Assembly: GCA_964610105.1 (NCBI GenBank)
Contig: CAZSUU010000011.1
Span: forward strand, 21,394 to 85,393
DNA: 64,000 nucleotides
Direction of reading: 5' to 3'
Source: an uncultured Verrucomicrobiota bacterium
GTDB taxonomy: Bacteria; Verrucomicrobiota; Kiritimatiellia; PWTM01
The position numbers and the translations under genes were made by a program. Position 1 is the stretch's first letter, and each line of letters opens with the position of its first letter. The notes under the pieces are model-generated. The model made no database searches. It worked only from the letters and a program-made list of their open reading frames with translations, and was not told the DNA's origin. Below are positions 1 to 64,000 of this stretch, piece by piece.

Positions 1-1275
1 GGCGAACGCCTCATCGGCCGGGCAGTTGAGCTTCGCCTCGCCCCTCACGGCCTTGAAGAAGTTCTCCAGGTGCGGCTGGTGGATGAACTTGTTCAGCACG
101 ATCGGGATGTCGAACATCTCGGGCAGCGGCGACTCGCGGATGTCGATCTTCTCGGCCTCTGTCGGCTGGGGCAAAGGCGCCGCCGGGGCGCGCAGGTAGT
201 TCTTCGCCCTCCACTCGTCCCACGGCGGCGCCGCGACCTCGCGGTACAACTTGGTCGTATTCGGGTTCTCCGACATCTTCAACGACCCGTCGGTGCCCAT
301 GAAGTACTCGAAGTAGCCTCCCCCGCCGCTGCTGGTGGTCTGCACCTGGTAGAGCGCGCGGGTCGTGCCCTCCGGCAGCGCGTACTCGTAGACTACCATC
401 GCGTTGTCGAACCAGTCGCGATTCTTGTAGTAATCGAGCCCGCCCGCCGCCAGCACCCGCTTCGGATAGGCGTCGAGGAACCAGTTGAAGATATCGATCT
501 GGTGGGCGCCAAGGTCGGAAAGCGGACCGCCCCCGAACTTCTTGAACCAGCGCCAGTTTCGAAACTGGTGCATGTTGTCGAAGCCGTACTTCGCCAATTG
601 TCCGGCCGGCATCTCGGCGCCCCTGGGGAAACCGGTATCGGGCTTCACCGCGCGATTCCACTGGGCGTTGGCGGCGGTCACGCGGCCGCAGATCCTGGCC
701 TCCCGGAGCAGGCGTTGGAACGCGAAGATGTAACGGGGATTGCTCCGGCGCTGGTGGCCGATCTGCAGCAGCCTGCCCGTTTCCCTCATCGTCCGGACCA
801 TCGAACGCGCTCCTTCCACGGTGTTCGACATCATCTTCTCGCAGTAGACATGGAGCCCGGCCTTGAGGCAGGTGTTCGTCACCGGCGCGTGCCAGACGTC
901 GGGCGTCGCAACGATCACGGCCCGCAGGTCCTTCTCCCCGGCCAGCAGGTCCTCGACATTCTCGTAGGCGTTGACCTTGGAACCGTTTGCCTTCAGGTAC
1001 CGCCGGCCATACTCGCGGCTGTAGTCCCAGATGTCCGCGATCGCCGCGAACTCGATGCCGGCGATTTTGAGGAGGGCGTCCGTCAGTGTGCGGCCCTGCT
1101 CGCCCCAACCCACCAGTGCGAAGCGGATCCGCGATGACGGCGATACGCGCCGGGCGTGCGCCCGCGGCAGTACCAGCCCCGCGCCCGCGGCGGCCGCGGC
1201 GCACACGAGAAACGAGCGGCGGGAGAGACCGCCGGAAGGGGAGGGGCCGTTGGGCGGATGAACAGGCGAATTCAA
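1..1275 (-). CDS. Gfo/Idh/MocA family oxidoreductase with a twin-arginine (SRRSFL) signal; 3' end runs off the window start
   Basis: The real minus-strand frame (codons ending at multiples of 3) is absent from the ORF track because it has no stop in the window. It translates to typical Gfo/Idh/MocA sequence (VIVATPDVWHAPVTNTCLKAGLHVYCEK, LQIGHQRRSNPRY). The start is uncertain: the nearest in-frame start is a TTG at ~1275. The listed ORF 11..1315 is an out-of-frame artefact. Confidence 0.75.
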   Translation of the reverse strand, partial: MNSPVHPPNGPSPSGGLSRRSFLVCAAAAAGAGLVLPRAHARRVSPSSRIRFALVGWGEQGRTLTDALLKIAGIEFAAIADIWDYSREYGRRYLKANGSKVNAYENVEDLLAGEKDLRAVIVATPDVWHAPVTNTCLKAGLHVYCEKMMSNTVEGARSMVRTMRETGRLLQIGHQRRSNPRYIFAFQRLLREARICGRVTAANAQWNRAVKPDTGFPRGAEMPAGQLAKYGFDNMHQFRNWRWFKKFGGGPLSDLGAHQIDIFNWFLDAYPKRVLAAGGLDYYKNRDWFDNAMVVYEYALPEGTTRALYQVQTTSSGGGGYFEYFMGTDGSLKMSENPNTTKLYREVAAPPWDEWRAKNYLRAPAAPLPQPTEAEKIDIRESPLPEMFDIPIVLNKFIHQPHLENFFKAVRGEAKLNCPADEAFA

Positions 1276-1630
1276 AGGCGGCGGAACAGTCTCTGAAGGC
1301 GGCGCCGTTGTACAAAGGAACGGACGGATTGGAGTGGAAGCGCCGAATGGTCCGATCGGGTCGGTTGCGGCTCGTCGCTTCAGGATCGGTTTCATATGCG
1401 CCACCCGTGGTGATGGGCCCTGGTCATTTGATCCCGCCCCCCGCGCGTCCCGCACGGCGAAGGGCGCCTTCAATAACATAAACGCATGCCGGTCGCGGGT
1501 CCTTCAGACCGTTCTCGTGTTTCCTGCTGCCACCGGGTTCGAGGGTGTCCACGGGCACGAATGCGATTCCGGGACTCTTGAAATCCCGCCAGGTCAGGGC
1601 ATGGTATGGGCAAAAAGCGGGAGATCCCTG

Positions 1631-2257
1631 ATGAAGATCACAGCGCATTCAGCGAGCGCAGCCCTGATGATGCTCGCCGGCGTCTCCGGCGGCGCGCCGA
1701 TGGACTTCGACTTCGCGGATCCCAAGGGCGTCAACGCCATCCACATCCTGCTCGATACCCCGCTCGAGCCGATCGCCGGCATGGCGGGCGGCGTGAGCGG
1801 GCAGGTGAAGTTCGATCCGGAGGCGCCTGCGAAAACGGCCGGGTATATCGAGGTGACGGTCGCCAACCTGGTGTTCGCCAACCCCATGATGACGCAGGTC
1901 TCGCGGGCGACGGACTGGCTGGATGTCGCGCAGTTCCCGAGGATCCGGTTCGACGTGCGCGAGGTGACCGATGTGAAGAAGCTGGACGATACGGGGCGGT
2001 ACACGGCCCGGGTGAAGGGCGACTTCCAGTGCCGCGGCGTTTCAAAGCCGCTGGAGGTCGACGTGGGCTTTCAGTATCTCCCCGGCCGCCTGGGCGATCG
2101 CGTGAAAGGCGCAAGCGGCGATCTGCTGGTGCTGAGGGCCGGATTCTCGGTTCGCCGGACCGACTTCGGGCTCAAGCTGGATCCCGATTTCCTGCACGTC
2201 GCCGACGAAGTCCAGATCCGATTCGGCATCGCCGGCCAGGCCGCAAGGAAGCCGTAA
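1631..2257 (+). CDS. YceI-like periplasmic (polyisoprenoid-binding) protein
   Basis: Internal start MKITAHSASAALMMLAGVSGG (signal peptide) inside ORF 1334..2257; ~209 aa, YceI-like beta-barrel sequence. Confidence 0.7.
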   Translation: MKITAHSASAALMMLAGVSGGAPMDFDFADPKGVNAIHILLDTPLEPIAGMAGGVSGQVKFDPEAPAKTAGYIEVTVANLVFANPMMTQVSRATDWLDVAQFPRIRFDVREVTDVKKLDDTGRYTARVKGDFQCRGVSKPLEVDVGFQYLPGRLGDRVKGASGDLLVLRAGFSVRRTDFGLKLDPDFLHVADEVQIRFGIAGQAARKP

Positions 2258-2427
2258 GGCGGCGAGGCGCCGGCGCGTCAGGGATGCTGCGCTCTACCCG
2301 CCGTCCGCCCGACCCATCGCGCGCGGAGAACGCGGGTATGATTGCCCGCGGTACGGGGGTGGAGGAATCCGCACCGCGCGCCATCCTGCGCGCGAGCGAG
2401 GACGGCACACGGGTGAGAGAATGAAGA

Positions 2428-4596
2428 TCAATACACCAGCGACGGCGAAGCGACCCAGACGGTCGCTTCCGCGCGCCGCTCGGCGGGGCGGTCGACGAGG
2501 ATGATCGTGTCCCAGCGGAGCGGTCCGTCGATGACGCCGTCGCTCTTCGCGCCCCAATGGGTCAGGTGTCCGGTCAGCGGGATCTCAAGGTAGCGCCAAT
2601 CCCCGCTCTCCACGCGCGATTGCGGGGGCTGGAAGACCTCGCCGTTGGCGTCGGCGAACCGGAGGGTCAACCGGCAGTCCGATCCTTCGCGCCGGGTCCA
2701 GAGCCCCATCGCCACGGGGCGTCCCTCGATCGCGCGATCCGCCTCGCGCAGGGGAAAGAGGCGGACGTAGCGCGGGCCCTTCTCAACGGCAAGGTCGATG
2801 CGGACCGCCCGCGCAACGGCTGTCGGAAGACCGGGAGGCGCGGGTTCCCACGCCACGGAGACCACCGCGTCGGCGGTGCCGTCGCCAGACTTCTCGACCC
2901 TGAATCGCGCGGCCGCATCGTCCGCGGTCAGGACGGCCAGCGGCACCGTGCGTCGGGGCGGCGTCAGGAAGACGGTGGCGCCGTCATTCCGCCGGACCCG
3001 CAGGCTCACGGGGCTCGCGAGAAAGCCGCCGTCGAGCGGCGGCAGCGATACCGTCGCCGTCGCCGCGCCCGCCTTCATGCGGAGCCGGGTCAGGGAGAGC
3101 ACGCGGCCGGCTGAGGAAGCCTCGATGTCGCCGTCGAAGGCGTCGCCAAACGCCTTCTCCGCGATCGCGCACGCCGATCCGTCCGGCTGAACGCTCAGCA
3201 GGGCGGCGGAGATGCGCTCGTCCTGCCAGTCGTACGGGGGTCCGGTCGGGCGGCCGAGAAGACGGGCCGTCCAGCGGCGGGCCGTGCCCGCGCCTCCCGA
3301 AGACGGCGAATAGCCCCTTGGGAACGCGAGATACAGGGGATGGCCCGTCAGGGTCAGCGCCACCCGTCCATCGAGCGCAGCCAGGGCCGGCTGCGCCTCG
3401 CCGAGGTGGTTCGTGACGCCGATCGGCCCCGCCTTTGCGGCCAGCCACGCGGTCACCGGTTTCTCCGACGTGGTCCAGGCGGCCAGCATGCGCGTATCGC
3501 CGTTTTCGAAAAGCAGCGCCCAGTCGTCGGGCGACGAGGCCGGCCCCCTCGCTTCCTCCGCCGCTCCCCCCCGGAAAAGAGGCGCGCGCCCTGCATACCG
3601 GAAGCCGCCCAACAGGCCCGTGAAGGTCCGGGCGGCCCGGTAGGCGGGCTTGGGATCGTACACGGGGTCCCGGCCCGCGTGATACTCGTGGGCCACGGTG
3701 CCGAAGTGGTGCTCGGCCTCCTTCGGATCGCGGCCGTCGTCGTGCCAGTCGTACCAGATGGACAGCGGGATGCCGCACGCGGTGTTCGCCAGCCACTGCC
3801 GGGCCAGCATCGCACCCTGCGACGTCTCGTCGAAACGGGCCCAGGCGGCGGAGTACCCCCATTCGCCGGAGAGGATCGGGATGTCCCGGCCCGCGGGGGC
3901 GTAGCGTGCGATCAGGTCGCGCAGCTGGCCGTACTCCCGCGCCACGGTCTCGGGTCCGCTCTCGTGGCGGTAAGGGTGAACCGTCACCGCATCCCAGAAG
4001 TCCAGGAGGCCGCCCTTGAAGCAGGCCTCGAGGAACGGCAGGTCGATGCGCGAGGTCGCGGGGCCGACATACCATTCGCCCGGCGCCGCTTCCCGGATCG
4101 CGTGTCCGGTTACGCGCGCGAGGGCGATGTAGTTGGTGACGTTCGGCTCCGGCTTCCAGAACCCGATGTTGGGCTCGTTCCACATCTCCCAGATGAAACC
4201 CCGCCCGCGGAAATGCTTCACGCCCTCCGCCGCCCAGCGCGCGAACGCCTGCCGGCCCTCGTCGCTGGCGGGCGAGGCGCCGCCGTCGTAGTGGCGGTTG
4301 CCGTAGTCGAGGATGAAGAGGGCCTTCAGCCCGTGCTTCCCGAGGGCGGCGACCAGACGATCGTAGGCCGAGAAGTCGTACACGCCCTTCTCGCGTTCCG
4401 TCGCCCCCCACACGAAGTCCATGCGCACCCACTTCACGCCCGACGCGGCCAGCATCTCCATCTCGCCGGGCCGGGGGTCCGTGAAGTGGATGTTCACGCC
4501 GAATCCGCCGGGGATGGCGACGTCCGGCGGAAAAGGCGCGGCGCCGGCCGCCGCGGCGGAAAGCAGGGCGATGGACCACAGGCGCATAGGTCGCAC
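2428..4596 (-). CDS. secreted glycoside hydrolase family 5 (cellulase superfamily) with C-terminal extension
   Basis: N-terminal signal peptide; GH5 catalytic motifs WEMWNEPN (acid/base) and ILSGEWGY (nucleophile). Confidence 0.75.
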   Translation of the reverse strand: MRPMRLWSIALLSAAAAGAAPFPPDVAIPGGFGVNIHFTDPRPGEMEMLAASGVKWVRMDFVWGATEREKGVYDFSAYDRLVAALGKHGLKALFILDYGNRHYDGGASPASDEGRQAFARWAAEGVKHFRGRGFIWEMWNEPNIGFWKPEPNVTNYIALARVTGHAIREAAPGEWYVGPATSRIDLPFLEACFKGGLLDFWDAVTVHPYRHESGPETVAREYGQLRDLIARYAPAGRDIPILSGEWGYSAAWARFDETSQGAMLARQWLANTACGIPLSIWYDWHDDGRDPKEAEHHFGTVAHEYHAGRDPVYDPKPAYRAARTFTGLLGGFRYAGRAPLFRGGAAEEARGPASSPDDWALLFENGDTRMLAAWTTSEKPVTAWLAAKAGPIGVTNHLGEAQPALAALDGRVALTLTGHPLYLAFPRGYSPSSGGAGTARRWTARLLGRPTGPPYDWQDERISAALLSVQPDGSACAIAEKAFGDAFDGDIEASSAGRVLSLTRLRMKAGAATATVSLPPLDGGFLASPVSLRVRRNDGATVFLTPPRRTVPLAVLTADDAAARFRVEKSGDGTADAVVSVAWEPAPPGLPTAVARAVRIDLAVEKGPRYVRLFPLREADRAIEGRPVAMGLWTRREGSDCRLTLRFADANGEVFQPPQSRVESGDWRYLEIPLTGHLTHWGAKSDGVIDGPLRWDTIILVDRPAERRAEATVWVASPSLVY

Positions 4597-4604
4597 CGAC
4601 GGTC

Positions 4605-7465
<2,861 letters not shown>

Positions 7466-7511
7466 CGGGCCGCCGGAGGCGATGATCTGAAGCAGGAGCA
7501 GGGGACAAGAC

Positions 7512-10082
7512 ATGCAGAAGAACGCGATGTGGAAGTGGATACTGCTGATCGTGCTGTGCGGGCTTTCCATCTGGGTGACGCACCCGCCCATGGACAGGGT
7601 CGACGAAGAGGGGAAGGTGATCCGCCAGGGCAAGATCCGCCTGGGGCTCGATCTCAAGGGCGGGTCGAGCTTCGTCGTGGAGGTGGACCGCCAGGAGCTG
7701 CAGCGCAAGATCGAGGAGCGCGATCCGTCGCATTCGCCCGCCCAGGTCGAGGCCATCCTCAACCGGGAGGTCGTCAACGCGCGCGACGTCGGCATCGAGG
7801 CCATCCGCAACCGCATCGACAACCTGGGCATCGCCGAGCCGGCCATCTATCCCCAGCTCGACAACCGCATCGTGATCCAGATGCCGGGCGTCGACGAGAA
7901 GAAGCGCGAGGAGGCCCGCAAGTCCATTCAGAGCGTGGCGTTCCTGGAGTTCCGTCTCGTCCACAAGAACAGCGCCCGCTGGGTCGAGCGGCTGTTCTCG
8001 GACGGGAAGTTCCCGAAGGGCTTCAAGCCGGCCATGTCGGGCGAGAGCTACGTCTTCGTCCGGGATGCGAGCGACCTCGCCGAGGAGGACATGGACGCCG
8101 CCTACTGGCAGGCCCTCCGCCGGTTTGCCCCGCACGAGGGCGCCGAGTTCATGCTCGAGAAGCGCCAGGCGGCCGACCAGTCGTTCGTCTATCACCCGTA
8201 CTACGTCGAGACCGTCCAGCAGCTCACCGGCAAGAGCATCAAGACGGCGATGAGCGACACCGATAATTTCGGCCGCCCCAAGGTGTCGCTGGAGTTCGAC
8301 AGGGCCGGCCGGAAGAAGTTCGCGCAGTTGACGCGCGATTATGCCCCCCACGGCGACAAGAACCGGGAGAGCAACGACGGGCGCCAGCTCGCCATCATCC
8401 TCGACGGCACCCTGCGCTCGGCGCCCGAGCTCCGCGAGGAGATCAACACCGGCCGCGCGGAGATCACCGGTTCGTTCTCGCTGGGCGAGGTGCGGCAGCT
8501 GGTCAACGTCCTCCGCACCGGCGCGCTGCAGGCGCCGATGCGGATCGTGGAGGAGCGGACCGTGTCTGCGACGCTCGGCAGGGACTCGATCAAGTCCGGC
8601 GTCAATGCCACCCTCATCGGCAGCGTCCTGGTGATGTTCTTCATGGGGCTCTACTATCTCGTGCCGGGCCTGCTGGCCAACACGGCGCTGATCCTCGACC
8701 TCGTGCTCCTGCCGCTGGCCGCCCTCTTCGTGGCGAACTTCTTCGGCGTGTTCTCCGGCTTCCAGGGAGGCACGATCGGACTGCCGGCGCTGACCCTGCC
8801 CGGCATCGCGGGCATCGCGCTGACCCTCGGCATGGCGGTCGACGCGAACGTGCTGATCAACGAGCGCATCCGCGAGGAATTGAAGGCCGGCAAACATCTC
8901 GGTCCGGCGGTGGAGGCCGGCTACGACCGCGCCTTCCTGACGATCTTCGACTCGAACCTCACCACGCTGCTCGCGGCGGTGATCATGTTCTGGCAGGGCA
9001 CGGGGCCGGTGCGGGGGTACGCGATCACCCTGAGCGCCGGCATCCTCGCCAGCATGTACACCGCCGTCGTCGTGACGCGCATGATCTTCGACTGGATGCT
9101 GCGCAATCCGAACCTGAAGACCGTGAGGATGCTGAGCGTCATCGGCGAGACCCGGTTCGACTTCCTCAAGCAGCGGTACTGGGCGATCGCCCTGTCGGTG
9201 ATAGTGATCGTGGGCTCTTGGACCGTGTTTGTCATGAAGGGCCAGAAGAACTTCGGCGTCGACTTCGTCGGCGGCGCCCAGCTGACGTGCGAGTTCAAGC
9301 AGAAGCCGGACATCGGCGCGGTCCGCCGGGCGCTGGAAGCGGCGGGCATCCGCGACGTCAACCCGCAGTACCAGAAGTTCGGCGACAAGGAAGTGCTCGT
9401 CGTCGGCGTGCCGTTCGAATTCGGCGGCAAGGCGAAAGAGGTCATGGAAGAGGGCTTCGCCGGGGCCGGATGCCAGGTGATCGCGCGCGAGGATGTCGGC
9501 CCGCAGGTTGGGGAGGAACTGAAGCGCAAGGGCGTGACCGCGCTGCTCTGGTCGCTGGTCGGGATGATCGTCTACATCTCCGTGCGGTTCGAGTTCAGTT
9601 TCGCCGTGGGCGCCGTGATCGCCCTGGCGCACGACGCGCTGGTGGCCGTCGGCGTGTTCTGCCTGCTCGGCCGGCAGCTCAGCACCCCGATGATCGCGGT
9701 GGTGCTGACGATCATCGGCTACTCGGTCAACGACACCATCGTGATCTTCGATCGCATCCGCGAGCAGATGAAGCTGCACCGCGACATGAAGTTCAAGGAC
9801 CTGTGCAACGCCGCGTTGAATCAGACCCTCGGCCGCACGATCCTCACCACGGGGGTGACCCTGCTCAGCGTCATCTCGCTGATGGTGTTCGGCGGCGGGG
9901 CGATCAACGACTTCGCCGTGCTGCTCTTCATCGGGTTCGTTGCCGGCACGTACTCGTCGGTGTTCATCGCCACGCCGGTGGCCCTGCTCTGGCATCCCGA
10001 CCGCCCGAAGAAGGAGGTCGAGAAGAAGACCGCCCGCAACGGCGTCAGGCAGCCGGTGAAGGGACAGCCGGCGAAGGCCTGA
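7512..10082 (+). CDS. secDF: fused protein-export membrane protein SecDF
   Basis: 856-aa polytopic membrane protein with SecD periplasmic domain then SecF-like second half; directly downstream of yajC. Confidence 0.9.
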   Translation: MQKNAMWKWILLIVLCGLSIWVTHPPMDRVDEEGKVIRQGKIRLGLDLKGGSSFVVEVDRQELQRKIEERDPSHSPAQVEAILNREVVNARDVGIEAIRNRIDNLGIAEPAIYPQLDNRIVIQMPGVDEKKREEARKSIQSVAFLEFRLVHKNSARWVERLFSDGKFPKGFKPAMSGESYVFVRDASDLAEEDMDAAYWQALRRFAPHEGAEFMLEKRQAADQSFVYHPYYVETVQQLTGKSIKTAMSDTDNFGRPKVSLEFDRAGRKKFAQLTRDYAPHGDKNRESNDGRQLAIILDGTLRSAPELREEINTGRAEITGSFSLGEVRQLVNVLRTGALQAPMRIVEERTVSATLGRDSIKSGVNATLIGSVLVMFFMGLYYLVPGLLANTALILDLVLLPLAALFVANFFGVFSGFQGGTIGLPALTLPGIAGIALTLGMAVDANVLINERIREELKAGKHLGPAVEAGYDRAFLTIFDSNLTTLLAAVIMFWQGTGPVRGYAITLSAGILASMYTAVVVTRMIFDWMLRNPNLKTVRMLSVIGETRFDFLKQRYWAIALSVIVIVGSWTVFVMKGQKNFGVDFVGGAQLTCEFKQKPDIGAVRRALEAAGIRDVNPQYQKFGDKEVLVVGVPFEFGGKAKEVMEEGFAGAGCQVIAREDVGPQVGEELKRKGVTALLWSLVGMIVYISVRFEFSFAVGAVIALAHDALVAVGVFCLLGRQLSTPMIAVVLTIIGYSVNDTIVIFDRIREQMKLHRDMKFKDLCNAALNQTLGRTILTTGVTLLSVISLMVFGGGAINDFAVLLFIGFVAGTYSSVFIATPVALLWHPDRPKKEVEKKTARNGVRQPVKGQPAKA

Positions 10083-10113
10083 GCAAACCGGGCGCGGGGG
10101 CGCCCGCGGGGCC

Positions 10114-11925
10114 ATGAAGCACTGGGTCACGACGCCCGCCGATGAGGCCGCCTCGGAGCGCCTCGCGGGCGAGCTTGGCTGCCCTTCCCCCTTTGCGCGC
10201 ATCCTGGTCGCACGCGGGCTGGGTCAGGCGTCGGAGGCCCGGCGGTTCCTCCATCCGGCCCTTCGCGACCTCGGCGATCCCTTCGAGCTGCCGGGCATGC
10301 GCGCGGCGGCCGAAGCCGTGTGGTCGGCGCTGGCGAACGGTCGTCCGACGGTCGTTTACGGCGACTATGACGTCGACGGCCTGACGGCCACCGCTCTGCT
10401 CGTCGGTGTGCTGCGGAAGCTCGGGGCGCAGGTGGAGGCGTTCCTTCCACACCGTACCGACGACGGCTATGGACTGGTCCCCGAAACGCTCGACAAGTGC
10501 GTCGAGCGACACCACCCCCGCTTCCTGGTCACCGTCGACTGCGGGACCAACGCCGCGGCGGCGGTCGAGCGCGCTCGGGCCCACGGCGTGGACGTCGTCA
10601 TCACCGATCATCACCAGCCCTCGGGTCCGCCCGCCCCCGCCGTCGCCGTGGTGAATCCCCGCCTCGGGGACCCGGCGTCGCCCTGGTTCGACCTCTCGGG
10701 CGTCGGCGTGGCGTTCAAACTCGCCCACGCCGTGGTGAAGATCGGCCTTGAGCACGGTTCCGCGGCGGCCCGGGGCCTCGCTTCGCGGCTGAAGGACCAC
10801 CTGGACCTGGTGGTGCTCGGAACCGTGGCCGACTGCGTGCCGCTGCGGGGGGAGAACCGCATCTACGTTCGCCATGGCCTGCCCCTGCTGGACCGGCCGG
10901 CGGGGGTGGGCCTCCGGGCCCTGCGGGAGGTGGCGGCGGTGCGCGGCGCGACCGACACCTATCACGTTGGCTTCCTCCTGGGTCCGCGCCTGAACGCCTC
11001 CGGCCGCCTGGGCACGGCCGAGAAGGCGCTGGAACTGCTGATGACCGACGATCCCGGCCGCGGCCGCCGCCTGGCGGAGGAACTCGACGCGGCCAACCGG
11101 GAGCGCCAGGCGATCGAGAAACGGATCTTCGAAGAGGCGCGGGCGCTGATCGAAGCGCGGCACGCGCCCGAGCTCGAACCGGGCATCGTGATCGCCCACG
11201 AGGGCTGGCATCCCGGCGTGATCGGCATCGTCGCCTCGCGCCTCTGCGGCTTCTACAGCCGGCCGTCGATCGTGATCGCCCTGGACGGCGACTGCGGGCG
11301 CGGGTCCTGCCGGAGCGTCGAGGCGGTCGATCTCGTGGCGTGCCTGCGCGACTGCGCGGCGGTGCTGCCCCGCTACGGCGGTCACAGCATGGCCGCCGGA
11401 CTGGATGTCGCGCGGGATCGGATTGACGAGCTGCGCAGGTTGTTCTTCGAGGCGATCGGGCGGCGGGTGACGCTGGCGGCGCTCCATCCGGTGCTGCATG
11501 TCGATGCCTGGATCGGATTGAAGGACGCCGACGATCGGCTCTTGAAGGCGATGGCGGCCCTGCGGCCCTGCGGCCAGGGCAATCCGGAACCGGTGTGGGC
11601 CGTTGCGGGCGTGCGCCTGCTGTACCCCCGGAAGGTGGGGGACAGGCACCTCAAGATGACCGTGGAACAGGGCGGGGTGCGACGCGACGCTATCGCGTTC
11701 GGCTTCGGCGACCGGCCGATCCCGGAGGGCGCCGCGGACGTGGCCTTCGAGCTGAAGGAAAACACCTGGAACGGCGCCACCAGCCTGCAGCTCCACGTGC
11801 GCGACATCCGCTCGTCCCCATCCAACTCGAACTCTAAGGCGGCGAGCCGCAACCCAACGGTCCTGGACGCTCAATGCTCTCACTCCAATCCGTGCGTTCC
11901 TCCGTGCAACCGCGCCGCCTTCTGA
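10114..11925 (+). CDS. recJ: single-stranded-DNA-specific exonuclease RecJ (C-terminal ~33 codons read into a repeat element)
   Basis: DHH/DHHA1 motifs (VVYGDYDVDGLTATALL, VTVDCGT, ITDHHQP, GGHSMAAG); the ORF tail SKAASRNPTVLDAQCSHSNPCVPPCNRAAF is encoded by repeat copy A. Confidence 0.85.
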   Translation: MKHWVTTPADEAASERLAGELGCPSPFARILVARGLGQASEARRFLHPALRDLGDPFELPGMRAAAEAVWSALANGRPTVVYGDYDVDGLTATALLVGVLRKLGAQVEAFLPHRTDDGYGLVPETLDKCVERHHPRFLVTVDCGTNAAAAVERARAHGVDVVITDHHQPSGPPAPAVAVVNPRLGDPASPWFDLSGVGVAFKLAHAVVKIGLEHGSAAARGLASRLKDHLDLVVLGTVADCVPLRGENRIYVRHGLPLLDRPAGVGLRALREVAAVRGATDTYHVGFLLGPRLNASGRLGTAEKALELLMTDDPGRGRRLAEELDAANRERQAIEKRIFEEARALIEARHAPELEPGIVIAHEGWHPGVIGIVASRLCGFYSRPSIVIALDGDCGRGSCRSVEAVDLVACLRDCAAVLPRYGGHSMAAGLDVARDRIDELRRLFFEAIGRRVTLAALHPVLHVDAWIGLKDADDRLLKAMAALRPCGQGNPEPVWAVAGVRLLYPRKVGDRHLKMTVEQGGVRRDAIAFGFGDRPIPEGAADVAFELKENTWNGATSLQLHVRDIRSSPSNSNSKAASRNPTVLDAQCSHSNPCVPPCNRAAF

Positions 11926-12011
11926 GATTGTTCCGCCGCCCTTCGCAACGGAGAACCGTCACGCAAAACATCATACGCATCTGCGTATCATGTCTGGGCG
12001 GAACAATCTGA
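11836..12011 (+). repeat. copy A of a ~175-bp nested-hairpin repeat family (novel, unclassified)
   Basis: Shares ~85% identity with 23550-23726 (+) and 45953-46130 (-). Conserved 5' block aaggcggcgagcCgcaacc, block cgttcctccgtgcaaccgcgccgc, a 13-16 bp inverted repeat agattgttccgcc/ggcggaacaatct enclosing an inner hairpin atacgcatctgcgtat. Confidence 0.8.
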
Positions 12012-12131
12012 CTCCAACCTGCAACTCCTCTGACTCTCACTCCCCATCACACTCTCCATCCTCATCGAAGCCGGAGTTGCCGGGTTTCAAACCTCTTCGT
12101 ATCGGACGCCGAGAAGATGTATATTCGTTTC

Positions 12132-12566
12132 ATGAGCCATATTCCGAAAGGAATCGCGTTCTCACTGCTGCTTCTCGCGGCGGGCTGCGCGACGCCGGAG
12201 GCGCGCATCAGCCGGAACCCGGAGGTGTTCGCCGCCTTCCCGGCGGACGCCCAGGCATTGATCCGGAAGGGACAGGTCGCCATCGGCTTCACCAGGCCCA
12301 TGGTCGAGATGGCGATCGGACGGCCTTCGGTCGTGTCGATGCGACAGACCGCGGAAGGCGACGCGGAGATCTGGCAGTACATCGACTACGATCGCTATCC
12401 CTCCTATCGGCATGTGCCGATCCGTCACTACTACCGCGACAGCCGGGGACGGGTGTACACCGTCCACGATTTCCTGTGGGTCGATGACGACGTCTGGTAC
12501 GAACGCCAGCGGCTGCGCCTCGAGTTCCGGGACGGAAAGCTCGCGGCCATTGAGGGGACGCCTTGA
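12132..12566 (+). CDS. hypothetical lipoprotein
   Basis: MSHIPKGIAFSLLLLAAGC lipobox-type signal; ORF 12117..12566. Confidence 0.55.
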   Translation: MSHIPKGIAFSLLLLAAGCATPEARISRNPEVFAAFPADAQALIRKGQVAIGFTRPMVEMAIGRPSVVSMRQTAEGDAEIWQYIDYDRYPSYRHVPIRHYYRDSRGRVYTVHDFLWVDDDVWYERQRLRLEFRDGKLAAIEGTP

Positions 12567-12635
12567 GGTTGGGCGTCCGAAGCTCGAAATTGGGCGTCTC
12601 GTCGTTTCGTCGGTGGGGCTTGTTCCGCCTCCGCC

Positions 12636-14102
12636 TCACTCCAGCCGGCGCTTGATCTCGGCGGCCGTGGCGGGGCCGATCCCCGGGACGGCCGCGATCT
12701 CCTCCACGCCGGCCCGGCGCACCCGTGCGATGGATCCGAAGCGCTGGAGCAGTTGCCGCTTCCGCTTCTCCCCGATGCCTTCGATGTCGTCCAGCGCCGA
12801 TTCCTGGATGCGGCGCGCGCGCAGCGTGCGGTGGTAGGTGAGGGCGAAACGGTGCGCCTCGTCGCGGATGCGGCGCAGGATCGTCAGGGCCGGCGAGTCG
12901 AGGGGAAGCGACAGCACCGACTCCGCGCCGTCGGGCCCCCGGTGGATTTCCTCGAACCGCTTGGCCAGTCCGGCCGAGGGCAGATGGCCGAGGCCCAGGG
13001 CGCGGAGTTCGGCCCGCGCCGCGCGCAGCTGGGTCACGCCGCCGTCGATCAGCACCAGGTCCGGCGGCTGCCACGCGGGATCGGAGGCGCGGGCAAAGCG
13101 GCGCCGGATCACCTCGGCCATCATCGCGGGGTCATCGCTCGCCGCGACCGTGCGGATGCGGAAGAGCCGGTACCGGTTGCGCCGCGGACGGCCGTCCACG
13201 GCGCAGACGAGGCTGCCGACGGCGAGCGTGCCGCCGATGTTGGAGATGTCGTAGCACTCGATCGCCCGCGGCGGGGCGGCGAGGCCGAGCGCGCGGCCGA
13301 GCTCCTCCAGTCCGCGCTGCGCCTCGCCGGCGGCGATCTGCGGCGTCTTCATCGACCGCAGCGTGCGGCGGACGGCCTCGTGGAGCAGCCCCAGGGTGTC
13401 GCGCAGGGCGGCGGCGCGCTCGAAGTTCATCTCGGAGGACGCGGTCTCCATCGCGCTCCGGATCTCCTTCAGGTACTCGGGCCGCTCGCCGCGCAGGAAG
13501 GCGCACGCCTCGCCGACGCGATGGCGGTAATCCTCGGGGGCGATCCCGCCGAGGCACGGCGCCGAGCAGAACCGCAGGACATCGGCCAGGCAGTGCGTGT
13601 GATCCTCCGGCCCCGGGATGCGCGGCCGGCATCGGCGCAGGCCGAACCGACGCTCGACGAAATCGAGCGCCGCCCGCGCGGCGGCGGAGCTGGCGTAGGG
13701 ACCGAAGTAGAGCGCGCCGTCCTCGCGGCGGATCCGGCAGGTCGTGAACCGCGGGAAGGGGTCGTCCGGATTCACGCGGAGCAGCAGGAAGCGCTTGTCG
13801 TCCTTGAAGTCGATGTTGTACCGCGGCCGGTACTCCTTGATGAACTGCCCCTCGATCAGCACCGCCTCGGCCTCGGTCTTGAGCACGATGAGGTCGAGGT
13901 CGTCGATCGAATGCACGAGGCTCCGCAGTTTCGGCGCCCCGCTCCGCAGGGTGCTGAGGCGGAAGTAGGATCGCACGCGGCTGCGCAGCGAGGCGGCCTT
14001 GCCGACGTAGATCACCCGCCCCGTGCGGTCGCGCATGATGTACACGCCGGGCCGGTCGGGCAGGGCCGCCAGCTTGGCGCGGACCTTGGGGCTGATGTTC
14101 AT
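12636..14102 (-). CDS. uvrC: excinuclease ABC subunit C (short UvrC)
   Basis: N-terminal GIY-YIG (GVYIMRDRTGRVIYVGKAASLRSRVRSYF) and C-terminal helix-hairpin-helix (AAVPGIGPATAAEIKRRL); 488 aa is shorter than E. coli UvrC. Confidence 0.75.
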   Translation of the reverse strand: MNISPKVRAKLAALPDRPGVYIMRDRTGRVIYVGKAASLRSRVRSYFRLSTLRSGAPKLRSLVHSIDDLDLIVLKTEAEAVLIEGQFIKEYRPRYNIDFKDDKRFLLLRVNPDDPFPRFTTCRIRREDGALYFGPYASSAAARAALDFVERRFGLRRCRPRIPGPEDHTHCLADVLRFCSAPCLGGIAPEDYRHRVGEACAFLRGERPEYLKEIRSAMETASSEMNFERAAALRDTLGLLHEAVRRTLRSMKTPQIAAGEAQRGLEELGRALGLAAPPRAIECYDISNIGGTLAVGSLVCAVDGRPRRNRYRLFRIRTVAASDDPAMMAEVIRRRFARASDPAWQPPDLVLIDGGVTQLRAARAELRALGLGHLPSAGLAKRFEEIHRGPDGAESVLSLPLDSPALTILRRIRDEAHRFALTYHRTLRARRIQESALDDIEGIGEKRKRQLLQRFGSIARVRRAGVEEIAAVPGIGPATAAEIKRRLE

Positions 14103-15076
14103 GGCCCCGGCTCCGCCGCCGCCCTCCGGCGGGCGGCCTGCGCCGCGATGGCGATCGACAACGCCCCCGCCGATCCCAGCAGCACGACCGCCGCGGCGAC
14201 CGGAGCCCCGGCCTGCCGGAGGCCGATGGCGAGGGCGCCGAAGAGCAGCATCGATCCGAACAGGCGCCGGAACCCTCCGGCCGATACGTTGAGGGCCGCC
14301 CGCACGCCGAGCCGGATGCCCCCGAGCGCGCCCGCCAGCAGGAGGGCCGCCGCCGCGAAATCCGCGCGGCCGTGCAGGCCGTACCCCACGGCCCCGCTGG
14401 CGCCCGCGAGCGTGATGCAGACCAGGCTCGTGGCCACGGCGCGCACGGGGGCGATGCGGAGGCCGTTGATCATGAACGGCAGCAGCACCACCCCGCCCCC
14501 CACGCCGACCAGACCGGAGAACACCCCGGTGGCCAGACCCACGCCCGCCAGCGGCCAGACGGAGAGCCTTCGTCCTTCATGCACGAGGAGAAGGCGCGGC
14601 GGGAGACGCCAGATCCGCCGCTCGGGGCGCGGCCCGGCGGCCGACGGCGCCGTGCGCGCCACCCCCGCCGGCCGCAACGCCTCGCGGAGCACCCATAGGC
14701 CCATCGCGCTGAGGAACAGGGCGAGGATCGTCTGGAACACGGGCTCGGCCGTTCCGCGGGATTCGAGCAGGATCAGGACCCGCCGACCGATGTCGACGCC
14801 GGCCAGCATCGGGACGCCCATCGCGAGCCCGAGGACAAGGTCGGTCTGTCCCGCGCGCCTGTGCTGGAGCGCGGCCAGCAGCGAACTGCCGGCAATGAAC
14901 ACCATGCCCGTGCCCACCGCGTCCGCGGCGGGCATGCCGAGAAGATAGAGCGCCGGCGTCACCACCCAGCCGCCGCCGACTCCGAAGAACGCGCCGAGCT
15001 GGCCGCTGATGATTCCGATCAGCAGCAGGAGGATCACCACGGCTGCGGCCGGCAGCCCGAACGCGTCGAATTGCAT
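14099..15076 (-). CDS. TauE/SafE (DUF81) family sulfite/anion exporter membrane protein
   Basis: Polytopic membrane protein with duplicated GxGGG motifs (FFGVGGGWVVTP, LVGVGGGVVLLP); start overlaps uvrC stop (ATGA). Confidence 0.8.
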   Translation of the reverse strand: MQFDAFGLPAAAVVILLLLIGIISGQLGAFFGVGGGWVVTPALYLLGMPAADAVGTGMVFIAGSSLLAALQHRRAGQTDLVLGLAMGVPMLAGVDIGRRVLILLESRGTAEPVFQTILALFLSAMGLWVLREALRPAGVARTAPSAAGPRPERRIWRLPPRLLLVHEGRRLSVWPLAGVGLATGVFSGLVGVGGGVVLLPFMINGLRIAPVRAVATSLVCITLAGASGAVGYGLHGRADFAAAALLLAGALGGIRLGVRAALNVSAGGFRRLFGSMLLFGALAIGLRQAGAPVAAAVVLLGSAGALSIAIAAQAARRRAAAEPGP

Positions 15077-15106
15077 GCGGCCATCCTAGCAGCCCGATCG
15101 CCAACT

Positions 15107-15192
15107 CTGAACACCGAACACCGAACACTGAACACTGAACACTGAACACTGAACACCGAACACTGAACACCGAACCCTGAACACCGAACCCC
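15107..15192. repeat. heptanucleotide tandem repeat (YGAACAC)x12
   Basis: ctgaaca/ccgaaca units repeated ~12 times, 31 bp upstream of the TauE start (minus) and ~150 bp upstream of the DUF1343 start (plus). Confidence 0.9.
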
Positions 15193-15343
15193 TCCTCGGA
15201 CTCGGGATTTCAAACTGCGAGCTTCAAATCCGGGCGCGCGCGCGTGTACGCTGTGCGGAGCCGCTGGACATCGGGGCCCGCCGGCGAGACGGTTCCGAAC
15301 ACCGGACGGGTGTGACCTCCCGCGGTCCGGGCATTGGAAGCGC

Positions 15344-16492
15344 ATGTCGGTCCGCGCATTCACGACGGGGTTCGAGAACCTGCTCAGCCGCCACGGCGGC
15401 TGGCTGCGGGGCGCCCGGGTCGCGCTGGTCGCGCACGGCGCGAGCGTCAACCGCGGCGGGCGGCACTCGGCGGAGCTGCTGCGCGCGGCGGTCGGACGCC
15501 GTCTGACCTGCCTTCTCGCCCCCGAACACGGCTTTGCCGGGTCCGCCCCGGCGGGCGAACACGTGGGCCATGCGGTTCATCCGGGATGGGGCATTCCGGT
15601 CTTCTCGCTCTACGGCGCCACGCGGCGACCGACCCCCGGGATGCTCGCGCGGGCCGACGTGGTGGTCTTCGACCTCCAGGACATCGGCGTGCGCTGCTAC
15701 ACCTATGTCTCGACGCTGCGGCGGGTGATGGAAGCCTGCGCGGAGGCCGGGCGCCCGCTGATCGTGGCCGACCGTCCCGTCCCGCACGCCGCCGCGGCGG
15801 ACGGGCCGATGCTGAACCCGCGTTTCGCGAGTTTCGTGGGCGACATCCCGGCGCCGTGGGTGTACGGGCTGACGCCCGGCGAAACAGCGCGGTGGCTGGC
15901 CCACGAGCTGGGCCTCGGGCTCGACCTGCGCGTCGCGGCGGCGGGCGGATGGCGTCGGGACGGCCGCATGCCGCGCGGATGGCCTGCGGTCCCTCCCTCG
16001 CCGTCCCTCCGCACCCTCGCCTCCGCGCGCGGGTATCCGGCGACCGTGTGCACCGAGGCCCTGCCCGCGCTGGACTGCGACCGGGGCGGCGCGCTCTCCT
16101 TCCGGGTGCTCGGCGCGCCCGGGATGGACGCCGGCGCCGTTGCGGCGAGGGCGCGACAGACGACGGACGAAGGGGTTCGGCTCCGGCCGTGCAGCTACGC
16201 CCGGGCCGGCGTGCGGATGCAGGGGGTGCGCCTGGAGGTGTGCGACCCGTTGCGGTTTCGCCCGGCGGCGCTGGGCGTGGCGCTGCTGGCCGCGGTTCGG
16301 GATGTCCACGGGGATGAATTCCTCTGGCGCGCACCGGGCGCGCGGCCGGCCTTCTTCGACCGGCTGGCAGGGACCTCCACCCTGCGCCGGGCCCTTCAGC
16401 GCGGGGTCGGCGCGGCCCGCATCGTGGGCCGCTGGGAACAGGGGTTACGGGCCTTCGAGCGGCGGTGCGCGCCGTTCCGCCTCTACGATTGA
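15344..16492 (+). CDS. DUF1343 family protein (NamZ/YzbB-like exo-muramidase family)
   Basis: VALVAHGASV, HGF, VVVFDLQDIGVRCYTYVSTL characteristic of DUF1343. Confidence 0.65.
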   Translation: MSVRAFTTGFENLLSRHGGWLRGARVALVAHGASVNRGGRHSAELLRAAVGRRLTCLLAPEHGFAGSAPAGEHVGHAVHPGWGIPVFSLYGATRRPTPGMLARADVVVFDLQDIGVRCYTYVSTLRRVMEACAEAGRPLIVADRPVPHAAAADGPMLNPRFASFVGDIPAPWVYGLTPGETARWLAHELGLGLDLRVAAAGGWRRDGRMPRGWPAVPPSPSLRTLASARGYPATVCTEALPALDCDRGGALSFRVLGAPGMDAGAVAARARQTTDEGVRLRPCSYARAGVRMQGVRLEVCDPLRFRPAALGVALLAAVRDVHGDEFLWRAPGARPAFFDRLAGTSTLRRALQRGVGAARIVGRWEQGLRAFERRCAPFRLYD

Positions 16493-17649
16493 GGCGTCGC
16501 CGGGGCGGGCGCGGCCTTGCGCCCGACGGACCACTCGCGCATGACGCAGTATCCCACGGCCAAGAGGGTGGGACCGATGAAGACCCCGATGAAGCCGAAC
16601 GCGAAAATGCCGCCGATCGCCCCGAGCAGCACGAGGACGAACGGCAGCTTCGCGCCGCGGCTCGTCAGCCAGGGTTTGAGAAAATTGTCCACCGTGCTCA
16701 CCAGCAGGCCGCCCCACAGGAGGATGAAGATGCCGCGGCCGGTGTGACCGGTCGAGAACAGCCACAGCGCGGACGGCAGCCACACGACCACCGCGCCCAC
16801 CGGCACCAGCGAAACGAAGAAGGTCAGCAGGCCCAGCAACAGGGCCGAGGGCATGCCGACGATGAGAAAGCCGATGCCGGCCACGACGCCCTGCACGAGC
16901 GCGGTGCCGAGAACCCCGTGGACCGTCCCCCGGATCGTGCTTCCGGTGATCTCCAGCAGCCGCTGGGTGCGTTCGCCGGCCACGCGGTCGCAGACGTCGG
17001 AGAATTCCTTCCCGACCACTTCGCCGTGGACGAAGAAGAGGAACGCGATCAGGAGGCTCAGCACGAGCTGCAGCAGCCCCTTCGTGAGCGCCAGTCCCTG
17101 CTGCAGGATCCAGCTCGAATTGCGCACCGCGAGGTCCCGCAGGGCGATGAAGATCTTGTCCGCGTTGGCCGTCCAGTCCGACCAGCGCTCCGACACCAGC
17201 TTCCCCAGCAGCGGGAGGCGGACCAGCCACTCGGGCGGCGGATGCGCGGGATCGCTCGCCATGGCCTGGGTCCACTTCACGCCCTCCGATACGCCCTCGG
17301 CGAGGTTGGCGGTGACGACGGCCAGCGGAAACACGAGCGTGAGGGTGAACAGCAGGATCATCACGATGGCCGCGGTCACGCGGCGGCCCCCCAGCCGGTC
17401 GCGGATGCGCCGGTACACCGGCCACGAGGCGTAGCAGAGGATGGCCGCCCACAGGATCGGGGCGATGAAGGGGCGCAGGATCATCAGGCAGGCGACGACC
17501 AGCAGCACGACGGCGGCGATCTTGACCAGCAGCTCAATCGGGACCGGCTGACGCGCACCGGGCCTGGAGGACGAAGACGCCGTGGCGGAAGACGGGTCGG
17601 TTCTCTCGCTCATGCCGCCCATGATCGTCCAGCCGGGGCCTGTTGCCAA
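16483..17649 (-). CDS. AI-2E family transporter (PerM/YhhT, UPF0118)
   Basis: Polytopic membrane protein with AI-2E-type sequence; convergent overlap with the DUF1343 3' end; exact start among several Met codons uncertain. Confidence 0.75.
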   Translation of the reverse strand: MATGPGWTIMGGMSERTDPSSATASSSSRPGARQPVPIELLVKIAAVVLLVVACLMILRPFIAPILWAAILCYASWPVYRRIRDRLGGRRVTAAIVMILLFTLTLVFPLAVVTANLAEGVSEGVKWTQAMASDPAHPPPEWLVRLPLLGKLVSERWSDWTANADKIFIALRDLAVRNSSWILQQGLALTKGLLQLVLSLLIAFLFFVHGEVVGKEFSDVCDRVAGERTQRLLEITGSTIRGTVHGVLGTALVQGVVAGIGFLIVGMPSALLLGLLTFFVSLVPVGAVVVWLPSALWLFSTGHTGRGIFILLWGGLLVSTVDNFLKPWLTSRGAKLPFVLVLLGAIGGIFAFGFIGVFIGPTLLAVGYCVMREWSVGRKAAPAPATPQS

Positions 17650-17753
17650 GTCCTTCCGCGCTTCCGTTACAATTCGGCCATTGTGCTATCCGTTATTCCT
17701 ATGTAGTATCAGCGTACGCGAGTCCGGTTCAATGCCTCGATGGCGGGGAACCT

Positions 17754-18830
17754 ATGTACGAGGGCGACAAGACCATACGCATCTATCTCCGCGAGATCGG
17801 GGAAGTGAAGCTGCTGAGCCCGCGGGAGGAGATCGATCTGGCGGCGCGGATCAAGCGCGGCGACGAAAGCGCGCGCCAGTTGATGATCCGCGCCAACCTG
17901 CGCCTCGTCGTCAAGATCGCCCAGGACTATGCGCGCTACGGCCTGCCCCTCCTCGACCTGATCTCCGAGGGCAATATCGGCCTGATGAAGGCGGTGGGGC
18001 GGTTCGATCCGAAGAAGGGCGGGAAGCTCAGCACCTATGCGGCGTGGTGGATCAAGCAGGCGATCAAGCGCGCCCTCGCCAACCAGAGCAAGACGATCCG
18101 CCTGCCCGCCCACCTCGTCGACAAGATCGCCCGCATGCGCAGGACCGAGCGCAAGCTGACCGAGGATCTCGGCCGGGAGCCGACCGAGGAGGAGCTGGCG
18201 GTCGAGATGAACGTCGAGCGGTCCACCATCAGCCACTGGACCACCGTGGCCATCAAGCCGGCCTCGCTCGACGCCCCGATCAGCGACGATGAGAGCGGGA
18301 CGTTCAGCGAGATCGTAGGCGACGACCGGGCGCGGTCACCGTTCGAGGAGATCAACGACCGCCAGTTGATGGAGGAAGTGAAATCGCTGATGGACCGCCT
18401 CGACTACCGCGAGCGGGAGATTCTCAAGTACCGGTATGGTCTGCAGGGGGCGGCGACGGAAACGCTGGAGGATGTCGGCGTGCGGTTCAACGTCACGCGC
18501 GAACGGGTCCGCCAGATCCAGAACCAGGCGCTGGCACGGCTCCGGCAGATGCTGGAGGAGACGGGTCCCCGGCCGGAGATCGCGAATCGGGGGCTGTTCG
18601 AAGAGGACATTGCGGCCTTGCGCGACACCGAGGACGCGCGCGGCACGGCGACGGCCGGCTCTTCTCCGGCGTCCGCTTCCGCGCGCGTGGCGGGGAAGCC
18701 CCGGGGCCGGAAGGCCGCAGTGGCGGCCGGCAAGCCGGGACGTCCGCGGTCCCCCGCCGCCAGACGGAAGAAGCCGGCCTCGCGACCGCCGGGGAGACGA
18801 CCGAAGAAGAAAAAGGGCGGCAGGACGTGA
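17754..18830 (+). CDS. RNA polymerase sigma-70 family factor (RpoD-like, no region 1.1) with ~90-aa basic C-terminal tail
   Basis: Regions 1.2-4: IRIYLREIGEVKLL, DLISEGNIGLMKAVGRFD, YAAWWIKQAI, VGVRFNVTRERVRQIQNQALARLR; the tail is K/R/P-rich (GKPRGRKAAVAAGKPGRPRSPAARRKKPASRPPGRRPKKKKGGRT). Start MYEGDKT inside ORF 17643..18830. Confidence 0.8.
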   Translation: MYEGDKTIRIYLREIGEVKLLSPREEIDLAARIKRGDESARQLMIRANLRLVVKIAQDYARYGLPLLDLISEGNIGLMKAVGRFDPKKGGKLSTYAAWWIKQAIKRALANQSKTIRLPAHLVDKIARMRRTERKLTEDLGREPTEEELAVEMNVERSTISHWTTVAIKPASLDAPISDDESGTFSEIVGDDRARSPFEEINDRQLMEEVKSLMDRLDYREREILKYRYGLQGAATETLEDVGVRFNVTRERVRQIQNQALARLRQMLEETGPRPEIANRGLFEEDIAALRDTEDARGTATAGSSPASASARVAGKPRGRKAAVAAGKPGRPRSPAARRKKPASRPPGRRPKKKKGGRT

Positions 18831-19354
18831 GCATCGGCCGGATCACGCAGGCCATCCGCGATGTGCCCGACTTCCCCCGCGCGGGGATCGTCTTCAAGGA
18901 TCTGACGCCCGTGTTTCGCGATCCGGCGCTGTTCCGCGCCGCCGTGGCCCTGTTCTCCGACCGGCACGCGGGACACCGCATCGCCTACGTGGCGGCGATC
19001 GAGGCAAGGGGATTCCTGCTGGGGGGCGCCATCGCGGATCGCCTCGGCGCCGGCCTGGTGCCGATCCGGAAGAAGGGCAAGCTGCCTTGGCGCACGCTGG
19101 AGGCTTCTTACGAGCTCGAATACGGATCGGCCACCATCGCGGTGCACGAGGACGCCATCCCGCGCGGGGCGCGCGTGCTGCTCGTCGACGACCTGCTGGC
19201 CACCGGCGGGACCGCGGCCGCGGCGGCCGGGCTGATCGGACAACTGGGAGGCGACCTGGTCGAGATCGATTTCCTGGTCGAACTCGCCTTCCTCAACGGC
19301 CGGGCGAACCTCGCCGGCCACCCCGTGTTCGCCCCCGTGGTGTTTTCCGCCTGA
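18827..19354 (+). CDS. apt: adenine phosphoribosyltransferase
   Basis: PRTase motif VLLVDDLLATGGTAAAA; 175 aa; start overlaps the sigma-factor stop. Confidence 0.9.
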   Translation: MSIGRITQAIRDVPDFPRAGIVFKDLTPVFRDPALFRAAVALFSDRHAGHRIAYVAAIEARGFLLGGAIADRLGAGLVPIRKKGKLPWRTLEASYELEYGSATIAVHEDAIPRGARVLLVDDLLATGGTAAAAAGLIGQLGGDLVEIDFLVELAFLNGRANLAGHPVFAPVVFSA

Positions 19355-19510
19355 ACGGGGAGCGCCGATTCCCAGGGTGTCGCGCCGGACTCGCGGGATC
19401 ATCTCCCCATGGGGAAGGCGGAGGCGCCTTGCTTCGCCGAAGGCTGCGCACGGCAGACGGCGAGGCCTTGACGGCGGGAGGATCGGGCGCATAATGCGAT
19501 CGTATATGTC

Positions 19511-19596
19511 GCTGGGGGAGCCCCGGGTGCGGGGCTGAGATCCGCCGTCGGGCGGAAACCCCTCGAACCTGTTTGGGTCATTCCAGCGAAGGGAAA
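19511..19596 (+). ncRNA. TPP (THI-box) riboswitch
   Basis: CUGAGA ... ACCCcuCGAACCUGuuuGGgucAUuCCAGCGaAGGGAA matches the THI-element consensus; located ~100 nt upstream of thiC. Confidence 0.8.
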
Positions 19597-19693
19597 GCGG
19601 CACGCGGGCGACCGCCGCCACGTCCGGAACGGAATGGCGGCGTTGGTTTTCGCCGGCATCCTCCCCGCTGACCGACCCCGAGGAACGCATATC

Positions 19694-21004
19694 ATGAATC
19701 ATTCGACGCAGATACGGGCCGCCCGCGCGGGGGGGACCACCGCGGCCATGCGCGCGGTGGCAGCGGACGAGGGATGTCCGGCGGAGTGGGTGCGCGACGG
19801 CGTGGCCCGGGGTCGGATCGTGATCCCGGCGAACGTGCACCGCCGGAACGTGCGCGCGATCGGCATCGGGCGCGACCTGCGAACGAAGGTAAACGCCAAC
19901 ATCGGCAACTCCGCACTGGCCGGAACGCCCGGCGACGAGCTGGAGAAGCTCGACTGCGCGGTGCGGCACGGAACCGACACGGTGATGGACCTCAGCACCG
20001 GCCCGTGCGCCGACGAGATACGGAAGGCCATCCTGGAGCGCTGCCCGGTGCCCGTGGGGACGGTGCCGATCTACCAGGCCGCGGCGCAGGTCGCCGAGCC
20101 CTCCGCCCTCACGCTCGACCTGCTTCTGCAGGTCATCGTGACCCAGGCGGAACAGGGAGTGGACTACATGACCCTGCACGCCGGTCTCCGCCGGGAACAC
20201 CTCGGCGCCGTGCGCCGCCGGCTGGCCGGCATTGTCAGCCGGGGCGGCGCGCTGCTCGCCGCGTGGATGGCGCACCACGGCCGCGAGAATCCGCTCTTCG
20301 AACATTTCGGCGAGGTCCTGGCGATCTGCCGCGAGCACGATGTGACGATATCGCTGGGCGACGGTCTGCGGCCGGGGTGCCTGGCCGACGGATCGGACGA
20401 GGCGCAGATGGCGGAGCTGCACACGCTGGGGGACCTGGTCCGGCGCTGCCGCGAGGCGGGCGTGCAGGCGATGGTCGAGGGGCCGGGCCATCTGCCGCTG
20501 GACCAGATCGAACGGAACATGCGCGCCGAGGAGGAGGAATGCGACGGGGCGCCGTTCTACGTGCTCGGCCCCGTGGTCACGGACTGTGCGCCCGGATACG
20601 ATCATATCACCTCCGCCATCGGCGGCGCGTGGGCGGCCTTCCACGGCGCGGCGATGCTCTGCTACGTCACCCCCATGGAGCACCTCGGCCTGCCGCGCCT
20701 CAACGATGTGCGCGAAGGCGTCATCGCGGCGCGCATCGCCGCTCATGCCGCGGACGTCGCGCGGGGACGGCCCGGGGCGCGCCGGCGGGACGATGCGATG
20801 TCGGCGGCGCGGGCGCGGCTGGACTGGGAGGGGCAGTTCGATCTGGCGCTGGATCCCGAGCGCGCGCGGGAATGGCGGACGGCGGACGCGCCGAAGTGCG
20901 GGCGCGGGGAGACCGGGGCGGAACCCGCCGCCTGCACCATGTGCGGTCCCCAGTTCTGCCCCTTCCGCATCAGCGCGGCATTGAAGGATCCCGATCCGCG
21001 CTGA
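19694..21004 (+). CDS. thiC: phosphomethylpyrimidine synthase ThiC
   Basis: VNANIGNS, TVMDLSTG, DYMTLHAG, ISLGDGLRPG, MVEGPGH, FYVLGPVVTD, LCYVTPMEHLGLP, C-terminal CTMCGPQFC cluster. Confidence 0.9.
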   Translation: MNHSTQIRAARAGGTTAAMRAVAADEGCPAEWVRDGVARGRIVIPANVHRRNVRAIGIGRDLRTKVNANIGNSALAGTPGDELEKLDCAVRHGTDTVMDLSTGPCADEIRKAILERCPVPVGTVPIYQAAAQVAEPSALTLDLLLQVIVTQAEQGVDYMTLHAGLRREHLGAVRRRLAGIVSRGGALLAAWMAHHGRENPLFEHFGEVLAICREHDVTISLGDGLRPGCLADGSDEAQMAELHTLGDLVRRCREAGVQAMVEGPGHLPLDQIERNMRAEEEECDGAPFYVLGPVVTDCAPGYDHITSAIGGAWAAFHGAAMLCYVTPMEHLGLPRLNDVREGVIAARIAAHAADVARGRPGARRRDDAMSAARARLDWEGQFDLALDPERAREWRTADAPKCGRGETGAEPAACTMCGPQFCPFRISAALKDPDPR

Positions 21005-21008
21005 GCCC

Positions 21009-21040
21009 AAGGCGGCGAGCCGCAATCCGACGGCCGGAGT
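21009..21040 (+). repeat. partial copy E of the repeat family (5' block only)
   Basis: aaggcggcgagccgcaatccgacggcc immediately after the thiC stop; matches the first ~30 bp of copies A/B. Confidence 0.4.
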
Positions 21041-21049
21041 CATAGGAAC

Positions 21050-21100
21050 GGTCCGCGAGGCCGCGGACCCTCCCGCGCGATTCATCGCGCGCCGTTTCTT
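21050..21100. terminator. two GC-rich hairpins between convergent thiC and site-2 protease genes (putative bidirectional terminator)
   Basis: ggtccgcg-aggc-cgcggacc (8-bp stem) and cgcgcgat-tc-atcgcgcg followed by gtttctt. Confidence 0.3.
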
Positions 21101-21157
21101 CGGGAGGGACGGCGGCCCCGCCGCCGGAGTCGGATCGCGCCATGGGAGAAACCTGTC

Positions 21158-22240
21158 TCACGCGGCGCCGTCTGGAGAAGGCGGGCGGGATGGCGGAGGG
21201 CGGAGCAGGTTGCGGCGCGTGAGGAAACCGGCGATGACCTCGCCGCGCACGACGGGAAACACATACTGCTTCCGGCGCAGGATGTGGGGAAACATCTTCT
21301 CCGCGGGTGTCTCCGGCGCGACGCCGATCCATTCACGCACCAACTCGCCGCCCACCGTATCGGACGCGCGCCACCGCCGGGGCGGCCAGCGCCGGGCGCG
21401 CGGCCACAGGCCGATCATCCGATCGCCGTCGAACACCGGCAACTGCCCGCTGCGCCGGGCGCGCAGTTTCGCCGCCGCCTCGCGCGCGGGCTCGGACGGG
21501 GCCAGACGGGGCAGGTCCATCTCCAGCCATTCCTCGGCGAGGTGACCGCGCAGGCGGTGGAGGATGCGGATGCGCACGGCTTCCCAGCGGCCGGCGACGA
21601 TCAACAGGAGGGCCAGAAGCCCCATGAAGGGATTCGAAAGCCGGATGGCGAGCCCCACGAGTCCGACCGCCCCGGCGAAACCGAGCCAGGCGGCGATGGC
21701 CGTGGCCCGGGGGTAGGGCCACCGGATGGCCAGCAGGGCGCGGATCACACGGCCGCCATCCATCGGGAAGAAGGGGAGCAGGTTGAATCCGGCCAGTCCC
21801 AGGTTCGCCCAGGCGAGCATGTCCGCGAGCCAGCCGGCAGACGGGGAAGCGGTCGCCAGGATCTCCACTCCGGCGAATCCTCCCCGGCAGGCGGCGATCG
21901 CTCCGGCCAGTACGACGCTCGTGGCCGGACCGGCGAGGGCGATGAGGATTTCGTCGCGCGGCCGTTCGGGCAGGTGCGACATGAGGGCGACGCCTCCGAC
22001 CGGAAGCAGGGTGATCCCCCTCACCGTGATGCCGAACCGGCGGGCGACGAGGCTGTGCCCGATCTCGTGCAGCAGCACGCAGGCAAAGAAGACCAGGGTC
22101 AGCACGGCGGCGCCCATGCCCCAGGCGGTTCCTCCTTCGCGCCAGCCCTGCCAGAACGCCCAGGCCGGCACGAGCAGAAAGGCGGCGTGAAGGCGGATCT
22201 CGATGCCGGCCAGGCGGCCGACTCGCGCGGAGGTCTTCAT
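21158..22240 (-). CDS. M50 site-2 protease family zinc metalloprotease with C-terminal CBS pair
   Basis: HEIGHSLVA (HExxH in a TM helix), LDGG (FFPMDGGRV), CBS-like C-terminus; start MKTSARVG (residue 92 of ORF 21158..22513) overlaps upstream gene stop. Confidence 0.7.
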   Translation of the reverse strand: MKTSARVGRLAGIEIRLHAAFLLVPAWAFWQGWREGGTAWGMGAAVLTLVFFACVLLHEIGHSLVARRFGITVRGITLLPVGGVALMSHLPERPRDEILIALAGPATSVVLAGAIAACRGGFAGVEILATASPSAGWLADMLAWANLGLAGFNLLPFFPMDGGRVIRALLAIRWPYPRATAIAAWLGFAGAVGLVGLAIRLSNPFMGLLALLLIVAGRWEAVRIRILHRLRGHLAEEWLEMDLPRLAPSEPAREAAAKLRARRSGQLPVFDGDRMIGLWPRARRWPPRRWRASDTVGGELVREWIGVAPETPAEKMFPHILRRKQYVFPVVRGEVIAGFLTRRNLLRPPPSRPPSPDGAA

Positions 22241-23493
22241 GCGGCCTGCGCGACCGGCGTTTCCGGCGGCGTCCGGTGGAGGGCCACCGAGAATCCCAGC
22301 AGCGCGGCGTAGAGCATGAGAATCAGGCCGGTGCCGAAGTTGTACTCCACGGCGCCGTTGAGCAGGAGCCCGCAGAACGCGCCCAGGGTGCCCAGGGCCA
22401 GCGCGGAGGAGGGAGGGCCTCGCGCGGCGGGGGTGAAATGGCGGCGGGCCGCCCGCGCGAGAAGCGCCAGGGCCTGGGTCATCCACGCCAGCCAGACCGC
22501 GCCGCCGGCCCATCCGAGCTCAATGGTGACCTGGAGCAGGTTGTTGTGCAGGTGGTTCAGCTTCGGTTCCGCGTCGCGGACGAAGCGCCGGATGTCGCGA
22601 TTCACCATCGCGGCGGGCCCCATGCCGAGGGGGCATTTGCGCAGGTAGAACGGCGCCGTCTTCATCCAGAGCTCCACGCGGCCGCCGGGTCCGAAAGCAT
22701 CGGCCCGGCTGCGCTGCAGGCGTTCGCGGACCCAGGGGACGGGCAGGGCGGCGGCGGCGCACAGGGCGAGGACGGCCAGGGGACGCCACCGCCGCCCGGA
22801 GAGCGCCATGACGCACACGGCACCCGCGAATGCGAGCCAGACGCCGCGTTTGAAATGGAGAACGAGGCCCAGGCCGTTGAGGGCCAGCAACGCCCACCGC
22901 CACCGGGGGTGACGCTCGGCGAGGTCGCTGCGGAAGCCGGCGATCAGGTAGCACAGCGAGGCCATGTAGAACTGGGGCGTCCGCATGTCGCCCTGCGAAA
23001 AGAGCCAGAACACAGGCTCTTCGCCGGGCGGAACATGGAGGAGGGACATGGGGATGTGCGCCATGTCGTAGAACGAGCGGACCGTGGTGCCGGCGATGAG
23101 GCCGAGGGCCATGCGGATGGGAAGAGCCAGCGGTCGGCCCCGCGGCTGCAGAAGGGGATCGGGGACAGCGAAGACGAGCAGAAACAGCAGCAGGCGGTGC
23201 AGCTTCGGCACGCTGATCTCCGGCCTCCAACCGAACGACGCCGCGATCGTGGAAACCACGAAGAAGGCCAGAATCGCGGGGAGGTAGGGATTCATCCGCG
23301 GTCGCGACCGCCGGTCCTGCCGCGTCCGCCATCGAGCCCATACCCACACCGCGAGCGCCGCGAAGCCGCAGGTCTGGGCGAAGGCGATAGACAGCGGCAG
23401 CGCGAAGGCGAAGACCACGAGCAGGAAAGCGGCAAACGCCGCCGCTCCGCTCTGCACAGGCTCCGAGCCGTCCGCTACGTGTTCCGCCGTCAT
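22237..23493 (-). CDS. O-antigen ligase/polymerase (Wzy_C) family membrane protein
   Basis: Polytopic membrane protein; motif HNNLLQVTIELGWAGG typical of the O-antigen ligase domain. Confidence 0.65.
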   Translation of the reverse strand: MTAEHVADGSEPVQSGAAAFAAFLLVVFAFALPLSIAFAQTCGFAALAVWVWARWRTRQDRRSRPRMNPYLPAILAFFVVSTIAASFGWRPEISVPKLHRLLLFLLVFAVPDPLLQPRGRPLALPIRMALGLIAGTTVRSFYDMAHIPMSLLHVPPGEEPVFWLFSQGDMRTPQFYMASLCYLIAGFRSDLAERHPRWRWALLALNGLGLVLHFKRGVWLAFAGAVCVMALSGRRWRPLAVLALCAAAALPVPWVRERLQRSRADAFGPGGRVELWMKTAPFYLRKCPLGMGPAAMVNRDIRRFVRDAEPKLNHLHNNLLQVTIELGWAGGAVWLAWMTQALALLARAARRHFTPAARGPPSSALALGTLGAFCGLLLNGAVEYNFGTGLILMLYAALLGFSVALHRTPPETPVAQAA

Positions 23494-23549
23494 GGCCGCC
23501 GCATCGTATCACGCGGGCGGCCGGATGCAATCGCCGCCAACTCATACCC

Positions 23550-23726
23550 AAGGCGGCGAGCGGCAACCGAAAGGCCTTGGCCGTTCAAGGCACTCCCCTC
23601 CATGCCCTCCGTTCCTCCGTGCAACCGCGCCGCTTTCGGGGGTTGTTCGGCCGCCCTTCGCAACGGCGAACCCTCACGAGGAACATCATACGCATCTGGG
23701 TGTCATGTCGCGGCGGGACAATCTGA
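23550..23726 (+). repeat. copy B of the ~175-bp repeat family (degenerate hairpins)
   Basis: ~85% identical to copy A; inner hairpin degraded (catacgcatctgggtgtcatg). Confidence 0.75.
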
Positions 23727-24026
23727 TGGCCGGATCGAAGGTCCGCGCCGGGGACCGATGCGCACCCCGGTGCCACGACGCCGGATCTCGCAGCGGCGAC
23801 GTGGGACTCGATCTCGCGGACTCCACGGAACGAGCCGCGAGGTGCGTGTCGACGCCGGGCATCGGTGGTACAAGGAAACGAAGCACTGGCCAGGACCGGC
23901 GCTGGCCAGTATGCAGTCGAAGGTCAATGGCATGAACAAGATCGTCCGGACATGGCGATGGCTGGCCTTGGCGGCCGGTCTCGAGGGCGCGGATCCCGAT
24001 CCTCAACAGGGCGGCGTGTGGACCGC

Positions 24027-24404
24027 GAATGCGCCTTCAGCGTGAAGGACGACGGCAGGTGGGAGGTGAGACGCGGCTATTGGTTCTACAAGCAGGTGAC
24101 GCGCGCGGGACAGCCGGGGATGGCGGTGGCCCGCGCGAGCGCAATGGACTCGGAGATCGCCGTCCTCGCCTTCGCGCGCAACGGCACGCGGCATCCCGAT
24201 GCCTTCGTGCTCGCCAACCTCGGAAAGGACCGGAAGGTGCGGGTGCAGGTTCGGGGCGCGGCCGCGACGGCCTTCGCCGCCTTCCGCACGACCGAGGACG
24301 GGCGGGAGAAGTACGCCTCGGTCGGGAGATTCGACGTGCGGGACGGGGCCATCCTATGCCCCGCGGCGGGCGGGTCGGCGACCACGTTCCTGGCGGCGGA
24401 GTAA
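24027..24404 (+). pseudogene. C-terminal beta-sandwich remnant of a glycoside hydrolase (GH30-like C-terminal domain)
   Basis: ECAFSVKDDGRWEVRRGYWFYKQ...IAVLAFARNG...DAFVLANLG...TTFLAAE resembles a glycoside-hydrolase C-terminal beta-sandwich; no catalytic domain upstream, and the upstream reading frame is non-protein-like and abuts repeat copy B. Confidence 0.4.
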
Positions 24405-24407
24405 ACC

Positions 24408-25817
24408 ATGCGGATCGCGCATCGCAGCTTGTGGGCCGCGTTTCTGCCCGTCGCGTTTGTGGCGGCGGAGCGGCCGAACCTCATCCTGGTCACCGCCGAC
24501 GACATGGGGTTCCAGCTCGGCTGCTACGGGGACGCAGTGATGACGACGCCAAACATGGACCGGCTCGCGCGCGAGGGGCTCCGTTTCACTCGCGGCTACA
24601 TCACCCAGGCGTCGTGCAGCCCGTCGAGGAGCAGCATGCTCACGGGGCTCTACCCGCACCAGAACGGTCAGATCGGCCTGGCGCACCTGGGCTACTCGAT
24701 GCGACCGGACGTGCCGACGCTGCCCACCTTGCTGAAGAAAGCCGGCTACCGCACCGGCATCATCGGCAAGCTGCACGTGGCGCCGGAGAGCGCGTTTGAC
24801 TTCGACTACAAGGAAACCAACACGGCGGACACGCGCGACATGGCGAAGATTCGGGCGAAATGCGGGGCTTTCCTCGGCGGCGACGCGGCGAGACCGTACT
24901 TCCTCATGCTGAATTTCTTCGATCCCCACGACCCGCACATCCAGGACATCAACGGCAGCCCGAAGGCGAAGGTCGTCCCGGAGCAGGCGAAGGTCTATCC
25001 GTTCATGGGCACCAACTCGCCGGCGATCCGGCAACGGGTGGCGGAGTTCGCCACCTGTGTCAACCGCGTGGACGAGGGGGTGGGGGTGCTCCTGGACGTC
25101 CTGCGCGAGCGCGGTCTGCACACCAACACGGTCATCGTCGTGCTGGGCGACAACGGTCCGCCATTGCAGCGCGCGAAGGTGACCTCGTTCGAGCCGGGGG
25201 TAAACGTGCCGTTCATCGCCTGGGCGCCCGGCCGGATCGCGCCCCGCGTGGGCGACGAGATGGTGTGCTCCATCGACCTGCTGCCGACCTTCCTGGAACT
25301 GGCGGGCGCGGCGCCGCCGCCCGGTCTGCCCGGCCGCTCGCTGCTGTCACTATTCCGCGGCGCGCCGCCGCAGTGGCGAGAGTACCTGGCGACGGAGTAC
25401 ACGACCCACGAGCCCCGCAACCTGAATCCGCAGCGGAGCATTCGCGACAAGCACTACAAGCTCACCCTCACGCTACTCAAGGATCCCGCCTTCCAGTGGC
25501 CCGCGGGCATCGCGATCGCGGAGTACCGCAGGATCCAGCGCCGGGCCGCGACGGGCGAGTACATCGAGCTCTATGACGTGCGGACCGATCCGTATGAGTT
25601 CAGGAATCTCGCCGGCGCGCCGGAACACAAGGACGCGCAGGAACGTTTGCTTCGTGAGTTGAAACGATGGCGGGAGGAGACCCGCGATCCGCTGCTCGAC
25701 CCCGCCGCGCTGCAGGCGATGGTGCTGAAGGAGAAGGACGCCCCGCCCACGCCCGTGCCGGCGTGGAAGAGGGCGCGGGCGGCGGAGGCCGGGCGTGCGA
25801 AGGAGGCGGCAAAATGA
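24408..25817 (+). CDS. sulfatase (formylglycine-dependent arylsulfatase family)
   Basis: CSPSRSSMLTG (C-x-P-x-R), signal peptide, LILVTADDMG, GKLHV. Confidence 0.85.
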   Translation: MRIAHRSLWAAFLPVAFVAAERPNLILVTADDMGFQLGCYGDAVMTTPNMDRLAREGLRFTRGYITQASCSPSRSSMLTGLYPHQNGQIGLAHLGYSMRPDVPTLPTLLKKAGYRTGIIGKLHVAPESAFDFDYKETNTADTRDMAKIRAKCGAFLGGDAARPYFLMLNFFDPHDPHIQDINGSPKAKVVPEQAKVYPFMGTNSPAIRQRVAEFATCVNRVDEGVGVLLDVLRERGLHTNTVIVVLGDNGPPLQRAKVTSFEPGVNVPFIAWAPGRIAPRVGDEMVCSIDLLPTFLELAGAAPPPGLPGRSLLSLFRGAPPQWREYLATEYTTHEPRNLNPQRSIRDKHYKLTLTLLKDPAFQWPAGIAIAEYRRIQRRAATGEYIELYDVRTDPYEFRNLAGAPEHKDAQERLLRELKRWREETRDPLLDPAALQAMVLKEKDAPPTPVPAWKRARAAEAGRAKEAAK

Positions 25818-26300
25818 CACCTCCCGCGCTCGGATGCGCCGTCGGAGCAACGCTCGCATGGGCCGCCGCGCACGCCGTACGAGGAAAGCTGCGGCGTGCC
25901 GCTGCTTATCGCCGCGCCCGGCAAGGCCCACGGGACCGGCTGCCGGCGCGTCGTGGAATACGTGGACTTCTATCCGACGCTGGTGGATCTCTGCGGCCTG
26001 CCCGTGCGCGGCGACCTGGAAGGCCGCAGTCTGCGCCCGCTGATCGAGGATCTCGCCGCACCCTGGGACCATGCCGCGTTCAGCATCAACGCCCGCCATG
26101 ACCAGCCCGTCAATCTCGCCGTCAGCACCGACCGGTTCCGCTACATCGAATACGCCGACGCGAACAAGCCCGCCGAGTTGTATGACATCCAAGCCGACCC
26201 GCGCGAGTGGACGAATCTCGCCGGCGAAGCCAGGCATGCCGAGGCGCTGGCGGCGATGCGAAAGCTGGCGGCGGAACACCGACGGGAGTTCTGGAGGTAG
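25818..26300 (+). pseudogene. C-terminal fragment of a second sulfatase, in frame directly after the upstream sulfatase stop
   Basis: TPYEESCGVPLLIAAPGK...DFYPTLVDLCGLP...DPREWTNLA are sulfatase C-terminal motifs; no N-terminal/catalytic part. Confidence 0.55.
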
Positions 26301-26349
26301 GCCAGCAGCGCGCGGATGACAGGCCGCCCCTTCTCCACGCCCAGTCGAC

Positions 26350-26449
26350 CCCGGCGGTGGACGGCGCGCCGCGCTGGGAGATCCTCCCGACCACCGGCGG
26401 CTGGACCCTGCTGCGGGACGGCCGGCCGTTGTGCATGCACGGCGCGCGC
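26350..26449 (+). pseudogene. duplicated 5' fragment (~100 bp, ~85% id) of the M14-like gene at 28088-28188
   Basis: Encodes GAPRWEILPTTGGWTLLRDGRPLCMHGA vs GAPRWEINSTADGWRLLRDGTPSCIHGA; similarity ends exactly at the 3' end of the minus-strand ATPase gene. Confidence 0.5.
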
Positions 26450-26451
26450 GA

Positions 26452-27675
26452 TCAATCCAGCCATGTCCAGCCGGGGATGATGCGGACGGACCGGCCCTGC
26501 TCGACAAGTGTGTCGTCCTGGTCGAGAGTGATGACCCGCATCTCGCGGGCCTTGCCCTTCGCCGCACCGGGAAGCGCGGCGGCTTGCAGAAGGCCGCGCA
26601 GCTCCCGCCCGCGGTTCTCAGGCGTGAGGCGCGCGCAGCATTGGATGGCATGGGTGGCCGTGACGAAGTCGCACTCCCATTCGTGAGGCGCGGCGGCGAA
26701 GGCCGGGGCCGCTCCGGCGCGGCACAGGGCGAGCAGCACGGCGTTCTCCAGCGTGCGACCGAGGTCGGGGGTCGGGTTGGGGCTGTTGGCGGCGGCGAGG
26801 CCGGTGTCCACCGCGTAGTACTTGGGCGGGCTGGTGACACGCTGCTTGAACGATGCGCTGAACCGCGGCACCGCCAGCATCAGCCACGCATCCTGCAGAT
26901 ACCCGACCATGCGCCCGGTCTGTGCGACGGAGGGCAGGCCGAGACCCTTGGACAACGCCTGCAAGGACAGCGGCTGCCCCGTATGGGCGAGCAAGTGAAG
27001 CGCGAGGGTCATGAGCGGCCTCGCGGTGCGCAGGGAGTGCCGGGTCACGATGTCGCGGTGCACCACGTCCCTCAGCAACTCGCGCAGGAGCGTGCCGCCT
27101 TGCTGCGGGCCGGCGCGCAACGCGGCGGCGAATCCGCCCCGCATCAGATAATCCTCCAGCGCGGCGGCGCCCGCCTTCCGTCCGGTGAACTCGAGATACT
27201 CCTGAAACGAGAACGGATAGACCACGTGCGAGAGGTGGCGGCCCGTGAGTTTCGGTCCCATCTCCCGGCCGAGCAGGCTGGCGTTGGAGCCGGTGAGACA
27301 AACGCGGCGCCCGGCATCGAGCAGCGCGCGCACGAGCCGCTGCCATTCCGGCACTTCCTGCACTTCGTCGAGATACACCGCCGCCTTGGGGTGCCTGGCG
27401 TCCAGCACCGAGAGAAGCGTGGGGAAGTCCTCGGGCCCCATGCCGTAGAGGCGTGTGTCCTCGAGGTTGATGGTGACCGACGCGCCCTGGAGGCCGCGCC
27501 GCACCTGTCCTTGAAGGGTGCTCTTGCCGCAATGACGGACGCCCGCGAGCGCCAGCGCGTGCGAGGCCATCGCCGGTTTCCAACCGGGTTGGAAATGCCG
27601 GATCACCTCGTCCTCCACGCCGGGGGGTTCCGCGGGGTTGGACAGGACGATTTCCAGTGTTTCACGTAATAGCAT
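26452..27675 (-). CDS. AAA+ ATPase (AAA_14/DUF4143-type)
   Basis: P-loop GVRHCGKSTL, Walker-B VYLDEVQ, C-terminal DUF4143-like region. Confidence 0.7.
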   Translation of the reverse strand: MLLRETLEIVLSNPAEPPGVEDEVIRHFQPGWKPAMASHALALAGVRHCGKSTLQGQVRRGLQGASVTINLEDTRLYGMGPEDFPTLLSVLDARHPKAAVYLDEVQEVPEWQRLVRALLDAGRRVCLTGSNASLLGREMGPKLTGRHLSHVVYPFSFQEYLEFTGRKAGAAALEDYLMRGGFAAALRAGPQQGGTLLRELLRDVVHRDIVTRHSLRTARPLMTLALHLLAHTGQPLSLQALSKGLGLPSVAQTGRMVGYLQDAWLMLAVPRFSASFKQRVTSPPKYYAVDTGLAAANSPNPTPDLGRTLENAVLLALCRAGAAPAFAAAPHEWECDFVTATHAIQCCARLTPENRGRELRGLLQAAALPGAAKGKAREMRVITLDQDDTLVEQGRSVRIIPGWTWLD

Positions 27676-27689
27676 GCCGTTGTGCTATC
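27676..27689 (+). promoter_or_regulatory. 14-bp motif gccgttgtgctatc shared with 17677-17690 (candidate promoter element)
   Basis: 13/14 identity with gccattgtgctatc upstream of the sigma-factor gene; both lie in local low-GC intergenic DNA. Confidence 0.25.
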
Positions 27690-28040
27690 TCATGAAACAG
27701 CCGTGTGCAACTGTAGTGAACAGAAGTTTGACCCACGGTGGCCGGGCACGGAGTGCTCGCTGTCGGCGCGAGTCATGGTCGACGGGTTCCCGGGCGACCG
27801 CCGGTCGTGGGTGGGGCGCGGCGGATGGCGTCGCATCCACGGAAGCGCGTATTGCGGCGGGGGCCGTGGTGGGGCAGGATACCGGGCATGAGCCGACCGT
27901 TGCGATTGCCGGCGAAGGGCGGGCGGGATCACGGGACCGCCCGGGGAACGGGTGGAGGGCGCGCGGGCGCCGGGATGGAAGCTGCGTGCGCTTCACGGAG
28001 TGGTCGAGGCCTTTCGGCCTCCGCGTTCTGGAGACGGACC

Positions 28041-29657
28041 ATGATGCGCCCGTTTGAAGTGCTGACGATCCTCCTCGCCCTGGCGGCCCCGGCGGTCCAG
28101 GGCGCGCCGCGCTGGGAGATCAACTCGACCGCGGATGGCTGGCGACTGCTTCGCGACGGCACGCCTTCCTGCATCCACGGCGCGCACATCCCGTGGTACG
28201 AACGGCTCGACGCCCTCGGGCTCCGGACGGGGAACGACGACGCGGCCTTCCGGCCCGGCGCGACCGGCGCCCGCGTCTTCATGCGGTTCTTCGAGGTCGA
28301 GGGCGAGCCGGTCATCGACGACAATGGCACGCCGTCCGGCACGCCCGCCCGGCACGGCTTTTCGACGAACCACCGGTGCGACGACGTCCTGCGCGGCGTC
28401 GTCTGCACGCCCCCGCGCATCGCGATCCCGCCGACCTGCGAAGGCTATCCGGACGTCGACACGTATCGCGACCTGGAGTGCTGCCTGCTGGCCGGGGAAC
28501 CGGACGTCCGCCTCGACGCGGACTTCCCGGGCGGCAACGTGCGGGTGGTCGAGCGTGCGGGCGATACGTTCGTCGTGGCGCCGGACCTTCGCGACACGAA
28601 GGGCTGGTGGTTCCATTTCAACTTCCGCCTGTGCGCCCCGCCGGGGCGGACGGCGACGGTGGTCTTCGCCGAGCGGAATCCGATCGGTGCGCGCGGACCG
28701 GCGGCGAGCATAGACGGCGGGCGCACCTGGACGTGGATGGGCCGCGAAGCGGTGAGGAAGGGCGCGCGCGGCGGCAAGCCGGCGTGGTCGTTCGCGGCGG
28801 CGGTGCCGGAGGGCGCCGCGGAGGCGCGGTTCGCCTTCGCGCCGGTCTACCTGGAGACGCACTTCCGCGAATGGCTCGATGCCCACCGGACGAACGCCGC
28901 CCTGCGCGTGACCGAGCTCTGCCGCAGCCGCGGGGGCCGCCCGGTGGAACGGGTGAGGGCCGGGCGCCTGGACGGGGGGGCGAGGGGCAAGGTGCTGTTG
29001 ACCGCCCGGCACCACGCGTGCGAGTCGATGGCCAGTTACGCGCTGGAGGGATTCCTCGACGCCGTGCTCGCGGACGACGAAACGGGGCGGCGCTGGCGCG
29101 AGCGATGGGAGGTCGTCGCCATGCCCTTCGCCGACAAGGACGGCGTGGAGGCGGGCGACCAGGGCAAGAACCGCGATCCCCACGACCACAACCGCGACTA
29201 CAACGCGACGCCGCTCTACCCGGAGATCGCCGCCTGGATGAAGCTCGGCGAATCGGCGAAGGATACCGTGGTGTTCAGCCTCGACCTGCATTGCCCTTAC
29301 ATCGACGGGAAGTGGAACGATCGCGTGTACATCGTCGGATCGGAGAGACCGGACCATGCCGCGGAAGAGAAGGCCTTCGCGGCCGTGCTCGAGCGCGAGC
29401 GACGCGGGCCGCTGCCGTTCCGCGCGGCCGAATGCTATCTGCCGGCGGGCGAGGCGTGGAACAAGCCCGGGAACTACGCGGCGGGCCGTTCGAACGGAGC
29501 GTGGGCGAGGGACACGTTCTCCGGCGCGCGCCTCGCGGGCGCGATGGAGATCGCCTATGCCGACGCCCAGGGCGTGGAGGTGAACGCGGCGTCCGCGCGC
29601 GCGTTGGGCCGCGACCTCGCGTCCGCCGCGCTGGCGTACCTGGGGGATTCGCCATGA
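28041..29657 (+). CDS. secreted M14-like zinc carboxypeptidase family protein (putative)
   Basis: Signal peptide MMRPFEVLTILLALAAPAVQG; HxxE (ARHHACESM) and downstream His (SLDLHCPY) spaced as in M14 peptidases; DHNRDYN. Confidence 0.5.
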   Translation: MMRPFEVLTILLALAAPAVQGAPRWEINSTADGWRLLRDGTPSCIHGAHIPWYERLDALGLRTGNDDAAFRPGATGARVFMRFFEVEGEPVIDDNGTPSGTPARHGFSTNHRCDDVLRGVVCTPPRIAIPPTCEGYPDVDTYRDLECCLLAGEPDVRLDADFPGGNVRVVERAGDTFVVAPDLRDTKGWWFHFNFRLCAPPGRTATVVFAERNPIGARGPAASIDGGRTWTWMGREAVRKGARGGKPAWSFAAAVPEGAAEARFAFAPVYLETHFREWLDAHRTNAALRVTELCRSRGGRPVERVRAGRLDGGARGKVLLTARHHACESMASYALEGFLDAVLADDETGRRWRERWEVVAMPFADKDGVEAGDQGKNRDPHDHNRDYNATPLYPEIAAWMKLGESAKDTVVFSLDLHCPYIDGKWNDRVYIVGSERPDHAAEEKAFAAVLERERRGPLPFRAAECYLPAGEAWNKPGNYAAGRSNGAWARDTFSGARLAGAMEIAYADAQGVEVNAASARALGRDLASAALAYLGDSP

Positions 29658-29811
29658 ACGACCCGTTCGCATGCGGCGGCTACCATACCGAGGCCGCTGC
29701 CAGGCCCTTCCGCGCCGGGGTCGGCGCGGCCCCATCGGAACGACGCTGGAGCATGGGGACGCGGCGCCCTCACCGCGTTCCGAGGCGTAACGACATGAGA
29801 AGGAGTCCCCG

Positions 29812-31158
29812 ATGATGAACGCCCTGACCCGCCGGTCTTTCCTCCGGCGCTCGACGCTGGTCACCCTGTTCGCAACCGGCGCGGCGCGCAGCCGCGCCGC
29901 GGAGGCCGACCGCGACGACGAGATCCTGGCGCAATGCCCGTCTCGCATCCGCGAGCACCGCATGGGCGACGGAGTGATCTCGGTCAAGACCGCGGACGGG
30001 AAACCGGTTGCCGGCGCGCGCGTGCGGCTGGCGCAGACCCGGCACGAGTTCCTGTTCGGGTGCAACTTCTTCAACTTCGGCAAGCTCGACGACGCCCGAC
30101 TGCAGGAGGCGTACAACGAGCGTTTCGCGGCCTTGCTGAACTTCGCGACGCTGCCGTTCTACTGGCCGATGTACGAACGGGCGCGCCGACAGCCGGCCTA
30201 TGAGGATTCACAGAAAGCCGCCGAGTGGTGCAAAGGCCGCGGGATCGCCTGCAAGGGCCACCCGTTGGTGTGGGATTTCGCCGATCCCCCGTGGTTGCCG
30301 CGCGAATTCGAGGAGATCCGGCGCCTTTCCCACGCGCGGGTCAAGGACTGCATCACCCGTTTCGGCGGGCTGATCGACCGGTGGGACGTGGTGAACGAAC
30401 CGACGCATCTGGGGCGGTTCGGCACGCGGATGGGGGAGTGGGCGCAGTCGCTCGGCCCCGTGCCCTACGTGCGCCAGCATCTCGACACCGCGCGGGCGGC
30501 CGGTCCCAAGGCCACGCTGCTCGTCAACGACTATCGCGTCGATCCGCCCTTCTACCGTATCCTCGACCAGCTCCGCGACGGCGACCGGCTGCTTTTCGAC
30601 GTCGTCGGCATCCAGAGCCACATGCACCGGGATGTCTGGCCGATGGTGAGGGTGTGGAAGGTCTGCGACGAGTACGCGCGGCTGGGGAAGCCCATCCACT
30701 TCACCGAAACCACCGTCGTGAGCGGTCCCTTCCTCGGGCGCGACGAGACGAGGGCGGGGCGGGGCGGCGACAACGAACGATGGGGCGAGACCACTCCGGA
30801 GCTCGAGGACAAACAGGCGGAGCAGGTGGTCCGCTTCTACACCGCGCTCTTCGCGCATCCCGCGGTGGAGGCGATCACCTGGTGGGACTTCTCCGATGCG
30901 CGCGCGTGGAAGCGGGCCGCGGCGGGCCTGGTCCGCAAGGATATGTCGCCCAAGCCGGTCTACGAGCGACTGATGGCTCTCGTCAAGAAGGAGTGGTGGT
31001 CGACGTTCGAGGGGATCACCGACGAGCGGGGGCAGCTTCGCGCGCGGCTCTTCCATGGCGAGTACGAGGCGGCGATCGCGTTGCCCGACGGGTCCGCGTC
31101 GCGGAAGACCTTCGCGTGGCCCCGCCGCGCCGAGCGAAACCCCGTGGTGGTCGTGTGA
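29812..31158 (+). CDS. TAT-secreted GH10-like (clan GH-A) glycoside hydrolase
   Basis: TRRSFLRRS TAT motif; WDVVNEPTHL (acid/base) and IHFTETTV (nucleophile-like) in GH10-like spacing. Confidence 0.55.
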   Translation: MMNALTRRSFLRRSTLVTLFATGAARSRAAEADRDDEILAQCPSRIREHRMGDGVISVKTADGKPVAGARVRLAQTRHEFLFGCNFFNFGKLDDARLQEAYNERFAALLNFATLPFYWPMYERARRQPAYEDSQKAAEWCKGRGIACKGHPLVWDFADPPWLPREFEEIRRLSHARVKDCITRFGGLIDRWDVVNEPTHLGRFGTRMGEWAQSLGPVPYVRQHLDTARAAGPKATLLVNDYRVDPPFYRILDQLRDGDRLLFDVVGIQSHMHRDVWPMVRVWKVCDEYARLGKPIHFTETTVVSGPFLGRDETRAGRGGDNERWGETTPELEDKQAEQVVRFYTALFAHPAVEAITWWDFSDARAWKRAAAGLVRKDMSPKPVYERLMALVKKEWWSTFEGITDERGQLRARLFHGEYEAAIALPDGSASRKTFAWPRRAERNPVVVV

Positions 31159-31514
31159 GCCGCAGAGAAGCGGAGAGAAGTCCATGGGTGTGAATCATGT
31201 ATGCGCGATCGTCTCGCTGGCCCTGGCCGTCTCGGCGTCGGCCGGTCCGTTCCCGCCGCTCCGATCGCCCCTCGACACCAACGACGCCGCACGGGGGCGT
31301 TCAGGCACCTCCGACCGGGAGCGTCAATGAAGGACATCCCCAAGGCGTCAAGCCGCGACCCCATGGTCCTGGTCGCTCCACGCTCTCACTCCATTCCTTC
31401 CCTTCCCTCGTGCGATGGCGCCGCCTTTTCATTGCGTCTCCCGTGGAAGTGGGCTATCGCTTTGGTGCGTTTCATGCACGTGACCGAGATCTCCTTTGCG
31501 GGTTTGGGAAGAGG

Positions 31515-32672
31515 ATGACCGCGCCCCTCGATCCGAGGGCGGCGGGCCGCCGCGTTGCTCTTGTCGCCGCCACGCTGGCGGTGGCAGGGGCCGGGCTTTG
31601 CGCCGAGGCTGATCCTCGACCCTCACTTCGCGAGGCGGCCGGCGAGCGTTTCGCGATCGGCGTCGGCGTGAGCGACCGCATCCCGGAACGTCCGGAGGAT
31701 TGGCCGTTGCTCACGACCCAGTTCAACAGCGTGACACCGGAGAACTGCCTCAAGCCCGATCCGGTTCAGGCGGCGGAAGGACAGTTCAACTTCTCGCGCG
31801 GGGACGCGTTTGTTGACTTCGCCGCGTCGAACCGCCTGGACATCGTCGGCCACTGCCTGGTCTGGGCCAAGGATGATCGAACCCCACCCTGGTTCTTTCG
31901 CGACGGCACGAACACCGCCGGCCGCGAAGTCCTTCTCCGGCGGATGAAGACGCACATCGAGACGGTGGCCGGGCGCTATCGCGGGCGGATCGCCATGTGG
32001 GACGTGGTCAATGAGGCGCTGGACGACGGCACCAACTTCCTCCGCCCTTCGGGTTGGAGCGCGGCGTGCGGCGAGGAGTTCATCGTCAAGGCTTTCGAGT
32101 ATGCGCACGCCGTGGACCCGCGGGCACTGCTCATCTACAACGATTACAACAATGAGCTGCCCGACAAGCGCCCCAAGCTGATCCGGCTCGTGCGCGCGCT
32201 GCGCGAGAAGGGCGCGCCGATTCACGCGGTCGGCCTGCAGGGGCACTATGAAATCGACCGGCTGCCGTTGGCGGACATCGAAGCCACGCTCGTCGCCCTG
32301 CGCGAGATGAACGTGAAGGTGGTGTTCTCCGAGCTGGATATCGACGTCATCCCCCGCTCCCGCTGGTGGGCGGATGGCGGCCGGCATCGCGGCGAACTCG
32401 CGCAGCTCGACCCCTACCGCGACGGCTGCCCGCCGGAGGTTCTGCAACGGCAGGCCGAGTTGTACGCGCGGCTCTTCCGCCTTCTTGGCCGGCACGCGGA
32501 TGTCATCGCTCGCGTCACCTTCTGGAACCTGCACGACGGCCAGAGCTGGCTGAACGACTTTCCCTGGAGGCGGGTGAATCACCCGCTGCTGTTCGATCGT
32601 CTGGGAGAGCCGAAGCCCGCGTTCGAGGCGGTGATCGAGGCGCTGCTGGAAGGACCTGCGCCGCCGCGGTAG
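31515..32672 (+). CDS. GH10 endo-1,4-beta-xylanase
   Basis: TPENCLKP, WDVVNEAL, FSELDIDV, TFWNLHD classic GH10 motifs; signal peptide MTAPLDPRAAGRRVALVAATLAVAGA. Confidence 0.8.
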   Translation: MTAPLDPRAAGRRVALVAATLAVAGAGLCAEADPRPSLREAAGERFAIGVGVSDRIPERPEDWPLLTTQFNSVTPENCLKPDPVQAAEGQFNFSRGDAFVDFAASNRLDIVGHCLVWAKDDRTPPWFFRDGTNTAGREVLLRRMKTHIETVAGRYRGRIAMWDVVNEALDDGTNFLRPSGWSAACGEEFIVKAFEYAHAVDPRALLIYNDYNNELPDKRPKLIRLVRALREKGAPIHAVGLQGHYEIDRLPLADIEATLVALREMNVKVVFSELDIDVIPRSRWWADGGRHRGELAQLDPYRDGCPPEVLQRQAELYARLFRLLGRHADVIARVTFWNLHDGQSWLNDFPWRRVNHPLLFDRLGEPKPAFEAVIEALLEGPAPPR

Positions 32673-33067
32673 CAGGGGGGCGGAATCCGCCGATGGACAC
32701 CCGATGGGTATGATGGGGACAGGCACTCTGCCCCTGCCGGAGCGGATCTTCAGCGGCGCTGAAAGTAGTAGATGACGCCCTGCCGGCCACCGAGGGTGTA
32801 TCCAAGCAACACATCCAGTTTCCGCAAAGCAACGTTATCCAGCGACTCTTCGATCCGAGGCAGCACGTCTGCCATCTTCTTCTTCACGGCAGTTTCCCTT
32901 CGACATGAAGTTTCTCGGTGGCGCCGTTATGAAAGCGGGCCTTGATTGTGCCGTCCGCCCCCCCCGAGCCAAGCGTTCATGCCGTAGGCGGCAATCGGTC
33001 CGCCGATTTGCCGGAGAGTCCCCGGGCGGGAGCGCGGCCCGGGGATAGGGCTACAAGGCTCGATCAG

Positions 33068-36000
33068 TCAATTCTTGTCTCTGAGCAGCCGGATGCCGAA
33101 GCCCGATGGTTTTACGTGATGGCTGTCACCCAGGTATCTGGACCAGTTGTGGACACTGCTCAGCCATCCCCTATCTGAAGATTGAGGTGTGGAGCTCCAC
33201 ATGTAGCAGCTTCCCGTCAAATTGTGAAAGCTTCCATCGCACCAGCGGGCGCCGTTGGGGAGGCAGTTGAAACCGGTCTTGTTGTTCAATTCCGGACGCT
33301 CGCTGATGAGCAATTCCTTTTCCCAGACATTTCCTGATTTATCTGTGATCCGGTACTGCCAGCCAATTCTTCCCGCCACCGATTTGCCGAGCTTGTTTTC
33401 CTTTTCCTTTTCTTGATTGTAGTCGCCCTTCCATTCGGGGTATTGGGTTCCGTCAAAGTTATATCCATTGCGTACCAGGTACCGGCGAAAGGCCAGTTGT
33501 TCCTCAACCGAGGGCACATGCCAGCCTTTGGGCGCAATCCTCGGATGGCTGGCGGCCCACCAGTTGTACAGCAATCCGTTCTTTCCATTTTCGGGTTTGT
33601 TTTCGTTGTAGCACCATGCCGGGGACGAAAGAGCTTGCCATTCCTTGTCGTCAGTGACATTGGGAATGGGCGTGCCGTCGCTGTACTTGGTGGTTTTGAG
33701 ACCTGTGGTGGTCCACACGAAGTCGCCGATCTTCACCGTCTGGTAGACATTCCCGTCGGCATCCGTGACGGTACCCGCGCAGTCGATCATCTCGATGGCG
33801 ATTTCGCCGGTGTCCTGACCGGGCACATGGATCTGATAGTCAAGATAGCCCTCTTTGGTGACCGTGATCACATCCCTGCGATAGTCAATGTAGCCCTTGT
33901 CGGTGACCGTCTGGGCTACCGGCGCAAGACCGACCAGAACCATGCTGAAATTCCCGTTTGCATCCGTCGTCGTGGATTGGCCGGTGCTTTCCACCTTCAC
34001 ACAGGCTCCAGCCAGGCCGGCCCCGGATGAGTCCTTCACTGTTCCGCGGATGCTTGAGGCCTGCGCAGATTCATCCGCGTCACGCAGCAGCCGGATGCAG
34101 AACCCCGATCGGTCGTGATGCTGGTTGTTGCCGTATTTGGCGAACCGGCTGTGAATGCTGCTCATGTGCGAGCCTTCACCCTCACCCTTGGTCGTGCTCC
34201 ACCAGTAAACGCTCTTGCCCATCGCATGGAAACTTCCGTCGTTCCAGCGGCTGCCGGCAGGCAGCGCCGTAAAACCGGCGCGGTTGTTGTTGGTCAGGTC
34301 GTGGCCGGCGTTGCCAGGAGTCGGATCGGAATCCCAGTCGGTCTTGGCCGTCATCGCTTTGGCGACCTTGTTGCCTTCTTTGGTTCCGTCGTGGTTGTAT
34401 CCGTTGGCAATCAGGTAGTCCCGCAGCGCCATTTGTTCCTCATGCGTCGGCACCTTCCACCGCTTGGGAGCGATTCTGTCGGAACTGGCGGCCCACCAGT
34501 TATAGAGTGCTCCGTATTTCTCTCCATTGGCGGGTCTATTTTCGTAATAGCAGAAGCCCGGACTGGCCAGCGCTTTCCATTCGGCGTCACCGGTCACATG
34601 AGGAATCGGCGTGCCGTCATTGTATTTTGTTGTCCTGAGGTTTTCGACGGTCCACACCTGATTGCCAATCTTCACTGTGTGATAGATGTTCCCATCGGCA
34701 TCCTGCACGGTTTCCGCAGAGGTGGCGCGACCGGTTGCGTCCGGGTCCTCCGCAGCGAGGTTGAGCGTCGTTGCGTTGAAGAACTCGATGCACTGGGCGA
34801 GTTTGGGCGTGGATTCAAACCAGTCGTGCGAGTATTCCAGACCGATCATCGTGGGCTTGATGCCCTGGCGGTGCAGCTCGCGGAAGAACTCCTCGGATTT
34901 GCCAATGCCCGTTCCCCACGGCACGTCGTGGCCGTTGCGGCCCGGTTCGTGCAGGTCGTGCATCTGCACGGTGATCACGCGGTCCCTCAGCACGCGCACG
35001 GCGTCGATCGGATCGATGCCCGAGCGCAGCCAGTAACCGAGGTCGGGTGCGGCGCCGATCCGCTTGCTCCGGCCCTCGCAAGCTTTGAGCACACCTTCGG
35101 GACGCCAGTAAAGCGGGGAGATGTCCTTGCCGTGATTGTGAATGGCCACGTTGATGCCGTATTCGTTTGCGAATGTGTCGAGCAGATCGAGGTGCTCCGG
35201 TTTGGGCTCACAGATGAAGGTTTCGAAGCCCATCTTGCGTCCGAACTCAAATAGCCTGCGACACCCGGCGTCGTCCGTGGGAATGTCCTGCGCGTAGTAG
35301 GTCAGCATCCGCACGCCGCCGGATTCCATTTTGAACCGGATCTGGCGCAACTCGTCGTCCGTGAGGTTCTGATCGAAGTTCTTCGGGATGTCCTTGCTGA
35401 CCGGCTGCAGGAAGCTCAGTCCGCCGATGTAAGGCAGGCCAAGCTCGGCGGTCTTCTCGATGGTCTCAAAGAAGGTGAACTTGTGAAACGTGTAGGCCTC
35501 CACGCCGAGCCTCCAACCAAGCTTCTCCTGCGCGAGGATGGCCGGCGAGAGCTTGGCGCTCGGTGTGGTGGGCGCAGGCAGGTCGCCGAGAACGAACTGG
35601 GACGCGTCGAGGTAGAACTGGAGCATCTTCGGATTCCAGAAGACCTGCGGGTTGTGCCCCATCGTTGCGTAGAAAACCCGCCCGCGGCCGTAGGTGCGCA
35701 CCCAGGCGAGCGCATAGTCCTTGTCCGGCCGCAGGACGGGATCGCCCGGCTTGATGCCCGACAGATCGGTCTTCACCGTATCCATGCTCAGCAGCACGCG
35801 AACGCGCTGGCGGGAGTAGGGTTCGTGAAATCGGAAGAACTCCTCGGTCATCTCGAAACCCTCGCCGGCAAACGCCCGGTTGAGGGGATGATCCGCGTCG
35901 TCAATCTTGATCCAGGCCCGTTCGTTGGCGTCTCGGTGAAATGCGCCGCGCGTCCCGATCATGTGACCGAACTCCGGCCAATCTTCAACCGGCGGCCATT

Positions 36001-36430
36001 GCCAGTTCATGAAGGCGATGGACGTTCCATGGACGCCCATGAGTCCTCCCCCGCCGGTGACGAACTCCAGGAGATTCCGCCGCAGGTCGGCGTTGGTGAA
36101 GCAATTGCCGATGGTGTTGTTGAGGAACACGGCGTCGAATTCGCGGAGCGCTTCGCGCTGGAAGACGGCCGGATCCGCGCTGACCGTGGCGCTAAACGCC
36201 CCCGTTCTCTCCCCCATCCGGGTGAAGGCTTCGTTGGCGTGCGCGATGGACTTATGCCCGCCATAGCCCACGTTGCGCGTGAAGATCAGCAGGCGGCGCG
36301 GCCGGGCGGGCTGGACGGTCGCCTTCTCCGGCACGGCGTGTTCGATGAGTTCGCGCTCCGCGGCGTCTTGGACCAAGGGCGCCGCCGCGTTCGCCGGCGG
36401 GCTGAGCATCGTCGCAAGGGCCAGGATCAT
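33068..36430 (-). CDS. multidomain fusion: ThuA-like domain + xylose-isomerase-like TIM barrel + CarbopepD_reg-like + two FISUMP (Fibrobacter succinogenes major paralogous, TIGR02145-like) domains
   Basis: ThuA (LLIFTRNVGYGGHKS, GGGLMGVHGTSIAF), TIM barrel (LGVEAYTFHKF, GFETFICEP, INVAIHNHG), two FISUMP repeats (DADGNIYHTVKIGNQVWTVENL..YNDGTPI..GALYNWWAA..GFCIRLLRD; DADGNVYQTVKIGDFVWTTTGL..GLLYNWWAA..GFGIRLLRD). The 3' third of the gene is ~47-55% GC vs ~68% elsewhere. Start MILALATMLSPPANA signal, residue 23 of ORF 33068..36496. Confidence 0.8.
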   Translation of the reverse strand: MILALATMLSPPANAAAPLVQDAAERELIEHAVPEKATVQPARPRRLLIFTRNVGYGGHKSIAHANEAFTRMGERTGAFSATVSADPAVFQREALREFDAVFLNNTIGNCFTNADLRRNLLEFVTGGGGLMGVHGTSIAFMNWQWPPVEDWPEFGHMIGTRGAFHRDANERAWIKIDDADHPLNRAFAGEGFEMTEEFFRFHEPYSRQRVRVLLSMDTVKTDLSGIKPGDPVLRPDKDYALAWVRTYGRGRVFYATMGHNPQVFWNPKMLQFYLDASQFVLGDLPAPTTPSAKLSPAILAQEKLGWRLGVEAYTFHKFTFFETIEKTAELGLPYIGGLSFLQPVSKDIPKNFDQNLTDDELRQIRFKMESGGVRMLTYYAQDIPTDDAGCRRLFEFGRKMGFETFICEPKPEHLDLLDTFANEYGINVAIHNHGKDISPLYWRPEGVLKACEGRSKRIGAAPDLGYWLRSGIDPIDAVRVLRDRVITVQMHDLHEPGRNGHDVPWGTGIGKSEEFFRELHRQGIKPTMIGLEYSHDWFESTPKLAQCIEFFNATTLNLAAEDPDATGRATSAETVQDADGNIYHTVKIGNQVWTVENLRTTKYNDGTPIPHVTGDAEWKALASPGFCYYENRPANGEKYGALYNWWAASSDRIAPKRWKVPTHEEQMALRDYLIANGYNHDGTKEGNKVAKAMTAKTDWDSDPTPGNAGHDLTNNNRAGFTALPAGSRWNDGSFHAMGKSVYWWSTTKGEGEGSHMSSIHSRFAKYGNNQHHDRSGFCIRLLRDADESAQASSIRGTVKDSSGAGLAGACVKVESTGQSTTTDANGNFSMVLVGLAPVAQTVTDKGYIDYRRDVITVTKEGYLDYQIHVPGQDTGEIAIEMIDCAGTVTDADGNVYQTVKIGDFVWTTTGLKTTKYSDGTPIPNVTDDKEWQALSSPAWCYNENKPENGKNGLLYNWWAASHPRIAPKGWHVPSVEEQLAFRRYLVRNGYNFDGTQYPEWKGDYNQEKEKENKLGKSVAGRIGWQYRITDKSGNVWEKELLISERPELNNKTGFNCLPNGARWCDGSFHNLTGSCYMWSSTPQSSDRGWLSSVHNWSRYLGDSHHVKPSGFGIRLLRDKN

Positions 36431-36514
36431 CCTATCCCACGATGGTCTCCGGCGATGGCTCCGGGGGTCCGCGTGTCGTTCGTTCATGTCGCGCATGTGT
36501 TTCTCCTTCGCGTG

Positions 36515-39022
36515 CTACCGCGGCCGGAAGCGGTATGTGTGCCCCGCGACTGCCGCGAACACCAGGCATTCTCCGTTCGTGCTGTCGGCTCGAACCGCCA
36601 CGGGATCGGAGCTTCGGGTCTCGCGTACCACGACCTCGCGGCCCGGCCAGGGATTCATGATGCGGCAGACGTGGTCCCGCCGCGGCCGCACTTCGAGGAA
36701 ATAGACTCCTTGGGCATTCCTCGCGGCGGAAACGAGGAAGCCGCCGCGGGCCTGGAAGTTGTGGAATGCCATTTCGGTGTCGGGCGGGACCGCCGGAAAC
36801 AGGTGCATTCGCCCGCTGCGGCTGTTGAGCAGGGCTTCGGCGTCGAAGCCGTCCCACTTCGACTGAGCAGGGACGCCCAAGAGGATCAGTGTTTGCGGCG
36901 TGGTTCCCGCTGATTCCAGCTTCCGCGCCGTGCGGAGCATCATCTCCCTCTGCTCCTTCGGGGAATCCAGATTGACTTCGTCGGCCAGGATCGTCAGGTA
37001 CTCCACCGCCTCGCCAAAGTGATCGCCGGGAACATTCTTCGGCTCCACGCCTTGGATCGCGCAATACACCGGCCCGTCGGCAGTTTCCAAGGTAGGATAG
37101 GGGGCCAGGTGGTCGGCGACTTCGCGCCACCTGCCGCGCAGGTCCGCATCCACGCCGAGAATCTCCGACGCCTCGGCCGTACGGCTCAACGCCCAGCGGA
37201 ACATGCACAGCGAGCTGATCACGTCCTTGTTGCGCGCGAATTCCGCGTAATAGCCCCACTTCTCTGGCTCCATGGATGGGATGATGTGGTAGCAGCCGTC
37301 GTCACCCTTCTTCGCGTAGGCCGCGTAGAAGAGGGCCATCTCGCGCATGAGCGGGTAGCACTCCTTGCGCAGGAACTCGATGTCGCCGCCGTAGTCCCAC
37401 TCGTCCCAGACCGGCTTGACGGTCTGGGCCATCGTATCGAGGCACAATTCGAGCGTGAGGGTCGTGTGAACGTACTTGTCTGGCTTGATCGGCGGCTGGT
37501 AGCCGTGGACCAGGCACATGCCGGGCATGCCGAACATGTTCTTCGCGTTGTCCCGCGCGCCCGGCCGCCAGTGCCACACGAGTTGCTTCCACATGTCCTG
37601 GTGGTCGGCCCAGTTGCGGACGAAGTACTTGCTGGTGAAGATCTCGTTGTAGCACGGAGCGCTGCTCCAGAGCTGCGCGTCCCGCTCCGGTGGCACGTAG
37701 GAGGCGCTGCACTCGTACTGGCGCATGTCGGTCTTGGTGCCGCCGCCATGCCCGTCGGCGCAGCTGCGGTAGATGCTCAGAATATCCTCCGTGCACTGCG
37801 TGCCGGTCACACCTTTGAACACGCGACCATTCTCCCGCTTGTCATAGAACGCATTCCACCACGCGGTGTTCTCCCTGACCACGCCGTCGAAGCCGGCGGC
37901 CTCGGCGGCGGCCAGGCGCTCCCTGGCCAGGGCAATCACGTCCGTGCCGTCCATTGTCGTGACAATGGTGACCAACGCCTCCAGCTTCCCGTCGCCCGCC
38001 GGCGTGAAGGTCGCCGTAGCGGCGGCGCCCGGCGCCGCGGCAATGTGTTTGTCCGGCGGCGGCGTGCCAAGCCCCGTCTCGCCTTCCACCGTCTTCACGT
38101 CCACTTGGCCCGGCGTGATGACCACGCCCATCAGCACGTATTCGAAGCCCTGCGGGAACGTCTTCTCCGGTGGCATCTGCTGGCGAATCCAGAAATACCG
38201 CCCGTCCTTGCCGCTGGTCGGCGGATCCATCGGATAGTTGAACGCGTGGTCCGCTTCGGTTCCTTTCTTCGTGTACGTCTTGCCGTCTTCGCTCATGTAT
38301 CTCAGGTGGGCCGTGTCGCGGTGACGATAGAGCCGCAGCCAGAGCGGGGTGTGAATGCCTGAGAACTTGCCGCGGACGGCGTAGAGGTTACTCGTCATCC
38401 CCAGCACGTATTCCAAGCTGGCCTTGGCGTCGCCCTTGGTCACCTGCAGTCTGGTCACGCCATTGGCGCAGCTCTGGGTGGCGTCCGGCGCGGCGGCGCC
38501 GGCCAGCGGGTCCATTCCCACGATAATCTGGCCGACGGGTTTCAGACACGGCATCGAGTATTCGATGGGTTGCCGATAGGGATCGTAAAAGCCGCCTTCC
38601 TTGCGCAGGTAGCCGTACCCCCGGGGACGCTGGCAATCGTGGGCCTTGCCTTCAAAACCCTTGTTGGCCGGGGAGAAAGCGCCGTCCGTGATCTCCTGCA
38701 AGGTCGGGGCGGTCAGACCCCGCGAGTTGACCCGCCGGTCCCAGACGTTGTTCTTGGTCAGGCTGATGGTGATCCGGTCCGGCGGCCCCCAGAGCGTGGT
38801 GCGCATCTTGAGGCTGCAAATGGTCATCGCGCTGCCATGGGGATAGCTGTTCCAGTTCGGCTGGGGATCCCCGGGCTCGAGCCTGTTTCCGAAGGAGACG
38901 GATTGGGCCGCCTCTCGCAGCGGGATTTCCCGCTCCCACGGAAGCGGTTGGGCCGCCAAGGCCGAAAGTGAAATCCCGAGGAGCAGGATTGCCGGGAACG
39001 CCAGTTCGTTGGGGCGTTTCAT
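36515..39022 (-). CDS. secreted GH95/DUF5703-like (six-hairpin) glycoside-hydrolase-family protein, paralog 1
   Basis: Signal peptide MKRPNELAFPAILLLGISLSALAA; shares LTKNxxWD and six-hairpin-like C-terminal region with 53651..55966; family assignment tentative. Confidence 0.65.
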   Translation of the reverse strand: MKRPNELAFPAILLLGISLSALAAQPLPWEREIPLREAAQSVSFGNRLEPGDPQPNWNSYPHGSAMTICSLKMRTTLWGPPDRITISLTKNNVWDRRVNSRGLTAPTLQEITDGAFSPANKGFEGKAHDCQRPRGYGYLRKEGGFYDPYRQPIEYSMPCLKPVGQIIVGMDPLAGAAAPDATQSCANGVTRLQVTKGDAKASLEYVLGMTSNLYAVRGKFSGIHTPLWLRLYRHRDTAHLRYMSEDGKTYTKKGTEADHAFNYPMDPPTSGKDGRYFWIRQQMPPEKTFPQGFEYVLMGVVITPGQVDVKTVEGETGLGTPPPDKHIAAAPGAAATATFTPAGDGKLEALVTIVTTMDGTDVIALARERLAAAEAAGFDGVVRENTAWWNAFYDKRENGRVFKGVTGTQCTEDILSIYRSCADGHGGGTKTDMRQYECSASYVPPERDAQLWSSAPCYNEIFTSKYFVRNWADHQDMWKQLVWHWRPGARDNAKNMFGMPGMCLVHGYQPPIKPDKYVHTTLTLELCLDTMAQTVKPVWDEWDYGGDIEFLRKECYPLMREMALFYAAYAKKGDDGCYHIIPSMEPEKWGYYAEFARNKDVISSLCMFRWALSRTAEASEILGVDADLRGRWREVADHLAPYPTLETADGPVYCAIQGVEPKNVPGDHFGEAVEYLTILADEVNLDSPKEQREMMLRTARKLESAGTTPQTLILLGVPAQSKWDGFDAEALLNSRSGRMHLFPAVPPDTEMAFHNFQARGGFLVSAARNAQGVYFLEVRPRRDHVCRIMNPWPGREVVVRETRSSDPVAVRADSTNGECLVFAAVAGHTYRFRPR

Positions 39023-39224
39023 AAGACCTCCATCGCGTCGTTCATTGCGCCCTTGAGTCCGCAGCCCGCCAGCGGTCGAACACCGCCCGCACCTCGGCCA
39101 CCTGTATTGCCACGTGGACATATTCGTGCCTGCCGGCGTGAAACTCGGCGCTGTGCCTTCGTGTTCGTCTCCATATTGGATGAGGGCCAGACCATGCCGA
39201 CACGTGGGGAAGGTGTGTGCCGGG

Positions 39225-40196
39225 CTACTCCATACCGGCCATCGATCCGGCCAGAAGCCGACGGGCCTGCTCCTCGGCGAAGGCGATGTTCTTGGCCATG
39301 TCCTCCTGCAGGGCCGGAGTGTCGTGCTCGAAATCGATGGCGATCACCCCCTTGTAGCCCTGGCGCTTGAGTTCCTTGAGCGTGTTGGCGCAATCGGCCT
39401 GACCTTCGCCGATGACCGTGTTGCGCGAGTCGAGATCGCCCTTCTTGAGCACGTCCTTGAGGTGGAAGCAGAGGATCCGGCCTTCGAGCTTCCGCAGGCA
39501 GTGCACCGGGTCCAGGTCCGAACGCGCCCATTGCCCGACATCGGCGCACGAGCCGATGAGCCCGCTCCGGTTGGCGCAGACGCCCAGCACGATTTCCGGA
39601 CTCCAATACTCCGATCTGGTCCTTTGATGATTGTGGAGCGCCAGCATCATTCCGTACTCCGCGCAGAGCTTCTCGATCAGGTCGTGCGACCCGGCGGGCG
39701 GCTCCGCGACGATGACGTCCGTGCCAAAGCCCTTCCAGAACTCGAAGAGCCGCTTCGCCTGGTCCGGCTTGCCGTTGAAATCGGCGAACACACTGGGGAT
39801 GGACAGGCCGAGGTCGGCGATCCTCGCCTTGAACTCCTTGCGCGCGCCGTCCGGCATGCCTTCGTTCGCATTCTGGCCCGGCCACTTGGGGCCGAGCTTG
39901 AGATTGGATCGCACTTCGAAATGACGAAGCCCGACCGCGGCCGCCTTCTCCAGCGCTTCGAATGCGGAGAAGCGCCGGTACGTGTAGTGCTGGACGCTGA
40001 GCTTCCAGCCGAGTTTCGCGGCAGCGGGCTGGCCGGGACGCGACGCATCGGCGTGCGCGGAAATCCGCGAATCCAGGATCAGGCCCAGCGCCAGGGCGCC
40101 GCCCCGGCCAAGGAAGTCCCGACGGTTCCATTTCGGAGCGCTTCGGCGGTCCAGGTCCGCTGCATCGTTCACCCGCTTTGCCCATGGCGCCTTCAT
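39225..40196 (-). CDS. TAT-secreted sugar phosphate isomerase/epimerase (xylose-isomerase-like TIM barrel)
   Basis: RRDFLGRGGALALG TAT signal; AP-endonuclease-2/xylose-isomerase-like barrel motifs (LALHNHQ, IDFEHD). Confidence 0.75.
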   Translation of the reverse strand: MKAPWAKRVNDAADLDRRSAPKWNRRDFLGRGGALALGLILDSRISAHADASRPGQPAAAKLGWKLSVQHYTYRRFSAFEALEKAAAVGLRHFEVRSNLKLGPKWPGQNANEGMPDGARKEFKARIADLGLSIPSVFADFNGKPDQAKRLFEFWKGFGTDVIVAEPPAGSHDLIEKLCAEYGMMLALHNHQRTRSEYWSPEIVLGVCANRSGLIGSCADVGQWARSDLDPVHCLRKLEGRILCFHLKDVLKKGDLDSRNTVIGEGQADCANTLKELKRQGYKGVIAIDFEHDTPALQEDMAKNIAFAEEQARRLLAGSMAGME

Positions 40197-40403
40197 GGTG
40201 TATTCCTCGTGACGTGCGAATATGCGCGCAGACTACGCCCCGTTCCGGATTCCCCGCAATCGAACAGCGGCATTGCCGAAAAACGATGTTCCAGGCCGGC
40301 CTGGCTCCGTGATCCGTCCCTGTCCGCCGAGCGATCCGCATGGCGACGGCCCAGCGGTCGTCGCGGTTGTTCCGCCTGCCTGCATCTGGTAGCGTGGAGG
40401 TCC

Positions 40404-41345
40404 ATGATGGAACGCGATACCGCTTCGATGGCCGGCGACCCCGTGTGGTGGACGGAGCCCCTGCGGCGGCGGGAGACCTACGAGGGACCGACCAGCCTCC
40501 TCGGCGAGGCGCCCCTCGTCGGCCGCCTTGATCTCCGCGAAACGGTGCGACACGCGCTGCCCGCCCATCGTCATGCCGGCGCGTACGAAGTTCACTTCGT
40601 GCACTCGGGAAGCCTGGAGATGTGGATCGGCGCTCCCGAACTCGCACATACCGTCCGGGGCGGGATGGCCATCCTCACGCGCCCGGGACAACTTCACGGC
40701 GGCGTGCGGGATCTGCTCAACCCGGCGCGTTTCTCCTGGGTGCAGATCCGTGTCCCCATGCGCCCGGATCGACCGCTGCCGGGACTATCGGCCCCACAGA
40801 CGCGCGCCCTGCTCAAGTCGTTGGCGGTCGTCATGCCGCCGGTCTTCAAGTATTCCCCGGTCGCGGAGAGCTGTCTCGAGCGGTTCTTTCAGGAGCACCG
40901 ACGGCGACGGCCGGACAGCGAGGTCATGGCCCGGTCCGTCCTTCACGAACTGATCGCCCTGCTGGGCCGGGAGTATGGGGCGGGGCCGGCTTCGCCGCGA
41001 TTCGACGAGGACAGGCTGTCGCCGCCAATACGAAGAGCCCTGCGCTGGATCCATGCCAATCTGGGCGAGGAGGCGGGCGCCGCCCGAATGGCCCAGGTCG
41101 CCGGCATGAGCGACAGGCATTTCCGCGGCCGGTTCCATGCCGAAATGGGCTTCACCCCCGCGGACTACCTGACGCGCCGGCGCGTCGAACAGGCCCGCGA
41201 ATGGCTCCGCGACACCCGTCGTTCCGTCACGGACATCGCGCTCGAACTGGGATTCAGTACGCCGGCCTACTTCGCGGCCGTCTTCCGCAAACACACCGGG
41301 CAGACGCCCCGGCAATGCCGAGCCCTCGGAATGGGTGTCGGGTAG
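40404..41345 (+). CDS. AraC family transcriptional regulator (cupin N-domain + HTH)
   Basis: C-terminal AraC HTH (IALELGFSTPAYFAAVFRKHTGQTPRQ); start MMERDTAS within the spurious 743-aa ORF 39114..41345. Confidence 0.85.
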   Translation: MMERDTASMAGDPVWWTEPLRRRETYEGPTSLLGEAPLVGRLDLRETVRHALPAHRHAGAYEVHFVHSGSLEMWIGAPELAHTVRGGMAILTRPGQLHGGVRDLLNPARFSWVQIRVPMRPDRPLPGLSAPQTRALLKSLAVVMPPVFKYSPVAESCLERFFQEHRRRRPDSEVMARSVLHELIALLGREYGAGPASPRFDEDRLSPPIRRALRWIHANLGEEAGAARMAQVAGMSDRHFRGRFHAEMGFTPADYLTRRRVEQAREWLRDTRRSVTDIALELGFSTPAYFAAVFRKHTGQTPRQCRALGMGVG

Positions 41346-41384
41346 CCTCAAAACGCAGGGGGATGAAAAGAAGGACTCGACGTC

Positions 41385-44300
41385 ATGAAAAGACTTCTCA
41401 GCTGCCTGCTGGCCGTTTCGGCCATTCCCGTTTGCGCGTCGACGCTCGAAGAGGATTTCCGCGATCCGCCGGTGAGCACCCGCCCTTACGTGTGGTGGCA
41501 TTGGTTGGGCCCCAATTTCTCCAGGGACGGCATCACGAAGGATCTGGAAGCGATGAAGGCCGCGGGCATCGGGGGCGCGACGATCTTCAACATCAGTTCC
41601 TCGGTGATGGAAAGCCACGCGCCGACGGAGAACAACCCGTGGCCGGACCAGACCTACCGCGGCGCGAAATACTGGGAGGCCATCCGTCACGCCGCGGCCG
41701 AGGCCGACCGCCTGGGCCTGGAGGTCGGCCTGCACAACACGGTCGGCTACTCGACCACCGGCGGGCCATGGATCGACGAGCCCCGCAGCATGCAGCGGCT
41801 CACATGGAGCCAGGTCGAGGTCGCGGGCGGGACGACCGTGTCGGTGAAACTGCCGCCCCCGCCGCTGGACGCGGACGAGGGGTGGGGCAAAACGGGCCGC
41901 ACGCTGTCGTGGTTCAAGGACGTCGCCGTGCTGGCCGTGCCGGCCGGCCGCGATGCCATCGGACTGGGCGACGTGCTCGACCTGACGTCGAAAATGGCGG
42001 CCGACGGTACGCTGAGCTGGATGGCGCCGGCCGGCTCCTGGACCGTCTACCGTTTCTGCCACGCCTCCACGGGGCGTCCCCCGCACCCCGTTCCCGACGA
42101 CGTGCTGGGCCGGGTGCTCGAAGCGGACAAGATGAGCCTCGAGCAGACGAGATTCCACTGGGAGTCCGTGATCGGACCACTTCGGGAACACCTGGGGCCG
42201 CTGTTCGGCAGGAGTTTCCGGCACTTCCTGATCGACAGCTACGAGGCGGGCAACCAGAACTGGACGCCCGACTTCCGAGCCGAGTTCAAGAAGCGCAAGG
42301 GCTACGATCCGCTCCCGTGGCTCGTCACGCTCGGCAACCCCGTCCAGAACGGCCGCGGCAAGACACAGCGCGCGATCGGCAGCGGCGCGGAGACCGCGCG
42401 CTTCGAGTGGGACTACCGCGACGCGATCGAATCGCTGTTCTTCGACAACGGGTGGAAGCCGGCCGCGGACCTGATCCGCGCCGCCGGGGCGGCGCTGCAG
42501 CACGAGCCCTACGGCGGCCCGTTCGACACGGTGGCCGGCGCCGGGCTCGCCGACTTGCCGATGGTGGAGTTCTGGACCGGCCATGACGTGTCCGTGGATC
42601 AAAACGTCGTGGGGGGCGGACGCGCGATGGGGCGCCGCGTGATCGGCGCGGAGGCGTTCACGGGCGGGCCGGGACAGTCGAAGTGGAACGAAAAGCCGGG
42701 GCCGCTCAAGCGTTCGGCCGACGGCGCGTTCGTCGGCGGCGTCAACCGGCTTGTCCTTCACCACTGGGTGCACCAACCGTTCGACGACCGCTGCCGGCCG
42801 GGCTTCGGCATGGGCTGGTGGGGGACGCACTTCAACCGCCACCAGACCTGGTTCGAGCCGGGCAGAGAATTCTTCCGCTACCTCGGCCGCTGCCAGGCGA
42901 TGTTACAGCGCGGGGAAACGCCGGTGGCGCACGTCAGTGTGGAGGCGGCGCACGACGGAGGCGACGCGATTTCGCGGCAGGTGTTCCTGTCGGACCTGGC
43001 GGTGAAGGGCGGCGAGGTGGTCGTGGCCGGCGGGCGGCGGTATCGCCTCCTGCACGTGCCGCACGACGGCGCACTGCTCCCTGCGATGGCGGAGCAGGTC
43101 GGGCGCCTTGTGGAGGCCGGCGCGACGATCGTGTCCCCCGCGCCGAACCGCTCGCCGAGCCTGGCCGACTACCCGGCGTGCGACGAGCGCGTGAAGGCGC
43201 TGGCCGCCACGATCTGGGGCGACGGGAGGGAGGCCGTCCGCAAGGTCGGGAAGGGGACGCTCTATGTGAACGGCGACCTGTCGGCGGCGCGGCGAGACCT
43301 CGGGATCGTGCCGGCCTTTCAGATCCTGGGCGGGCGGGCCGGCAACGTCCGCGTAACCCATCGCGCGGAAGGTGGGACGCAGTGGTTCTTCGTGGCCAAC
43401 ATCCAGTCGCGCCCCTCGGCGTTCAGGGCTTCCCTCGCCGTGTCCGGGATGCAGCCGGAGTTGTGGGACGCCGAACTCGGGACCGTCGCGCCCGCGCCGT
43501 CGTGGCGGATGAACGAAGGCCGCTGCGAGGTGGATCTCGCGCTGGACGCGGAGAAGTCGGTGTTCGTCGTCTTTCGTTCGACGGCTGCGGCGTCTGCCGG
43601 CGTGCCGCCGAAGACGACGCCGGCCGGGGAACCGAAGGAGTTCGCGGTCGGGGGCGCGTGGAAGGTGGAGTGCCGGCCTGTCATGGATAAGCCGTTCGAC
43701 ATCACCCTCGATGCGCTCGCGTCCCTGTCCGCGCAGAACGATCCCGCGCTGAAGTACTTCTCCGGCACGGCGGTCTACCGCAAGACCTTCGCCGTTCCGC
43801 CGGCGGTTCTGGCCGGGGGCGGAAAAGTCTTCCTCGACCTGGGCGCGGTGCATGACCTCGCGACCGTGACCGTCAACGGCCAGCCGCAGGGCGCGTGGTG
43901 GCACCCGCCGTTCGCGCGCGACGTGACGTCCGCGATCCGGGCCGGCGAGAACACGCTTGAGATCGCCGTCGCCAACACCTGGCACAACCTGCTGGTGGGC
44001 GACGAGCAGCAGCCGGTCGATTTCGAGTGGGGCGCCGACCGCGGCGGCAACGGGCGGATGATGAAGGGGTATCCCGAGTGGTTTCTCAAGAACCGGCCGC
44101 GCCCGTCGTCGGGCCGGAAGGGTTTTGTGGTCTGGTACTACCACCGCCCGGATTCGCCGCTGGAACCGGCGGGGTTGCTCGGGCCGGTGCGGCTGATCTC
44201 GGCGGTCGAATCCATGATCGCGGCGAGAGGGGGGAACGATCCCGCGGCGGCGGGCGGCGATTTCGAGGCGAACGTCGTGAGAGACAACCTGCTCAGGACA

Positions 44301-44741
44301 CACCTCGCGCGGGTCGAAGATCAATGCTCGCACAAGGGCGGCGGGAACGACGCGTCGGCGCTGTTCAACGGGACCGCCCGCAACGGGGAGGGCGGTTCGG
44401 AGACTCTGGACGACGGGCAGACCTTCCGCGGCTACGCGGCCAGCGACTGGCTGGTCCTGCACTTCAAGCAACCCTGCGACATCCGCGAGGTGCGGACCTT
44501 CGCCGGCCACCGGGACGGCCGCGCCAGCCAGGGCTACGACGTCCTGGCGGCGTACGCCGCGGAACCGGGCCGGTTCGTGAAGATCGGCTCCGGAGCGAAG
44601 ACCGCTCAGGGGGCGTCGGAGGTGCGCGTGCCCCTCAAGGCGGACCGTGTGACGTCCGTCCGGCTGGAGTTCAAGAACGGGCCGGAGGGGTTCAACGTCT
44701 ATCGGGAGATCAATCTCGTCGGGACCGCGAGCCAGCCATGA
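41385..44741 (+). CDS. secreted GH106-like large glycoside hydrolase with C-terminal F5/8 type C (discoidin) domain
   Basis: Signal peptide; N-terminal PYVWWHWLGPNFSRDGITKDLEAMKAAGIGG typical of PF17132-like hydrolases; C-terminal discoidin-like ...VRLEFKNGPEGFNVYREINLVG. Confidence 0.65.
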   Translation: MKRLLSCLLAVSAIPVCASTLEEDFRDPPVSTRPYVWWHWLGPNFSRDGITKDLEAMKAAGIGGATIFNISSSVMESHAPTENNPWPDQTYRGAKYWEAIRHAAAEADRLGLEVGLHNTVGYSTTGGPWIDEPRSMQRLTWSQVEVAGGTTVSVKLPPPPLDADEGWGKTGRTLSWFKDVAVLAVPAGRDAIGLGDVLDLTSKMAADGTLSWMAPAGSWTVYRFCHASTGRPPHPVPDDVLGRVLEADKMSLEQTRFHWESVIGPLREHLGPLFGRSFRHFLIDSYEAGNQNWTPDFRAEFKKRKGYDPLPWLVTLGNPVQNGRGKTQRAIGSGAETARFEWDYRDAIESLFFDNGWKPAADLIRAAGAALQHEPYGGPFDTVAGAGLADLPMVEFWTGHDVSVDQNVVGGGRAMGRRVIGAEAFTGGPGQSKWNEKPGPLKRSADGAFVGGVNRLVLHHWVHQPFDDRCRPGFGMGWWGTHFNRHQTWFEPGREFFRYLGRCQAMLQRGETPVAHVSVEAAHDGGDAISRQVFLSDLAVKGGEVVVAGGRRYRLLHVPHDGALLPAMAEQVGRLVEAGATIVSPAPNRSPSLADYPACDERVKALAATIWGDGREAVRKVGKGTLYVNGDLSAARRDLGIVPAFQILGGRAGNVRVTHRAEGGTQWFFVANIQSRPSAFRASLAVSGMQPELWDAELGTVAPAPSWRMNEGRCEVDLALDAEKSVFVVFRSTAAASAGVPPKTTPAGEPKEFAVGGAWKVECRPVMDKPFDITLDALASLSAQNDPALKYFSGTAVYRKTFAVPPAVLAGGGKVFLDLGAVHDLATVTVNGQPQGAWWHPPFARDVTSAIRAGENTLEIAVANTWHNLLVGDEQQPVDFEWGADRGGNGRMMKGYPEWFLKNRPRPSSGRKGFVVWYYHRPDSPLEPAGLLGPVRLISAVESMIAARGGNDPAAAGGDFEANVVRDNLLRTHLARVEDQCSHKGGGNDASALFNGTARNGEGGSETLDDGQTFRGYAASDWLVLHFKQPCDIREVRTFAGHRDGRASQGYDVLAAYAAEPGRFVKIGSGAKTAQGASEVRVPLKADRVTSVRLEFKNGPEGFNVYREINLVGTASQP

Positions 44742-44758
44742 GTGCAGAACGGATGGCG

Positions 44759-44858
44759 GGCGGAACCATCTCAGAAGGTGGCGCGGTTGCACGGAGGAAC
44801 GGAAAGAACGCAGTCGGCGCATTGCGCGACCAACACCCTTGGGTTGCAGCTCGCCGCC
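44759..44858 (-). repeat. partial copy D of the repeat family (5' half, reverse orientation)
   Basis: Reverse complement matches cgttcctccgtgcaaccgcgcc...tctgagatggttccgcc and aggcggcgagctgcaaccc; lacks the hairpin half; abuts the vapC stop. Confidence 0.65.
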
Positions 44859-45212
44859 TCAGGCGTCAAGGATCGGGATGCCGTACGAATGAAAGACGGC
44901 GTCGCGCGTCACCACGATCAGGTTCTCGACCTCGGCCTGCGCGATCAGCATGCGGTCGAACGGATCGGCGTGATGCGGCGGCAAGCCCTGCGCGCGCTCG
45001 GCGTGCTCCCGGCGGATGTCGAGCAGCCCGATGCCGTCTGATTGCAGGACATCGATATAGCCGGGTGGAAGTCGGAGCTTGTTCCTCGCCATCTTCAGAC
45101 CGATTTCCCAGATGGAAGCGACACTCAAATGCGCCTGGTTGCGTCCGTCGGAGATGGCGGACCGGGCGGCGGGCGACAAGCGGCCGGGATCGTCGATCCA
45201 CCAGATCGCCAC
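44859..45212 (-). CDS. PIN-domain VapC-like toxin (canonical start missing)
   Basis: SVASIWEIGLK, HHADPFDRMLIAQA, LIVVTRD PIN motifs. The called GTG start omits the conserved N-terminal LLLDSH strand, which is encoded upstream in frame without an ATG/GTG/TTG. Confidence 0.55.
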   Translation of the reverse strand: MAIWWIDDPGRLSPAARSAISDGRNQAHLSVASIWEIGLKMARNKLRLPPGYIDVLQSDGIGLLDIRREHAERAQGLPPHHADPFDRMLIAQAEVENLIVVTRDAVFHSYGIPILDA

Positions 45213-45517
45213 GTGCGAATCCAGGAGGAGTTTCGCGGCCTTCCGCCCTCGGCGACCTTCGTCCGCCTGGGTTTCGGAAGCGGGTAGAGCGGGGCCGAGG
45301 CCGCCCCGGCGAGTTCATCCCCCTGCCAGCAATCGGGCGTCTCGATGACCCTTCCCTTCAGTTGTCCGCCTTTTCGATGGTGGACCGGCGCCGCATAGGG
45401 CGTCATCAGAACGACCGGTTTTCCGGCCTTTCCGATGATCACGGTCTCGCCGGCCAGCACATCGTCCACGAGTCGGGACAGGTGTGTTTTGGCCTGCTGG
45501 ATGTTCACCTGTTTCAC
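45125..45517 (-). CDS. Phd/YefM-family antitoxin (ORF reads ~90 nt into the toxin gene)
   Basis: MKQVNIQQAKTHLSRLVDDVLAGETVIIGKAGKPVVLMTPY typical of Phd/YefM antitoxins; GTG start; 130-aa ORF is longer than the usual ~80 aa because no stop precedes the toxin. Confidence 0.5.
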   Translation of the reverse strand: MKQVNIQQAKTHLSRLVDDVLAGETVIIGKAGKPVVLMTPYAAPVHHRKGGQLKGRVIETPDCWQGDELAGAASAPLYPLPKPRRTKVAEGGRPRNSSWIRTWRSGGSTIPAACRPPPGPPSPTDATRRI

Positions 45518-45520
45518 CAG

Positions 45521-45537
45521 ACCAGACTAAGTCTGGT
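45521..45537. promoter_or_regulatory. perfect palindrome accagact-a-agtctggt immediately upstream of the antitoxin start (candidate autoregulatory operator)
   Basis: 8-bp arms, 1-bp spacer, 4 nt from the antitoxin GTG. Confidence 0.3.
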
Positions 45538-45589
45538 TTCGATAGGAATCAAGCGGATCAATAGGATATTCCCGCCGCCGCAGGAGATG

Positions 45590-45799
45590 GTATTGAAAGA
45601 CCGGCGACTCTGTCCGATGCTCGAGAGGGTCGGAGGGCGACCGCCGATCGGGGCCGCGGAACTCGATGTCGCGCTGTTCTTCCTCTCGGGCCGCCCGAAC
45701 AACAGCATCGCCGAGTTCGCGCTGGACTACACCACCGACCCGGAGCCGCCGCTGGAGGGCACCTGGCAGCCCCTCGAAATCCAGCGCTTCTCGGCGTAA
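45590..45799 (+). pseudogene. C-terminal remnant of a discoidin-domain protein (glycoside-hydrolase C-terminus-like)
   Basis: SIAEFALDYTTDPEPPLEGTWQPLEIQRFSA resembles the C-termini of discoidin domains of GHs in this window (e.g. SVAEFDVVPE); no upstream coding continuity. Confidence 0.3.
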
Positions 45800-45952
45800 G
45801 TGGCCACCCTGCAGCGGACGCCGGAAGGACACCTGCGGGCGGCGGGCTGGCGGCCGCCTTGGTGCGGCGGTTCCGGCGGAATGCGTAAGCGATGCGATCA
45901 TTGGATTCGCGCAAATCCCCGGTGCGTCGCAGGACCGCCGGGGATTTCGTCT

Positions 45953-46130
45953 AGATTGTTCCGCCGTAAGATGACACGCAAATGCGTATGATGTTTTGGG
46001 TTCGGGTTCTCGGTTGCGATGGGCGACGGAACAATCTACCTGTAAGGCGATGCTACGGAACGGAAGAACGGGCGGACAAGAGGCAACGCATCGAGCGGCC
46101 AGGGCCGTTGGGTTGCGGCTTGCCGCCTTA
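45953..46130 (-). repeat. copy C of the ~175-bp repeat family (reverse orientation, both hairpins retained)
   Basis: agattgttccgcc ... ggcgacggaacaatct arms, inner acgcaaatgcgt hairpin, ccgttgggttgcggcttgccgcctt = reverse complement of the 5' block. Confidence 0.75.
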
Positions 46131-46143
46131 GGCCGGAGTAAAC

Positions 46144-48945
46144 ATGAGCACAATTACGCGTTGGCTGATAACAGGCAGCATGGTGGCCTGTGCGACACGG
46201 GGCGATCTGCCCGCCTCGTACCGCGTCGCCTGGATGACGCCGTCGCAGGATTCGCTCGATTCCATGCCCCTATCCGGTCGCCGCGGCGCCGGGGCGAACG
46301 TCTGGGTGCAGGACGGATCGCTCTGGTTCTACCTGGCGCACAACGGCGCGTACGACGAACAGGGCCGACTGTTGAAACTCGGCTGCGTGCGCCTCACGCC
46401 AGTCGATTTCGCGCTCGGCGCCGACGGGTTCCGCCAGGAACTCGATCCGCACACCGGAACGATCCGCCTCGAACAGAACGGATTCAAGGCAACGCTCTGG
46501 TTTGCCGGCGAGACGCTGATCGTGGAGTCCATGTCGGATCCCGGCCGCGCGTTGGAGGTGTCGTTCGCCACCTGGCGGGACCGTGAACTCGAAAACGTCC
46601 GGGTCGACATGATGGGGGCCCGGGGCAGTTTCACGCCGGATCGCGTCCGCGCCGGCCCGGACGGCATCTCGTGGTTCCATCGCAACGCCGACGCGCCGGG
46701 GGATGTTGTCGGGATGGCGCGGGCACAGGGCATCCCGGCGGAAGCGGTCTACGATGTCACCAGTCGCCGGTTGTTCGGCGGCGCGCTGGCTGTTGACGGC
46801 GGCCTCTCCATGCCGACAGAAGCCGCGGTGCGGTGGCAGTTCTGGAACGGCAGGGCCTGGACAGGGCGCACCGCCGCCCGTACGTCGCACGTTCTCGCCA
46901 TCCGGCTCGGCGCGGGACTCGACGCGGACCCGGAGTCGTGGATCCGGGAGGCGAAGGCCCTCCTGCCGCCCGCCGCCCGGGAAGCCGCCCGCGCCGATGA
47001 ACTCGAGCGGTGGAACGAATTCTGGTCCCGCAGCCACATTTGGATTGCCGATTGCCGATTGCCGAATGCCGAATCCGGGCAAGACGGCGTCACAGAGACC
47101 GCGAGTTCAACAAATCGACAATCAACAATCGGCAATCGGGAATCCGATGTCTGGCTCATCGGCCGCAACTACGCGCTGTTCCGCTACATGCTGGCCTGCA
47201 ACCGGGACGGCGAGCTTCCGCTGCTCTTCAACGGCGGTATCTTCACCACCGACAACAACGGGCGGATCAAGGGCAACAACAACGACGAGCTTCCGACTTT
47301 CGAGGGGGAGCCGGTCACGCCCGATTTCCGCCGCTGGATGGGGTGTCGGTTTATGTCGCAGAACCAACGCTGGCTCGGCTGGCCGACGCTGGCGAACGGC
47401 GACGCCGACCTGCTTTGGCCATCGCTGAGGTTCTACCGCGACCGGTCCGTCACCGCCGCGGCGCGCGCGAAGATCCACGGGGCGGAGGGCGTGGTCTACC
47501 CCGAGCCGCTCGACGTGTGGGGGCTCTGCTGCGTCGCGCCCCGGCCCGACGGGCTGTGCGGGGCCGACCACCTGACCTACCACTTCTCCATGATGCTCGA
47601 ACACGCCTGGATGGCGCTGCAGGCGCGCGACGCGCTGGGCATTTCCCTGGCGAAGGACCTGGCATGGATCGAGGGAACGGTGCGGTTCTACGACAGCTTC
47701 TATCGCGCGCAGTGCAAACAGCGGACCGGGAGGGAACTCGGTGACGACGGCCGGCTCGTGCTCTACCCGACGTGCGGGCTGGAATTCGCGGGCGGCGCGA
47801 CGGACGCCATCGAAGTCGTCAGCGGATTGAGGCGCATCACGGCCGGGTTGCTGGCGCTGCCTGATCTGCCCGCGGCCTCGCGTGACCGCCTCCGCCGCAT
47901 CCAGGCCACGCTGCCCGAATTGCCCGTCGGAAACCGGCAGGGCCGGCGCTCGCTGCTTCCCGCAAGGAAATGGGAACGCGACTACAACAAGTGGGAGCCC
48001 ATCGAGATGTACGCCGCGTGGCCGTACCGGCTCGTCGGCATCACGCGGCCGGAGACCCTGCAACTCGCGCGGGACACGTGGGAGACGGTGCCCGGCGATC
48101 GCGCCCGCCTGTGCAAGCAGGACTTCTCGTGGATGGCGAACGTGGCGAACATGGCGGCACTGGCGTGGCCGGAGGAGGCGAAGAAGCGCGCGATCTGGAA
48201 GATGGCCAACACGGCGGCGCCGCAGGCCCGCTTCCCGGCGTTCTTCGGCCCCGGCCACGACTGGCTGCCCGACCACAACTGGGGCGGCAGCGGCATGACC
48301 GGCATCCAGGAAATGCTCCTCGCGCCGGAACCGGGACCGAACGGCAAGCTCAACCTGTTCCCCGCGTGGCCGGCGGATTGGGATGTCGATTTCAAATTGC
48401 ATGCGCCCGGGCCGACTGTCGTCGAAGCTGTGTTGCGCGGCGGGAAGCTGGAATCGCTGAAAGTCACGCCGGAATCACGGACAGCGGACCTTGTCAACTG
48501 GCTTGGCAAAGCGCCGCCCTACACGCCGTCGTCCCCTCCGCTGAGTCAGGGCAGGGTGGTCACGGTTTCCAGCCAGTTCGACCAGCCGGGCTACGATCCG
48601 GCGCGCGCGGTCGACGGCGATCTGAAGACGCGCTGGGCGTCCGACTTCCAGGCCCGTTCGGGATGGCTTGCCGTGGACCTCGGAGAGGAGCATGAAATCG
48701 GCCGCGTCTGGATCAGCGAGATCGAGTGGCCGGAGACGGAGGAGTTCGCGATCGAGGTGAAGCAGGACGGAGAATGGAAGCAAATCGCGCGCGGCACGAC
48801 CATCGGGGCGGACAAGTCCATCGAGTTGCCGCCCGTCCGCTCGCGTGAAATCCGGCTGAACGTCATCAAGGCCAAACGCCCCGTCAACATCAACGAATTC
48901 CAGGTTTTTTCGTCCGATAGAACGCCATCGGATGGATCGCCGTGA
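46144..48945 (+). CDS. GH95/DUF5703-like glycoside hydrolase, paralog 2, with C-terminal discoidin domain
   Basis: N-terminal TPSQDSLDSMPLSGRRGAGANVWV (GH95-like PLGNG-type motif), paralogous to 63048.. and 53651..; C-terminal F5/8 type C (DGDLKTRWASD...NEFQVFSS). Confidence 0.7.
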   Translation: MSTITRWLITGSMVACATRGDLPASYRVAWMTPSQDSLDSMPLSGRRGAGANVWVQDGSLWFYLAHNGAYDEQGRLLKLGCVRLTPVDFALGADGFRQELDPHTGTIRLEQNGFKATLWFAGETLIVESMSDPGRALEVSFATWRDRELENVRVDMMGARGSFTPDRVRAGPDGISWFHRNADAPGDVVGMARAQGIPAEAVYDVTSRRLFGGALAVDGGLSMPTEAAVRWQFWNGRAWTGRTAARTSHVLAIRLGAGLDADPESWIREAKALLPPAAREAARADELERWNEFWSRSHIWIADCRLPNAESGQDGVTETASSTNRQSTIGNRESDVWLIGRNYALFRYMLACNRDGELPLLFNGGIFTTDNNGRIKGNNNDELPTFEGEPVTPDFRRWMGCRFMSQNQRWLGWPTLANGDADLLWPSLRFYRDRSVTAAARAKIHGAEGVVYPEPLDVWGLCCVAPRPDGLCGADHLTYHFSMMLEHAWMALQARDALGISLAKDLAWIEGTVRFYDSFYRAQCKQRTGRELGDDGRLVLYPTCGLEFAGGATDAIEVVSGLRRITAGLLALPDLPAASRDRLRRIQATLPELPVGNRQGRRSLLPARKWERDYNKWEPIEMYAAWPYRLVGITRPETLQLARDTWETVPGDRARLCKQDFSWMANVANMAALAWPEEAKKRAIWKMANTAAPQARFPAFFGPGHDWLPDHNWGGSGMTGIQEMLLAPEPGPNGKLNLFPAWPADWDVDFKLHAPGPTVVEAVLRGGKLESLKVTPESRTADLVNWLGKAPPYTPSSPPLSQGRVVTVSSQFDQPGYDPARAVDGDLKTRWASDFQARSGWLAVDLGEEHEIGRVWISEIEWPETEEFAIEVKQDGEWKQIARGTTIGADKSIELPPVRSREIRLNVIKAKRPVNINEFQVFSSDRTPSDGSP
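47044..47147 (+). repeat. in-frame 104-bp palindromic element built from heptamer repeats (attgccg x3 ... cggcaat x2) inside the GH95-like CDS
   Basis: gattgccgattgccgattgccgaatgccgaatccg ... cgacaatcaacaatcggcaatcgggaatccg; encodes IADCRLPNAESGQDGVTETASSTNRQSTIGNRES, absent from paralog 63048.. (WNRSHIFVAKAGEGAYNL); locally low GC. Confidence 0.55.
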
Positions 48946-50381
48946 TTTGTCGCCTGGCCATTTCGTTCCTGCTGGCCACCCTCTCGGTGCGGGCGGCGAT
49001 CTTCATGCCGGACGGGCGCGTCCGCTCAGATGACTACACGGTGCTGATGGCAGTGGACGCCGAGGCGTCGGACGGGCTGGTTCCCTTCCAGCCCGGCGGG
49101 CATGGCAAGTTTCACCTGCAGGGTTGGCAGCGATCGGACCAGCGGTGCCGTTGGACCATCGGTGTCGAAACGGGCGACACCTACGAGGCGTGGGCCGTCG
49201 TCCGGCGCGGCAACAGTCAACCCGTGCGGCTCGAAGTCGAGGCGGCGGGGCAGGCGGCGGCGGCCGTTTATCCCGCGCAGGCGTCGCGGTGGTGGGAACG
49301 GGTCCGGCTCGATCCTCCACTGAGACTCCCGGCCGGAACGACGGACGTCGCGCTGCGGATCCGAGCGGTGGATGCGGAGTCCGGTTTCGACGCCCAGGTG
49401 CAGGCGGTGGAACTCGTGCGATCTTCCGTGCGCGAATCGTTGAACCGTCGCGCCCTCGCGATGCGGGCGGATCCTGCGTGGTTCCAGCAGGCCCGCTACG
49501 GCGTCATGGTGCACTGGACGAAAGAATCGACGCCGCTGCGCGGCGAGCCCTTGCCCTATCCGCAGGCCGTGGAGGCGTTCGATGTCGAGGTCTTCGCTGA
49601 CCGCATGAAGCGAACGGGCGCAGGTTTCGTGGTGTTCACGACGACGCACGCCCTGCACTACTTTCCCGCGCCGCTGGCGGCACTGGACCGGGCGCTGCCG
49701 GGCCGCACCGCCCGCCGCGATCTCGTCGCGGATCTCGCCGATGCGCTGGGGCGGCGCGGCATGAAGCTGATGTTGTACTACCACCTCGGCGCCGCGAACG
49801 ATCCAGCCTGGTTGGATGCGTCGGGATACCGGGACTCCGACACGTCGCGGTTCTTCGCGCTGTGGCGGGACATGATCGCGGAGGCGGGGAACCGATATGG
49901 CGAAAGACTCGCGGGATGGTGGTTCGACGAGGGATCCACCGGCTACTACCATCGCAACGCGCCGTGGGAATCGCTCGCCCTCGCGGCCAAGGCGGGGAAT
50001 CCGCGGCGGCTTGTGACGTTCAACGCATGGGAACTCATCAATCCGACCGCCTTCCACGACTTCTGCGCCGGCGAAGGCTGCCAGGAGCCGCGCGGTTTCG
50101 GCGGCCTGCTCCGGCCGGGGGGAGACGGCCGATATCCATCCGGCACGCATGCCGGGTTGCAGGCCAGCGCGTGTCTCATCACCGAAAGCGATTGGGGCCA
50201 CTTCGGCCGTGACACGCCGCTGTCCCCGCCGAAGTGGAACGCGGAACAACTGTCGGCGCTGCTGAAGAATTTCATCGCCTGCCGGAACGTCCCGATCTTC
50301 AATCTGGAGATCACGCAGGACGGCCTGGTATCGCCGCGCACGCTGGAGTTGTTCGAACAGGTCAGGAGAACCCTGCCGTGA
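48942..50381 (+). CDS. GH29-like alpha-L-fucosidase family protein
   Basis: Signal peptide; ARYGVMVHWTKEST (GH29-type HW motif), TIM-barrel-like; GTG/ATG start overlaps upstream stop. Confidence 0.6.
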   Translation: MICRLAISFLLATLSVRAAIFMPDGRVRSDDYTVLMAVDAEASDGLVPFQPGGHGKFHLQGWQRSDQRCRWTIGVETGDTYEAWAVVRRGNSQPVRLEVEAAGQAAAAVYPAQASRWWERVRLDPPLRLPAGTTDVALRIRAVDAESGFDAQVQAVELVRSSVRESLNRRALAMRADPAWFQQARYGVMVHWTKESTPLRGEPLPYPQAVEAFDVEVFADRMKRTGAGFVVFTTTHALHYFPAPLAALDRALPGRTARRDLVADLADALGRRGMKLMLYYHLGAANDPAWLDASGYRDSDTSRFFALWRDMIAEAGNRYGERLAGWWFDEGSTGYYHRNAPWESLALAAKAGNPRRLVTFNAWELINPTAFHDFCAGEGCQEPRGFGGLLRPGGDGRYPSGTHAGLQASACLITESDWGHFGRDTPLSPPKWNAEQLSALLKNFIACRNVPIFNLEITQDGLVSPRTLELFEQVRRTLP

Positions 50382-53300
50382 CCAACGGCACATGCGTTTC
50401 GTGGATCGCTACCCTGGTCCGGATCGTCGCTTGCACGGTTTCGCCGCGTGCCGCGGCGCAACCGGCGGTCTCGTTCCTCGACGGCTGTAACGTCATGACA
50501 GATGCCAAGGAGAACGTGATCCCGCTTGCCGGCGAGTGGCGTTTCGAACTGGACCGCAAGGATGTCGGGGTCGCCGAGGGGTGGTTCGACAAGGAGTTGT
50601 CCCTGACCATCCGCCTGCCCGGCACGGTTTCCACGTGGAATCGGGGTGATCCGCTCACGGCTATCCGTCAGCAGATCTGGGGCGGCGAGTTCACGGATCA
50701 GCCGCTTTGGCACCCGATGATCCGCTCGGACTATCGGGGCAACGCGTGGTATCAGACTACCGTCGACATTCCAGCATCGTGGGCGGGAAAATCGATCGAG
50801 TTCTTCCTCGAACGCGCCTGCTGGATTTCGGAGGCGTGGATCGACGGCAAGTCCGCAGGACGCATCGATGCGCTCAGTGCGCCCCATCGGCATCAATTCG
50901 GTCAACTCGCGCCCGGCACCCACCGCATCACGCTGCGCATCGACAACCGGCAACTGCACGACCTCGGTTGCAACACGCACGCCTACCACGAGCAGTCATG
51001 CACCATCTACAACGGCGTGATCGGCCGGATCGAACTCTGCGCGGTCCCTGCCGTCGCGGTGACGGCAAACCAGGTCTATCCGAATGCCGCCACCGGTGTC
51101 TGCGACATGCACCTCACGCTGGCCAACACCACCGGCAAGCCGCAGGAAATCCGGATCACCGCCCGCATCCGCACCGATGGCACACCGGAGGTCCTCGCCG
51201 GCGCAAACCGCGTCGTGCAGCTCCCGCCGGGCGAAACGAAGCTCACCGTGCCGGTGACGCTTCCCGCCACCGCGGTGAAGCTCTGGAGCGAATTCGCCCG
51301 CCCGCTCTATCAGGCCGTCATCGAAACCCAAACGGCATCCAGCTCCGCCACCCGCGCGGATCGCTTCGGCATCCGGGATTTCAAGGGTGGTGCCCCGCGT
51401 TTCACCATCAACGGCAAGCCGGTGATGCTGCGCGGCGAGGCGAATAACGCGCAGTTTCCGCTGACCGGGTACCCGCCGATGGACAAGGCCACCTGGCTGA
51501 ACATCTTCACGCTCCTCAAGAATTTCGGCCTCAACCATTTCCGTTGCCACTCCTGGGTTCTGCCGGGGGCGGCATTCGACGCGGCGGACGAGCTCGGCAT
51601 CTACGTGCAGGTGGAACTGCCGAATGGCGAGGCTTCGGTCGCCACGGATTCCGAAGCCGGTCTGCAATGGCGTCAGGCGGAGTTCGACCGTATTCTGGAG
51701 ACCTACGGCAACCATCCCTCGTTCGTTCTCCTCTCGGGCGGCAACGAGGCCAAGACGCCGAAGATCGATTTCCTGAAGTCCCTGGTCGTACGCGGCAAGG
51801 CCAACGATCCGCGCCGCCTCTACGCCACCATCTCCAATCCCGAGGCCAGCGGCATCCGGGACGAGGTGCCCGGCGACGATTTCGCCGTCGCCCACGGCAG
51901 CGCGGGCGGCCGCCGGCGCATGGAGGCGTTCATCAACCGCGAGGCCCCGGAGACGGTCGGCGATTACCGCGCCACCATGGCCGGCCGCCCCGTCCCGCAG
52001 ATCAGCCACGAGACCGGCCAGTGGTATGTCTATCCGGACCTCTCGGAAATCGGCAAATACTCAGGCGCGCTCCGACCGGTTACACTCGAGCATTTCCGCG
52101 ATGTCGCGCGGCGGGAAGGCGTGCTCGCGCAGGTGCCGGATTTCGTCAAGGCCACCGGCCTGCTTTCGCTGGAACTCTACAAGGAGGAAATCGAGCGCTC
52201 GCTGCGCACGCCGGAGTATGGCGGCTTCCAGTTGCTAGGCCTTCAGGATTCCTTCGACCAAGGCGCGGCCTACGTCGGCATGGTCAACAGTTTCTTCGAG
52301 CCGAAGACTTTCGTTAAAACGGAACGGTTCCGCGAGTTCTGCGGCCCGCAAATCCCGCTCGCCCGCATGGCGAAACGCGTCTGGATCAGCGGTGAGACTT
52401 TCACCGCCGAGATTGATTTCGCCAACTACGGTCCGGCTCCGCTCGACAAAGCCACCTTGGCCTGGCGCGTTACCGATGGCGCGAAACCCATCGCCCAAGG
52501 CAGCCTGCCGACGATGACCTTGCCCGATTGCGGCCTCACCCAGGTCGGCTCCGTTTCCCTGCCGCTTCCATCGTTCCGCGCGGCCCGGCAACTGCAGCTT
52601 GAGGTCGGCCTGCGCGGCGGCTCGATTCGCAATCGTTGGAATTTCTGGGTCTATCCCGCCGCCACGCAGCCTTTCCGCGCTCCGAATGTTACGGTGGTTT
52701 CCTCATTCGACACCGCGGCCCGCGAGGCGCTGCGCGCCGGCAGAAACGTCGTCCTCCTGCCGTCCGGATTCAACAGTCCTTACCCCACTGCGATGACACC
52801 GCCGTTCTGGTCGCCCATCATGTTCGCGAACCAGAAACAAGTGCTCGGTTTGCTCTGTGACCCCATGCATCCGGCGCTCGCAGATTTCCCCACGGCCGGG
52901 CACAGCGACTGGCAGTGGTTCGACCTGTTGTTCCAGGCCTCTGCGATTCGCCTGCAAGGCACGCCGGAAGGCTATCACCCCATTGTCCAGGCCATCGATA
53001 GGCCTGACCGCGCCCACAAACTGGCGCTCGTATATGAGACCCGGGTCGGTGCCGGCAAACTGCTGGTCTGCACGCTCGATCTCAACCGAGACCTGGACAA
53101 GCGTCCGGCCGCCTGTCAACTCCGCCGCAGTCTGCTCGCCTACGCCGCCAGTCCGGCCTTCAATCCGACGGTGGAAATTCCGCTGGACGGAAACCTGCCG
53201 GCCTTCACCCGCGAGTCGTTCCTAGCCCGGCTCGCACCGAAAATGAGCGCCTCGACCGAGCACGAGAATTTCTGGGCCATGAACGCTGCCGACAACAGCC

Positions 53301-53638
53301 CGGATACCTGCTGGCACTCGAACTGGAATCCGCCCGAACCCGCCTTGCCGCACTCGCTCGTCGTCGAACTCAGGCGGCCGGTCACCGTCAACGGCTTCAC
53401 CCAGACGCCGCGCAGGGACTGCGATCACGGCCGCATCGCCCACTACCGCATCTACGCCGGCGATGACGGCGAGAATTGGAAGCCGGTGGCCGAAGGCACC
53501 TGGCCGAACAGCGACCAACCCCAGAAAGTCATGCTGAAGAAGCCCGTCACCGCGCGCTTCTTCAAGCTTGAGTCCTTGAGGGAAGTGCAGAATCGTTCTT
53601 GGACATCTGTCGCCGAGTTCGACGTGGTGCCGGAATAG
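50378..53638 (+). CDS. GH2 family glycoside hydrolase with C-terminal discoidin domain
   Basis: GH2 sugar-binding domain (NAWYQTTVDIPASWAGKSIEFFLERACWISEAWIDGK), TIM barrel (NHFRCHSWVLPGAAFDAADELGIYVQVELPN), C-terminal F5/8 C. Start ambiguous: GTG 50378 (signal-peptide-like, overlaps GH29 stop) or ATG 50495. Confidence 0.7.
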   Translation: MTNGTCVSWIATLVRIVACTVSPRAAAQPAVSFLDGCNVMTDAKENVIPLAGEWRFELDRKDVGVAEGWFDKELSLTIRLPGTVSTWNRGDPLTAIRQQIWGGEFTDQPLWHPMIRSDYRGNAWYQTTVDIPASWAGKSIEFFLERACWISEAWIDGKSAGRIDALSAPHRHQFGQLAPGTHRITLRIDNRQLHDLGCNTHAYHEQSCTIYNGVIGRIELCAVPAVAVTANQVYPNAATGVCDMHLTLANTTGKPQEIRITARIRTDGTPEVLAGANRVVQLPPGETKLTVPVTLPATAVKLWSEFARPLYQAVIETQTASSSATRADRFGIRDFKGGAPRFTINGKPVMLRGEANNAQFPLTGYPPMDKATWLNIFTLLKNFGLNHFRCHSWVLPGAAFDAADELGIYVQVELPNGEASVATDSEAGLQWRQAEFDRILETYGNHPSFVLLSGGNEAKTPKIDFLKSLVVRGKANDPRRLYATISNPEASGIRDEVPGDDFAVAHGSAGGRRRMEAFINREAPETVGDYRATMAGRPVPQISHETGQWYVYPDLSEIGKYSGALRPVTLEHFRDVARREGVLAQVPDFVKATGLLSLELYKEEIERSLRTPEYGGFQLLGLQDSFDQGAAYVGMVNSFFEPKTFVKTERFREFCGPQIPLARMAKRVWISGETFTAEIDFANYGPAPLDKATLAWRVTDGAKPIAQGSLPTMTLPDCGLTQVGSVSLPLPSFRAARQLQLEVGLRGGSIRNRWNFWVYPAATQPFRAPNVTVVSSFDTAAREALRAGRNVVLLPSGFNSPYPTAMTPPFWSPIMFANQKQVLGLLCDPMHPALADFPTAGHSDWQWFDLLFQASAIRLQGTPEGYHPIVQAIDRPDRAHKLALVYETRVGAGKLLVCTLDLNRDLDKRPAACQLRRSLLAYAASPAFNPTVEIPLDGNLPAFTRESFLARLAPKMSASTEHENFWAMNAADNSPDTCWHSNWNPPEPALPHSLVVELRRPVTVNGFTQTPRRDCDHGRIAHYRIYAGDDGENWKPVAEGTWPNSDQPQKVMLKKPVTARFFKLESLREVQNRSWTSVAEFDVVPE

Positions 53639-53650
53639 CAAGGAGTACTT

Positions 53651-55966
53651 ATGAAACAGCTGCAAGTTGCCGTGCTTCCGAGCGTCCAGCCACGTTGTCG
53701 TCAACGAACGCCCCCTGGTCGACGATCATGCCGCAAAGCCGCCGCAGTATCGGCGGCGAAGGCCTCGGTTGGCGTTCTGGTGGGAGGATTGATCCTGCAA
53801 TCGGTGCGGGCTGGAGACATTGCCTTTCCGAACGCGCTCGACGCCGCCGCGGTTCAGCAAGACCGCTTGGATGAGATCCACCGCCGCGCCCTGCCGCTCG
53901 GCAACGGCGACTTGAACGCGCTGCTGTGCGACCGTGATGGCGTGCTGTGCCTTCGCCTGACGAAGAACGACATTTGGGACGCGCGCATCGACACCTCGCA
54001 GGATCCGCCACTGCTCCGGATGGATGTGCGCGACCGTTCCTGGAGCGGCGGATCCGACCGTGTGTCCAGTTGGTCGGATCATCCGTATCCGCAGCCGCGC
54101 TGCGCGGCGGTCATCCGCATTGGTTCGGCGGAGCAAAAGGAGCCCGTCACCCAGGCGCATCTCGATCTGCGCCGTGCCGTGGCGCGCGCCAACAACACAA
54201 CGGTCCGCATTCTTGCGGACCGCAATGTCGTCCTGGTCGATGGCGGCCGACCGATCACCCTGGAGGAGGTCAAGGCCAGGGAGTTGCCGCCGGCACAACT
54301 GGGCGAGACGGATGGCGCGAAATGGCTGCACATGAAGATGCCCGGCGACGCGGATTATCCCGGGATGGAATACGCCATCGCGGTCGCGGCCCGCGGGACA
54401 CGGCAAGCGGTGGGCGTGGCGACTTCGTTCGACACGCGCGGGCCGGTGCTGGCCGCAGCGGTCGATCTTGCGCGGGAAGGATTCAAAGAGGATGCAGTCT
54501 CCCGGCACGAAACCGTTTGGGAGAAGTTCTGGGCCGCCTCCGGTCTGGAGCTGGGCGACCCGTTCTTCCAGGACGCCTGGTATCGCAACCTCTACTACAT
54601 GCGGTGCTTCGCGTCCGCGGATTCGCCGTTGCCGATCATGTTGTTCGCCGGCCTGTCGAAGGACGAAACGCCGTGGCATGGCGCGCCGACCTTGGACTAC
54701 AACTTCCAGCAGACCTTCTGGCCGATGTTCGTCTGCAATCATGCCGACCTCGCCGAGCCGTACGTCCGGTTCCTGCAAAACTATGCCCCCCGCGGCCGCT
54801 GGCTGGCCCGGCAGACGTATAGGGTGGATGGGCTGTTTTTGCCGGTGAACATTTTCGGACCGGAACACCTGGTCGCCCCGGACAAGGCCAAGAGCAACAA
54901 CGCACGCCAGATCTGCTATGTACCCTGGTCGTATGCACTGGGCTGCACGGGCTGGGCGCTGCAGAATGTGTGGTGGCGCTATACATACGCCCCCGACCGG
55001 GAGTATTTGGAGTCGGTCTATCCGCTGTTCCGGGATGGCGCGGAGTTTTATGCCAACATCCTCGAACAGTGCCGGGACGGGGAACTCGGTCCGAGCTACA
55101 ACCCGGAACACGGACCGTTCGGCACGTTCAACAATCCCGTGGACCTCGCGTATGTCCGCTTCCTGCTCGCCACGGCCGCGGAGGCGGCCGGGCTGTTGAA
55201 AAGGGACGCGACGCTCGCGCAGCGCTGGCGGCGGCAGTCGGCGCGTGTGCCGGCCTACGAGACGACGCTGTTCGAGGGTAAAACGATCGTCGCCGACTGG
55301 AAAGGCGCGACGGCCGATTCCGTGCCGGAACATAACGTCGTCGTTCCGACCGTTCCGATCTTCCCGGCGGAGCAAGTCACCTGGTTCTCGCCGGACAGCG
55401 AGAAGCAGCTCTTCGAGCGCACGCTGCGCTGGGTCAAATTCCACGACTTCAATTCACATATCATGGCCAACGTGCAGCGGGCGCGGTTCTCCATGCCCGA
55501 GGCCTTCACCCGGGCGCGCGAACACTTCGCCAAGCTGCTCACTCCCAACGGCCTTTTCGCGGAATGGCCCGGTCATGGCTCCTATCTTTCGGAAAGCTGG
55601 GCCTTTGCGGGATTGACGGGGGAACTGTTGCTGCAAAGCGTGGACGACATCATCCGCGTGTTCCCTGCCTGGCCCCTGGAGCACGACGCGGCTTTTGTCG
55701 ATCTCCGCGCGCAGGGCGGCTTGCTCGTGAGCGCGGAACAGAAGTCGGGCCGGATCGGATGCGTGGCGATAGAGGCCACCGTGGCGAAAACGGCGCGGGT
55801 GCTGAATCCCTGGCCTGACCAGCCGGTGGTTGCCGTCAATGCAACGACGGGAAAACAGGCGCCCGGGATGTCGTACGCAAACCGCGTGCTGACGTTCCAG
55901 GTGAACGCCGGCCAACTTTATCATGTTAAACCTGAGTCCGACGCCGCGTGGAAATATAATCCATGA
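53651..55966 (+). CDS. GH95/DUF5703-like glycoside-hydrolase-family protein, paralog 3
   Basis: LPLGNGDLNALL and LRLTKNDIWD motifs; paralogous to 36515..39022. Confidence 0.65.
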   Translation: MKQLQVAVLPSVQPRCRQRTPPGRRSCRKAAAVSAAKASVGVLVGGLILQSVRAGDIAFPNALDAAAVQQDRLDEIHRRALPLGNGDLNALLCDRDGVLCLRLTKNDIWDARIDTSQDPPLLRMDVRDRSWSGGSDRVSSWSDHPYPQPRCAAVIRIGSAEQKEPVTQAHLDLRRAVARANNTTVRILADRNVVLVDGGRPITLEEVKARELPPAQLGETDGAKWLHMKMPGDADYPGMEYAIAVAARGTRQAVGVATSFDTRGPVLAAAVDLAREGFKEDAVSRHETVWEKFWAASGLELGDPFFQDAWYRNLYYMRCFASADSPLPIMLFAGLSKDETPWHGAPTLDYNFQQTFWPMFVCNHADLAEPYVRFLQNYAPRGRWLARQTYRVDGLFLPVNIFGPEHLVAPDKAKSNNARQICYVPWSYALGCTGWALQNVWWRYTYAPDREYLESVYPLFRDGAEFYANILEQCRDGELGPSYNPEHGPFGTFNNPVDLAYVRFLLATAAEAAGLLKRDATLAQRWRRQSARVPAYETTLFEGKTIVADWKGATADSVPEHNVVVPTVPIFPAEQVTWFSPDSEKQLFERTLRWVKFHDFNSHIMANVQRARFSMPEAFTRAREHFAKLLTPNGLFAEWPGHGSYLSESWAFAGLTGELLLQSVDDIIRVFPAWPLEHDAAFVDLRAQGGLLVSAEQKSGRIGCVAIEATVAKTARVLNPWPDQPVVAVNATTGKQAPGMSYANRVLTFQVNAGQLYHVKPESDAAWKYNP

Positions 55967-58900
55967 AGGCACTCAACATCATACGGCTTCTCATCCTCAT
56001 GTTCCCGCTGGCGGCGGTGAACAGCCATGCCCGCATGAGCGCCACCGATCTCCGCTGCCAATACCAGCGCGATCCGGTCGCCGTGGATGCGGTTGCGCCG
56101 CGGTTGGGCTGGGTGATGGAATCCGATGCGCGCGGGGACCGGCAAACGGCCTACCGGATTCTCGTCGCCTCCTCGGCCGACCGCCTGCGGCGCGACGAGG
56201 GTGATCTCTGGGACTCCGGGAAAGTGGCGTCGCCCGAACAAAACCAGGTCGCGTACGCGGGCAAGCTGCTCGCCGCCAACGCGGAGTGTTTCTGGAAGGT
56301 GCAGGTCTGGGACAAGGACGGCAAGGAGTCCGCGTGGAGTCAGCCGGCGCGCTGGGGCATGGGTTTGCTGAAACCCGTCGGCCCGCCTGCGCCGAACGGC
56401 TCCGGCGCGGTTGGCTGGCAGGCCAAGTGGATTGGCGGGAATCCGCAGCCGGTCGCCCAGGTGGAGGGGTGTCCGTGGGTTTGGTTTCCCGAAGGCAACC
56501 CGGCGGAGAATGCCCCGGCCGGCAAACGGTATTTCCGCAAGGTCGTGCCGATTCCCGCCGGGGTGAACGTGAGCGCCGCCACCCTCATCGCCACCGCCGA
56601 CAACCGGATGATCGTGCGGGCAAACGGGCAGAAGGCCGGAGAAGCAAGCCGTTGGGAGAACCTGCACCGCTTCGACCTCGCGTCATGCATCGAGCCGGGT
56701 CGTAACGCGATCGCCATCGAGGCTGAAAACCCGATTCCCAGCCCGGCCGGACTGGTCGGGAGACTCGTGGTCGCGTTGGACGACGGCACGGAACTGACCG
56801 TGCCCGTGGACGCGTCGTGGAAATGTGCGGATCGCCCCGGGGATGGCTGGACCCAGCCGGAATTCGACGACAGCACTTGGGTTGCGGCGCGGGAACTCGG
56901 GCCGTTTGGCATGGCGCCGTGGGGGCGGCCCGCCGCGGGATCTCCGTCGCTGCCCTTGTTCCGCCGCGAATTCACCGTCGAAAAGCCGTTGCGCCGCGCC
57001 GTCGTGCATGTCTGCGGGCTTGGTCAACAGGAGTTGTTCCTTGATGGACGAAAGGTCGGCGATCATTTCCTCGATCCGGCCTGGACGGTTTTCGAGGAGA
57101 CCCTTTTCTACACCAGTTTCGACATCACGTCACAACTGCGCCCCGGCAAGCATGCCTTCGGCGTGATGCTGGGCAAGGGCTTCTACAACACAGCCGGTGA
57201 CCGGCGTGTTCACGGCGTGCATGCCAGCCGCCCGCTCAAGCTCATCCTGCAGGCGCATCTGCATTATGCCGACGGTACCGAACAGGTCGTCGTCAGCGAT
57301 GACAACTGGCGCACCGCATCCGGCCCGATCACGCACAGCGCCATCCTCGGGGGCGAAGACTACGACGCGCGAGCCATGCCGGACGGATGGATGCTCGCGA
57401 CGTTCGACGATTCGCGCTGGCAACGCGCGGTGGAGACCGACGGTCCCGGCGGCGAGCTGCGCGCCGCCCATTCCCCGCCGCTCAAGAGACACGAGGTGTT
57501 CAAACCGGTTCGCGTCGATGAACCGGAGCCGGGGATCTTCGTCTACGACTTCGGGCAGAATGCCTCAGCCATTCCGTCCTTGCGCGTGCGCGGGCAGGCG
57601 GGGCAGAAGGTCAAACTCATCCCCGCCGAGCAACGCCACGGCTCGGCGCCCCGGCGCAACGACGGACGCGGACTGGTGAATCCGGCCGGTGTCGGCCACC
57701 CGAATTACTGGGAATACACGCTGCGCGGTGGGGCGTCGGAGAGTTGGTCGCCGCAATTCAATTACAGCGGGTTTCAATATATCCAGGTCGACGGGGCCGT
57801 GCCGCAGGGGCGGCCCAATCCGCGCAACCTGCCGGTGATCGAGGAACTGGTATCGGTCCACGTTCGCAACGCCGCGCCGGCGGTCGGTCGCTTCGAGTGT
57901 TCGGAGCCGTTGTTCAATGCCATTGACCAGAACATCGATTGGGCCGTGCGCGCCAACCTTTCGCACGTGCTCACGGATTGTCCGCACCGCGAGAAACTCG
58001 GCTGGCTCGAGGTGTCCTACCTGATGGGACCCTCTATCGCCGGGCGTTACGATGTTTCCGGTTTCTATTCCAAGATCGCCCGCGACTGCAGGGATTCGCA
58101 GCGCCCCGACGGCCTGGTGCCGACCGTGGCCCCGGCCTATCCCGTCTTCAGCGGCGGATTCGCCTACACCCCCGAATCGGGCGCCGCCGCCGTGATCGTC
58201 CCGTGGCAGGTTCACCGGTGGTACGGCGACACGGCGGTGCTCGCGGCGAACTACGAAACCATGCGCGGCTACGTGCAATACATGCGCGACACCGCCACCG
58301 ATCTTGTGCCGCGCCCCGGCCTGGGCGATTGGTACGATTACGGCGGCGAAACCAAAGGGGCGTCGCAATTCACGCCGGTCGAACTGAGCGCGATGGCCAC
58401 CTTTTACCGTTGCGCGCGGATCGTGGCGGACACGGCGGGATTGCTCGGCAAGAACGGGGACCGGGACACGTTCGCCCAACTCGCCAACCAAATCCGCGAC
58501 GCCTTCAACGCCCGGTTCTTCGACGGCAAGGGCGAATACAAGAACAGTGGCAGCCCGCAGTGCGCCAACAGCATGGCGCTGGCGCTCGGCCTGGCGCCGC
58601 CGGGTCAGGAGCAAGCCGTGCTGGACCGGATTATCGCCGACCTGCGTGCCCGCGGCAACCAGCAGACCGCCGGCGACATCGGCTTTGTTTACCTGATCGA
58701 AACCCTCGCAAGATTCGGCCGCCACGACGCGATTTGCGATATGACCGTCCGGACCAACATGGGCAGCTACGGCTTCATCGTGAACAACGGGTGGACGGCG
58801 ATGCCGGAGGCGTGGGACGCCAACACCGGCGCCTCGATGAATCACTGCATGTTGGGCCACATCCAGCAGTGGTTTCTCGGATCGCTGGCGGGCATTCGTC

Positions 58901-59229
58901 CCGAGCCGGTGTCACCGGGGTTCGCCCGCTTCATCGTCGCGCCGGAGCCGGTGGGCAGGGTGACCTGGGCGCGCGGCGAATACGATTCCATCCGCGGCCG
59001 CATCGCGTCGTCCTGGAAGATTGACGGCGGGCAATTCCGCCTGAGTGTCGCCATCCCGCCCAACACAACGGCGATGGTATTCGTGCCGGCGGCCAAGCCG
59101 GAGGACGTTAATGAATCCGGCAAGTCCGCCGATGCCGTCTCCGGCGTGAAATTCCTGCGCCATGAGAACGGCAAGGCCGTGTTCGAGGTCGGTTCCGGGA
59201 AATTCGAATTCAGCATGCCACACCACTAA
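55963..59229 (+). CDS. GH78 alpha-L-rhamnosidase
   Basis: Signal peptide; N-terminal LRCQYQRDPVAVD...PRLGWVMESD...QTAYRILVASS typical of bacterial rhamnosidases; ~1088 aa. Confidence 0.8.
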   Translation: MKALNIIRLLILMFPLAAVNSHARMSATDLRCQYQRDPVAVDAVAPRLGWVMESDARGDRQTAYRILVASSADRLRRDEGDLWDSGKVASPEQNQVAYAGKLLAANAECFWKVQVWDKDGKESAWSQPARWGMGLLKPVGPPAPNGSGAVGWQAKWIGGNPQPVAQVEGCPWVWFPEGNPAENAPAGKRYFRKVVPIPAGVNVSAATLIATADNRMIVRANGQKAGEASRWENLHRFDLASCIEPGRNAIAIEAENPIPSPAGLVGRLVVALDDGTELTVPVDASWKCADRPGDGWTQPEFDDSTWVAARELGPFGMAPWGRPAAGSPSLPLFRREFTVEKPLRRAVVHVCGLGQQELFLDGRKVGDHFLDPAWTVFEETLFYTSFDITSQLRPGKHAFGVMLGKGFYNTAGDRRVHGVHASRPLKLILQAHLHYADGTEQVVVSDDNWRTASGPITHSAILGGEDYDARAMPDGWMLATFDDSRWQRAVETDGPGGELRAAHSPPLKRHEVFKPVRVDEPEPGIFVYDFGQNASAIPSLRVRGQAGQKVKLIPAEQRHGSAPRRNDGRGLVNPAGVGHPNYWEYTLRGGASESWSPQFNYSGFQYIQVDGAVPQGRPNPRNLPVIEELVSVHVRNAAPAVGRFECSEPLFNAIDQNIDWAVRANLSHVLTDCPHREKLGWLEVSYLMGPSIAGRYDVSGFYSKIARDCRDSQRPDGLVPTVAPAYPVFSGGFAYTPESGAAAVIVPWQVHRWYGDTAVLAANYETMRGYVQYMRDTATDLVPRPGLGDWYDYGGETKGASQFTPVELSAMATFYRCARIVADTAGLLGKNGDRDTFAQLANQIRDAFNARFFDGKGEYKNSGSPQCANSMALALGLAPPGQEQAVLDRIIADLRARGNQQTAGDIGFVYLIETLARFGRHDAICDMTVRTNMGSYGFIVNNGWTAMPEAWDANTGASMNHCMLGHIQQWFLGSLAGIRPEPVSPGFARFIVAPEPVGRVTWARGEYDSIRGRIASSWKIDGGQFRLSVAIPPNTTAMVFVPAAKPEDVNESGKSADAVSGVKFLRHENGKAVFEVGSGKFEFSMPHH

Positions 59230-59270
59230 GACTCTTGTATGAAAGAGATTCTGAAAGCTCGTAAGACAGC

Positions 59271-60917
59271 ATGAAAACAACGATTAAAGTCCTGATGTTC
59301 CTGGCCGTCCCGTTTGCGGGGCTGGCCGATGACGGCTACGGCCCGGTCGGCGCGCAGCACGCGCCTTCCTCCTACCGCGCGCCGGCGGATTTGGCGCCCG
59401 GCGGCTCGTTCATTGACCGCATCCTGCCGATGCCGGTTCCCAACGGCCTCCGCTCGGACGCCTGGGGCGGCAACAACGTGAAACCGCGCGTGGTGGAGAA
59501 TGGGCTTGAGGACCCTGCGTGGTCTTACTGGTGCATGAGTGTCCACCGGGAGGCCGACGGTCTTTATCACATGTTCGCCACACGCTGGTCGGAGGCCGAC
59601 CCACGCGGGCACAACGCCTGGCCGGACTCCCGCGTCGTCCATGCCACCTCCCCATCTCCCACCGGGCCGTTCACCGTCAAGCAGGAGGTCGGGCCCGGCC
59701 ACAACGTGATGTGTTACCGCGCCAAAGACGGAACCTATGTGCTTTATGTGATAGGCGGAGCTTACACCGCAAAGTCCGTGGACGGGCCATGGAACAAGTT
59801 CGATCTGAAATACGACCGCCGCGGAATGCCGGCGGTCGCGATGAGCAATCATTCATTCGCCATCCGCGAGGACGGCAGCGTCCTGATGGTGTCCCGCGCC
59901 GGTCACATCTGGATCAGCGAGGACGGCCTCAAGCCATTCCGCAAGATCACCACGAAGAGTCTCTATCCCCGGATTCCCGGCCGCTTCGAAGACCCGATCG
60001 TCTGGCGCGATGAAGTCCAATACCATCTCATCGTCAACGACTGGTATGGTCGCACCGCGTTCTACCTGCGCTCGCCCGATGGCGCAAACTGGACTTGGGA
60101 CGAGGGCAAAGCCTACGACATCGAAGTCGTCCGCCATCCGGACGGCGGCAAGGAAGGCTGGCACAAGCTCGAACGCCCCAATGTGCTCCAGGACAATCAC
60201 GGTCGCGCCACCCACCTGTACCTGGCGGCGATGGACGCGCCGAAGGACATAGACCGTGGTTCCGACGGCCACAGCTCGAAAGTCGTCGCCTTGCCGCTCG
60301 TGGTTGAGCGCCGGATGGAAATCCTGCCCGCCAACGCGGAGTCCGGCTCAAAGGTTCGCGTGAGAATCCTTGCCGAGCCGGGATTCGACCCCTCCGCACT
60401 CGACCCCGCGTCCCTGCGCTTCGGCCCGCCCGCCGAGGTGAACCGCAGCAAGGGATCCACGGCGGTAGGGGTAGTTGTTAGCGGCGGCAATCTCATCGTG
60501 ACCTTCGATTCCAAGGGCGGGGAGTCTGCTCCGACCGATCCGGTGGCGAAACTGCTCGGGAGAACCAAGCAGGGCGACCTCGTGCTCGGCTACGTGCGGA
60601 CCCCTGGCCATGCGGGACTCAAGGAGATTCTCTCGCCGCAGCCGCCCCGGATTACCGGTCCTGGCATGCTGGCGGTCACCGTGGAGAATTTCGGTCTGAG
60701 AATATCCGCTCCCACCACCGTGAAGATCTCGCTGCGCGGCGACGGAATTGCCCCGATCGTCCTCACCGCCCCGGCGCCCGCGCTCGAGCCCTATGCCGCC
60801 ACCGAGGTTTCCCTGGAGATTGATCCGAAACGTGTTTCCGGAAAACACCTCCAGGCCGAAACCACCGTCGGCCATCCGGATGCCGCATCATCGATCACCA
60901 GCGACTTGAGGTTCTAA
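59271..60917 (+). CDS. secreted beta-propeller glycoside hydrolase (GH43/GH117-like, tentative) with C-terminal beta-sandwich region
   Basis: Signal peptide; DPAWSYWCMSVHREADGLYHMFATRW propeller-blade-like motif. Confidence 0.5.
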   Translation: MKTTIKVLMFLAVPFAGLADDGYGPVGAQHAPSSYRAPADLAPGGSFIDRILPMPVPNGLRSDAWGGNNVKPRVVENGLEDPAWSYWCMSVHREADGLYHMFATRWSEADPRGHNAWPDSRVVHATSPSPTGPFTVKQEVGPGHNVMCYRAKDGTYVLYVIGGAYTAKSVDGPWNKFDLKYDRRGMPAVAMSNHSFAIREDGSVLMVSRAGHIWISEDGLKPFRKITTKSLYPRIPGRFEDPIVWRDEVQYHLIVNDWYGRTAFYLRSPDGANWTWDEGKAYDIEVVRHPDGGKEGWHKLERPNVLQDNHGRATHLYLAAMDAPKDIDRGSDGHSSKVVALPLVVERRMEILPANAESGSKVRVRILAEPGFDPSALDPASLRFGPPAEVNRSKGSTAVGVVVSGGNLIVTFDSKGGESAPTDPVAKLLGRTKQGDLVLGYVRTPGHAGLKEILSPQPPRITGPGMLAVTVENFGLRISAPTTVKISLRGDGIAPIVLTAPAPALEPYAATEVSLEIDPKRVSGKHLQAETTVGHPDAASSITSDLRF

Positions 60918-60938
60918 CCGATTGCCGATTTTCAATTT

Positions 60939-62996
60939 GTGAACCAAACACTGCGAACGGCCCTGGTCCTTGCCGCCGCGCTTTTCGGCCGGGCCGCCGA
61001 AGAGCTCGGGCCGCAACCACCCGTGGCCATCGGCCGGGGCTACTACGCCATCCTGCCCGGCAAGCTGCTGCTCGCCAGTCAGCTCCATCCGGAGTGGCGG
61101 GAAGCCACCCTCGAATGGACCAAGCTGAGCGGTCCCGGAGACGTGGTGATCGAGCGCCCCGCCGCCGCCGTCAGCTGGGCGGTAGCGGACAAACCGGGCA
61201 AGTACGTCTTCCAACTGAAGACCACCCGCGCCGGCGGGGAACCGTTCACCGGGACAGCGCAGGTCAACGTCTATCCGGCCGGCGACTACCTCGGGAACCC
61301 GATCCTGCCGGGCATGTTCCCCGATCCCCACGTGTTGTTCGACGAGGGACGGTTCTACATCTACGCCACGTCGATGGAGAACGACGCCGGTTCCTACGGC
61401 CGGGCTTCGGTGTGGATGTCGGACGACTTCGTCAACTGGGAGATGAAGCTCAGCAACTGGCCCGAGTACGGCAAGTTCGGCGGCGACATCTGGGCGCCCG
61501 ACATCATCCGCAAGGGCGACAGGTACTACCAGTTCATCACGCGCTCCGGCGGCTACGACACGTGGGGCGCCGTGGCGGACTCGCCGGTCGGCCCGTGGAA
61601 GAACCTGCGCGAGGACAACACCGCGATCGTCAGCGGCGGCGGCAACGCCGGCCGCATCGTCGCTGCCTACAACATGGACGCTCAGCCGTTCATCGACGAC
61701 GACGGACAGGCCTACATGTACTGGGGCTGGTCCGAAGCCATGGCTGCCAGGCTCACGCCGGACCTGAAGAACATCGACGGCGACGTGCACTTCCTCAAGG
61801 GCACCAAGTGGCTGCCCGACGGCGGCTCGCTGCCCCAGTGGCTAAGCGTGGACCTCGGCGAATCGATGCCCGTCACCAGGGTCGTTTCCTCGCCCGAGTT
61901 CAAGCACGTCGCGTACGGCTACAAGATCGAAGTCTCCGGGGACGGAGAGGACTGGATTCTCCTTGCCGATCGCACGGCCAACCGCACCGCGCTGCCCGGC
62001 GAGGGTTACGTCGATGAAGGGCGGGCGACGGGCCGGCACGTGCGCATCACGTTCAACCACTGCGGCGGCCACTGGGCCGGCCTCTACAACTTCGCCGTCT
62101 ATTCCGGCGACCAACTGGTGTCGCTCCACAAGTCCGCCACCGCCTCCTCGGTCCGCGGCAAGGGCTCGGAACCGCAAAACGCCGTGGACGTCTCCAACGG
62201 CCCGCACCTCGCCGACTTCGTCGAGGGTTCCTACATGATCAAGCACAACGGGAAGTACTACCTGCTCTATTCCTCCGGCGTGCTGCACGACGGCACCTAT
62301 TCGGTGCGCTACGGCATGGCCGATCACCCGTTCGGACCTTTCACAACGCCGACGAACCATGTGATCCTCCAAATGAACGAGGAGCAGACCACCCGCGGTC
62401 CGGGTCACAACTCGGTGCTCAGATTCGGCGGGAAACACTACATCGTTTATCACCAGCACAACCAGCCGCACGAGGGGGGCGCACTGGTCTTCCGGCAGAC
62501 GTGCGCGGACCGGATGGAGTTCAACCCGGACGGCACGATCAAGCCGGTGGTTCCCACGCAGACCGGCGTCGGCCCGCTGCGGCCCGCGCCCCCGCCGCGC
62601 GAGGACTTCGCCCGCGGTTGCTACGCCACCGCCACCAGCGTGAAAGGCGGTTACCACGTGCCGGAGTATGCGCTCGACCACAACAACGCCAGTTTGTGGC
62701 GCGCCGCGGACAACGCCTACCCGCAGTCTTTCACCGTCGATCTCGGTGAGGTCCGCGCGTTCTCGCTGATCGAAACCACCTTCGAATACCCCACGCTGTC
62801 ATACGAATATCTCATCGAGGTTTCCGAAGACGGCGAGCACTGGAAAACGCACACCGACAAGCAGGCCGATTTCCCGGTGGCCGTCAGCCCGCACAAAGAC
62901 GCCGGCCAGGCGCGCGCCCGTTTCGTGCGCATCACCATCACCGCCTGCCAGCGTCCGGAGAACGGCGCGGGGCTTTATTCATTCGAGGTTTACTGA
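60939..62996 (+). CDS. GH43 family glycoside hydrolase with two F5/8 type C (discoidin) domains
   Basis: NPILPGMFPDPHVLFDEGRFYIYATS (GH43 catalytic Asp region), YWGWSE; discoidin-like segments (LPQWLSVDLGE..., NASLWRAADN...YSFEVY). Confidence 0.8.
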   Translation: MNQTLRTALVLAAALFGRAAEELGPQPPVAIGRGYYAILPGKLLLASQLHPEWREATLEWTKLSGPGDVVIERPAAAVSWAVADKPGKYVFQLKTTRAGGEPFTGTAQVNVYPAGDYLGNPILPGMFPDPHVLFDEGRFYIYATSMENDAGSYGRASVWMSDDFVNWEMKLSNWPEYGKFGGDIWAPDIIRKGDRYYQFITRSGGYDTWGAVADSPVGPWKNLREDNTAIVSGGGNAGRIVAAYNMDAQPFIDDDGQAYMYWGWSEAMAARLTPDLKNIDGDVHFLKGTKWLPDGGSLPQWLSVDLGESMPVTRVVSSPEFKHVAYGYKIEVSGDGEDWILLADRTANRTALPGEGYVDEGRATGRHVRITFNHCGGHWAGLYNFAVYSGDQLVSLHKSATASSVRGKGSEPQNAVDVSNGPHLADFVEGSYMIKHNGKYYLLYSSGVLHDGTYSVRYGMADHPFGPFTTPTNHVILQMNEEQTTRGPGHNSVLRFGGKHYIVYHQHNQPHEGGALVFRQTCADRMEFNPDGTIKPVVPTQTGVGPLRPAPPPREDFARGCYATATSVKGGYHVPEYALDHNNASLWRAADNAYPQSFTVDLGEVRAFSLIETTFEYPTLSYEYLIEVSEDGEHWKTHTDKQADFPVAVSPHKDAGQARARFVRITITACQRPENGAGLYSFEVY

Positions 62997-63047
62997 ACGC
63001 CATGAAGGACCGATGCATCGTGAAGCCAACGACGTTAAGGGAGTGAG

Positions 63048-64000
63048 ATGAAACACGCCGGCAACCCTATCAACCGCCACAGAGTCTTTCTCCTCGCTCT
63101 TTCAATCGGCATCGCTACTCCGGGCTTGGCGTCAGGCGCGGCGGGGGAGGCTCCGATCGCCGCCTCCCTCGATGACTGCAACGTCGTTTGGAACACTCCG
63201 AGCCAGGATTCCTTCGGATCGATGCCGCTGGGCAACGGCGACATCGGGATCAATGTCTGGGTCGAACCGAATGGCGATCTGCTCTTCTACATCGCCAAGG
63301 TGGATGCCTACGACGCCAACCACCTGCTGCCCAAGCTTGGCCGAGTCCGCCTGCGCGCCGAGCCGGCGCTCGACACCGCGGCGTTCAAGATGTCCCTGCG
63401 GCTCCGCGAGGCCGCGGTCGACGTCGAGGCCGGCGACGCCTCGCTCCGCGTGTGGGTCGATGCCAATGCGCCGGTGATCCGCGTCCAGGGCCGCAGCCGG
63501 ACCCCGCGCCGCTTCACGCTGACGGCCGAATCGCTTCGCGCCTGGAAGAACGCGGCCGACCCCCTGCCGGATTCGGGAACGGTCGCGCTGTTGTTCCACG
63601 ACGCGTCCGACACGCTGGCCTGGTGCTACCGGAACCAATCGTCCGCCTGGGCCGCGCGGTTCGCCAACCAGAACACGCCGGAGATGGTGTCCGCCTTCCG
63701 GGATCCCATCCTCCACCGCACGTCGGGCTGCACGCTCCGGGCCAAGGGCTTCAAGCGCGCCTCGCCTTCCTCGATCGCGACGCCGCAACCGGTCGGCGAC
63801 ATCGACGCCACCGTGCGGATCCTGACCGGCCAGCCGCCGAGCCCCGAGGCGTGGAGACAGGAGGCGCTCGGACCCGTCAGATGGGACTGGAAAGCACACC
63901 TGGCCTACTGGAAGTCGTTCTGGAACCGCAGTCACATCTTCGTCGCCAAGGCCGGCGAAGGCGCCTACAACCTCGATCCCTACCGCTTCACCCAGTTTCC
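63048..64000 (+). CDS. GH95/DUF5703-like glycoside hydrolase, paralog 4 (3' end beyond window)
   Basis: Signal peptide MKHAGNPINRHRVFLLALSIGIATPGLASG; NTPSQDSFGSMPLGNGDIGINVWV closely parallels paralog 2. Confidence 0.7.
   Translation, partial: MKHAGNPINRHRVFLLALSIGIATPGLASGAAGEAPIAASLDDCNVVWNTPSQDSFGSMPLGNGDIGINVWVEPNGDLLFYIAKVDAYDANHLLPKLGRVRLRAEPALDTAAFKMSLRLREAAVDVEAGDASLRVWVDANAPVIRVQGRSRTPRRFTLTAESLRAWKNAADPLPDSGTVALLFHDASDTLAWCYRNQSSAWAARFANQNTPEMVSAFRDPILHRTSGCTLRAKGFKRASPSSIATPQPVGDIDATVRILTGQPPSPEAWRQEALGPVRWDWKAHLAYWKSFWNRSHIFVAKAGEGAYNLDPYRFTQF

Follow-up and report, generated by a model that had tools for sequence, protein, structure and literature searches.

An in-frame palindrome of heptamer arrays in a DUF5703_N protein gene, probably a tolerated passenger with possible kinship to four-helix-bundle cassettes

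How does a 104-nt palindrome built largely of seven-nucleotide repeats come to lie, in frame, inside the gene of an enzyme, and does it do anything there? The locus belongs to a 64-kb stretch of DNA (the window, by which we mean the whole stretch analysed) and, within it, to a glycoside-hydrolase cluster in which GH106, GH29-like, GH2, GH95, GH78 and GH43 genes are neighbours of the gene that carries the palindrome:

46144..48945, + strand: host gene, encoding a 933-aa DUF5703_N plus F5/8-type-C (CBM32-like) protein, from the open reading frame and its translation

An earlier reading of the locus from its letters alone (the sequence-only reading) had called this gene GH95-like, a label that proved loose, as the product matches PF18961 (5e-36) and PF00754 (1e-13) in Pfam, making it a DUF5703_N plus F5/8 type C protein, and the true GH95 gene lies elsewhere in the cluster. 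Its homologues (n=578, mostly 900-915 aa) come from Verrucomicrobiota, Planctomycetota and Lentisphaerota, and there are solved structures of homologues, 9hyq and 9hmb. The palindrome is not an assembly artefact: 15 independent contigs, drawn from several runs, encode the identical 933-aa protein, and the three of them that were read (L212-L214) differ by 0 nt across the host gene. The source organism is present in runs ERR14964770, ERR4524288 and SRR28465794. We lean towards the answer that it is a gene-less, tolerated member of a widespread class of inverted heptamer arrays (GATTGNN / NNCAATC arrays around a short unique core), a class related to cassettes that carry a four-helix-bundle gene.

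The element runs from about 47042/47043 to 47144/47145, within 3 nt of where it had first been placed, and is an imperfect palindrome of (GATTGCC)x4.3, a 42-nt core and (NNCAATC)x4.6. Its parts are as follows:

47036..47039, + strand: flank ACAT, which pairs with ATGT at 47147-47150 and lengthens the stem past the arrays in predicted DNA and RNA structures
47043..47072, + strand: left arm, (GATTGCC)x3, GAATGCC, GA, encoding (W)IADCRLPNAE; found by TRF and as an inverted-repeat arm
47073..47112, + strand: core, about 40-42 nt of unique sequence encoding SGQDGVTETASST, without an ORF of its own
47113..47144, + strand: right arm, AATCGAC AATCAAC AATCGGC AATCGGG AATC, inverted and degenerate, encoding NRQSTIGNRE; found by TRF and as an inverted-repeat arm

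Read directly, the units are GATTGCC GATTGCC GATTGCC GAATGCC GAATCC on the left and AAATCGA CAATCAA CAATCGG CAATCGG GAATCC on the right. TRF reports a left array at 47043-47072 (period 7, 4.3 copies, 95% matches) and a right array at 47113-47144 (period 7, 4.6 copies, 84% matches), and an inverted-repeat search pairs 47042-47072 with 47115-47145, arms of 31 nt each that are 84% complementary with 42 nt between them. A search of the window for CAATCNNCAATCNNCAATC, allowing up to two mismatches, gave five matches, every one within the element, against 0.07 expected. The claim that the segment is in frame was borne out, since it is translated as IADCRLPNAESGQDGVTETASSTNRQSTIGNRES (34 codons). GATTGCC and its complement are free of stop codons in all six frames, as read from the sequence, and translation can therefore pass through such an array.

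The palindrome is also a strong one in predicted structure: the segment 47035-47155 folds at -29.1 kcal/mol as DNA (z -4.5) and at -48.8 kcal/mol as RNA (z -4.7), and none of 200 shuffles folded as well. The flanks of the element are partly complementary to each other in these structures, and the codons of the right flank, GAT GTC (D-V), are unusual, where relatives have GAC GCC or GAG GCC. The local fall in GC that had been remarked upon is real, with GC 0.54 and GC3 0.50 in the insert against 0.67 and 0.86 in the rest of the host gene, and in no other segment of the insert's size across the gene does GC3 drop below 0.65. An Rfam scan of 46800-47400 at E<=1 returned only a meaningless plant microRNA match (20.8 bits against a gathering score of 197). 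We considered and ruled out an intrinsic terminator, because a promoter and terminator scan gave no signal and no T-run follows the stem.

Was the segment always part of the enzyme? The loop at this site has 18 codons in 56 of about 70 orthologous loci and 43 in the host gene, an addition of 25 residues, and since most orthologues have the shorter form the insertion is the derived state, in a loop that is disordered and varies in length. The alignment of orthologues thus upheld the indel that the sequence-only reading had proposed, and its absence from most relatives stands; the paralogue at 63048 on which that proposal had leaned is a distant family member cut by the window end, and we dropped it as proof. 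The loop links the N-terminal beta-sandwich domain to the helical catalytic domain and is predicted to be disordered (pLDDT ~30 in an AF2 model of moderate quality, mean pLDDT 62.9, which was used for the loop only and together with the alignment to 9hyq). The solved homologue 9hyq has a 25-residue insertion of its own in the same loop, unrelated to the element. Most likely the element is a passenger that the enzyme tolerates and that has no role there.

That the repeats were instead selected, whether as a contingency (phase-variable) repeat, as an mRNA hairpin acting in expression or processing, or as a useful loop of the enzyme, seems to us very improbable. Slippage of heptamer arrays does shift the frame, the RNA hairpin (-48.8 kcal/mol) is very stable, comparable stems in rRNA intervening sequences are RNase III substrates (PMC4990558), and the insert has stayed in frame, with no difference among three independent contigs. 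Against these points, the number of units is constant in the three contigs read (15 encode the protein), both arrays are short as well as degenerate, the scans for promoters, terminators and Rfam families were empty of signal, and the peptide is predicted to be disordered, has its sequence set by the repeat, recurs in unrelated proteins and is missing from close relatives.

A second question is "What stood at this site before the palindrome?" One-sided CAATCNN arrays are present there in many orthologues and, including the TCACTCC array of L054 and the CAACAAC array of L033, such arrays are found at the element site and nowhere else in the gene. The native codons at the site, ATC AAT CCN (Ile-Asn-Pro), already hold one repeat unit, and 16 of the 56 native loops have CAATC within their first 15 nt, as against one occurrence per 1,227 nt elsewhere in these genes. 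The right arm of the element matches, codon for codon, the one-sided arrays of L003 (INRQSEIGNRNSDAW) and L002 (IDPQSAIRNPQSEAW). What distinguishes the host gene from L002 is a single stretch:

47047..47113, + strand: 66-nt segment (left arm plus core), the one indel by which this region of the gene differs from the orthologue L002, which is 94.4% identical

In the pairwise DNA alignment this appears as one 66-nt gap at gene columns 905-970, the placement of which is ambiguous because of the repeats. P0001, 96.4% identical to the host protein, has a one-sided array of four perfect units, (CAATCCG)x4; its gene and the host gene are one 66-nt gap apart, and the array that remains ranks with the 45-nt windows of the gene that have diverged most. 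In L001, a locus whose left arm is nearly identical to that of the element, the loop has 43 codons and those of its nearest relatives, P0024 and P0028, have 21, likewise a difference of 22 codons (66 nt). There are two palindromes of equal length in lineages that are about 77% identical, each beside one-sided relatives, which is awkward for a one-off local event. Loci with arrays fall at 15 or more separate places in an NJ tree, which is a rough one, and gene conversion between paralogues could mimic recurrent gain.

We suggest the following order of events under the reading that we favour. A one-sided CAATCNN array would have arisen first at the native Ile-Asn-Pro codons (ATC AAT CCN), where one unit was already at hand, and the arrays of the site would have changed fast through slippage and homogenisation; later, a single 66-nt event may have added the inverted array and the core on the 5' side, either by template switching at the array or by ectopic conversion or insertion from another hairpin copy.

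Could local mutation have done all of this, with no cassette or mobile element? Slippage of the native CAATCCN would yield the array, a fold-back template switch its inverted copy, and quasi-palindrome correction would keep the arms complementary. Such an origin would agree with the repeat unit held by the native site, with array units that look like variants of the local sequence (TCACTCC in L054, CAACAAC in L033), with 23- and 16-codon loops that are exactly three units apart, with concerted CGG/CCG switches among close relatives and with stem pairing that reaches into the flanks; moreover, in many genomes no long simple repeat is as abundant as the heptamer, with slippage of the polymerase as a proposed cause (Mrazek 2007, as cited in PMC4692102 and PMC4679880). 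However, the core is neither the reverse complement of neighbouring sequence nor internally symmetric, and when the cores of three elements (the one in the window, L001 and L008) were compared by BLAST there was no sign of an inverted copy of adjoining sequence. Nor does a purely local process sit well with an identical 66-nt increment in two separate clades or with the same arms and architecture at unrelated loci that number in the hundreds, several of them often on one contig, and random slippage would not predict the strong tie of inverted arrays to one gene family that we describe below. We regard an exclusively local origin as rather unlikely.

The core itself has no similarity to the rest of the window or to the approximately 2.18 Mb of DNA that were fetched, and the three cores just named, compared by BLAST with all fetched DNA, gave chance 12-14-mers only and hence no core family. 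Between the element and L001 the cores are weakly similar at most, with shifts, and the opening GGGCAAGA that the element core has in common with the core of L167 may be chance. There is no target-site duplication, as the flanks CACATTTG and CGATGTCTG share no direct repeat.

These observations bear on the classification offered by the sequence-only reading, that of an insertion resembling Rickettsia palindromic elements (RPEs) and Correia-like MITEs, which as a mechanism would imply a classical non-autonomous transposon, moved by a transposase in trans, that entered the frame by luck. Part of that comparison stood: the element is palindromic, low in GC, in frame and absent from most orthologues, it has the terminal inverted repeats (31-nt arms), the size (104 nt, where about 50-500 bp is usual for MITEs) and the want of a transposase gene that characterise MITEs, and elements of the same architecture are dispersed elsewhere, with multiple copies per contig, with an in-frame palindrome in L167 and with near-identical arms and core at different flanks in L083 and L090 of one viral contig. 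The rest did not: the target-site duplication is absent, cores differ in length and sequence among the copies examined, even on one contig, the arms are variable-number arrays whose unit number and heptamer variant differ between sides, one-sided arrays predominate, the right arm is orthologous to resident arrays, and no transposase adjoins any copy examined (the genes of the window having been screened in part). We conclude that the element is not a classical MITE and not an RPE or Correia member, and a transposon of that kind strikes us as improbable.

The likeness to RPEs is one of outcome. They too are palindromes of about 100-150 nt that are found in frame in unrelated genes and add a peptide where the fold permits (review PMC10969869), and the 34 codons of the element in a disordered loop, with L167 as a second case, amount to an in-frame insertion at a tolerant site of the same type. 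RPEs, in contrast, are sequence families of Rickettsia with a conserved consensus and peptide, whereas the class of the element shares its 7-nt periodic arms only and has unrelated cores; the non-Rickettsia host of 67% GC, the heptamer-dictated peptide and the unique core would place the element outside those families.

How widespread is the class? We found (GATTGCC)n in more than 120 stretches of metagenome DNA. Of 126 metagenome arrays, 46 have an inverted partner, across a core of 7-101 nt, and the other 80 are one-sided, proportions that apply to loci chosen because they have arrays (a bias that is absent only from L202, L188 and the plasmid sample). Elements of the same architecture are intergenic in L008 and number two to four per contig in several metagenome and viral contigs, the viral ones having two or three copies apiece. 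A second full in-frame palindrome is found in the Fe-S flavoprotein gene of L167, which is unrelated to the host gene, so that the outcome resembles that of Rickettsia palindromic elements. Arrays lie in frame in PKS, UvrA, DnaG, MMPL and PSCyt genes; the "seed" in DnaG, GGAAAT, is weak, as much of the match comes from an Asn codon. Counts of stop-to-stop frames across arrays run too high when the DNA is GC-rich. Two apparent in-frame palindromes (L139 and L199) were rejected as Arg-rich antisense frames, and L162 was set aside as probably a 5' leader ahead of a prepilin-type gene. Searches of the literature for the repeat strings, the QSAIRNPQSAI peptide, DUF5703, and heptanucleotide repeats in Verrucomicrobia and Planctomycetes found no papers.

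Within the 64-kb window, there is no second GATTG-type hairpin, and the array content consists of the element, one unrelated (AACACTG)x12 array and a doubtful mini-array. The last of these had been taken as a recurrence of the heptamer just after the gene that ends at 60917. It amounts to two units and degenerate sequence at 60920, a chance-level finding, as two loose matches were left once the six of the element itself were removed and 1.1 were expected:

60920..60935, + strand: possible 2-unit mini-array, weak, GATTGCC GATTTTC, in a 21-nt intergenic gap, 4 nt before the GTG start at 60939

Its placement near a start codon is like that of many metagenome arrays.

Pairs of inverted heptamer arrays have already been described for GGGAATC of Xanthomonas, and the element fits such a class. 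In Xanthomonas there are about 185 (GGGAATC)n arrays per genome, with a mode of four units, 70-75 convergent pairs and 7-11% intragenic copies, and the Nostoc heptamer GGGGA(T/C)T was treated likewise (Rehm et al., 2015, PMC4692102). Like these, the element has tandem 7-nt units, about four per array (4.3 and 4.6), in two close convergent arrays, and GGGAATC is one base apart from GGCAATC. The arrays of Xanthomonas and Nostoc are dispersed and vary in length and sequence among close relatives; they are mostly intergenic and near gene ends, with an intragenic minority, whereas the element is wholly inside a coding sequence and in frame. Unlike GGGAATC, the element has CAATC as its conserved part, so no G-quadruplex is possible, and its host is of a different phylum, being GC-rich (67% GC) and probably of the PVC group, with related arrays in soil and freshwater metagenomes. 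No link to a four-helix-bundle gene is reported in that paper (PMC4692102). The TAACTGA arrays of Beggiatoaceae, Cyanobacteria and Bacteroidetes and the STRR of cyanobacteria are likewise dispersed tandem heptamers of patchy phylogenetic distribution, often a few nucleotides upstream of starts and occasionally inside ORFs, where they give 7-residue periodic peptides (MacGregor, 2015, PMC4679880). TAACTGA, however, has stops in all forward frames and an inverted pair in 1 of 170 sets (PMC4679880), while GATTGCC is open in six frames and is often paired.

A different comparison is with the intervening sequences (IVSs) of 23S rRNA. In Coxiella burnetii the IVS ends in inverted repeats, encodes a PF05635 protein and includes tandem heptamers that vary in copy number (Warrier et al., 2016, PMC4990558). 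Like the element, 23S rRNA IVSs have a long stem from terminal inverted repeats together with tandem heptamers (in IVSs, at the 5' side) and are inserted where the host molecule tolerates extension, and their larger forms include a PF05635 (S23p) ORF. They occupy rRNA helix 25 or 45 and are removed from the RNA by RNase III, whereas the element lies in a protein-coding gene and must be translated. With a long stem and heptamers but a 42-nt core in place of a PF05635/TIGR02436 ORF, the element is at best a gene-less counterpart of an IVS-like cassette.

Are there cassettes of this kind outside rRNA? The four-helix-bundle family PF05635/TIGR02436, which 23S rRNA intervening sequences encode, is related to the Avd protein of diversity-generating retroelements. 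Across the 2.4 Mb of DNA that were fetched, inverted heptamer pairs are bimodal in their spacing: 47 pairs are less than 120 nt apart and 10 are 300-600 nt apart, 7 of the 10 enclosing a PF05635/TIGR02436 gene. The former are gene-less hairpins of about 70-150 nt; the latter are cassettes of about 400-450 nt, with arrays around a small PF05635/TIGR02436 gene (L171, L178, L184, L202 and L188, for instance, or positions 109704-110131 of Nostoc pC052_A), which share the architecture of 23S rRNA IVSs. All 14 four-helix-bundle genes had an array at one end at least, and in the unbiased plasmid sample inverted period-7 arrays bracket 10 of 12 PF05635/TIGR02436 genes. As a control, arrays are rare (1-11 per 50 kb), yet they are located at the four-helix-bundle gene in 5 of 5 regions. 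Array-bracketed four-helix-bundle genes are spread over five phyla or more, and many of them are lodged within defence operons. On the other side of the account, 3 of the 10 cassettes of about 400 nt contain something else or nothing, the window holds no PF05635/TIGR02436 gene, and the search of fetched DNA found no sequence remnant tying the core of the element to such a gene. We infer that short hairpins and gene-carrying cassettes may well be one element family.

A more far-reaching proposal, which we make tentatively as a possibility that is open to considerable doubt, is that inverted heptamer arrays are the ends of widespread, unrecognised selfish cassettes with Avd-like PF05635/TIGR02436 cargo. 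ORF-bearing rRNA IVSs would then be the special case of such cassettes in rRNA, gene-less hairpins, including the in-frame copies in enzymes and in essential genes such as dnaG and uvrA, would be their non-autonomous derivatives, and STRR, GGGAATC and GATTGCC arrays would be footprints or by-products of one shared machinery.

For the host gene alone, the element is a tolerated passenger of modest consequence. More generally, heptamer hairpins and arrays that lie in frame in proteins, primase and UvrA among them, are a source of disordered loop insertions, and array peptides such as QSAIGNR and IADCRLP can mislead gene and protein annotation. Followed outward, the locus joins dispersed heptamer repeats, rRNA intervening sequences and the S23p ORF. 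To our knowledge, dispersed heptamer repeats (STRR, GGGAATC, TAACTGA) have been reported for decades with no known mechanism or function, and the same is true of rRNA intervening sequences with their S23p ORF, whose origin and mobility are unexplained. If the link between them holds, the element offers a tractable case for testing how heptamer arrays form, and if the cassette reading is true, the excess of heptamers in bacteria and the origin of intervening sequences would have one testable cause.

We found the palindromic heptamer-repeat segment, which had been claimed from the sequence alone, within the gene at window 46144-48945. The element (47043-47144) is read directly as GATTGCC GATTGCC GATTGCC GAATGCC GAATCC on its left side and, after a core of ~42 nt, as AAATCGA CAATCAA CAATCGG CAATCGG GAATCC on its right side, so that both complementary arms are period-7 arrays.

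Repeats of the element and domains of its host protein
Inverted-repeat arms, window 47042-47072 and 47115-47145: 31 nt each, 84% complementary (repeat search)
Left tandem array: period 7, 4.3 copies, 95% matches (Tandem Repeats Finder)
Right tandem array: period 7, 4.6 copies, 84% matches (Tandem Repeats Finder)
Host protein: DUF5703_N, central helical region, F5/8-type-C domain

Three CAATCNN units (≤2 mismatches) were matched five times, always within the element, against 0.07 expected. The suggested secondary-structure prediction gave a strong fold as single-stranded DNA (z = -4.5) and as RNA (z = -4.7), with 0/200 shuffles as good. Its in-frame location (translated as IADCRLPNAESGQDGVTETASSTNRQSTIGNRES) and depressed GC also stood, GC3 being 0.50 in the insert versus 0.86 in the remaining gene and at least 0.65 in all same-size windows elsewhere in the gene; a supposed recurrence of the heptamer at 60920 had no statistical support. 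Because neither GATTGCC nor its complement contains a stop codon in any of six frames, the heptamer is tolerated in coding sequence. That the element is real and stable follows from an identical 933-aa protein on 15 contigs that stem from several independent runs, and from 0 nt differences over the whole gene in the three contigs read (L212-L214). These three independent assemblies all break off just upstream of the gene, 41-53 nt from its start codon and no more than ~12 nt apart (window ~46090-46103), which suggests a repeat or strain-variable junction there. A similarity search of the fetched DNA gave no match to the core.

The host gene lies in a same-strand cluster (window 41385-62996) with GH106, GH29-like, GH2, GH95, GH78 and GH43+CBM32 genes and a 548-aa protein without assignment, probably a locus degrading rhamnose- and fucose-rich polysaccharide; a second, more distant DUF5703 paralogue is at 63048-64000. 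We found no paper on the DUF5703 family, which has two structures in the PDB, 9hyq and 9hmb. Homologues of the host protein (n=578, mostly 900-915 aa) come from Verrucomicrobiota, Planctomycetota, Lentisphaerota, Kiritimatiellota and Bacteroidota. Two of the checks proposed in the sequence-only reading, orthologue alignment and structure prediction, bore on the insertion site. The loop there is 18 codons long in 56 of ~70 orthologous loci versus 43 in the window, the native form being I-x-I-N-P-x-A-x-x-D-D-P-G-W-L-I-G-R with DNA starting ATC AAT CCN. The insert is predicted to occupy a disordered, length-variable connecting loop, because at the same position the homologous solved structure 9hyq carries ~25 charged residues of an unrelated insertion of its own, and because an AlphaFold model (mean pLDDT 62.9) gives residues 296-342, which lie between helices 276-296 and 335-352, a pLDDT of ~30 without secondary structure.

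How did the element come to be at this site? One-sided heptamer arrays occupy the same loop in many orthologues, where the protein alignment shows them as QSxIxNxQS-type peptides, and no such arrays occur elsewhere in these orthologue genes.

Arrays at the loop site of orthologous loci
L002: perfect (CAATCCG)x4, no left arm or core; identity 96.4% for the protein outside the loop and 94.4% for the DNA
L003 / L004: (CAATCGG)x4, also at the equivalent site of a paralogue
L014, L015, L026, L034, L022, L030: CAATCNN arrays, 2-5 units
L054: (TCACTCC)x11
L033: (CAACAAC)x4

Among the orthologues compared, the full palindrome is present only in the window and in L001 (~77% identical), the two elements having identical total length, nearly identical left arms and diverged cores. 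The right arm and flank of the window element (TNRQSTIGNRESDVW) match the L003 and L002 arrays codon for codon; when the DNA is aligned pairwise with that of L002, there is one 66-nt gap, equal to left arm plus core. As the nearest relatives of L001, proteins P0024 and P0028 (82%), have one-sided forms of 21 codons, the same 22-codon increment is seen twice, in L001 beside these proteins and in the window beside L002. The array state is scattered over at least 15 positions among native sisters in a rough NJ tree, to which gene conversion between paralogues may have contributed. Exact CAATC occurs in the first 15 nt of 16/56 native loops versus once per 1,227 nt elsewhere in the genes, so that arrays arise at sites whose native codons are already similar to the heptamer. 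The arrays could have been generated by slippage or by template switching, or else by a process that an element encodes.

In-frame arrays with Pfam domains on either side were also found in unrelated proteins (PKS, UvrA, DnaG, an MMPL transporter, a PSCyt protein), and the Fer4_20 domain of a GltD-like flavoprotein (L167) contains a second full palindrome, also in frame. In an entire DnaG clade an insert terminates in (CAATCGG)x4 or (CAATCCG)x4 (array-bearing genes in L202, 6262-6282, L216, L215 and L217), with decayed versions in relatives. Among proteins P0121-P0240 this insert, within the DNAG_N domain, spans 11 to 43 residues and its peptide ends QSAIGNRQSAI or QSAIRNPQSAI, where the base-form primase (603 aa) reads KEETGNYYDRF. 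The clade thus shows that an essential gene can retain heptamer arrays in frame.

The same architecture occurs between genes, as in an Akkermansiaceae MAG (L008, 21719-21819). A generic palindromic pattern matched 9 viral-contig loci, 2-3 to a contig, and the left-arm sequence alone matched at least 120 metagenome stretches. Among the matches listed, 46/126 arrays are paired with an inverted CAATC-type array at most 160 nt away, the cores of paired arrays are 7-101 nt and unrelated, the two arms often differ in heptamer variant, and many arrays adjoin start codons, often within ~10 nt, a proximity resembling that reported for TAACTGA repeats. Several contigs have 2-4 palindromes with differing cores within a few kb. 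A very AT-rich contig of the viral collection (L087, 473-570, GC 0.21) has a perfect (GGGGATT)x6 / (AATCCCC)x8 palindrome around a centre of 4 nt, GGGGATT being a heptamer reported for Nostoc (Rehm et al., 2015). The window itself has a second, unrelated array, (AACACTG/AACACCG)x12.4 at 15103-15189, and AACACTG-type arrays or near-arrays occur in other verrucomicrobial loci (L068 20305-20349, L022 ~2390-2410). Tandem-repeat hairpins with periods other than 7 also exist, because in L068 an (AGTGTTC)x6 array is followed directly by a palindrome of ~12-nt units (20350-20495), (TCGATCATTGTC)n then (GACAATGATTGC)n.

In two loci (L171, L178) inverted GATTGCC arrays flank a ~350-nt ORF that scores as PF05635 and TIGR02436, the four-helix-bundle family encoded in 23S rRNA intervening sequences (IVS). 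Nine such ORFs were present in the fetched DNA, most with flanking inverted arrays, and none in the 64-kb window. The cassettes of L202 and L188 use unrelated heptamers, GGAAAGC/GCTTTCC and GTAAACC/GGTTTAC, which had no role in selecting these loci.

Four-helix-bundle genes bracketed by arrays
L171: 649-1088
L178: 3571-4009
L184: 379-859
L202: 9558-9950
L188: 3630-4028
Plasmid cassette loci: L218-L234, e.g. L230 24705-25132

At orthologous loci from four metagenomes (L171/L178/L194/L208), a 5-unit GATTGCC array, conserved in unit number, fills nearly all of the ~60-nt gap that separates the four-helix-bundle gene from a divergent gene.

As an unbiased test, a protein search against PLSDB plasmids returned 28 records, mostly cyanobacterial, plus Chlorohelix, Bernardetia and Treponema. 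Inverted period-7 arrays bracket the gene in 10 of the 12 loci fetched, a sample spanning four phyla; the remaining two loci have direct (L221) or complex (L223) arrays. The repeat unit varies from copy to copy (two Nostoc copies have GATTG/CAATC-type arms), arrays often contact the start and stop codons of the gene, and perfect inverted repeats reach 36 nt in Nostoc pC052_A and 31 nt in Dolichospermum pAfl69. These cassettes are wedged among unrelated genes, often defence operons. Five control 50-kb stretches of the same plasmids (~220 genes) had 1-11 period-7 arrays each, with arrays at the four-helix-bundle gene in 5/5, and the sole inverted pair in 50 kb of pC052_A brackets that gene exactly. 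Across 2.4 Mb the gap between inverted array pairs was bimodal: 47 pairs were <120 nt apart and held no gene, and 10 were 300-600 nt apart, 7 of them around an ORF for a four-helix-bundle protein. Each of the 14 non-duplicate family members had an array at one end at least. The other ~400-nt cassettes are empty or hold an unknown ORF or a prepilin-like gene. In pAfl69 (L231, 22263-28649), the arm heptamer of the cassette recurs as seven further (TTACGAA)n arrays, all read in frame within the three annotated genes next to it, which code for a helicase-related protein, a DNA methyltransferase and a hypothetical protein; the arrays encode NYELRITNYELRIT peptides (NYELRIT repeats), and it looks as if the cassette repeat had spread locally into flanking genes.

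Comparable repeats are on record. Each Xanthomonas genome has ~185 (GGGAATC)n arrays, mostly of 4 units, with 70-75 convergent inverted pairs, 89-93% intergenic and 7-11% intragenic, for which no function was found, and a related heptamer, GGGGA(T/C)T, is present in Nostoc (Rehm et al., 2015; PMC4692102); TAACTGA arrays lie just upstream of start codons and occasionally within ORFs (MacGregor, 2015; PMC4679880). The window element is of the same kind but differs in heptamer and lineage and in being fully in frame. The Coxiella 23S rRNA IVS is a 428-nt selfish element with a PF05635 ORF, a 28-bp terminal inverted-repeat stem cleaved by RNase III, and tandem GACAGAT heptamers of strain-variable copy number (PMC4990558). 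PF05635 proteins resemble Avd of diversity-generating retroelements (PMC10053308), and in CPR bacteria such ORFs also occur in 16S and 23S rRNA insertions (bioRxiv 2024.02.27.582315). Within an incomplete coverage of the literature, we found no description of array-flanked four-helix-bundle genes outside rRNA and no publication tying these genes to dispersed heptamer repeats.

The sequence-only reading had likened the element to Rickettsia palindromic elements (RPE) and Correia-like MITEs. The in-frame palindrome fits that likeness, but we reject membership of RPE, Correia or classical MITEs because the element lacks a target-site duplication, its core is not conserved and its arms, instead of being fixed, are tandem arrays of variable unit number. 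We conclude that this hairpin of heptamer arrays is real, derived and in frame, that it occupies a disordered loop and most likely is a passenger which the protein tolerates, and that it is a previously undescribed variant of heptamer-repeat inverted pairs. Its architecture is common to IVS-type cassettes carrying a four-helix-bundle gene, from which the short hairpins may have been derived.
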